From: Chloroflexota bacterium
GTDB taxonomy: Bacteria > Chloroflexota > UBA5177
Direction of reading: 5' to 3'
DNA length: 24,931 nucleotides
Assembly (NCBI GenBank): GCA_036391775.1
Contig: DASVZE010000195.1
Span: 1 to 24,931 of the forward strand
Part shown: positions 1 to 24,931 of the stretch, piece after piece
How positions within the stretch are numbered: position 1 is the stretch's first letter
Layout: every line of letters starts with the position of its first letter
Program-made: the position numbers and the translations under genes
Notes under the pieces: generated by a model
What the model was told of the DNA's origin: nothing
What the model saw: only the letters and a program-made list of their open reading frames with translations
Database searches by the model: none

Positions 1-290
1 TACGAGGTGTAGAACTCCGATCGCCCCGTCATTGCCCCGACAACACTTGGCACGTAATGGTGATACGCTCCCGCACCAAGAAATGATGGACGGTGTTCCA
101 GGTCTTGATTCTGCTCGGCGAGCGAATCGATCAGTCTCTGAACCTCCATCTCACTGAGTCCCTTTGGGATCTGGGGAGGGCCGCTGCGAAGCTCATTCGG
201 CACATTGGCGAACAGGTCTTCCATGCTCGAGACACCTATGACCTTCAGCATCTCCTCTCGCTCATGTGAGGTGTGCGGCAGATACGACAT
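1..290 (-). CDS. gcvPA: Glycine dehydrogenase (decarboxylating) subunit 1, N-terminal part; runs off the window edge
   Basis: Manual translation from ATG at 290: MSYLPHTSHEREEMLKVIGVSSMEDLF...SFLGAGAYHHYVPSVV...RSEFYTS, the typical GcvPA N-terminus. The start overlaps the gcvH stop by 1 nt (TGATG). Not in the ORF track because its stop lies outside the window. Confidence 0.95.
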   Translation of the reverse strand, partial: MSYLPHTSHEREEMLKVIGVSSMEDLFANVPNELRSGPPQIPKGLSEMEVQRLIDSLAEQNQDLEHRPSFLGAGAYHHYVPSVVGAMTGRSEFYTS

Positions 291-682
291 CAATGGCGCT
301 CCGCCGTGCTGCGTTCATATGCGTCTGCATCTAAAAGGTCGTCATACGCGCTCGGATCGACTGGCCGAATCCGTGCAATCCAGCCTTTCCCGTACGGGTC
401 CTCATTGACCAGAGCGGGGTTTTGGTCCAGATCGGTATTGACCTCGCTCACTTCCCCGGCCAGTGGACAGTTCAAATCAGACACGGCTTTGACCGACTCA
501 ATCTCGCCAAACGGTTCTTTCTGGCTATATTCCTTGCCGGGCTCAGGTAGTTGCAGATAAACCACATCACCTAGCTGCTCGGCGGCAAAGGCGGTGATTC
601 CACACACCACCGTGTCACCTTCACGCCGCACCCACTCGTCGGTTTCCGTGTAGCGCAGATCATCCGGGAGTTGTGTCGTCAC
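290..682 (-). CDS. gcvH: Glycine cleavage system H protein
   Basis: Motifs YTETDEWV, GITAFAAEQLGDVVY, the lipoyl-lysine context EIESVKAVSD, and VNEDPYGKGWI. The GTG start overlaps the gcvT stop (GTGA). Confidence 0.97.
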   Translation of the reverse strand: MTTQLPDDLRYTETDEWVRREGDTVVCGITAFAAEQLGDVVYLQLPEPGKEYSQKEPFGEIESVKAVSDLNCPLAGEVSEVNTDLDQNPALVNEDPYGKGWIARIRPVDPSAYDDLLDADAYERSTAERH

Positions 683-1773
683 GGCGCTACCTCCTCTCGT
701 CTATACATCGGCTTGCGGACAACTCTGCCCGGGTGCCGCTGTCCGCGTACTTCAATATCAATGTCATTACCTGTTCTATTTTGATCCCTCCGCACGTATC
801 CCAGAGCGATACCGCGCTCAAACGTGGGGGAGAAAGTTCCGCTCGTTATCTCGCCTATCTGCTCCGCGTCTTTCCATATCGCGCAGTGAGCACGTGGAAT
901 GCTGCGATCGAGCATCTCGAGCGCCGACATACGGCGATCCACACCCAACCGCTTCTGTTCTTCCAGAACGTCTCGACCAATGAACGGCTGATCTCGAAAT
1001 TTGACGGTCCAGCCCAGTCCGGCCTCGATAGGAGAGGTTGTCTCGTCGATGTCGTTCCCATATAGCATGTACCCGGCTTCGAGGCGCAGAGTGTCCCGCG
1101 CGCCCAGTCCGACAGGCTTCAGTCCTTCCGCTTCTCCGCGGTCTAGCAGCTTGTTCCAGAGGTGTGGCGCATGCTCGGGTGACACGTAGAGCTCGAACCC
1201 ATCCTCACCGGTATAGCCTGTCCTGGACACAATGGCGGATATGCCCGCCACATTAGCTCGTGTGAAGTGGTAGTAAGCAACCCCCTCCAGGCCAGTCTCC
1301 GCAAGGTCCTGCACGATGCCCGCGGCTCGCGGGCCCTGAACTGCTACCAAAGCGGTCTCATCACCGCGGTCCTCGATCTGAACGTCACCGTCGATGTTAT
1401 TGCGAATCCAGGTCAGATCCTTTTCGATGTTGGATGCATTGACGACCAGCATGAGGTGGTCAGGAAAGCGATACACGAGGAGATCGTCGACGATGCCTCC
1501 CTCCGGGAAGCACATCGGCGTGTAGCGCACCTGGTACGCCTCCAGACCACGGATGTCGTTCGTGACGAGCCGGTCGATCTGGGACACTGCGTCGGGCCCC
1601 CATACTCGAAACTCCCCCATGTGGGAGAGATCGAACATCCCCGCTGCCCGTCTCACGGCCCTGTGCTCCTCGAGGATACTCGAGTACTGGAGGGGCATGA
1701 GAAATCCCGCAAAGGGCACAACGCGGGCACCCATTTCTACGTGCTCATGATAGAGCGCGGTCTTTTTCTCCAA
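679..1773 (-). CDS. gcvT: Glycine cleavage system T protein (aminomethyltransferase)
   Basis: Motifs KTALYHEH, FAGFLMPLQY, FDLSHMGE, SRTGYTGEDGFE, GLGARDTLRLEAG and GEITSG. I prefer the TTG start at 1773 (MEKKTALY) behind a purine-rich stretch; the ORF track starts at ATG 1809. Confidence 0.97.
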   Translation of the reverse strand: MEKKTALYHEHVEMGARVVPFAGFLMPLQYSSILEEHRAVRRAAGMFDLSHMGEFRVWGPDAVSQIDRLVTNDIRGLEAYQVRYTPMCFPEGGIVDDLLVYRFPDHLMLVVNASNIEKDLTWIRNNIDGDVQIEDRGDETALVAVQGPRAAGIVQDLAETGLEGVAYYHFTRANVAGISAIVSRTGYTGEDGFELYVSPEHAPHLWNKLLDRGEAEGLKPVGLGARDTLRLEAGYMLYGNDIDETTSPIEAGLGWTVKFRDQPFIGRDVLEEQKRLGVDRRMSALEMLDRSIPRAHCAIWKDAEQIGEITSGTFSPTFERGIALGYVRRDQNRTGNDIDIEVRGQRHPGRVVRKPMYRREEVAP

Positions 1774-1859
1774 CCTCCCGTCCCCTCGGCCAGTCGCACA
1801 GCCCCTCATACTACATTCTCGGGCTGGATGATTGGCTCTCCGCTAGTCGGTTCCTGCCG

Positions 1860-2876
1860 CTAACGTTGCGTCGGGGTGACCGAGGGATTTGGTAGAGACG
1901 TCGCGACCGGGGTAGACGGTGTCGCCGAAACAGTCGCCTCAACTGGAGTGGGCGTCGGCGTGGAGGGAGGCGGAGCGATGTAGGTCCACAGAACGCTCGG
2001 GGTGGAAAGTCCGCCGCATGCCGTCATGGCCGTTATGTCGATCTCGTAGCTTGCTCCCGGGTTGGTTTTTGTAAGTGAGTAACGATGATCGGGGACAAGT
2101 CCGTCAAACATGACCCGGTCCGTTGTCCCGTGGCGAATCACTCTCACGTGAAAAGACACGTCGTTCTTGCCCGGCTGCCATGTCCACGTCAAGCTCGAAT
2201 CCGTTCCAAAGGTAGGACGAATCTGTGACACCGCACCGGGTAAGGCGCAGGGCTCGACGGCAAGAGCCATGCGCGCGAAGTAACCCCACGCGCGATTAAA
2301 CTCCACCCATGAATATCGCCTGCGAGCCCTTATCCATGGATCTTGCACGATGACGGTCGATGCATCGTATCCAACCATCAGAACCGCGTGCTCCCAGGGA
2401 ACCAGAAAGAATTGAGTCCCATTTGACCACTCGAGGCGTGGCACTTCGTGCTTCAGGTTGTAGGTGATCCACGTTACGACGGGCCACCCACGGTCGATAT
2501 ACGTTCGCAATGTCTCGTCTGTGGCATAGGTCAATACGTCACTACCGTATCCGTAACGCAGGAGGGCTCGGTGCAAGGGCGCCGCGTAGACCCCGTAGTT
2601 CACCAATGTTGTACCCTGCTCACCACTGGGATCTCCCCGGAAACCAATGTTCGGGTTCGGGTTCCGGGGTATCGCGCGCATCAGCTGCGTTTCTGTGATC
2701 AGGGCGCGCGTTCCCATGCTGACCGCGGAGGCCTCGCACGTCAGTGAATGCTGTTGCTTGAGTAAAGGAAATCCCGGTAGGAAGGCGGAAGTCGCGCTTC
2801 CAGATACGCGGTTGGGAAACGCGATATACACAGACAGAAGGAGTACGGCAGTCAGTAATCGAACGGGTCGCGGCAT
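1860..2876 (-). CDS. Secreted C39-like cysteine peptidase with a fibronectin type III-like domain and a Pro/Thr-rich tail
   Basis: N-terminal signal peptide. Candidate catalytic triad: Cys in QQHSLTCEASAVSM, His in EHAVLMVGYD, Asp in VQDPW. NPNIGFRGDP is typical of Peptidase_C39_2. The beta-rich segment LTWTWQPG...YEIDITAMTACG resembles Fn3, and the protein ends in PTPTP-rich sequence. Confidence 0.8.
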   Translation of the reverse strand: MPRPVRLLTAVLLLSVYIAFPNRVSGSATSAFLPGFPLLKQQHSLTCEASAVSMGTRALITETQLMRAIPRNPNPNIGFRGDPSGEQGTTLVNYGVYAAPLHRALLRYGYGSDVLTYATDETLRTYIDRGWPVVTWITYNLKHEVPRLEWSNGTQFFLVPWEHAVLMVGYDASTVIVQDPWIRARRRYSWVEFNRAWGYFARMALAVEPCALPGAVSQIRPTFGTDSSLTWTWQPGKNDVSFHVRVIRHGTTDRVMFDGLVPDHRYSLTKTNPGASYEIDITAMTACGGLSTPSVLWTYIAPPPSTPTPTPVEATVSATPSTPVATSLPNPSVTPTQR

Positions 2877-2960
2877 AGAAACCTACGGGAACGCCGTAGC
2901 ATAGCATAGTGGTTCGCCGCGCGCGAGGGTCGCCGCGTAACACACGAAGGAGATTCGAAG

Positions 2961-3422
2961 ATGTCGGAAGCAATCGAAGGAAGCACAGCACCGGACTTCA
3001 CATTGCATCGCTCGGGCGGAGGCGACGTGCACCTGCAGGATCTTCGAGGGAAGCACGTCGTGCTCTACTTCTATCCCAAGGACGATACGTCAGGGTGCAC
3101 ACGGGAAGCGTGTGGATTTCGCGATCGTCATGTCGATCTCGAAAGCAGGGATGCGGTTGTCCTGGGTGTTAGCCGTGACTCCGTTGCATCACATAACAGC
3201 TTCGCGCAGAAGTACAATCTTCCTTTTCAGCTCCTGTCTGATCCCGATCACCGGGTAGCAGAGGCGTACGGTGTGTGGAAAGAAAAACGTAGTTTCGGGA
3301 AGACCTATATGGGGATCGAGCGCAGCACATTTCTCATCAGTCCGGAGGGAATTATCACGCGAGCCTGGCGCGGGGTGAATCCTGACAAGCACGCCGACGA
3401 GGTGCTCGCGGCCCTTTCCTGA
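2961..3422 (+). CDS. bcp: Thioredoxin-dependent thiol peroxidase (BCP/PrxQ peroxiredoxin)
   Basis: APDFTL, VVLYFYPKDDTSGCTREACGFRD (peroxidatic and resolving Cys), GVSRDS and GIERSTFLI. RBS AGGAGA upstream. Confidence 0.96.
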   Translation: MSEAIEGSTAPDFTLHRSGGGDVHLQDLRGKHVVLYFYPKDDTSGCTREACGFRDRHVDLESRDAVVLGVSRDSVASHNSFAQKYNLPFQLLSDPDHRVAEAYGVWKEKRSFGKTYMGIERSTFLISPEGIITRAWRGVNPDKHADEVLAALS

Positions 3423-3443
3423 CCGCGTTCGTATACTCGGACT

Positions 3444-4220
3444 ATGACTCTCTTTGAGACTCTTGAGCGCAAGATTCGGGATGAGGTACCGTGTGCTCTG
3501 GCGACAGTCGTGTCGGGCCCGGAGCATGTCGGGAGCAAGCTGCTCGTCGACCTCGACGGGAAGGTGTCGCAGTCTGACTTGCCGGATGTTCTGAAGTCGC
3601 CGGTGCGGGAGGACGCGCAGCGCCTGCTGTCACAGGGAAAGTCTCAAACTCTGACGTACGACCTTCCCCATGGAGAGTACGCAGTCTTTATCGACGTCTA
3701 TCCCGTTTTGCCCCAGCTGGTCGTTATCGGCGCCACTGACACCGCTATCCACCTGTCCAGCTTCGGTAAGGCACTGGGATATCGGGTTATCGTGACCGAT
3801 GCGCGCGCCGCATTTGCCCGGCGGGAACGATTCCCCTCGGCAGAGAGAGTGCTAAAAGGCTGGCCACAGGACGTTCTGCCGACGCTGCGCCTCGATGAAT
3901 CGACATATGCAGTACTGCTGAGTCATGACCCCAAGTTTGACGAACCAACGCTGGACATACTCCTTCCTTCCTCTGTGCGTTACATCGGAGCCATCGGCAG
4001 CAGATCCACTCAGGAACAGCGATTTGCGCGATTGCGCGCTGCCGGTTACACCGAAGAGCAGCTGAACCGCGTCCACGGGCCTATCGGTCTCGATCTTGGC
4101 GGCCGGAGCCCCGAAGAAACGGCGCTTGCTATCCTGGCAGAAATCACTGCCGTGCGCTATGGAAGATCAGGCAGCTTCATGCGCCGGACCAAACCGGCTG
4201 CCGCAAAAGCATTGAGTTGA
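3444..4220 (+). CDS. XdhC/CoxF-family molybdenum hydroxylase accessory protein, short form
   Basis: ALATVV N-terminus and a Rossmann-like domain with LVVIGA, VTDARAAFARRERFP, SHDPKFDEPTL, YIGAIGSR and HGPIGLDLGGRSPEETALAILAEI. Confidence 0.9.
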   Translation: MTLFETLERKIRDEVPCALATVVSGPEHVGSKLLVDLDGKVSQSDLPDVLKSPVREDAQRLLSQGKSQTLTYDLPHGEYAVFIDVYPVLPQLVVIGATDTAIHLSSFGKALGYRVIVTDARAAFARRERFPSAERVLKGWPQDVLPTLRLDESTYAVLLSHDPKFDEPTLDILLPSSVRYIGAIGSRSTQEQRFARLRAAGYTEEQLNRVHGPIGLDLGGRSPEETALAILAEITAVRYGRSGSFMRRTKPAAAKALS

Positions 4221-5248
4221 AGCCGTTTGCCCTTGCGCCATCCGACGTGACGGCGGAGGCCGTACGTGGGGCGGTTTTGTGCCACGATGTGATTGCCGTA
4301 GGTGAAACCGGACGCGTCCGATTGCGCAAAGGATTGATACTCCAATCCGAGCATGTAGCCGCTCTGAAGACCTTCGGTAGCGATATTCACCTTCTGGCCC
4401 TCGAGCCCGGTGACGTGCACGAAGACGCGGCGGCGATCCGTCTGGCCCGAGCGGTCGCCGGGCCCGGAGTGCGGCTCACGGACCCGGTCGAGAGTCAGGT
4501 TCATATGCGAGCCGAGTTTCGTGGGTTGTGCGAGGTGGACTTTTCCTCATTGCTGCCTATCAACTGCCTTCCGGATATTTCGGTCTTCACTGTCTACGAT
4601 GGTCAGCCGGTCGACGAAGGAAAGGCTGTGGGCGCTTGCAAGGTCACCCCGCTCGCGATTCCGGATGAGATCCTGCGGCAAGCTGAACAGATTGCACATG
4701 ACCGAGCCCCCATAGTCACCGTTCGTCCCTTTACCGGGGCATCGGTCGGAGTCGTGGTGCGGGAACGTATCGCGGGAACCGCGCGCCAGCGGTTTCAGGA
4801 AGCAATCACGCGCAAGCTTCGCTGGTTCGGGTCCGATGTCGCAGGCATTGCCTACCTGCCGGACGATGTGGACGACATCGCTGGAGCATTCACGCATTTT
4901 GCCGGTGGCGGCGTGGGACTAATTCTTGCGGCCGGCGTGAACTCCACGGACCCACTCGATCTCACGCTCCAGGCATTGGAACGCGTGGGGGCGGTAACGG
5001 AGCGACGGGGCGTGCCCGCCCATCCCGGGAGTACGTGCTGGCTCGCGTACATCGACAACGTACCGGTCTTCGGCCTCGCGCTCTGCGGCATGTTTTCGAA
5101 AAACACGGTGCTGGACCTCGTCTTGCCGCGATTCCTCATCGGGCGCAGAATTACGTCCGAGGAGCTTGCGCGTCTGGGCCACGGTGGTCTGCTCAGCAAA
5201 GAAATGGCGTTCCGTTTTCCTCCTTACGAAGAGCTGACCGGCGATTGA
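4217..5248 (+). CDS. MoeA-like molybdopterin-binding protein
   Basis: LRKGLIL, DVHEDAAAIRLARAV, KVTPLAI, and a MoCF-biosynthesis-like C-terminal domain (GVNSTDPLDLT, GVPAHPGS, VLDLVLPR). The TTG start overlaps the upstream TGA. Confidence 0.75.
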   Translation: MKPFALAPSDVTAEAVRGAVLCHDVIAVGETGRVRLRKGLILQSEHVAALKTFGSDIHLLALEPGDVHEDAAAIRLARAVAGPGVRLTDPVESQVHMRAEFRGLCEVDFSSLLPINCLPDISVFTVYDGQPVDEGKAVGACKVTPLAIPDEILRQAEQIAHDRAPIVTVRPFTGASVGVVVRERIAGTARQRFQEAITRKLRWFGSDVAGIAYLPDDVDDIAGAFTHFAGGGVGLILAAGVNSTDPLDLTLQALERVGAVTERRGVPAHPGSTCWLAYIDNVPVFGLALCGMFSKNTVLDLVLPRFLIGRRITSEELARLGHGGLLSKEMAFRFPPYEELTGD

Positions 5249-5351
5249 CGTCATAACCTCCGCAACCCGCACGGCACAGAATCTGCACTAAGAAGGGTCG
5301 AACCCCAATCGGTCAAGAAGCCGGAGATACTATGCGTGAGCGAGAAGGACT

Positions 5352-5642
5352 ATGTCGTTGCTAGAGATGATGGGCGAAGAAGTGATCGCCGAGGAACGAC
5401 TGGAAGAGTACTTCGCCGACCTTTACAAAGTGACCTGCGTGAGCGAGCGCTCAGGGTCGTCGGAACGGCACGTCGCGGCCGTGCGAACGACGTACATCGT
5501 CGACTGGGAACAGCTCGTCCATCTCCTTGAGGACTACGGTGGATTCGGAGAGGACATCGTGGGGGTCGTCCCCGTGACGGCGTCGGAGTCCGCGGTTATG
5601 AGAGCCACCCCGTTCGGAGACTATCGTCTGGCGCAATCATAG
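5352..5642 (+). CDS. Small acidic hypothetical protein (96 aa; the start may be 5367)
   Basis: The ORF fills the gap between the flanking genes and has protein-like composition. No recognised family. Confidence 0.6.
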   Translation: MSLLEMMGEEVIAEERLEEYFADLYKVTCVSERSGSSERHVAAVRTTYIVDWEQLVHLLEDYGGFGEDIVGVVPVTASESAVMRATPFGDYRLAQS

Positions 5643-5655
5643 CCGGCAGCAACGG

Positions 5656-6003
5656 TTACTGTACCTGAAGGTCGGGCGGTAGCGCAGCAAGTCCTGCTGG
5701 ACTCAGCCTTCCCTCCCTCAGTAAACGCGCTGCTGCCTTTCTATTTGTCTCGGACCAGTTGCTACCTTTGCGCCTGGGCGTGAACCGGATGGCGTACCGT
5801 TCGCTGTCGATGGACCGAATTTTCCCGTCTATCCATCCGAAGCAGAGAGCGGTTTCGATCGCTCCCGTTAGATCGGGGCCGGGTTTGCCAACTGCTTTCT
5901 TGTAGAAGACCAACCAGAGCTCAGGCTCTACTTCATGGTTGGCCTGCAACCACTCCCGGAACGTGTCCGTGGAGGAAACTTCGAGACGTTTACCTCTAAT
6001 CAC
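5656..6003 (-). CDS. YdeI/OmpD-associated family protein (N-terminal domain only)
   Basis: FREWLQANH, LWLVFYKK, ALCFGWIDG and RFTPRRKGSNWSETNR match the YdeI-type N-terminal signature. Confidence 0.85.
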   Translation of the reverse strand: MIRGKRLEVSSTDTFREWLQANHEVEPELWLVFYKKAVGKPGPDLTGAIETALCFGWIDGKIRSIDSERYAIRFTPRRKGSNWSETNRKAAARLLREGRLSPAGLAALPPDLQVQ

Positions 6004-6005
6004 AC

Positions 6006-6014
6006 TCCTATAAT
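6006..6014 (+). promoter_or_regulatory. Putative sigma70-type -10 element for tdk
   Basis: Perfect TATAAT at 6009-6014, about 40 nt before the tdk ATG. No convincing -35. Confidence 0.5.
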
Positions 6015-6054
6015 CAGGTCCCCACCACAGCCTGATCCAGCGGAAGGACGCGCC

Positions 6055-6684
6055 ATGTCGCGAAAAGGTTCTCTCACAGTTATTTGCGGCCCCATGTTTT
6101 CAGGCAAGTCACGGGAGCTTATTCGACTCATTCACATTGCAGAGATTGCGGGCCAAACAACTGCCATCTTCAAGCCGCGCATCGACACTCGCTACCATCA
6201 CAGTGACATCGCTTCGCACGACGGCTTACGCAGACAGGCAAAAAGCGTTGAAACCGGGCACGAGATCGTGGCGGTGCTTTCCGACGTACCGCGTCTTCCC
6301 GACGTGGTGGGGATAGACGAGGGCCAGTTCTTTGATCGAGGCCTGACGGCTGTCTGTCTTTGGCTGGTGGATCGTGGCCGCCGGGTCGTCGTGGCTGGAC
6401 TGGACCGCAATTTCCGGGGTGAGCCGTTTGGAAGTATGCCGGAGCTGCTCGCCTGCGCCGACGAGGTTCTCAAGTTGCGCGCGGTTTGCATGCGTTGTAA
6501 AGATCCCCGCGTGACGGCTGTGCTCCCGCAACGTCTGATCGACGGCGTCCCCGCACCGTACGACAGTCCTGAAGTCCTGGTAGGCGGAGCCGAACTCTAC
6601 GAAGCTCGCTGTCTCAATTGTCATGAAGTTCCCGGAAAGCCAGATTTTTCATCAAGCTTGCAGGGTGTCCTGCTGAACGGCTAA
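6055..6684 (+). CDS. tdk: Thymidine kinase
   Basis: P-loop GPMFSGKS, FKPRIDTRY, IDEGQFF, AGLDRNFRGEPFG, and Zn ligands CMRC...CLNCH. Start ATG at 6055 behind GGAAGGA; the ORF-track start at 5935 overlaps the divergent gene. Confidence 0.97.
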   Translation: MSRKGSLTVICGPMFSGKSRELIRLIHIAEIAGQTTAIFKPRIDTRYHHSDIASHDGLRRQAKSVETGHEIVAVLSDVPRLPDVVGIDEGQFFDRGLTAVCLWLVDRGRRVVVAGLDRNFRGEPFGSMPELLACADEVLKLRAVCMRCKDPRVTAVLPQRLIDGVPAPYDSPEVLVGGAELYEARCLNCHEVPGKPDFSSSLQGVLLNG

Positions 6685-6689
6685 CCGAT

Positions 6690-7334
6690 TTAGAGGTCCT
6701 TTTGCCGGCTCCTGATCTCGGCCAGTGTTGGCGATAGATCGATGCGCCCGGACTGAATGCGCTCGACGAGGTCTGCGGGAATCTCCGTCATATGGGTTGC
6801 TAGACCATTTGATTCAACGATCAAACTCGTGATGGCCAGAGATTCGTCGTCCACCACAAGACGTTCTAGGTCTCCGACATCTCCATCCTGAGCGGCCACG
6901 ACCGTCTTATCGCCGATAACCGCTGATCCCGCAGGAACGTTCCGCCAGACCTCGACAATTGGGGTGAAGGCAATGGTCGTAATGCCCTGCGCAGCGCCTA
7001 CCGGAGGAACGTTCGGCACGTCGACGAATTCTTGCTTGTAATCAGCAGACTCAATGTCGTCTGCCACATCGGCTGGAGGCGGAGCGACATTCTGGCTGTA
7101 TGCGTATGGCTCGAGCGAATGGAGCTGCGTTTCATCCATCCGCAACGAGACCGCGTCATCGTCTGCGGCCGCGACAAATTCTGCCGGCACGATGACGGCA
7201 CGCCCGTCGAAACCTGACTCCTGAACCACGAGTGAGAGAACTTTCTTAGTCGCGCTATCGCACACAATGTGGCGTAGCTCACCGAGCGACGGACCGTCTA
7301 CCTGCCTCACATCGCTCAACAGATGTAGCTCCAT
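6690..7334 (-). CDS. Tandem PRC-barrel domain protein
   Basis: Two repeats of the PRC pattern (DG..LGELRHIVCD...V..LVV and DGDVGDLERLVVD...ITSLIV...IPADLVERI) joined by an acidic, Pro-rich linker. RBS AGAGGTG. Confidence 0.8.
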   Translation of the reverse strand: MELHLLSDVRQVDGPSLGELRHIVCDSATKKVLSLVVQESGFDGRAVIVPAEFVAAADDDAVSLRMDETQLHSLEPYAYSQNVAPPPADVADDIESADYKQEFVDVPNVPPVGAAQGITTIAFTPIVEVWRNVPAGSAVIGDKTVVAAQDGDVGDLERLVVDDESLAITSLIVESNGLATHMTEIPADLVERIQSGRIDLSPTLAEIRSRQKDL

Positions 7335-7589
7335 ATCTCACACCTCTTTTCAAACGCTTCTCCTCATAGTAGGTCGCGCGGGCAGTATCAAAAGCTCAGA
7401 GCACAAAAGAGGCTTTACTTCCTGAAGAGACGCCACGCATCTTTGCGGGCACGCGATGCTTGCCGGAACTCTGCCTGGAAACTGGCAAAACCGGAGCCGA
7501 ACAACCGGATCGAACGTGCAAAGTCTTGCCCGACGTGCGGTTGTACTCGCCGAGAGAGCAGGCTTACCGGCACTCTTTGGTACGTGCAT

Positions 7590-7598
7590 TGATATACT
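7590..7598 (+). promoter_or_regulatory. Putative extended -10 promoter (TGnTATACT), probably driving tRNA-Ser
   Basis: TGATATACT at 7590-7598, inside the inverted repeat GCATT-N9-AATGC (7586-7604). Confidence 0.5.
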
Positions 7599-7705
7599 GA
7601 ATGCGGCAATGAGCCGGCTTCTGGCCGGCTTTCTTACCGTTCACGGTCTGGCCAAGAGACGGTCTGTTTCTCGAGAAAGCAGCACGATCCGTCGAAAGGG
7701 AGCGT

Positions 7706-7795
7706 GGAGAGGTCGCCTAGTCCGGCCTAGGGCGCGGCACTGGAAATGCCGTAAGGCGCAAGCCTTCGTGGGTTCGAATCCCACCCTCTCCGCCA
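7706..7795 (+). tRNA. tRNA-Ser(GGA)
   Basis: Acceptor stem GGAGAGG/CCTCTCC, anticodon stem CGGCA/TGCCG with loop CTGGAAA, long variable arm AAGGC-GCAA-GCCTT, T-arm GTGGGTTCGAATCCCAC, discriminator G and an encoded CCA. Confidence 0.98.
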
Positions 7796-7947
7796 CTCCT
7801 CGCCGACGACTTCTTTCCCGTATTCGTCTCGGCGGACCCGTCAGTGGACCTATCGGAACTTCCCCACCGCCCAGGGACAGGCCAAACCTGGTTCGTAGAC
7901 GCCGTCTACAGGCAACCGCAGGGTCGTGCCGTTCAATCGGCGTGTCG

Positions 7948-8907
7948 TCACCCAAGGACCTCTTGCCACCACTCGCGGTCCGGGCGGAACGGCTCGGCGG
8001 GCCGGCCGGTCGCGTCAGTGTCGAACCGATAGACGAGACCGGCCGCTGGCTCGGCACGTCGCTGCTCCTCCGTCCAGAACTCAGTTGCCGTGGTGACGTA
8101 GAGGTTGCTCAGATTGTGTCCCGCGAATGCGCAGCACGTAACCTGCCTGGTGGGAACGGTAAGAGTCTGTATCAACGCTCCGTCGGGAGTGTAACGATTG
8201 ACGCGTCCTCCACCGTAGATTGCCACCCAGAGGTCACCGGCCGCGTCCACCGCCAACCCATCCGGCGTGCCCATCTCCTGAGGTACAGTGACCAGCACTC
8301 GTTCCCCACTGATGGTTCCTTGATTGCTATCGAAGTCGAACGCGTAAATCGCGCGCGGACCGCTGTCCACCAGGTACATAGTTAGGCCATCGGGACTCCA
8401 GCCAACTCCGTTTGCAATCGTCAATCCTGTCAACATGACCTGGGCCCGACCCGAACGGTCCAGACGGTAGAGCGCTCCGCCGCCGGCATGGTGGCCGTTT
8501 GCCATCGAGCCGGCCCAGAACCGGCCCTGCGGGTCGCAAGCGGCGTCATTCATGCGGGTTCCGTCCGACGCTACATCGATGATCGGGCGCAGTACTCCAT
8601 CCGGGCTTAAATGAACGAACCCCCGGCCAGCGGCAAGCAGCCACCCGTCGTCACCGGCGACCGGCGTAATCGCGCCGACCGTTCCGGGTACGTCGTATGT
8701 GCATACGGGAATCAGGTCACCGTTGTCGGCGACAAGGTCCCGGTAAACGCGACCGGCCAGAATGTCCACACGCAGCAGCTCTTCGCGGCGGGCATCCCAA
8801 CGCACGCCTTCCCCGAGCATAGTCTGCTCGGACGTGCAGGCCACTGTGTCGAGGTCAACCCGCATCTCCTTCAACCAGACCTCATCGATAAATGGCTCCA
8901 TTGACAA
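7948..8907 (-). CDS. SMP-30/gluconolactonase/LRE family beta-propeller protein
   Basis: LGEGVRWD, RMNDAACDPQGRFWAGSM, IANGVGWSPDG, PDGLAVDAAGDLWVA and VTCCAFAG. The exact start is uncertain (8907, 8901 or further downstream). Confidence 0.95.
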   Translation of the reverse strand: MSMEPFIDEVWLKEMRVDLDTVACTSEQTMLGEGVRWDARREELLRVDILAGRVYRDLVADNGDLIPVCTYDVPGTVGAITPVAGDDGWLLAAGRGFVHLSPDGVLRPIIDVASDGTRMNDAACDPQGRFWAGSMANGHHAGGGALYRLDRSGRAQVMLTGLTIANGVGWSPDGLTMYLVDSGPRAIYAFDFDSNQGTISGERVLVTVPQEMGTPDGLAVDAAGDLWVAIYGGGRVNRYTPDGALIQTLTVPTRQVTCCAFAGHNLSNLYVTTATEFWTEEQRRAEPAAGLVYRFDTDATGRPAEPFRPDREWWQEVLG

Positions 8908-9014
8908 GATTGCCCGGGGTCCACACCCAGCGCGTGTCCCTGAGAGTGCCGCGGTGACAAATAGTCTTTTGTCCCCCCGATCATGTTGCGGGTCCTGGCA
9001 TCAGTATGTTGTGG

Positions 9015-9659
9015 TCACGGCGCCAGGCTGAAAGGAGGATACACATCGGTCACCATTATGAGGGCATACCCGATAACCCGATCTTGCCAGCGGATGACTC
9101 CCTCCACGAAGTCGAACATACCTCTCGGATACACGCCCGTAAACAGAATGGCGAACCAGGCCACGATCACGACCACCACGGCGGCAATTCCCAAAAAGAA
9201 CAGAATAAAGAAGTGAGGGATTGCAAGGAACCATTTGACGAGCGGAAGCCACCGATTGAGGTCGCGGGGGACATCTGGGTAAGGGAAATCGAGCCGCACG
9301 GACTGCTGCTCGTCGGTAGACGGATAATGGTCGTCCATCAATGCCAGGTATACCGTCACTCGGTTGAGAAATCGTAGCAGCTGCAAATTCCAGTCGAACC
9401 ACCAGCGTGGGTACTTCTGACGAAAGACGATCATAAGCAAGGGAGCGAAGATCAACAGGCTCCCTGCCCCAGCTGCCGCCTGTCGAGTCCCATTGCTGGC
9501 CGTCCATGACCACGTCGATCCGGCCACGCTCCCCAGTACCAACAAGATTGGGATGGCCACAAAGATGCGAAAGCCTGTTGTCAACTTATCAAGCGGACGA
9601 TCCGGATATTCCACCGCGAGCTGGACCGGATAGCTCGCAGAACTGACTGACGGATTCAC
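9015..9659 (-). CDS. DUF4389 domain membrane protein
   Basis: Two internal repeats: FRQKYPRWWFDWNLQLLRFLNRVTVY...DHYP and FTGVYPRGMFDFVEGVIRWQDRVIGY...DVYPPF. GTG start with RBS AGGAGAG. Confidence 0.9.
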   Translation of the reverse strand: MNPSVSSASYPVQLAVEYPDRPLDKLTTGFRIFVAIPILLVLGSVAGSTWSWTASNGTRQAAAGAGSLLIFAPLLMIVFRQKYPRWWFDWNLQLLRFLNRVTVYLALMDDHYPSTDEQQSVRLDFPYPDVPRDLNRWLPLVKWFLAIPHFFILFFLGIAAVVVVIVAWFAILFTGVYPRGMFDFVEGVIRWQDRVIGYALIMVTDVYPPFSLAP

Positions 9660-9708
9660 GGCTCTCTCCTTTTGAATGGCGCCCTACATGCGTCTGTGGC
9701 AATCCCCA

Positions 9709-9736
9709 GGCGGCTGCACCACAGTATGCAGCCGCC
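9709..9736. other. Perfect 10-bp inverted repeat in a divergent intergenic region
   Basis: GGCGGCTGCA-ccacagta-TGCAGCCGCC, with no U-tract on either strand. Confidence 0.7.
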
Positions 9737-9853
9737 CATATGTGGTCAGCCACTCTGGACTGTGCAATGATCTGGATACCGCGCTATATGTGCATTCGGC
9801 CCCTAGGTCTTTCGTTCTCGTATCTACGGAGAAGAGTACGGCGTGGTCGCGGG

Positions 9854-9887
9854 TTTTAATCTGCTTTTAATGTCAACTTGTCATACT
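9854..9887 (+). promoter_or_regulatory. Putative htrA promoter: tandem TTTTAAT repeats plus an extended -10
   Basis: TTTTAAT at 9854-9860 and 9865-9871 (11-bp period), and TGTCATACT (TGnCATACT) at 9879-9887. Confidence 0.5.
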
Positions 9888-9922
9888 CGATGCGATCAAT
9901 CGCGCTTTCAGTGAGGATGGAA

Positions 9923-11062
9923 ATGCAAAGTAGATCAGGCATTGGATTGCCTGTTTTGTTCTTGGTCGTGCTCTTGGGAGCGGGCTTCGGCGCCGCCGGC
10001 GGCTATATCGCCGGAAACGCTGCAAAGCCCAAGACCACCCAGATAGTCAAGGAGGTTCAGAGTACGGGGAACCCGGTCGATATTTCGCAGAACTCGGCCG
10101 CTCCCCTCTCGTGGACCGCTGTCGCGCAGCGAGACGGACCGTCAGTTGTCACAATCGTCAATCAGCAGCTGGCACAGCAAGATCTGTTCGGAAACACGGT
10201 CCCCGGCGCCACCGCGGAGGGAAGCGGGTTCGTCGTCAATACCAGGGGCGACATCGTCACCAACAACCACGTCATTGAAAATTCTCAGTCGCTAACAGTG
10301 GTGTTTGCGGACGGGCGCAAGGTACCAGCGCATCTGGTACGTGCCGATACCTCGACTGACCTGGCCGTCGTCAAAGTAAATTCGTCCGTGCCGGCACCCT
10401 TGCATTTCGCCGATAGTACTCAGATTCAACCGGGAGAACCGGTACTCGCTATCGGAAGCGCTCTTGGCGAATTCCGCAACACCGTAACGGCAGGAGTGAT
10501 CAGTGCGACCGGAAGAACCATCTCCGAGCCGAACGGAGTGTCGCTTTCGGGAATGATTCAGACGGATGCGGCGATCAATCAAGGCAATAGCGGCGGACCG
10601 TTGATTGACGAGCACGGACGCGTGGTTGGTGTCAATACTGCCATCGCCGGGCGTGCTACGACTTCGGACATCTTTGGAAACAACAGCCAGCAGGCGGTTG
10701 CCGAAGGTCTCGGCTTCGCCATCCCCAGCAACACTGTGTCAAACGTGGCCGGTCACCTGATGCAAAACAAGCCAACCGCGTTCCTGGGCGTGACCTACCA
10801 CGAAATCAGCAAACAGGACTCCTCGTACTACAACCTGCCCGTTGGTGCATACATCAATACGGTGGCTCCCAGCTCGCCCGCGGCCAGGGCAGGACTGAGG
10901 GCGCGTGACGTCATCACCAAGATCGGCGACAAAAGCCTGGCCGACACATACCAGCTCGAGCAGCTCATCTCGCAGCACAACCCCGGCCAGACGGTCACAC
11001 TCACGATCTGGCGCAATGGCAAGAGTCAAACTGTTAAGGTCAAGCTTGGCGCGAAGCCCTAA
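9923..11062 (+). CDS. htrA: HtrA/DegP-family serine protease, membrane-anchored, with one PDZ domain
   Basis: N-terminal TM helix. Triad at TNNHV, DLAVVK and AAINQGNSGGPL; PDZ segment AFLGVTY...GLRARDVITKI. Start ATG at 9923 behind GAGGA (the ORF track gives 9878). Confidence 0.96.
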   Translation: MQSRSGIGLPVLFLVVLLGAGFGAAGGYIAGNAAKPKTTQIVKEVQSTGNPVDISQNSAAPLSWTAVAQRDGPSVVTIVNQQLAQQDLFGNTVPGATAEGSGFVVNTRGDIVTNNHVIENSQSLTVVFADGRKVPAHLVRADTSTDLAVVKVNSSVPAPLHFADSTQIQPGEPVLAIGSALGEFRNTVTAGVISATGRTISEPNGVSLSGMIQTDAAINQGNSGGPLIDEHGRVVGVNTAIAGRATTSDIFGNNSQQAVAEGLGFAIPSNTVSNVAGHLMQNKPTAFLGVTYHEISKQDSSYYNLPVGAYINTVAPSSPAARAGLRARDVITKIGDKSLADTYQLEQLISQHNPGQTVTLTIWRNGKSQTVKVKLGAKP

Positions 11063-11079
11063 GAAAGTACCGTGAGATC

Positions 11080-11112
11080 GGCCCCCCTCATGTGAGGGGG
11101 GCCTTTATTCTT
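11080..11112 (+). terminator. Rho-independent terminator after htrA
   Basis: Stem GGCCCCCCTC-ATGT-GAGGGGGGCC followed by TTTATTCTTT. Confidence 0.88.
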
Positions 11113-11150
11113 TGAGAGATGATTGCCGGCTTCCGGAGTCCCGGCCGACT

Positions 11151-11570
11151 TTAACCTTGTGGAGCCGACCAGCGAACTAGCGGCAGCGTACGAGTCGACA
11201 GCGGGATTTTGGCGGTCCGACGAATCGTGAAGACTGGATTTCCGGGCGCAGGCCCAAAGCGAGTCTGGACAACCCCCCGACCTGCCAGGTACGAGACGAT
11301 GCCGCTCTTCCCGGTCGGGAGAAGTGCTCCACCGGTGAACTGGCCGCTCGATGTCTGCTTGAGCTGTACCAAGCCAAAGCGACCTTCAACCGGTCCATAT
11401 GCGGCCCAGAAAGTCATGGTAGCGGGAACCGTGCCGGAAACATGCAGGCGAAACGAAACTGTCCCGATAGCCGACGTCCGCGTCGAACTTGTGGCGGCCG
11501 CCACCGTCCCTTCCTCGAGGACCGAGGCCCCGAGAATTGTAAGGAAAAGAATCACTCGAACTCGCTGCAT
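11151..11570 (-). CDS. Secreted hypothetical protein (139 aa), probably a single beta-sandwich domain
   Basis: ATG at 11570 behind GGGAGG, a signal peptide (MQRVRVILFLTILGASV...), and alternating beta-strand patterns (VSFRLHVSG, TFWAAYGP, IVSYLAG). Confidence 0.75.
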   Translation of the reverse strand: MQRVRVILFLTILGASVLEEGTVAAATSSTRTSAIGTVSFRLHVSGTVPATMTFWAAYGPVEGRFGLVQLKQTSSGQFTGGALLPTGKSGIVSYLAGRGVVQTRFGPAPGNPVFTIRRTAKIPLSTRTLPLVRWSAPQG

Positions 11571-11727
11571 GGTATCGTGCCCTCCCACACGGGGGAATGT
11601 CAATGCAAGTTATGGGCCACGACAGTGCTCACATGATCTCGTGCATGGCATGCATCATGCAGTCTTCCATCGCACCGGACACTGCGGTGCTCCGGTCGCA
11701 GATGCTCCAGGTTGGAGGATGTACCGG

Positions 11728-12009
11728 ATGGCAACCGTACGGCGCCAGGGAAAACAAGCCAGCGATCGCCGGGAGCTTGTGAAGCAGTACATGCACTTGC
11801 AGAGAGAACTCATCGAGGGCGATCCCGCGGAATCGTCATACCAGGGCACCATCCATGCCTTTCGTCAGATGGGGTATATGCTCATCTCGTATGGCATGGA
11901 GTCGGATCTCGACCGCTTGCTCCGGATTCGGGTCATCGAAGGTGGGAAATCCAGGCGCGAGCCGGATCAAGAGTCACCCGAGCGTCCAACGCTGCGCATC
12001 GTTCACTGA
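11728..12009 (+). CDS. Small hypothetical protein (93 aa)
   Basis: GGAGG at 11714-11718, 9 nt before ATG 11728. This is the 3' end of track ORF 11209..12009, whose 5' part is only the antisense shadow of the 11151 gene. The core looks helical and the tail is charged. Confidence 0.75.
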   Translation: MATVRRQGKQASDRRELVKQYMHLQRELIEGDPAESSYQGTIHAFRQMGYMLISYGMESDLDRLLRIRVIEGGKSRREPDQESPERPTLRIVH

Positions 12010-12039
12010 GCCGGATCGACGCGCAACTATCACGCTTAC

Positions 12040-13065
12040 TTAACAGTTGCGCGCGTGTGAGACGGCTTCGATCGTTCTATTCCTGCAAGCCATAGCCTTT
12101 AGTTCCCGGCCAGTCCACGAGCCAAGTGGGACGACCCGTGCTCCCGGCGCTGGACTGGGAACCGGAGTGGGCTGTTGTGGCGCTTGAAACGTGGCTTCAC
12201 CGTAGTCGTAGGGCGTTGCAATGTAGTACGTACCAGACTGGAGTCGTTGCAGGATCAGTGGCATGTCGAGAGCCCCGGCCGGCGACGTGGGACCAACCAA
12301 GAATTCACCTTCCGGCTGGTTCGCGCTGTTCTCGTATAGACCCCAGATATATCGCTGCGCCGGATAGTTTCGAAACTGCAATGGCAAGAGCCCACCAAAA
12401 AGAACAGGACTACTCGCCGTCAGTGCAGAGCTGACGGGGTGCTCACGAACCGCAAAGTCGGTCGACAGGTTTTGCGCCGGCGCAAGAATCTTATAGTACC
12501 CGGCCGAGAAAAACGGAAAGCCGAACTGCTGCGGCCAGGCATAAACGGAAAATGACCCGCCGGCGTCGGTCGGCGCCCAAAGCGCCCTCTCGCCACCGGC
12601 TCCGGTCAGCATAAGCGTCAGACCAATCGTTTGGTTGGGCGGGAATCCCACACCGACAAAGTCGAAAGCTGAGGTTGGAGACGGCAGATTGGGCTCCGCG
12701 AGAAGGTGCGGACTACCATCGGATACCCCGAACGTGGCACTGTAGCTCCGGCCATCGGCCAGTCCAATCACCCATCGATATAAACCGATCTGCCAGCCTG
12801 TTTGGGGTGGCTGCAGAGTGTCGGCCACTGAGCCCCTGGAGTCGATTATTACGTGGTTGACCGCTTGCTGGCCGTCTGGAGCAAACAGCGCGGTGGTCGC
12901 CGGTATGTTTGCAGGTAAGCCACGGGCTTGCACTGTGTGTTCGCTAGTAGGTGAGCCGGCCGGCGGGCTCAGTGTGACTGAAGGCTCCTCCCCCGCCTCC
13001 GAGATCGCCGAGCGCGGCGCCAGGACGAAGAGCATGAATGCCGAGCAAAGGATGAGGTAACGCAT
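12040..13065 (-). CDS. Secreted hypothetical protein with about three Ig-like repeats
   Basis: Signal peptide. Repeating units of roughly 90 aa with G(F/L/Y)P...(D/S)..G...G.Y patterns (RGLPAN/DSRGS/GLY; GFPPN/DAGGS/GYY; NYPAQ/SPAGA/GTY). Confidence 0.75.
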   Translation of the reverse strand: MRYLILCSAFMLFVLAPRSAISEAGEEPSVTLSPPAGSPTSEHTVQARGLPANIPATTALFAPDGQQAVNHVIIDSRGSVADTLQPPQTGWQIGLYRWVIGLADGRSYSATFGVSDGSPHLLAEPNLPSPTSAFDFVGVGFPPNQTIGLTLMLTGAGGERALWAPTDAGGSFSVYAWPQQFGFPFFSAGYYKILAPAQNLSTDFAVREHPVSSALTASSPVLFGGLLPLQFRNYPAQRYIWGLYENSANQPEGEFLVGPTSPAGALDMPLILQRLQSGTYYIATPYDYGEATFQAPQQPTPVPSPAPGARVVPLGSWTGRELKAMACRNRTIEAVSHARNC

Positions 13066-13224
13066 GAACCCTTCCCAAATGACATATAGGTCTGCCGGGG
13101 TATGCGAGTCGGAAGGCGTTTGCCCAGGTTGCCCGACACGCCATTGATAAACGTAGCAAAGTGACCCGGTGTAACCGAGTCTTACTGACCAAACGGCTTC
13201 AGCAAGCCCTTTTGGCTGCTACGA

Positions 13225-13233
13225 TGGCATAAT
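13225..13233 (+). promoter_or_regulatory. Putative extended -10 promoter of the ligase operon
   Basis: TGGCATAAT (TGnCATAAT) at 13225-13233, 15 nt before ATG 13249. Confidence 0.5.
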
Positions 13234-13248
13234 TGGTGAACGGAAGGG

Positions 13249-14652
13249 ATGCCATCCACCATGGAGCGCGGCAGAACCGCAGCAAGTACCTTGGTTGGCG
13301 GTGCAAGTCGCGAAGCGGAGCTTGCTGCCTCATATCACCGCGTACTACAGGACGATACAGATCTGGCGGAGCGCTGTTTTGCGCAGCTCATTGAGGCACA
13401 CGAGGAAGGCAGACTGCTGTTCCAGGGTCGCCTTCTCTGCAGCGTCTTGCGCCCCAGGTTCTTGCCTGCCGGCACGGTGAAAGAGCTGGAAAGCGTCAGT
13501 AGCACACTCGCGGAGATCCTGGAGCGCTACGGGGAAGAACTCCTCAAGTCGGAGGAAGGACTCGACCTTATCCATGCATCCGAGAACGAACGAGAGATAT
13601 GGTCGATCGATCCCGGCTACCAGGGCTTCACCCTGACGTCTCGCCTGGACTCATTCTTGTTCGGGGATCAACTTCGATTTGTCGAATATAACGCGGAGAG
13701 TCCCGCAGGCATCGGATACTGTGATCGGCTCACCGATGTCTTCGAGACAATGCCGTCAATGCAGCAATGGTCGCAAGATTACGGTGTCGATCGCTTTCAT
13801 GCCCGGCGCCATCTACTGGAAGCAATTCTCTGGGCCTACCACGAGTGGGGCGGAAGCGATACCCCGCGTATTGCCATTATCGACTGGGACCACGTCGCCA
13901 CTCACCGCGATTTCGAGCTGTGCGCCGAGTATTTCCGGGGTCGGGGTTTTCCCACCGTACTGACCGATCCCCGCCACCTTGAATACCGCAACGGACACCT
14001 ATGGTGTGGTAATGAAGAGGTGCGCCTGGTGTATCGCAGAGTTCTCCTTCACGAGCTTCTGGACAAGCGAGCGGAAGCATCCGGTCTGCTTGACGCTTAT
14101 CGGGATGGAGCGGTCTGCATGGTGAACTCCCCGCGCTCGAAAATATTGCATAAGAAAACCGTCTTCGCGTTACTCAGCGAGCGCTTGCTGGATGTCCCTC
14201 TCTCTGAAAGTGAAGAAAAGCTCGTCGACAACGTGGTCCCGTGGACACGCGTCGTCCGGTCTGGAACGACGACTTACGGGGACGCTCGCGTCGACTGTCT
14301 TCGCTTCATTCTCGGCGCGCGCGATCGCATGGTTCTCAAGCCGGTTGATGATTACGGGGGACGGGGGGTGGTACTGGGTTGGGAAACCGATCCGGCAGAG
14401 TGGGAGCAAGCTGTGGAAGAGGCAGCCGAAAAGCACTTTGTGGTCCAGGAGCGGGTTCCTATTCCCGAGGCCGAGTTTCCCACATGGCAAGAAAACGATG
14501 TCGACCTGGTCTCTATGCTGGTAGATACAGATCCGTTGCTGTTCCGGAGGCGCGCGGGCAGTATCTTGACACGCATCTCGAGCAGCGCGTTGCTCAACGT
14601 CTCCGCGGGGAGCGGAAGCACCACGCCAACCTTCATGGTCCAGGAGGCATAG
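13249..14652 (+). CDS. Circularly permuted ATP-grasp amidoligase (glutathionylspermidine synthase-like)
   Basis: SRLDSF...FVEYNAESPAG corresponds to the R-x-D and E-x-N metal/ATP motifs of Gsp synthase-type ligases. Also LHKKTVFALLS, VLKPVDDYGGRGVVLG and FVVQERV. Confidence 0.85.
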   Translation: MPSTMERGRTAASTLVGGASREAELAASYHRVLQDDTDLAERCFAQLIEAHEEGRLLFQGRLLCSVLRPRFLPAGTVKELESVSSTLAEILERYGEELLKSEEGLDLIHASENEREIWSIDPGYQGFTLTSRLDSFLFGDQLRFVEYNAESPAGIGYCDRLTDVFETMPSMQQWSQDYGVDRFHARRHLLEAILWAYHEWGGSDTPRIAIIDWDHVATHRDFELCAEYFRGRGFPTVLTDPRHLEYRNGHLWCGNEEVRLVYRRVLLHELLDKRAEASGLLDAYRDGAVCMVNSPRSKILHKKTVFALLSERLLDVPLSESEEKLVDNVVPWTRVVRSGTTTYGDARVDCLRFILGARDRMVLKPVDDYGGRGVVLGWETDPAEWEQAVEEAAEKHFVVQERVPIPEAEFPTWQENDVDLVSMLVDTDPLLFRRRAGSILTRISSSALLNVSAGSGSTTPTFMVQEA

Positions 14653-14653
14653 A

Positions 14654-15781
14654 GTGCAAACAGAATTCACTATCGGCATTGAAGAAGAATTTCAGATTAT
14701 CGATCCCGAGACCCGTAATCTCCGTTCGTCTATCACAGAGATGCTGGCAAGCGGGGAGCCCATCATGGGAGAGCAGATCAAAAAAGAAATGTTCCAGGCA
14801 ATGGTGGAAGTGGGTACTCACGTCTGCCGGGATGTCGTTGAGGCTCGACGGCAGGTCATCTCGTTGAGACGGCAAATCTCCGGTCTGGCTGAAGGAATAG
14901 GTGCCACAATCGTCGCGGCAGGAGCTCACCCATTTGCCGATTGGCAAGAAATGGAGATCACCGAAGACACCCGGTATACCAGCTTGACCAAAGACCTGCA
15001 GGAGATCGCGCGCTCGATCGCGGTCTATGGCATGCACGTCCATGTCGGCATAGAAGATCGCGATCACGCTGTGGAGATCATGAATGAGGCACGATACTTC
15101 CTGCCTCACATCCTCGCTCTCTCCACTAACTCCCCCTTCTGGCGCGGCCGGGACACCGGGCTGAAGTCGTATCGATCCGTCGTGTGGGGCCGCATGCCTC
15201 GCTCCGGTATTCCGGATACGTTTCTGTCCTGGGACGACTACACGCACTTCGTCAATACGCTCTTACGCACCAATTCGATCGACGAGCCAAAAAAGATCTG
15301 GTGGGATATTCGGCCGCACCCGCGTTTCAACACGCTCGAATTTCGGGTTTGCGACATGCAAACTCGGGTGGACGACGCCATATGTATTGCCGCTCTCTTC
15401 CAGGCTGTCGTGGCCAAGCTGTACAAGCTCCGCCGGCTAAACCTCGGTTTTCGGATTTACCAGCGCGCATTGATCTCAGAAAATCGCTGGCGCGCCATTC
15501 GGTACGGCCTCGACGGCGATCTTATCGACTTCGGCAAAGTCAAAGAAGTTCCGATGCGCCAGCTAGCAGTTGAGCTTCTTGAGTTTGTCGACGATGTGAT
15601 CGACGACCTTGGCAGCCGTCAGGCGTTGCAGCACTTATACGTCATTCTGGAGGAAGGCACCGGCGCCGACCGGCAGCTTGCCGAATATGCTCAGCATCAG
15701 GATCTTGTAAAAGTGGTCGATTTCTTATCGGCCGAGACCCTCAGAGACGTGAAGATGTCCGAAACACAAGCCGCACTCTAA
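14654..15781 (+). CDS. Carboxylate-amine ligase, GCS2/YbdK family (glutamate--cysteine ligase 2-like)
   Basis: FTIGIEEEFQIID, EMFQAMVEVGT, GAHPF, GMHVHVG, NSPFWRGRDTG, WWDIRPHP, TLEFRVCD and ENRWRAIRYG. GTG start with AGGAGG inside the end of the upstream gene. Confidence 0.96.
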   Translation: MQTEFTIGIEEEFQIIDPETRNLRSSITEMLASGEPIMGEQIKKEMFQAMVEVGTHVCRDVVEARRQVISLRRQISGLAEGIGATIVAAGAHPFADWQEMEITEDTRYTSLTKDLQEIARSIAVYGMHVHVGIEDRDHAVEIMNEARYFLPHILALSTNSPFWRGRDTGLKSYRSVVWGRMPRSGIPDTFLSWDDYTHFVNTLLRTNSIDEPKKIWWDIRPHPRFNTLEFRVCDMQTRVDDAICIAALFQAVVAKLYKLRRLNLGFRIYQRALISENRWRAIRYGLDGDLIDFGKVKEVPMRQLAVELLEFVDDVIDDLGSRQALQHLYVILEEGTGADRQLAEYAQHQDLVKVVDFLSAETLRDVKMSETQAAL

Positions 15782-15793
15782 AGGAGAGTACCA

Positions 15794-16744
15794 GTGAAGA
15801 TCGGCCTACTGGTTGGACGCGAGAACACGTTTCCGCAGGCATTCATTGACCGAGTGAACAGCAAGGGCGTACGGGGTATCACCGCAGAGATGATCCGTCT
15901 CGGCGGGACCAGGCTGAATGATGAGATTCCGTACCGGTTGATTGTCGACCGGATATCACACGAGATTCCGTATTACCGGCTCTACCTGAAGCAGGCCGTG
16001 GCGCAGGGAGTGATTGTGATCAATAATCCCTTCTGGTGGAGCGCGGATGACAAGTATTTTGGCTGCCTTCTTGCCGAGCGAGTGGGAGTTGCGGTACCTA
16101 AAACCGTGCTCCTACCCAATCTCGAGTACGACGCCGACATCATCGACGAATCTCTGAGAAACCTGACTGAGATCCCATGGGAAGACCATATCGCCTACAC
16201 GGGGCTTCCGGCAGTCCTGAAGCCGGCAATTGGTGGCGGGAACAAGAACATCCACATGGTGGATACACTCGACGAGCTAAAGGCCGCCTATCAGACAAGC
16301 GGTTCACTGCAGATGATTTTGCAGGAGAAAATCGAGTACGAAGACTATGTCCGCTGCTGGTGTCTGGGAAGAAAGTACGTGTTCTTCTCGCGATACGGCC
16401 ACTTCTTGCCGCGCGAGGAGCGTTATATCCAGCAGTCTCAGGGCATCTCCGCGGCACTGCAGGAGCGCGTCGTGGGCGACGTTCTCAAGCTGTGCGATGG
16501 GCTCGGATACGACATGAATACGGTGGAGATGGCAATTCGCGACGGTATTCCATATGCCATCGACTTTCTCAATCCGGCGTGCGACATGGACCGCAACTCC
16601 ATTCGCGAGGAACGCTTCGAATGGGTCGTGGAGCATATGGCCACGATGTGCATCGAGTACGCACTAGGCGAGCGGGAACCCGCCAGTACCGCGTGGTGGG
16701 ACGCGCTGGTGCAGCTTCCTGAGCGCGCGGTTGTTGCTCCATGA
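15794..16744 (+). CDS. RimK/glutathione synthetase-like ATP-grasp ligase of unknown substrate
   Basis: NNPFWWSADDK, VAVPKTVLLP, AVLKPAIGGG, MILQEKIE and YDMNTVEMAIRDGIPYAIDFLNP. GTG start with RBS AAGGAG. Confidence 0.85.
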   Translation: MKIGLLVGRENTFPQAFIDRVNSKGVRGITAEMIRLGGTRLNDEIPYRLIVDRISHEIPYYRLYLKQAVAQGVIVINNPFWWSADDKYFGCLLAERVGVAVPKTVLLPNLEYDADIIDESLRNLTEIPWEDHIAYTGLPAVLKPAIGGGNKNIHMVDTLDELKAAYQTSGSLQMILQEKIEYEDYVRCWCLGRKYVFFSRYGHFLPREERYIQQSQGISAALQERVVGDVLKLCDGLGYDMNTVEMAIRDGIPYAIDFLNPACDMDRNSIREERFEWVVEHMATMCIEYALGEREPASTAWWDALVQLPERAVVAP

Positions 16745-16755
16745 TTCGGCACTGA

Positions 16756-17658
16756 ATGCGCCACGCGATCGAGTTAGGCGCTGTCACAAAGATTTATAGG
16801 GGCGATGTTCGCGCCCTTGACGAGGTGACACTGACAGTCGAGGCAGGTGAGCACTGCTGCCTTCTAGGCCCGAACGGGGCGGGGAAGACCACCGTCATTC
16901 GCTTGCTTCAGGGTGCACTCGCTCCATCCGCGGGCACGATAACTATTCTGGGTGCAGCGGCTAGCGGCCGGGATCTGCTCGCGGCCAAACTGCAGGTAGG
17001 GGTGGTGCCTCAGAGTCCCGGCCTCTATCCTGACCTGACCGTTGAGGAGTATCTGTCGTTCGTTGCCTCGCTGTACGGTCGGGGACAACCTGGACGCACG
17101 GCCGAGGATTACGGGCTGGGAGAATACTTGAAGCGGCCGTGCGCCACGCTCTCGGGAGGCTATCAGCGCAGGCTTCTGGTCGCAGCGGCAGTCATGACCG
17201 AGCCGGAACTTCTTCTTTTCGATGAGCCGACAGTTGGCCTGGATCCGCTTGCGGCATCGCAGACTCGTTCTCTCCTGCGCGCGGCAATGCGTAATCGGAC
17301 GGTTCTCATGAGCACGCACAACTTGTTGGAGGCGGAAGAACTTTGCGATACCGTCATCATCATGCAGCGCGGGTCGGTTCTGGTCCATGAACGGATAGAG
17401 GATCTGCGGCGGCAGTCCGCTCCCAGGGTGTGCTTGCGTGCGCGGCAGGATTCGCAGTGTCTGGGTAAGAGCCTGGATACGCTTCAGCTTCCTTGGGCGG
17501 AGCGCGACGGGTCCGTTTGGCTACAGCTTGACAAACCACAGAGTCAAGCCCCCGCCGTTCTTCGCCGCCTGCTGTCCGACGGTATCGACGTGTATGAATG
17601 TCGTATCGTTCAACCCAGCCTGGAAGACGTCTTTGTGGATCTCGTGACCCAATCATGA
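16756..17658 (+). CDS. ABC-2 type exporter, ATP-binding subunit
   Basis: Walker A GPNGAGKT, signature LSGGYQRR, Walker B LLLFDEP, H-loop STHNL, and the C-terminal PSLEDVFV typical of DrrA/CcmA-like ATPases. Confidence 0.95.
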   Translation: MRHAIELGAVTKIYRGDVRALDEVTLTVEAGEHCCLLGPNGAGKTTVIRLLQGALAPSAGTITILGAAASGRDLLAAKLQVGVVPQSPGLYPDLTVEEYLSFVASLYGRGQPGRTAEDYGLGEYLKRPCATLSGGYQRRLLVAAAVMTEPELLLFDEPTVGLDPLAASQTRSLLRAAMRNRTVLMSTHNLLEAEELCDTVIIMQRGSVLVHERIEDLRRQSAPRVCLRARQDSQCLGKSLDTLQLPWAERDGSVWLQLDKPQSQAPAVLRRLLSDGIDVYECRIVQPSLEDVFVDLVTQS

Positions 17659-18386
17659 GGCGGCGTTTCGCGGCTCTCTTGCGCAAAGAGATGAAGCAAC
17701 TATTGCGGTCACGGAAGACTGTCATCGCAGCCGCGATGGTCCCCGCATTGATGTTGTTGTTCGTCGCGTTCGGAAACATCCTCACGCTCAAAGTGGGATT
17801 CGCCTCCAAGGAGATCTATCTCCTTTCATCCACGCGGCGAGTATCGGGAGCATTCCTGCTCCAGCATTACACCTTGCCGGTGCTCGTGACGATCAGCGCC
17901 CTTGTTGTGCCGTCCATAGTCATGGGTGATTTGCTCTTCGGTGAGCGGGAGCGACGTACGCTCGATCTCCTGGTCGCGTTACCTGTCTCGGTCTACGATG
18001 TCGTTCTCGCCAAGCTGACGGCTGTTCTTGGGTTTGCGATCTGCGTGATAGGCCCTCTCTTCGTCCTGAACACCCTGATGGTGTCGGCTGCAGGATACGG
18101 GGCTGTGCCTCAGACCGCTGCTCTGGCCGGACTCCTGGTGGCGTCCGTCTGCTACTCGACTTCCAGCGCGCTATTGGTCGCCGTGGTTGCTGGAGAGGCG
18201 CGTGCCGCGAACATCGTCAGCGGACTGGTACTCGGGCCGGTGGTGCCGGTCGAGGGTCTGGTTCTAGCGGCGGTCAAGTCGTATGCGGCAATCGTGGCGT
18301 CCGCGTCCGTCTTGCTCGCCGTGGCTTGCGTCCTCCTCATCTGGTCGCTCCGCCTGCTGAGCTTCGAAAGACTGGCCGGCGGTTAA
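17655..18386 (+). CDS. ABC-2 type exporter, permease subunit
   Basis: MRRRFAALLRKEMKQLLRS, GERERRTLDLLVALPVS...VVLAKL and about six TM segments. ATG 17655 overlaps the ATPase stop (ATGA). Confidence 0.92.
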   Translation: MRRRFAALLRKEMKQLLRSRKTVIAAAMVPALMLLFVAFGNILTLKVGFASKEIYLLSSTRRVSGAFLLQHYTLPVLVTISALVVPSIVMGDLLFGERERRTLDLLVALPVSVYDVVLAKLTAVLGFAICVIGPLFVLNTLMVSAAGYGAVPQTAALAGLLVASVCYSTSSALLVAVVAGEARAANIVSGLVLGPVVPVEGLVLAAVKSYAAIVASASVLLAVACVLLIWSLRLLSFERLAGG

Positions 18387-18445
18387 TAGGGGGCATAACA
18401 TTTGCCGCACGTCCGGCGACGCGACGTACAGTGGAAGGAGGATCT

Positions 18446-18946
18446 ATGCAAGTACACGAAATAATGACGCCACAGGACTTCAGCCTGCACTCCGGCGCCA
18501 CACTCCTTGAGGCGCTCGAGGCAGTGCGAATCCATGGATGCTCGGTCCTTCCTGTCACAGCAGATGATCGCCTCATAGGCGCCGTCACACTGGCTTCTAT
18601 TCAGTCAACTGCCGCGGAGGCCGGCCTTGCCGCGGGCTCGCTTCCGGTTGAACAGGCTATGGAGCGGAATCCGACATATTGCTACGCCGACGAGGACATC
18701 GTCGAGGCAGAAGACGATGTCCAACAAGACCGGCCATTCCTGATCGTGGTCGACCGAGACAAAAGGGTCGTTGGGACCGTCGCAACACAGGATCTGTGCA
18801 CCGAGATCGGCAGAATGCGGGGTCCCGTGACCGGCTCTCTCGGCAGCGCTTACCCGGACGTCGCATTCGACGAAGACCGTGTGGAATATCAGAGCGAGGA
18901 GTCTTTTCCTGCTAGCGACCCGCCGCCTGGCTCCAGCGCGCAGTAA
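18446..18946 (+). CDS. CBS domain pair protein with an acidic ESFPASDPP C-terminal motif
   Basis: MQVHEIMT...LPVTADDRLIGAVT and VEQAMERNP...IVVDRDKRVVGTVA are two CBS motifs. RBS AGGAGG before ATG 18446. Confidence 0.85.
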   Translation: MQVHEIMTPQDFSLHSGATLLEALEAVRIHGCSVLPVTADDRLIGAVTLASIQSTAAEAGLAAGSLPVEQAMERNPTYCYADEDIVEAEDDVQQDRPFLIVVDRDKRVVGTVATQDLCTEIGRMRGPVTGSLGSAYPDVAFDEDRVEYQSEESFPASDPPPGSSAQ

Positions 18947-18958
18947 CGCATTGCACTG

Positions 18959-19690
18959 CTAGAACTCGAGGACCAGATACGGCCGTTCCTCGTTCTTCAG
19001 TCGCATGATATGCTCGGCGACGTTGTAGACCGGCGTTCCTCGTAGCGTGCGACCTTCGTGAGAACCTCGGTGTGCGTGTCCGTGAACCACGGCGCTGGCG
19101 CCCAACCGGTCAACCGGCTCGGCCAGCCGCGATGAGCCAAGGAAAGGAAAGATTTCGGCTGGCTCCCCCTCAACGGTTCCGCGTACCGGCGCGTAGTGCA
19201 GCACAACCACCCTGTGTTCCGTGCGAAGTTTGGCCAGGCTGCTTTCCAGGATCATCACTTCGTCGAGTGTCTCGCGCACGAAACGCTTGATCATCTCTTC
19301 ACCCCACGGTGCCAGGGCGTGCCCGTCGAAGCCGCCGCAAAACCCCTTGGCGCCGGCGAACCCCACTCCCTGTATTTCGCACGGCTCGGTATCCAGGATT
19401 GTCACACCGGCCCCGCGCAGAATTCGAACAACGTCATCTTGGTGACCACACTCATAGTCGTGGTTTCCCAATACCGCAACCACCGGCACCTGGCAGGCGG
19501 CGTGTAGATCTTCCGCCAGGACCTCCGCCTCGCGCGGCGTCCCGCGATTCGTCAAATCTCCGGCCAGGGCGAGCACATCGGCATCCTCGCTGACGTGCCG
19601 GAAGAGCTCGCGCGCCTTTCCGGCACTGCTCTCCGACACATGTATGTCGGCAACGGCTGCTACTCGGACTTTCTCTGTACTACGTGGCAT
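18959..19690 (-). CDS. Calcineurin-like metallophosphoesterase
   Basis: All five metal-ligand motifs are present: ADIH, AGDLTN, GNHD, VLHY and HGHAH. ATG at 19690 behind GGGAG; the ORF-track start at 19879 overlaps the upstream gene. Confidence 0.93.
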   Translation of the reverse strand: MPRSTEKVRVAAVADIHVSESSAGKARELFRHVSEDADVLALAGDLTNRGTPREAEVLAEDLHAACQVPVVAVLGNHDYECGHQDDVVRILRGAGVTILDTEPCEIQGVGFAGAKGFCGGFDGHALAPWGEEMIKRFVRETLDEVMILESSLAKLRTEHRVVVLHYAPVRGTVEGEPAEIFPFLGSSRLAEPVDRLGASAVVHGHAHRGSHEGRTLRGTPVYNVAEHIMRLKNEERPYLVLEF

Positions 19691-19709
19691 TGACGCTCCC
19701 CCCATACAG

Positions 19710-20456
19710 TCAGGACTGTTTGAATCCCCACTCGTATCCCCAGTCTTTGACGTCGACCAGGTATTGCGTGCGGGACAGCAGTGGACCACGACAGATGCGG
19801 TCTTGCGGCGTCGAGAGAGCGTTCTGGCTCGCTGCTCGTTCAAGCAAGCGCGTATATATCCACTCCGGGACGCACTCACGCTCCGATGGGTAGACGAAGC
19901 GGAAGGTTAAGAGGTGTGCGAGCAAGACTTCCCAATGCAAATCCATACGCTGGAGTAAGCGGCTCCAATCGAGCGCCGATCCGCATCGGAGAATCATGTG
20001 CAAGACGTCGGCTCCATCAAATCGGTCACGGTCTTGCACGTAAAGTTTGGTCCAGATAAGTTCCTCTGCCGGAGTCAAAAGGGTTGTGCACCCGAGAAAT
20101 TCAATCTCTCTGGCGTTCTTGAACCAGTCTTGATCGACGCGACACTGATTGTTTGCGGAATTAAAGATTATGTCAATATAGGTCGACTTGTCGCGCGCTT
20201 TGGCCAGCCAGTTGGCGTCTACCACGGACGTCTCGAAGCCGGCGTCGGCGAGAGCGCGCAGTATTCCCTCATAGTCACCCGGTAGGCAGAAGATATCAAG
20301 GTCTTTGGTCTGACGCGCAATCCCCGTGTACTCCCGGAGAGCGAACGCGCCTCCGATCATGAACGGTATTGTTGATTCATACAGCGCTGTCATGACCGCG
20401 CGATAGGACTCTGATTCTCTGTCGTCGATGGTTGCTTCGTCCATCAAGCCTCTCAA
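19710..20456 (-). CDS. Pol-beta superfamily nucleotidyltransferase, uncharacterised
   Basis: IGGAFAL (hGG[A/S]), TKDLDIF (DxD), YIDIIF (third acidic residue) and a C-terminal K...R..D..D segment (WTKLYVQDRDRFDGADV). The start is probably ATG 20444. Confidence 0.85.
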   Translation of the reverse strand: MRGLMDEATIDDRESESYRAVMTALYESTIPFMIGGAFALREYTGIARQTKDLDIFCLPGDYEGILRALADAGFETSVVDANWLAKARDKSTYIDIIFNSANNQCRVDQDWFKNAREIEFLGCTTLLTPAEELIWTKLYVQDRDRFDGADVLHMILRCGSALDWSRLLQRMDLHWEVLLAHLLTFRFVYPSERECVPEWIYTRLLERAASQNALSTPQDRICRGPLLSRTQYLVDVKDWGYEWGFKQS

Positions 20457-20573
20457 GCGCGAATGAGAACAAATCTGGGCAAGATGGGTGCCAGCTAAAA
20501 CCGGACCGCGGCCATCGCGCGTAGAATTGCTCGCGGCTCATGCCTGCGCCGCGAAAGGCCCATTCACCCTCTC

Positions 20574-21218
20574 ATGCACTTCACCGCCGCATCACTCCAA
20601 CAGATACTGGGAACCTGGGGATATGTGGCGGTCTTTATTTTTGTCGCAATAGAGAGCACGGGGATACCGTTCCCGGGAGAAACGATGCTCATCACGGCGG
20701 CAGCCTATGCCGGAACAGGACACCTGCAGATCCCGTTCGTCATTGGCGCGGCTGCGATGGGAGCCGTGATGGGCGACAATCTTGGTTACCTCATCGGGCG
20801 CACAGGTGGCCGCTCGATTGTGGAGCGCTACGGTCACCACGTGCGTCTGGACGCAGACAAGCTCGAGGTCGCCGAAAACTTCTTCTCCCGGCACGGAGAC
20901 AAGACCGTCTTCTTCGGACGATTCGTGGCAGTTCTGCGCGCCTGGGCTGCATTTCTTGCCGGCCTCAATCGGATGCATTGGATGAAGTTCTATGCCTTCA
21001 ACGCTGCAGGGGGAATAGTCTGGTCACTATTCTTCGGCATCCTTGCGTTTTACCTCGGCAAGAACCTGCCGTTGCTGGAGAAGATCGTCCGAGCCATCGG
21101 AATCGGCGGTGTGGCACTGGCTGTGGTCGTGATCGCCGGAATCTTCGTGTGGCACCTCAAGCGGCAGGCCCATCGGCGAGAGGAGGCCGGCCACCCGGAC
21201 ACATCAAAGTCGGCTTAG
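20574..21218 (+). CDS. dedA: DedA family membrane protein
   Basis: ESTGIPFPGE, GDNLGYLIGR and FFGRFVAVLR (the F-x-x-R-F motif). Confidence 0.95.
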   Translation: MHFTAASLQQILGTWGYVAVFIFVAIESTGIPFPGETMLITAAAYAGTGHLQIPFVIGAAAMGAVMGDNLGYLIGRTGGRSIVERYGHHVRLDADKLEVAENFFSRHGDKTVFFGRFVAVLRAWAAFLAGLNRMHWMKFYAFNAAGGIVWSLFFGILAFYLGKNLPLLEKIVRAIGIGGVALAVVVIAGIFVWHLKRQAHRREEAGHPDTSKSA

Positions 21219-21253
21219 CTGACCCGGTATCCCGGGAGCGGTGGGCAGGGGGA

Positions 21254-21291
21254 ACCTGGCCGACAGGCAGCGAGCTGGCTGGTTGTCAGGT
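21254..21291. other. Long imperfect hairpin between the convergent dedA and DUF5522 genes
   Basis: ACCTGG..CGAC.AG.CAG pairs with CTG.CT.GTTG.TCAGGT, with bulges. No clear U-tract; it may be a 3'-end stabilising or termination structure. Confidence 0.4.
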
Positions 21292-21311
21292 AGTAGAGGT
21301 GGCGACAGCAC

Positions 21312-21506
21312 TTATTCGGCAGGCAAGACCGATCGCTTGAGGTCGGCCCGCGGCACCGCATCCAGACCACCATGGCGAGGCTCGTAGGGACAGTTTCGGC
21401 ACCCGTTCGCACAACAATAGCCACGAGCGAGCAGAAAGGCGGCGGATAATGCGCCGTTCTCATCGAATATGTCGTCTGCCACATTCGTCTCTTCGGGTCC
21501 GGTCAT
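21312..21506 (-). CDS. DUF5522-like small Cys-rich protein
   Basis: FLLARGYCCANGCRNCPY matches the L-x-R-G-x-CC-x-x-GC-x-x-CPY signature. Confidence 0.85.
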   Translation of the reverse strand: MTGPEETNVADDIFDENGALSAAFLLARGYCCANGCRNCPYEPRHGGLDAVPRADLKRSVLPAE

Positions 21507-21624
21507 TTCTACTTGGTCCGACGTGCCAGGGATAGCGTCGCATGCCAGGAATCACGGCATCCGCGCCTGCTAGAACTGGCGCGGGGCTGTAGCCGGCCCT
21601 TGAATTCATGAGCGGCCGAGGGCA

Positions 21625-22206
21625 TCAGTAGCCGCTCCAATCCACATGCGGCGGGAGCACGAATGGTGGGCCGATCTCGATCGCGATCTCCTGATGGTCT
21701 CGCAGCACGATAGTACGAGGATCTCCGGTAAAGACTCTTCGATTAACGTATACCCGCATGCTCGTTCCATGCTCTACCGGCAGTCCTGCCACCCTTGCAC
21801 GGGAAAGCGGCTGTCCCCAGATATCAAAGAAGTAACCGAGCTGAGGAGCAAAGGTTGCGGGCGCCTCGACGTGAATGATGCCGTCAATGTCATGCGTGTG
21901 AAGCCAGTAAATACACCCGTTTGATCCAAACCCAACGCCCGCAGGGATGAGCGTATATCGTCCCCGGTCGAGCATAAGGAGGTGCGCGTGGATATGGTAA
22001 TCCGCGTGCTCCCCGTTGTCACACGATATGCCGTCAATCGTTCGACCCGTATTTGCCACAGATGTGGGTGCCGGAGGGCCAACCTGTTGCACGGCGCTGG
22101 CCTGTCCGAGACAGCCCGTGAACAGAACCAGCAGGAGTACCGCCGCGACAGAGCACCTTCCGCTTGACCAGGCATAGAAGGCAACGGAGCGAGTGGCGGG
22201 TTTCAC
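21625..22206 (-). CDS. Exported or lipoprotein hypothetical protein with a His-rich putative metal site
   Basis: Hydrophobic leader ending in LFTGC (lipobox-like). IDGISCD, YHIHAHL, GCIYWLHTHD..GIIHVE and LGYFFDIWGQPL. Confidence 0.8.
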   Translation of the reverse strand: MKPATRSVAFYAWSSGRCSVAAVLLLVLFTGCLGQASAVQQVGPPAPTSVANTGRTIDGISCDNGEHADYHIHAHLLMLDRGRYTLIPAGVGFGSNGCIYWLHTHDIDGIIHVEAPATFAPQLGYFFDIWGQPLSRARVAGLPVEHGTSMRVYVNRRVFTGDPRTIVLRDHQEIAIEIGPPFVLPPHVDWSGY

Positions 22207-22269
22207 GCACTCAGGTTACATGCAGAACGAGCCTGCAAGCACCCGCGATCGGTGACATCCGAACCTGCC

Positions 22270-24072
22270 TTACGGCTGCCCGGTGGGTTGCGGCGTTGCC
22301 ATTACCTCAGTGATGGTCGGCGTTGGAGATGGGGTAGAAGTCGGAAGTACCAGCTCTCTACGCCTCGGCACCGGTCGTTTCGAGCTGTGCTTAACCGGTG
22401 ACGGCCGTATCGCCCATGCAGCATGATTGACGACGACCTTACGCCGACCTACTGGTGGGCGTCGGATTATCCGTACCCTCCGCGCCGCTGAACGCGTGAC
22501 ACGGGGCACAGGGGTCGCCGGCGGGGCGAAGTGTAAAAGGGGACCGGGCGGGATACGTGGCGCCAGCGACGGAGAAGAAAGCATATACACTGGGGACCCA
22601 TCAGCCGGTAGGTTGATCACGGCCCAGCCGTCTCGAACGTCTACGGAAGAAATGACATTACCCATCGAATCCAGTTCAACGGCCGACCCGGCAGACCATC
22701 CCACTCCGACCCCGGATGCGCCGTAACCCGTCGTCCATGCCACGACCGCCGGCCCACGAGACGTACTGAATCGCAGGGCATAATCGCCGTCCTGGCCCGC
22801 GGATTCCGCGCCGGTAAAGCGCGCGCCGGCGAGAAGGCGGGCAAGGAAGCCGTAAGCGGCGAAAGCAGGCTTTCCGGAAAGATCGTAACGGAGCAAGCCA
22901 AAGTGTCCTTCCGGGTCTGATGCAACATGCGCATCGTCTCTCAAGTCGTACCAGAAGATACGTTGCACACCAGCGGCGGCCGACAGGGCATAGAAGCGCA
23001 ACAGATAGGAAGCCTGTTGGTCTTCACTGGTACAAACCTCACATCCGTAGCCTGCCGCCCAACCAATCTCTGTGAACCAAATCGGGCGGTGCAGGCGGCG
23101 CAGAGACGCCACTTGTTGCAACAGGTCGCTTTCGGGTTCATTTCGGTATGGATGAACCGATACAACGTCGAAGGCACGCGTTCGGGCGGCAACTGCCCGC
23201 ACGAACGGTAAGTCTACTCCACTTGTTCCGGCCATCACCACCACGTTGCGACGATCGGCTCGTTTAATCGCTCTGTAGGCAGCCGAGAGCAAAGTGGCAT
23301 AGTCGCCAGGGCTTGGAGCCGGATGCCAGTACACCAGGCGATCTGGTTCGTTCCATACCTGCCAGTATCTGATGCGGCCCCGAAAATGGCGTGCCACTGC
23401 GTAGGCGTATCGAGCGAAATCCGCGCTCAAGAGCCGAACCGCCGCATGCGGCATGGTGCCGTGATCACCGAATCGCCAGGTATTACTGTAGTCCAGAAGA
23501 CCCAGGATTTGGATTCCCGAGCGCCTCTCCAGGTTGACAACTCGATCGAACGTGGCCCAGTGATAAGGTGCATTCGGACCGCTATGTAGGCGTGTAGCAG
23601 TCAGCTCCTCGCGCACCCAGTGGGCGCCGAGGAGATTAGCGCGAGACACCATGAGGTCTGCAATATTCCAGCTTCGCTGCGTAACAAAAGCACCGACGCC
23701 AAAGATATCCCCAACGCGGTGGGGTCGAAGCACGGTCCTCTGGAGACTCATGGTCCGAGCTCGAGAATGTGCGAGTTTCTTTCTCGACTCCATACGTCGC
23801 ACTTTCGCCGCAGTCTTCTGGGCGTGATGCCGAGCAGTCGACGAAAGACGTTTGTTGCTGGACGCGTGGTGACGGGCGTTGGGCTTCAACCTGCTCCCGC
23901 GCTCGCATCGACGCACGCATCGCTCGCCGCTCTTCTTGCCCGTGTGGCTCGAGGGTAGATTCCATATCTGAGCCAGGTCACGAAATGTCACCTGGCCCTG
24001 GCGGGTAGCGGTCGCGGGCGGCGCCCACGACAGCATCCACAGCGCTATCCCAGCGGCAAACAATGCCCTCAA
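22270..24072 (-). CDS. Secreted clan GH-A glycoside hydrolase (GH5/GH39-like) with polybasic N- and C-terminal extensions
   Basis: Signal peptide. LGAHWVREE, ILGLLDYS, acid/base WQVWNEPD, VSVHPY, nucleophile IWFTEIGW and KPAFAAY. Confidence 0.88.
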   Translation of the reverse strand: MRALFAAGIALWMLSWAPPATATRQGQVTFRDLAQIWNLPSSHTGKKSGERCVRRCERGSRLKPNARHHASSNKRLSSTARHHAQKTAAKVRRMESRKKLAHSRARTMSLQRTVLRPHRVGDIFGVGAFVTQRSWNIADLMVSRANLLGAHWVREELTATRLHSGPNAPYHWATFDRVVNLERRSGIQILGLLDYSNTWRFGDHGTMPHAAVRLLSADFARYAYAVARHFRGRIRYWQVWNEPDRLVYWHPAPSPGDYATLLSAAYRAIKRADRRNVVVMAGTSGVDLPFVRAVAARTRAFDVVSVHPYRNEPESDLLQQVASLRRLHRPIWFTEIGWAAGYGCEVCTSEDQQASYLLRFYALSAAAGVQRIFWYDLRDDAHVASDPEGHFGLLRYDLSGKPAFAAYGFLARLLAGARFTGAESAGQDGDYALRFSTSRGPAVVAWTTGYGASGVGVGWSAGSAVELDSMGNVISSVDVRDGWAVINLPADGSPVYMLSSPSLAPRIPPGPLLHFAPPATPVPRVTRSAARRVRIIRRPPVGRRKVVVNHAAWAIRPSPVKHSSKRPVPRRRELVLPTSTPSPTPTITEVMATPQPTGQP

Positions 24073-24385
24073 TCCGCCACCTCTCGTGTGTCGCTTCAGC
24101 AGAAAGGGTGGCCACAGCGTATCGTGTAAACCGCGGAAGCGTTAGCCCGCAAAAGAAGAATCTTGTCGCAGCATCCTCTGGAACTTACGGGCAGGGGCGA
24201 CGGGGTCGAAGGGAGTGCATGGATCCTATCCTCCGCTGCTCTCCATGCCACAGAGCCCAACCCGCGTCGACGACGACGCGGCGCGACGAAGAGTGTCCTA
24301 CCGGGTTATGTACGACGTGACCGAGGCACCCGCACTCCTGGTATTCTGCCGGAGAATCGGCCTCGACTCACAAAGTAGGGCGCAA

Positions 24386-24931
24386 TCAGGACGGACTGGG
24401 CGGATCCCCTGGTTGCAAACCGGCAAGCTCCTCCTCGACATCTCGATCGGCAAATTCGCTTCGTTTGTTCGTTCCAATACGAGGCACAGCCCTTGGTAGC
24501 GCCGCGTCGACTGCGCCGGCCATGGTGCGCCGCGCTCGCTCCAGCGGTCCATGATCCTGCCTGGAACGGGCATCATAACGATCGAGCATCTCCCGGAGGC
24601 TTATCGGCAATCCCTGCTCACGCGCCCAGGCGCGCAGGATATCGGTGTACACGTCACCTGCCGTTCGACCGCCTTCGGTCGAACGCAGCTTTCGGCGGCG
24701 AATCTCGGTCAGGGTGGGTAAATACTGGCTCCGGTACCAAATGCGGGCTGCTTCCGGAAGAGTTACCTCTCGCTCGAGAGAGCGCTCCAGATACAGGCGA
24801 TAGCCCTCCACGTGATGATGCAGAACGTGGTAGCGCCACGGTGCGGTAAGGCGCACTCCTTCAAGCCCGGTATAGCGCTCGAATTCTCGCCTGGCGTAGA
24901 ACGTGAGATTGACCTCCCCTTCCTTTCGTGG
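24386..24931 (-). CDS. C-terminal part of a DUF4032-like protein; 5' end lies outside the window
   Basis: The frame stays open from 24856 to the window edge (PRKEGEVNLTFYARREFERYTGLEG-VRLTAPWRY...). ARIWYRSQYLPTLTEIR...RTAGDVY resembles the WY..Y.P...I...RT..D.Y pattern I recall for DUF4032-type proteins. Confidence 0.6.
   Translation of the reverse strand, partial: PRKEGEVNLTFYARREFERYTGLEGVRLTAPWRYHVLHHHVEGYRLYLERSLEREVTLPEAARIWYRSQYLPTLTEIRRRKLRSTEGGRTAGDVYTDILRAWAREQGLPISLREMLDRYDARSRQDHGPLERARRTMAGAVDAALPRAVPRIGTNKRSEFADRDVEEELAGLQPGDPPSPS

Follow-up and report, generated by a model that had tools for sequence, protein, structure and literature searches.

The analyzed stretch of Chloroflexota DNA (here, the window; 24,931 nucleotides) contained five co-oriented plus-strand genes between positions 13249 and 18386, with gaps of 1, 12, 11, and −4 nt in the ORF list. 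These genes were predicted to encode a circularly permuted (CP) ATP-grasp ligase of the CP_ATPgrasp_2 type (13249 to 14652; 467 amino acids [aa]), a GCS2/YbdK-family carboxylate-amine ligase (14654 to 15781; 375 aa), a RimK/LysX/Ddl-like ATP-grasp ligase (15794 to 16744; 316 aa), a DrrA-like ABC transporter ATPase (16756 to 17658; 300 aa), and an ABC-2 type permease (17655 to 18386; 243 aa). The ORF coordinates bore out the layout and spacing given by a first-pass annotation made from the letters of the DNA, and domain and fold comparisons agreed with its enzyme classes (CP ATP-grasp, GCS2/YbdK, RimK-like, and ABC-2 pair). Contigs of independent soil metagenomes bridged the junction between the RimK-like gene and the ABC pair; the adjacency is therefore not an assembly artifact. 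The source genome was merely 58% complete, so absences from it carry little weight.

A candidate extended −10 element, TGGCATAAT (13225 to 13233, plus strand), was located 15 nt 5′ of the first ATG, upstream of the CP ATP-grasp gene. In 6 of 11 family loci, the motif TG[GT]CATAAT(C/T/G)GG lay directly 5′ of the first-gene orthologue, and TGNCATAAT occurred once on the plus strand of the operon region, at this candidate −10. A consensus promoter scan made no call at the candidate. The extended −10 proposed earlier, TGCTACGAT, was indeed present at 13217 to 13225, but the element conserved in relatives was TGGCATAAT. Downstream, a plus-strand gene for a stand-alone CBS-pair protein with two CBS domains (18446 to 18946) began at an ATG at 18446 with a GGAGG ribosome-binding site. 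CBS homologues were found 3′ of the cassette in 7 of 10 related family loci, in three of which (L015, L018, and L022) they immediately followed the RimK-like gene, and at none of the cassettes compared outside the family. The CBS-pair gene is possibly cotranscribed with the operon.

The first ORF matched CP_ATPgrasp_2 (PF14403; 44.7 bits, cutoff of 32) and CP_ATPgrasp_1 (PF04174; 36.9 bits) and no further Pfam family, including the GSS and GspS families. The top PDB matches of its AlphaFold model (pLDDT of 91.2) were human, plant, and yeast glutathione synthetases over the full length, with homoglutathione synthetase also among the best, followed by 3n6x, Escherichia coli GspS, Cp1B, and YgiC/YjfC. 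The earlier description of this protein as Gsp-synthase-like held at the fold level (TM of 0.59 to GspS), but eukaryotic glutathione synthetases matched better (TM of ∼0.70); identity was merely 12 to 14%. Invariant motifs in the first ORF included SRLDSF, VEYNAESPAG, and LKPxDxYGGxG. The second ORF matched GCS2 (PF04107; 217 bits), NF010039 ("carboxylate-amine ligase"; 521.6 bits, cutoff of 371), TIGR02050 (307.7 bits), and the PDB structure of YbdK (1r8g; E value of 2.7e-48). YbdK is a poor gamma-glutamylcysteine ligase. The third ORF matched no Pfam family and scored far below the cutoffs of TIGR00768 (rimK_fam; 24.5 bits, cutoff of 143) and TIGR02144 (LysX; 14.6 bits, cutoff of 275.6). Its AlphaFold model (pLDDT of 89.5) showed a complete ATP-grasp, for which the nearest folds in Foldseek were LysX, RimK, and Ddl (TM of 0.65 to 0.75), and the invariant ATP-grasp residues were K143, GGG147-149, E245, D257, and N260. 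The third ligase belongs to a distinct family without a Pfam model; at an E value of ≤1e-30, the family had 625 cluster representatives (50% identity).

The three ligase genes lay side by side in 10 of 11 further family genomes that were searched; three more distantly related genomes of the phylum also had an adjacent triad, with a differing gene order. A further 80 cassettes were found in Acidobacteriota, Bacteroidota, Ignavibacteria, Gemmatimonadota, Verrucomicrobiota, and other lineages. In these loci, esterase and GCS2 genes usually flanked the RimK-like gene and were followed by a gene for an M29-like or GATase1 hydrolase, accompanied by the same CP ATP-grasp gene or by a gene for an ∼395-aa protein that was linked to the CP ATP-grasp in hhalign (probability of 89%, E value of 2e-6). 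Synteny of the ligases was confirmed in the family and the phylum, with related versions in many other phyla, and the three ligases are one co-inherited functional unit. Orthologous cassettes normally carried hydrolases, almost always an esterase and often an M29-like or GATase1 enzyme; genome-wide searches did not detect the esterase in five family genomes whose operon lacked one. The first-pass annotation had taken the lack of a peptidase as a sign of a free small molecule; this lack was true of the window but not of orthologous cassettes. The operon ligases represent a reduced local form of an orphan cassette, widespread elsewhere, of three ligases plus hydrolases.

The fourth ORF contained ABC_tran (PF00005; 103 bits) and DrrA1-3_C (PF13732) domains and scored 184.7 bits, below the cutoff, against TIGR01188 (drrA), and the fifth matched ABC2_membrane (PF01061; 33.3 bits). 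The ATPase gene started 11 nt past the RimK-like gene, the permease gene overlapped it by 4 nt, and no terminator-like site was found between the RimK-like gene and the ATPase gene. Among the 11 triad-carrying family genomes (source genome included), the pair was intact and adjacent in 5, which spanned four genera and held it at the same position; permease orthologues in G003, G005, G009, and G011 adjoined the ligases (61 to 63% identity). The ABC copy in G004 was a pseudogene with stop codons and the ligases were intact, and the ABC orthologue in G001 was on another contig without the ligases. The pair was missing from the locus in four further family genomes; whole-genome searches returned no ABC orthologue in G007 and G008 and merely a weak 30% match in a third. 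Neither the ABC pair nor a transporter of any kind was adjacent in the 80 cassettes of other lineages. ABC-bearing loci were scattered on the concatenated ligase tree, which suggests an old linkage and repeated loss with the ligases kept; the number of losses is uncertain because backbone support was weak (31 to 43%).

The first-pass annotation had described the ABC pair as a dedicated exporter and had named absence of conservation beside the ligases as evidence against this. Since the pair was adjacent in 5 of 11 family genomes and in 0 of 80 cassettes elsewhere, the description fails as a general claim, and the pair is a facultative, family-specific accessory. Given the 11- and −4-nt gaps, the lack of a terminator, and the position kept in five genomes, a functional link between the pair and the ligases may exist. 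Export of the ligase product by the pair is a tentative suggestion and less likely than not; alternatively, the pair may be an unrelated efflux unit on a shared transcript.

The operon belongs to the CP_ATPgrasp_2-type amidoligase neighborhood. Iyer, Abhiman, Burroughs, and Aravind (Mol Biosyst, 2009) reportedly predicted such CP_ATPgrasp_2 (PF14403) neighborhoods and assigned them to small-peptide synthesis, and the type of neighborhood found here is presumably the one already flagged in Pfam PF14403. To our knowledge, the co-conserved RimK/LysX-like third ligase is not part of that Pfam description. Shared features are a CP ATP-grasp of PF14403 beside a GCS2-like ligase and, in orthologous loci, added alpha/beta-hydrolase and amidohydrolase/peptidase genes, whereas the window had no hydrolase and had an ABC-2 transporter pair. 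The glutathione, glutathionylspermidine, and trypanothione routes (GshA or plant-type GCS, eukaryotic GSS, E. coli GspS, and YgiC/YjfC) follow the same chemical logic, in which a GS/GCS-superfamily gamma-glutamyl ligase acts before a CP ATP-grasp that extends the peptide carboxylate; unlike these routes, the operon includes a third ligase in addition and lacks an amidase domain. The third ligase shares the three-domain ATP-grasp fold and ATP/Mg residues of RimK, LysX, and ArgX (alpha-L-glutamate and amino-group-carrier ligases) but falls far under their family cutoffs, with no S6- or LysW-type acceptor gene nearby. Cp1B (PDB 9cjn), a CP ATP-grasp of the fungal E-64 pathway with epoxysuccinate as its acid substrate (PMC12568646), likewise makes a small amide natural product without a nonribosomal peptide synthetase (NRPS). 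The first ORF matched Cp1B weakly in profile comparison (E value of 9.4e-4) and at a TM of 0.59 in fold, but Cp1B is eukaryotic, uses a different acid substrate, and lacks GCS2 and RimK-like partners.

By analogy with glutathione and glutathionylspermidine chemistry, from which the reaction order was taken over, the GCS2/YbdK ligase would activate the gamma-carboxylate of glutamate and couple it to an amino acid or amine. The CP ATP-grasp would then phosphorylate the free carboxylate of the dipeptide and attach a second amine or amino acid, and the RimK/LysX-like ATP-grasp would attach a further residue, yielding a tri- or tetrapeptide-like metabolite without a ribosome or NRPS. Substrates, product, and export are likewise inferred. 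In most lineages, which have the esterase and M29-like/GATase1 hydrolase and no transporter, the product would probably be made and degraded intracellularly. In the family of the source genome, by contrast, loss of the hydrolases is partial or complete, and the ABC-2 pair lies between the last ligase gene and the CBS-pair gene. No experimental paper on any of the three ligase families in such a cassette was found in the literature.

The five genes might instead form one dedicated pathway for an exported metallophore, signal, or antibiotic-like peptide with the ABC-2 pair as its specific exporter, as first proposed. The tight gene coupling, the single conserved −10-like element upstream of the first gene, and the loss of cytosolic hydrolases in the source genome favor such a pathway, and in the five ABC-bearing genomes the identities of the ABC proteins were near those of the ligases, consistent with vertical co-inheritance. 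It is nevertheless unlikely: at least 6 of the 11 triad-carrying genomes have the ligases without the pair, the pair has decayed beside intact ligases in G004 and appears to function elsewhere without them in G001, the 80 cassettes of other lineages have no adjacent transporter, and the operon is not accompanied by tailoring, regulatory, or uptake genes of the kind seen in metallophore clusters. Ordinary glutathione or a close analogue (gamma-Glu-Cys-X), with gamma-glutamylcysteine made by the GCS2 ligase, glycine added by the CP ATP-grasp, and the third ligase and ABC pair as accessories, is more improbable. In its favor, GshA (PF04262), GshB (PF02955), and BshC (PF10079) were not found in five family genomes (three of them ≥91% complete), all five of which had a gamma-glutamyl transpeptidase; the best structural matches of the CP ATP-grasp were glutathione and homoglutathione synthetases; and in one distant locus, a thioredoxin/AhpC-like gene followed the GCS2 gene at a distance of 0.8 kb. 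However, the likeness to glutathione synthetase is at the fold level only (∼14% identity, with Pfam matches to CP_ATPgrasp_1/2 alone), no redox gene recurred beside the cassette in 93 loci, GST-type domains were essentially absent (marginal matches in two of five family genomes), and gamma-glutamyl transpeptidase also occurs in glutathione-free bacteria, such as the Bacillus subtilis control. The third ligase, which glutathione synthesis does not need, was strictly co-conserved across phyla, making ordinary glutathione less likely.

Modification of a protein or carrier peptide, with the ligases extending or tagging a C terminus or side chain as in RimK-S6 (a ribosomal protein), LysX-LysW, and PafA-Pup targets, ranks slightly lower still. 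In structure, the third ligase is nearest to LysX/ArgX and RimK, enzymes whose targets are protein C termini, and GCS2 belongs to one superfamily with PafA and Dop (PMC2588565). Against tagging, the operon and its flanks had no carrier protein gene and no conserved small ORF, LysW-like or otherwise, and a 27-aa ORF at 13064 to 13147 had no counterpart in relatives (all E values of >0.7). Domain searches detected no alpha-E protein, transglutaminase, Anbu protease, peptidase, or proteasome genes in the window, and the structural relatives of the CP ATP-grasp all act on small molecules. The product is most likely a small molecule.

Overall, the co-inherited triad fits the stepwise assembly proposed by the first-pass annotation, whereas its dedicated exporter is unsupported. 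We favor, with a probability of roughly 0.55, a cassette whose ligases build a small, probably gamma-glutamyl, peptide stepwise, with export at most a lineage-specific option. The operon would represent a neighborhood type that had already been flagged, to which an optional, putative ABC exporter was seen to be joined in the source family only.

ORFs predicted to encode three dissimilar ligases lay consecutively on the plus strand of the window. Gene 2 (positions 14654 to 15781), starting 1 nt past the end of gene 1, was annotated as a GCS2/YbdK carboxylate-amine ligase, scoring full length above the curated cutoffs of PF04107 (217 bits), NF010039 ("carboxylate-amine ligase"; 521.6 bits, cutoff 371), and TIGR02050 (307.7 bits, cutoff 176) and matching the YbdK structure 1r8g (E = 2.7e-48). 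It passed no glutamate-cysteine ligase equivalog, with 370.5 bits versus a cutoff of 409 for NF010043 and scores for the other GshA models far below theirs. Gene 1 (positions 13249 to 14652), encoding a circularly permuted ATP-grasp (CP-grasp), passed the Pfam gathering threshold of PF14403 (CP_ATPgrasp_2; 44.7 bits, cutoff 32, residues 142 to 420) and matched no Pfam families at E ≤ 0.01 beyond CP_ATPgrasp_1 and CP_ATPgrasp_2. At the sequence level it was not a member of GSP_synth (PF03738) or eukaryotic glutathione synthetase (PF03917 and PF03199), and glutathionylspermidine synthetase (GspS) matched it at only E = 0.81 in a PDB profile search. Gene 3 (positions 15794 to 16744), annotated by fold as a RimK/LysX-like ATP-grasp, matched neither Pfam RimK nor any other Pfam family, and its score against TIGR00768 (24.5 bits, cutoff 143.4) placed it outside the RimK family.

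AlphaFold models were built from alignments of related loci (A1 and A2). The gene 1 model (pLDDT 91.2) aligned end to end with the glutathione synthetases of humans, plants, and yeast and with homoglutathione synthetase (TM ~0.70), followed by the CP_ATPgrasp_1 structure 3n6x, Escherichia coli GspS, the fungal E-64 ligase Cp1B, and YgiC/YjfC. Only 3n6x, Cp1B, and YgiC were also matched by sequence profile, all weakly. The gene 3 model (pLDDT 89.5) was a complete three-domain ATP-grasp, for which LysX/ArgX, RimK, and D-Ala-D-Ala ligases (Ddl) were the closest folds, with a Foldseek probability of 1.00 to LysX, RimK, and Ddl; residues invariant in A1 were K143, G147 to G149, E245, D257, and N260, corresponding to the Lys, the Gly-rich loop, and the E...D-x-N Mg ligands. 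On its predicted structure, gene 3 belongs to the ATP-grasp superfamily. The labels "Gsp-synthase-like" and "RimK-like" proposed in a first-pass annotation of the sequence therefore describe folds (TM of 0.59 to 0.70 to glutathione synthetase and GspS for gene 1; 0.65 to 0.75 for gene 3) and not family memberships. Among the HMM searches that annotation had proposed, CP_ATPgrasp_1/2 and GCS2 were matched, and GSP_synth and RimK were not.

A second CP-grasp ORF with 42% identity to gene 1 was found on another contig of the same genome (C628; locus L002, positions 1525 to 2880, plus strand), directly after zwf (glucose-6-phosphate dehydrogenase). It was rejected as a second cassette, having no GCS2 or RimK-like neighbor. 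Because related genomes of the family had one CP-grasp match each, this ORF could be an additional copy specific to the lineage or lie on a misbinned contig.

Homologues of gene 1 were present in 10 of the 11 other family genomes searched, and three more distantly related genomes of the phylum also had one; the genome containing the window is metagenome assembled and 58% complete. When the flanks of these homologues were fetched and searched with every window protein, the three ligase genes were adjacent in all loci. Family loci had the order CP-grasp, GCS2, RimK-like, and the three distant genomes had RimK-like, CP-grasp, GCS2. A scan of species-representative genomes for the RimK-like protein returned at least 595 matching loci across major soil and water phyla. 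The best 80 of these at least 595 loci belonged to Acidobacteriota, Bacteroidota, Ignavibacteria, Gemmatimonadota, Chloroflexota, Verrucomicrobiota, Armatimonadota, and Calditrichota, and their usual order was an esterase-family alpha/beta-hydrolase, the RimK-like gene, GCS2, an M29-like peptidase or class I GATase-type hydrolase, and, in last place, the same CP-grasp or else an ~395-amino-acid protein. The latter had no Pfam family and was aligned to the CP-grasp core by hhalign (probability 89%, E = 2e-6). CP-grasp and GCS2 genes neighbored each other wherever both were found, with the exception of one locus (L099). Because the neighbors of the RimK-like gene recur across phyla and the ~395-amino-acid protein links to the CP-grasp, the three dissimilar ligases and the hydrolases constitute one widespread cassette. 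The alignments of the RimK-like proteins (A1) and of the ~395-amino-acid proteins (A3) each described a well-conserved, phylum-spanning family lacking a Pfam model.

The GCS2-like COOH-NH2 ligase gene adjacent to gene 1 is a member of the CP_ATPgrasp_2-type neighborhood. No alpha/beta-hydrolase or amidohydrolase/peptidase gene of that neighborhood type was associated with the cassette in the window. Orthologous loci (L014, L019, L020, L023, L024, and L025) carried such genes, as did most of the best 80 of the at least 595 distant loci. The esterase gene separated GCS2 from the RimK-like gene in four family genomes (G004, G005, G009, and G011); in distant loci it lay upstream of the cassette. 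An esterase query from L019 found no match anywhere in five family genomes with an esterase-less operon, including that of the window. The first-pass annotation had taken the absence of a peptidase to point to a free small molecule; the absence stands within the window, and the argument is weakened, since orthologous cassettes elsewhere carry hydrolases. Because hydrolases are absent from some family genomes in which the triad persists, the three ligases are the heritable core, with hydrolases and transporter as dispensable accessories.

The transporter genes were an ABC ATPase (gene 4; positions 16756 to 17658, plus strand; ABC_tran, PF00005, and a DrrA-type C-terminal domain, PF13732) followed by an ABC-2 permease (gene 5; 17655 to 18386, plus strand; ABC2_membrane, PF01061). 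All three domains scored above their cutoffs, and the pair fits a DrrAB-like ABC-2 type exporter, the direction of transport being predicted. The five co-oriented ORFs had spacings of 1, 12, 11, and -4 nt, exactly as first annotated, and the junction between the RimK-like and ABC genes was spanned by contigs of independent soil metagenomes; this adjacency is genuine. Sequencing runs containing the locus were DNA only, from soil metagenomes. With no terminator-like site in the gap ahead of the ABC genes, and with TGGCATAAT (positions 13225 to 13233, upstream of gene 1) as the sole conserved promoter-like element, the ABC genes are probably cotranscribed with the ligases. In 6 of 11 family loci (the window, L015, L016, L021, L022, and L023), the orthologous first ligase gene was preceded by variants of the form TG[GT]CATAAT(C/T/G)GG, a likely extended -10 whose leader would be very short.

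Upstream of the cassette, the g5 genomes (L014, L019, and L024) shared another common sequence, CGCACACTGAC[GA]TATC. A second copy of TGCTACGAT, the 9-mer that precedes the operon, lay on the minus strand at 9371 to 9379 (0.13 occurrences expected by chance), within a long ORF (9015 to 9659) whose DUF4389 domain covers residues 141 to 210 only; the true start of this ORF may lie further downstream, with the second copy as a candidate promoter. A search for riboswitches or leader RNAs gave no Rfam match at E ≤ 1 across positions 12900 to 13400. A 27-amino-acid Cys-rich ORF (13064 to 13147) was considered as a precursor or carrier peptide and rejected, its counterpart being absent from 14 related loci.

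The pairing of ligases and transporter was not conserved. The ABC pair directly followed the RimK-like gene in 5 of the 11 triad-bearing family genomes (that of the window, G003, G005, G009, and G011). One genome (G004; L014, contig C1, ~7270 to 7803) retained remnants, namely, the first ~79 residues of the ATPase and the last ~100 residues of the permease with two in-frame TAA stops, beside intact ligase and esterase genes. Another (G001) carried an orthologous ABC pair (59 to 61% identity) on a different contig with no ligases nearby. The pair was missing from the locus in the other four (G006, G007, G008, and G010), where the CBS gene or others came next; when whole genomes were searched, G007 and G008 yielded no ABC orthologue, and G006 yielded no more than a weak match at 30%. 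An adjacent ABC gene was absent from all 80 distant cassettes (the best 80 of at least 595). ABC-bearing loci were scattered over a maximum-likelihood tree built from the concatenated ligase sequences, a tree whose backbone support was weak. Because of this scatter, the distribution is best explained by an ancient association of the ABC pair with the ligases in this family, after which the pair was repeatedly lost, relocated, or degraded and the ligases remained intact. The first-pass proposal of a dedicated exporter, for which a synteny survey had been suggested, fails as a general claim on these counts and is weak as a specific claim for the predicted operon of the window.

Among other neighbors, a stand-alone CBS-pair protein (18446 to 18946) was encoded downstream of the ABC pair, followed in the window by a metallophosphoesterase/nucleotidyltransferase pair. 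The CBS-pair gene came after the cassette in 7 of 10 related family loci (L014, L015, L016, L018, L021, L022, and L023), immediately behind the RimK-like gene in three (L015, L018, and L022), and the ABC pair lay between the RimK-like and CBS genes in the window and four relatives. A VTT/DedA-family membrane protein was next after the CBS gene in several loci, not in the window. A divergent 341-amino-acid protein (12040 to 13065, minus strand), secreted looking, with an N-terminal hydrophobic signal-like segment, a weak match to a GxPGS Ig-like domain, and no known family, neighbored the cassette in most family genomes; it and the HtrA protease beyond it were conserved neighbors within the family only. 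No cassette link was seen for the XdhC, gluconolactonase-like, DUF4389, C39-like peptidase, and glycosyl hydrolase genes of the window. In Bryobacterales-type Acidobacteriota, a phosphoglucomutase gene lay directly behind the cassette (six loci: L028, L030, L037, L049, L053, and L063), and in Acidobacteriaceae (L032, L033, L041, L042, L045, L048, and others) the cassette was followed by genes for a TPR-repeat Ser/Thr kinase and a PIG-L/NPCBM-associated protein. A carbohydrate link was set aside because these neighbors were lineage specific and absent from the window.

The Pfam description of PF14403 covers this neighborhood type, following Iyer and colleagues (2009), who reportedly predicted a role in small-peptide biosynthesis. 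Our sequence comparisons agree with a conserved, orphan cassette of this CP_ATPgrasp_2 neighborhood type and of the predicted kind. A full-text literature search found no experimental characterization of a three-ligase cassette. A thiohistidine-dipeptide pathway in which RimK-like ligases are paired with sulfoxide synthases (PMC13674229) was rejected as a match, being a different system.

The most economical mechanism would copy glutathione/glutathionylspermidine chemistry: the GCS2 enzyme would form a gamma-glutamyl amide, the glutathione-synthetase-fold CP-grasp would extend the carboxylate of that product, and the RimK/LysX-like enzyme would attach one more residue. That the product is ordinary glutathione draws some support from five family genomes, in which GshA, GshB, and BshC were not found and gamma-glutamyl transpeptidase was present in all five. 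This explanation is weakened, however, by the constant presence of the third ligase alongside the other two and by the likeness of gene 1 to glutathione synthetase at the fold level only; moreover, GST domains were nearly absent, and redox genes were not recurrent neighbors of the cassette. Protein tagging by the ligases is unlikely, as no conserved small ORF or carrier and no alpha-E, transglutaminase, or Anbu genes were found. In a further reading, the phylum-spanning cassette would make a new gamma-glutamyl tri- or tetrapeptide, possibly a low-molecular-weight thiol that takes the place of glutathione where gshA, gshB, and bshC are missing from a lineage, and in the soil family of the window a make-and-break cycle would have been rewired to export through hydrolase loss and recruitment of the ABC-2 pump. 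We regard this full reading as speculative, with a probability of roughly 0.15.

The breadth of the system is indicated by the third ligase family alone, which lacks a Pfam model and for which a RimK-like profile matched 625 proteins at E ≤ 1e-30 among 1.84 billion cluster representatives, each match representing a 50%-identity cluster. The attractive dedicated-exporter reading proved not to be general. A conserved, ATP-expensive, putative three-step peptide pathway without a known product represents a real gap in bacterial metabolism. The window contributes the minimal three-ligase form and a family-specific ABC-2 insertion with apparent repeated loss. With the triad alone as the heritable core, fewer genes need to be expressed in a search for the product.

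Follow-up and report, generated by a model that had tools for sequence, protein, structure and literature searches.

A nucleotidyltransferase (NTase) gene and a calcineurin-like metallophosphoesterase gene lie side by side in the 24,931-nucleotide stretch of Chloroflexota DNA that we analysed (the window; contig DASVZE010000195.1), and the co-occurrence of the two genes, their adjacency in many phyla and the existence of natural fusions support their being a functional unit, with pairing far beyond chance. Each enzyme has an intact active site, and strong purifying selection acts on both. Our preferred explanation, to which we give somewhat less than an even chance, is that the pair forms a two-enzyme module acting on one shared cytoplasmic substrate by reversible nucleotidylation (write/erase). 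The MenT-like NTase would attach an NMP from an NTP through a phosphodiester bond to an acceptor hydroxyl, and its class-III-phosphodiesterase-like partner would hydrolyse that phosphodiester, such that the two enzymes would run a reversible cycle for physiology or regulation rather than act as poison and antidote. The chemistry, the antagonistic (as opposed to sequential) direction and the acceptor are what we infer from the evidence below.

Organisation of the locus

The NTase gene occupies positions 19710–20444 of the reverse strand (ATG start, TGA stop) and encodes a 244-residue protein of the Pol-beta fold that is MenT/AbiEii/NTP_transf_5/DUF2204-like. The reading frame is as it had been described previously, except that the boundary formerly placed at 20456 is an upstream in-frame TTG, an alternative start, and initiation at the ATG gives 20444. 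A 19-nt spacer on the same strand (19691–19709, ctgtatggggggagcgtca) separates it from the phosphoesterase gene (18959–19690, reverse strand, ATG at 19690), which encodes a cytoplasmic calcineurin-like protein of 243 residues. As read from the sequence, the spacer contains a Shine-Dalgarno motif, GGGGGGAG, ending 5 nt upstream of the phosphoesterase ATG, which points to co-transcription and coupled translation of the pair; in orthologous operons a 4- or 8-nt stop/start overlap usually takes the place of the spacer. The 129 nt between the NTase start and the next gene (20445–20573) are presumed to hold the promoter region of the pair; no sigma-70-like match, convincing promoter or terminator-like site was recognised in this interval, and there is no Rfam match within 18000–21500. 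A CBS-pair protein gene (18446–18946) flanks the phosphoesterase side and a DedA/VTT protein gene (20574–21218) is divergent from the NTase gene. Both are on the forward strand, such that the 19-nt gap and the oppositely oriented neighbours are as the preliminary description had them.

Conservation of the gene pair and its natural fusions

The same description had proposed conservation across phyla as a check on the pair, and the pair does recur: of 80 loci from other phyla (Alphaproteobacteria, Gemmatimonadota, Verrucomicrobiota, Planctomycetota and Bacillota), 76 have the two genes next to each other, most of them overlapping by 4 or 8 nt, and the genes are likewise adjacent in Bacteroidota. 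Among 401 Chloroflexota genomes, 30 carry both genes, five the NTase only, seven the phosphoesterase only, and 359 neither. A divergent NTase adjoins the phosphoesterase in five of the seven phosphoesterase-only genomes and in two cases scored as 'unlinked', and two of the five NTase-only genomes are at least 90% complete, one of them 99%. Identity across phyla is unusually high for both proteins (45–60%). Gene order is variable, with operonic, reversed, divergent, convergent and unlinked forms, linkage being kept through the first four.

The NTase branch is large, comprising more than 4000 protein clusters, and the module is represented by thousands of sequences from at least eight phyla. Its distribution is patchy (3/151 Rhizobiales, 14/201 Rhizobiaceae and 35/401 Chloroflexota genomes). 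Members are annotated in databases just as 'nucleotidyltransferase family protein' and 'metallophosphoesterase'. The NTase tree is not congruent with taxonomy, and the pair is found on plasmids and chromids too, including pSymB of Sinorhizobium meliloti 1021 (NC_003078.1, 92650–94250); it is single-copy and conserved in all 63 Sinorhizobium chromid records with a match, and is also present in Mesorhizobium, Azospirillum and Pontibacter. All-against-all clustering of the open reading frames from 25 diverse loci revealed no third conserved gene.

Seven natural phosphoesterase-NTase fusion proteins (509–518 residues) keep both motif sets, in the order hydrolase then NTase-fold enzyme. A further apparent fusion of 591 residues in the opposite order (L089) was not counted. 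It lacks the NTase C-terminus and passes through a low-complexity segment that looks out of frame, so a frameshift in this long-read metagenome-assembled genome is its probable origin; a 360-residue protein (P0172) resembles it. When long proteins were searched for domain partners of the NTase, it was mostly stand-alone; the exceptions were a few proteins fused to a phosphoesterase and one fused to a cupin. Co-occurrence, varied gene order and fusions together support a shared substrate, whether by write/erase or by heal/extend action; a sequential relation, with the phosphoesterase preparing an acceptor to which the NTase then adds, fits the co-occurrence and the fusions equally well.

The preliminary description also framed the pair as a toxin-antitoxin-like module. 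In such a toxin-antitoxin or abortive-infection system a MenT-like NTase would be a toxin that arrests growth and the phosphoesterase would neutralise it by undoing its modification, and the similarity of the NTase to MenT1, TglT and AbiEii, the patchy distribution with cross-phylum transfer and a tree at odds with taxonomy, the carriage on plasmids and chromids, and a weak PADLOC PDC-S10 match of the phosphoesterase (53.7 bits, E = 3.8e-15, no better than its generic Metallophos score) are all in keeping with this. The two genes, however, do not behave as an obligately adjacent toxin and antitoxin, being commonly divergent, convergent, reversed or unlinked, and the NTase stands alone in several genomes including the one that is 99% complete; the putative toxin and antitoxin are fused in places with both active sites intact; and no AbiEi/COG5340- or MenA-type antitoxin gene is present upstream in the window (within the 129 nt to the DedA gene) or conserved in the 25 loci. 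The varied arrangements, the fusions and the lack of an antitoxin gene argue against a classical toxin-antitoxin pair. The high cross-phylum identity and the single-copy conservation in Sinorhizobium also speak against it, as do the neighbours, which are ordinary metabolic genes with no defence island seen, and a phage search that found no copies of the pair. We give this explanation only a small chance.

The NTase is a MenT-like member of the Pol-beta superfamily

All of the NTase motifs noted previously are present and are invariant in a 37-sequence family alignment (G31-G32-A33, D48-L49-D50, the third aspartate D91, and K133...R139.R141.D143.G144.D146), the full invariant set being G31, G32, R44-x-T46-K47-D48-x-D50, D91, K133, R139, R141, D143, G144, D146 and H149. 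The G31-G32, D48-x-D50 and D91 residues, together with the NTase fold of the AlphaFold2 model (pLDDT 93.6), place the protein in the Pol-beta superfamily. Foldseek matches to this model are best for MenT1 (8an5/8an4, E about 1e-6; for 8an5_B, E = 1.4e-6 and TM 0.50/0.64), followed by ANT(2'')-Ia, JHP933 and LnuA; TglT (6j7r) is matched at E = 1.8e-4, and FKRP weakly (TM about 0.3). By sequence, a phmmer search of solved structures returned a marginal ANT(2'') match only, and with the family profile the best solved sequence is LnuA (E = 6e-4), over the N-terminal catalytic half.

The protein scores 19.9 bits against AbiEii (PF08843), under the gathering cut-off of 22.5, and 23.6 bits against NTP_transf_5 (PF14907), under the cut-off of 31.2. 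A divergent relative beside a phosphoesterase (L127) passes the AbiEii threshold at 35.4 bits. Most homologues have precomputed PF14907 and/or PF09970 (DUF2204) matches and the window NTase falls below threshold, so the family sits at the edge of the PF14907/PF09970 models. The sole PADLOC match is to AbiEii (E = 0.015), and PADLOC gave no CD-NTase, CBASS or other signalling-defence match.

The residues R44-Q-T46-K47-D48-L-D50, K133 and D146 make up a MenT-type active site. We take D80 and D82 to be the catalytic aspartates of MenT3 (D82A appears in a PDB entry title). The active-site residues used for comparison were R76/S78/K79 of MenT3 and T39/D41/K137/D152 of MenT1 (PMC11375011). By motif spacing rather than structure superposition, T46 falls at the phospho-acceptor position of MenT1 T39 and MenT3 S78; RxTK is found in 120/120 close homologues, and T46 in all stand-alone NTases beside a phosphoesterase. 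MenT-type NTases inactivate themselves by auto-phosphorylation of the active-site Ser/Thr, and a partner that acts on the NTase itself, taking off this phosphate and so restoring activity, would be in keeping with the conserved T46; a phosphatase for phospho-MenT is not mentioned in PMC11375011. In all seven intact fusions, however, the equivalent Thr is replaced by Ile, Pro or Leu while the phosphoesterase site remains intact, and on this ground we downgraded the idea; moreover, by fold the phosphoesterase is close to phosphodiesterases and not to protein phosphatases, and no antitoxin is present to induce auto-phosphorylation. We see in it the slimmest chance of the readings considered.

The partner is an intact metallophosphoesterase

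The phosphoesterase, previously described as intact and calcineurin-like, is both: it scores 54.2 bits against Pfam Metallophos (PF00149, cut-off 21.5), and it has the five motifs of metallophosphoesterases (D15xH17, G44-D45, G75-N76-H77-D78, H165 and G204-H205-x-H207), none of which varies among 20 orthologues. Neighbours of its AlphaFold2 model (pLDDT 93.2) by Foldseek are the phosphodiesterases MPPED2, aq_1956, Rv0805, PptH and GpdQ, with the highest TM for PptH (6unc, 0.69–0.72) at about 15% identity. The sequence search of solved structures gave a marginal GpdQ match only, and NCBIfam scores are far under their cut-offs (SpdA 19.4/400, YfcE 26.6/56, acc_ester 36.7/148). Judged from the model, the likeness to class III cyclic-nucleotide phosphodiesterases (Rv0805, CpdA/Icc, SpdA) is one of fold only. 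With a MenT/AbiEii-like NTase and a partner of phosphodiesterase type, it is reasonable to picture the first forming a phosphodiester that the second hydrolyses; the preliminary description is supported in this part of its writer/eraser-or-signal proposal and in the functional unit, and is not supported in its toxin-antitoxin-like framing.

The signalling variant of that proposal supposes a Rel/SpoT-like arrangement in which the product of the NTase would be a modified nucleotide or an oligonucleotide, linear or cyclic, and would be degraded by the class-III-PDE-like partner. Rel/SpoT proteins have the hydrolase first and the NTase-fold synthetase second, and the fusions share this order; moreover, the closest neighbours of the phosphoesterase, Rv0805 and MPPED2, are cyclic-nucleotide phosphodiesterases. 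But the 25 loci share no gene for a receptor or effector near the pair, the NTase is not CD-NTase-like and is without a CBASS or signalling match in PADLOC, and we know of no free messenger made by a MenT-type NTase. The chance of a nucleotide signal seems slim.

Candidate acceptors

The R-x-T-K-D-x-D motif is common to the tRNA-modifying MenT toxins, and an RNA 3' end thus stays a candidate acceptor. In an RNA healing and extension pathway the two enzymes would act sequentially, the phosphoesterase removing a 2',3'-cyclic phosphate or 3'-phosphate from the end of a damaged tRNA or other RNA and the NTase extending the restored 3'-OH; the phosphoesterase domain of Clostridium thermocellum Pnkp and the HD domain of bacterial CCA-adding enzymes are precedents for the healing step, the latter joining an NTase to a phosphohydrolase (PMC4222275). 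MenT1 is the best structural neighbour of the NTase, R44-x-T46-K47-D48-x-D50 mirrors R76-x-S78-K79-D80-x-D82 of MenT3, a tRNA 3'-end NTase, the Rv0805-type neighbours of the phosphoesterase cleave 2',3'-cNMP (SpdA paper), and fusions and variable gene order suit sequential enzymes. Nevertheless, the two proteins have an acidic median pI (5.3 and 5.6) and neither has an RNA-binding domain, the recurrent accessory domain being BON; the 25 loci have no RNA ligase, kinase or Hen1-like partner in common near the pair; and NTase paralogues are associated with glycosyltransferases and glnA. We rate RNA healing as unlikely, although the strongest of the alternatives.

Several observations hint weakly at a small-molecule acceptor, or at a lipid or glycan of the envelope, rather than RNA: the acidity of both proteins, the BON fusions, a PAP2 phosphatase in the partner position and the NTase paralogues in glycosyltransferase operons. 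Many phosphoesterase orthologues carry a fused BON (phospholipid-binding) domain, and genes for such fusions occur on either side of a DUF2204 NTase gene. Table 1 of PMC7806268 includes a BON+DUF2204 architecture; BON-NTase fusions were not recovered in our searches. The PAP2 phosphatase gene lies after that of the NTase in a single Chloroflexota lineage. In four genomes, each with the phosphoesterase as well, NTases of a paralogous clade share operons with GT4/GT9 glycosyltransferases. These hints towards a lipid or glycan are indirect and come partly from single lineages.

The BON, PAP2 and glycosyltransferase associations would also suit a head-group pair, which builds or remodels a phosphodiester-linked head group of a lipid or glycan and in which the NTase transfers a nucleotidyl or phospho-alcohol group at the membrane, as a LicD/FKRP-like enzyme, and the phosphoesterase trims or recycles a phosphodiester (cf. 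GpdQ, LpxH and ADPRibase-Mn). GpdQ and FKRP are among the fold matches, and a lipase-like hydrolase gene overlaps the start of one fusion gene. Set against this, both window proteins are without a membrane segment or signal peptide, the FKRP matches are weak, the NTases linked to glycosyltransferases belong to a clade of their own in which the active-site Thr has been lost, and the PAP2 and lipase contexts are confined to one lineage each. We regard a head-group pair as second among the alternatives and likewise unlikely.

Implications of a possible write/erase module

MenT/AbiEii-type NTases have so far been understood solely as toxins of toxin-antitoxin and abortive-infection systems. If the write/erase reading is correct, the same catalytic machinery would operate outside any toxin role, and an enzyme would take the place of the antitoxin. 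A broader proposition, possible but on balance doubtful, is that MenT-like NTases are not toxins only, and that this phylum-spanning branch with its dedicated metallophosphodiesterase serves soil and rhizosphere bacteria, S. meliloti among them, as a switch based on reversible nucleotidylation, or else as a synthetase/hydrolase pair whose product is a nucleotide-linked mark or signal yet to be discovered, sometimes fused, and sometimes BON-linked such that it may reach the membrane. Finding the substrate might bring to light a nucleotide-derived metabolite or a reversible modification that is new, and would also shed light on the action of phosphoesterases encoded beside genuine AbiE/MenT toxins. 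The pair is widespread, including in genetically tractable model bacteria (S. meliloti 1021, Mesorhizobium, Azospirillum and Pontibacter). Our search of the literature on NTP_transf_5, DUF2204 and NTase/AbiEii with metallophosphoesterase found no characterised member, in agreement with the earlier statement that no characterised product of the pair was known; the SpdA paper, which gives a list of 15 metallophosphoesterases of S. meliloti that are uncharacterised, does not deal with the phosphoesterase of the pair.

Comparison with known systems

The MenT/AbiEii toxins (MenT1, MenT3/TglT, AbiEii, DUF1814) share with the NTase the fold, the R-x-(S/T)-K-D-x-D motif and the downstream Lys and acidic residues, and divergent members of the NTase family beside a phosphoesterase pass the AbiEii Pfam threshold. 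They differ in their partner, which is an AbiEi or MenA antitoxin there and here a metallophosphodiesterase that is sometimes divergent, unlinked or fused; the window NTase is moreover below the AbiEii and NTP_transf_5 cut-offs, acidic and highly conserved across phyla. ANT(2'')-Ia and LnuA are related to the NTase by phmmer and Foldseek and by the family profile, respectively, but have His in place of the invariant Thr, are without a phosphoesterase partner and without the long helical domain that carries K...R.R.DG.D at the C-terminus.

For the cycle as a whole, plausible analogues are GlnD, which joins an NTase to an HD hydrolase, Rel/SpoT, which joins a hydrolase to an NTase-fold synthetase, and PptT/PptH. 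In GlnD (UTase/UR), Rel/SpoT and the class II CCA-adding enzyme with an HD domain, a Pol-beta-fold transferase is coupled to a metal-dependent phosphohydrolase with the same substrate, and the two are at times fused here also. The hydrolase is of the HD type in those proteins and a calcineurin-like metallophosphoesterase here; the ACT, PII-related and tRNA-binding domains are absent, and no sequence relationship was detected. The pptT and pptH genes of M. tuberculosis share an operon, and PptH removes the group that PptT adds. That system, like the predicted activities of our pair, has a phosphodiester-making transferase encoded beside a cleaving metallophosphoesterase; its writer has the phosphopantetheinyl transferase fold, whereas ours is a Pol-beta NTase, and PptH shares about 15% identity with the eraser proposed here.

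The gene pair and its conservation

The nucleotidyltransferase (NTase) gene lies on the reverse strand at 20444–19710 (-) and encodes 244 aa from an ATG at 20444, more plausibly the start than the alternative TTG at 20456. The calcineurin-like phosphoesterase (PE) gene follows on the same strand, running from an ATG at 19690 to 18959 (-) within an ORF at 19879–18959, and encodes 243 aa; as read from the sequence, the 19 nt between the NTase TGA and the PE ATG include GGGGGGAG. A CBS-pair protein gene (18446–18946, +) is convergent to the pair and a DedA/VTT membrane protein gene (20574–21218, +) diverges from it. The preliminary description of a two-gene unit is correct, with the ORFs, the 19-nt gap and the oppositely oriented flanks all present. 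Searches of the locus for Rfam elements and terminator-like sites gave none, and no promoter there was convincing. Elsewhere in the window, an upstream operon (13249–18386, +) encodes ATP-grasp/GCS2-type ligases and an ABC-2 exporter, with nothing seen that ties it to the pair, and a 600-aa protein (22270–24072, -), which has long Pro/Arg-rich tails and a weak Glyco_hydro_cc domain, is followed downstream by a 193-aa ORF (21625–22206, -) that lacks a Pfam match and is hydrophobic at its N-terminus.

The NTase-PE pair is real, and this rests on five independent lines. In a genome-collection scan, a PE orthologue (40–61% identical) adjoins the NTase in 76 of 80 loci, spanning Rhizobiaceae, Phyllobacteriaceae, other Alphaproteobacteria, Gemmatimonadota, Verrucomicrobiota, Planctomycetota and Bacillota, and two of the remaining four are truncated by a contig end. 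The genes overlap by 4 or 8 nt in most pairs. The pair is also present in Bacteroidota (Pontibacter, Chitinophagaceae-like), such that conservation across phyla, which had been left for checking, is borne out, and Sphingobium, Azospirillum and Sinorhizobium carry it on plasmids or chromids, where its neighbours are unrelated. Among 41 genomes around the window's own, ranging from its family to its phylum, eight have both genes, 33 have neither and none has just one. Of 401 genomes sampled evenly across the phylum, with many families represented, 35 have the NTase and 37 the PE (both 30, NTase only 5, PE only 7, neither 359). Seven loci classed as PE-only or unlinked (L127, L129 and L132–L136) have a divergent NTase (27–41% identity) directly beside the PE; the two of these NTases that were scanned (L127 and L132) score above the Pfam thresholds for DUF2204 and NTP_transf_5, that of L127 being above the AbiEii threshold too.

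The arrangement of the two genes varies. The window's clade, in which the NTase comes first and the PE second, is a mixture of Chloroflexota, Bacteroidota, Alphaproteobacteria and Verrucomicrobiota and so has moved horizontally. In a second clade the genes are divergently transcribed, and in further lineages they are reversed, convergent or unlinked. Seven natural fusions (509–518 aa) have the PE N-terminal and the NTase C-terminal with both motif sets intact, and are 49–55% and 40–44% identical to the window PE and NTase respectively. The start of one fusion gene (P0180) is overlapped by 8 nt by a lipase/esterase-like alpha/beta-hydrolase gene (L143:4283–5008, +). An apparent 591-aa NTase-PE fusion in a long-read MAG (L089:3908–5683, +) is probably a frameshift artefact, as the NTase C-terminus is replaced by Arg/Gly/Pro-rich sequence. 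Across 25 diverse loci, no third conserved gene was found beside the pair. The NTase is patchily distributed (3/151 Rhizobiales, 14/201 Rhizobiaceae and 35/401 Chloroflexota genomes), and the pair thus represents an accessory function of soil and rhizosphere bacteria that moves horizontally. On the chromids of Sinorhizobium meliloti and S. medicae, however, it is fixed (63 records, 86–100% identical).

Family and active site of the two enzymes

All Pfam matches to the window NTase are sub-threshold (NTP_transf_5, 23.6 bits; AbiEii, 19.9; ANT(2''), 17.7) and there are none in NCBIfam; a word-indexed search gave 4398 homologous protein clusters at E <= 0.001, 'nucleotidyltransferase' being the best name. 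A confident AlphaFold2 model (pLDDT 93.6) has as its top PDB neighbours MenT1 (8an5/8an4, E ~1e-6), ANT(2'')-Ia, JHP933, LnuA, TM1012 and TglT/MenT3, and the closest solved sequence to the family profile is LnuA (E = 6e-4). Invariant residues in a 37-sequence alignment include G31, G32, R44, T46, K47, D48, D50, D91, K133, G144, D146 and H149, while 90% or more of the sequences share R139, R141 and D143, and RxTK is present in all 120 closest homologues. The spacing of R44-x-T46-K47-D48-x-D50 is the same as that of MenT3 R76/S78/K79 and its catalytic Asp pair (D80 and D82; a PDB entry title names a D82A mutant), and also matches MenT1 T39/D41. Taken together, the fold neighbours, motif spacing and RxTK conservation indicate that the NTase is MenT/AbiEii-like by predicted fold and active site, though below Pfam thresholds.

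The active-site Ser/Thr of the MenT1 and MenT3 toxins is an auto-phosphorylation site (PMC11375011). The PE could be a phosphatase that resets the NTase by removing phosphate from its phospho-acceptor Thr, which is universal among stand-alone NTases adjoining a PE. However, all seven fusions have Ile, Pro or Leu in place of this Thr and still an intact PE site, so the conserved PE role cannot be only to dephosphorylate that Thr.

The PE scores 54.2 bits against Pfam Metallophos and falls far under the cut-offs of every named NCBIfam family. All five metallophosphoesterase motifs are invariant across 20 orthologues, as are the family-specific blocks KGFxGGF, FGE..K, HYAP and FLGSSRL. Its AlphaFold2 model (pLDDT 93.2) has MPPED2, aq_1956, Rv0805, PptH (TM up to 0.72), TT1561 and GpdQ as nearest folds, placing the predicted structure on the phosphodiesterase side of the superfamily and not with the protein Ser/Thr phosphatases. 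Membership of the PADLOC candidate PDC-S10 was not accepted, as the score (53.7 bits) is no stronger than that for the generic domain.

Relationship between the two activities

The preliminary description proposed a write/erase unit acting as a toxin-antitoxin-like or signalling module. A pair that co-occurs, is linked whatever the orientation and is sometimes fused is characteristic of two enzymes sharing one substrate, not of toxin and antidote, and the write/erase part is plausible. The toxin-antitoxin framing is unlikely. The genes of a classical pair must be co-transcribed and the toxin never occurs by itself, but many lineages have separate promoters, the genes are unlinked in some genomes (G001, G026 and others), and five genomes, one 99% complete, have the NTase with no detectable PE. 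An AbiEi- or MenA-like gene is absent, the neighbouring genes are ordinary, a search for phage copies found none, cross-phylum identity is high, and fixation in the Sinorhizobium chromids also argues against it.

We tentatively favour an antagonistic cycle in which the NTase would write and the PE erase a mark on one substrate. NTase-fold enzymes and metal-dependent phosphohydrolases are usually coupled in this way, GlnD and Rel/SpoT being examples, and PptH, the nearest PE fold match, is an eraser encoded beside its own writer. A sequential scheme of RNA-end healing followed by extension is a less probable alternative, which fits both an active site like that of MenT and the relationship of the PE to 2',3'-cNMP phosphodiesterases.

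Weak hints as to the acceptor make RNA less likely than a small molecule or an envelope-associated acceptor. Both proteins are acidic (median pI 5.3 for the NTase and 5.6 for the PE). Many PE orthologues (P0183, P0211, P0217 and about 45 other proteins; loci L141 and L142) have a BON domain at the N-terminus, lack a signal peptide and adjoin DUF2204 NTases in either order. The BON domain of DolP binds phospholipid. A BON+DUF2204 architecture in Actinobacteria is listed in the paper on DolP (PMC7806268). In four Chloroflexota genomes (G002, G026, G640 and G421), members of a paralogous NTase clade (36–38% identical; loci L010, L011, L119 and L121) share an operon with GT4 and/or GT9 (heptosyltransferase-like) glycosyltransferases, and each genome has a PE orthologue elsewhere; the active-site Thr is Val or Ala in three of these paralogues and is kept in L119.

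Two other gene contexts belong to the same weak hints. In one Chloroflexota lineage a PAP2-family phosphatase gene follows an NTase orthologue (55% identical) in the place of the metallophosphoesterase (L002:887–1441, -; L097:5759–6316, +), whose orthologue is on another contig (G001:C14). In G026, an NTase paralogue (41% identical; L008:1474–2244, -) lies 9 nt upstream of glnA, encoding glutamine synthetase (L008:7–1464, -), on the same strand, and a Crp-family regulator gene upstream is divergent; the paralogue may relate to glutamine synthetase as GlnE does.

Comparison with known systems

The preliminary description knew of no characterised product for this pair, and likewise our database and literature search found no description of the pair among curated families, solved structures or papers. 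Its components belong to superfamilies already known, and there are precedents for the coupling logic; the pair is predicted to represent a MenT-like NTase outside a toxin-antitoxin context, with a dedicated phosphodiesterase.
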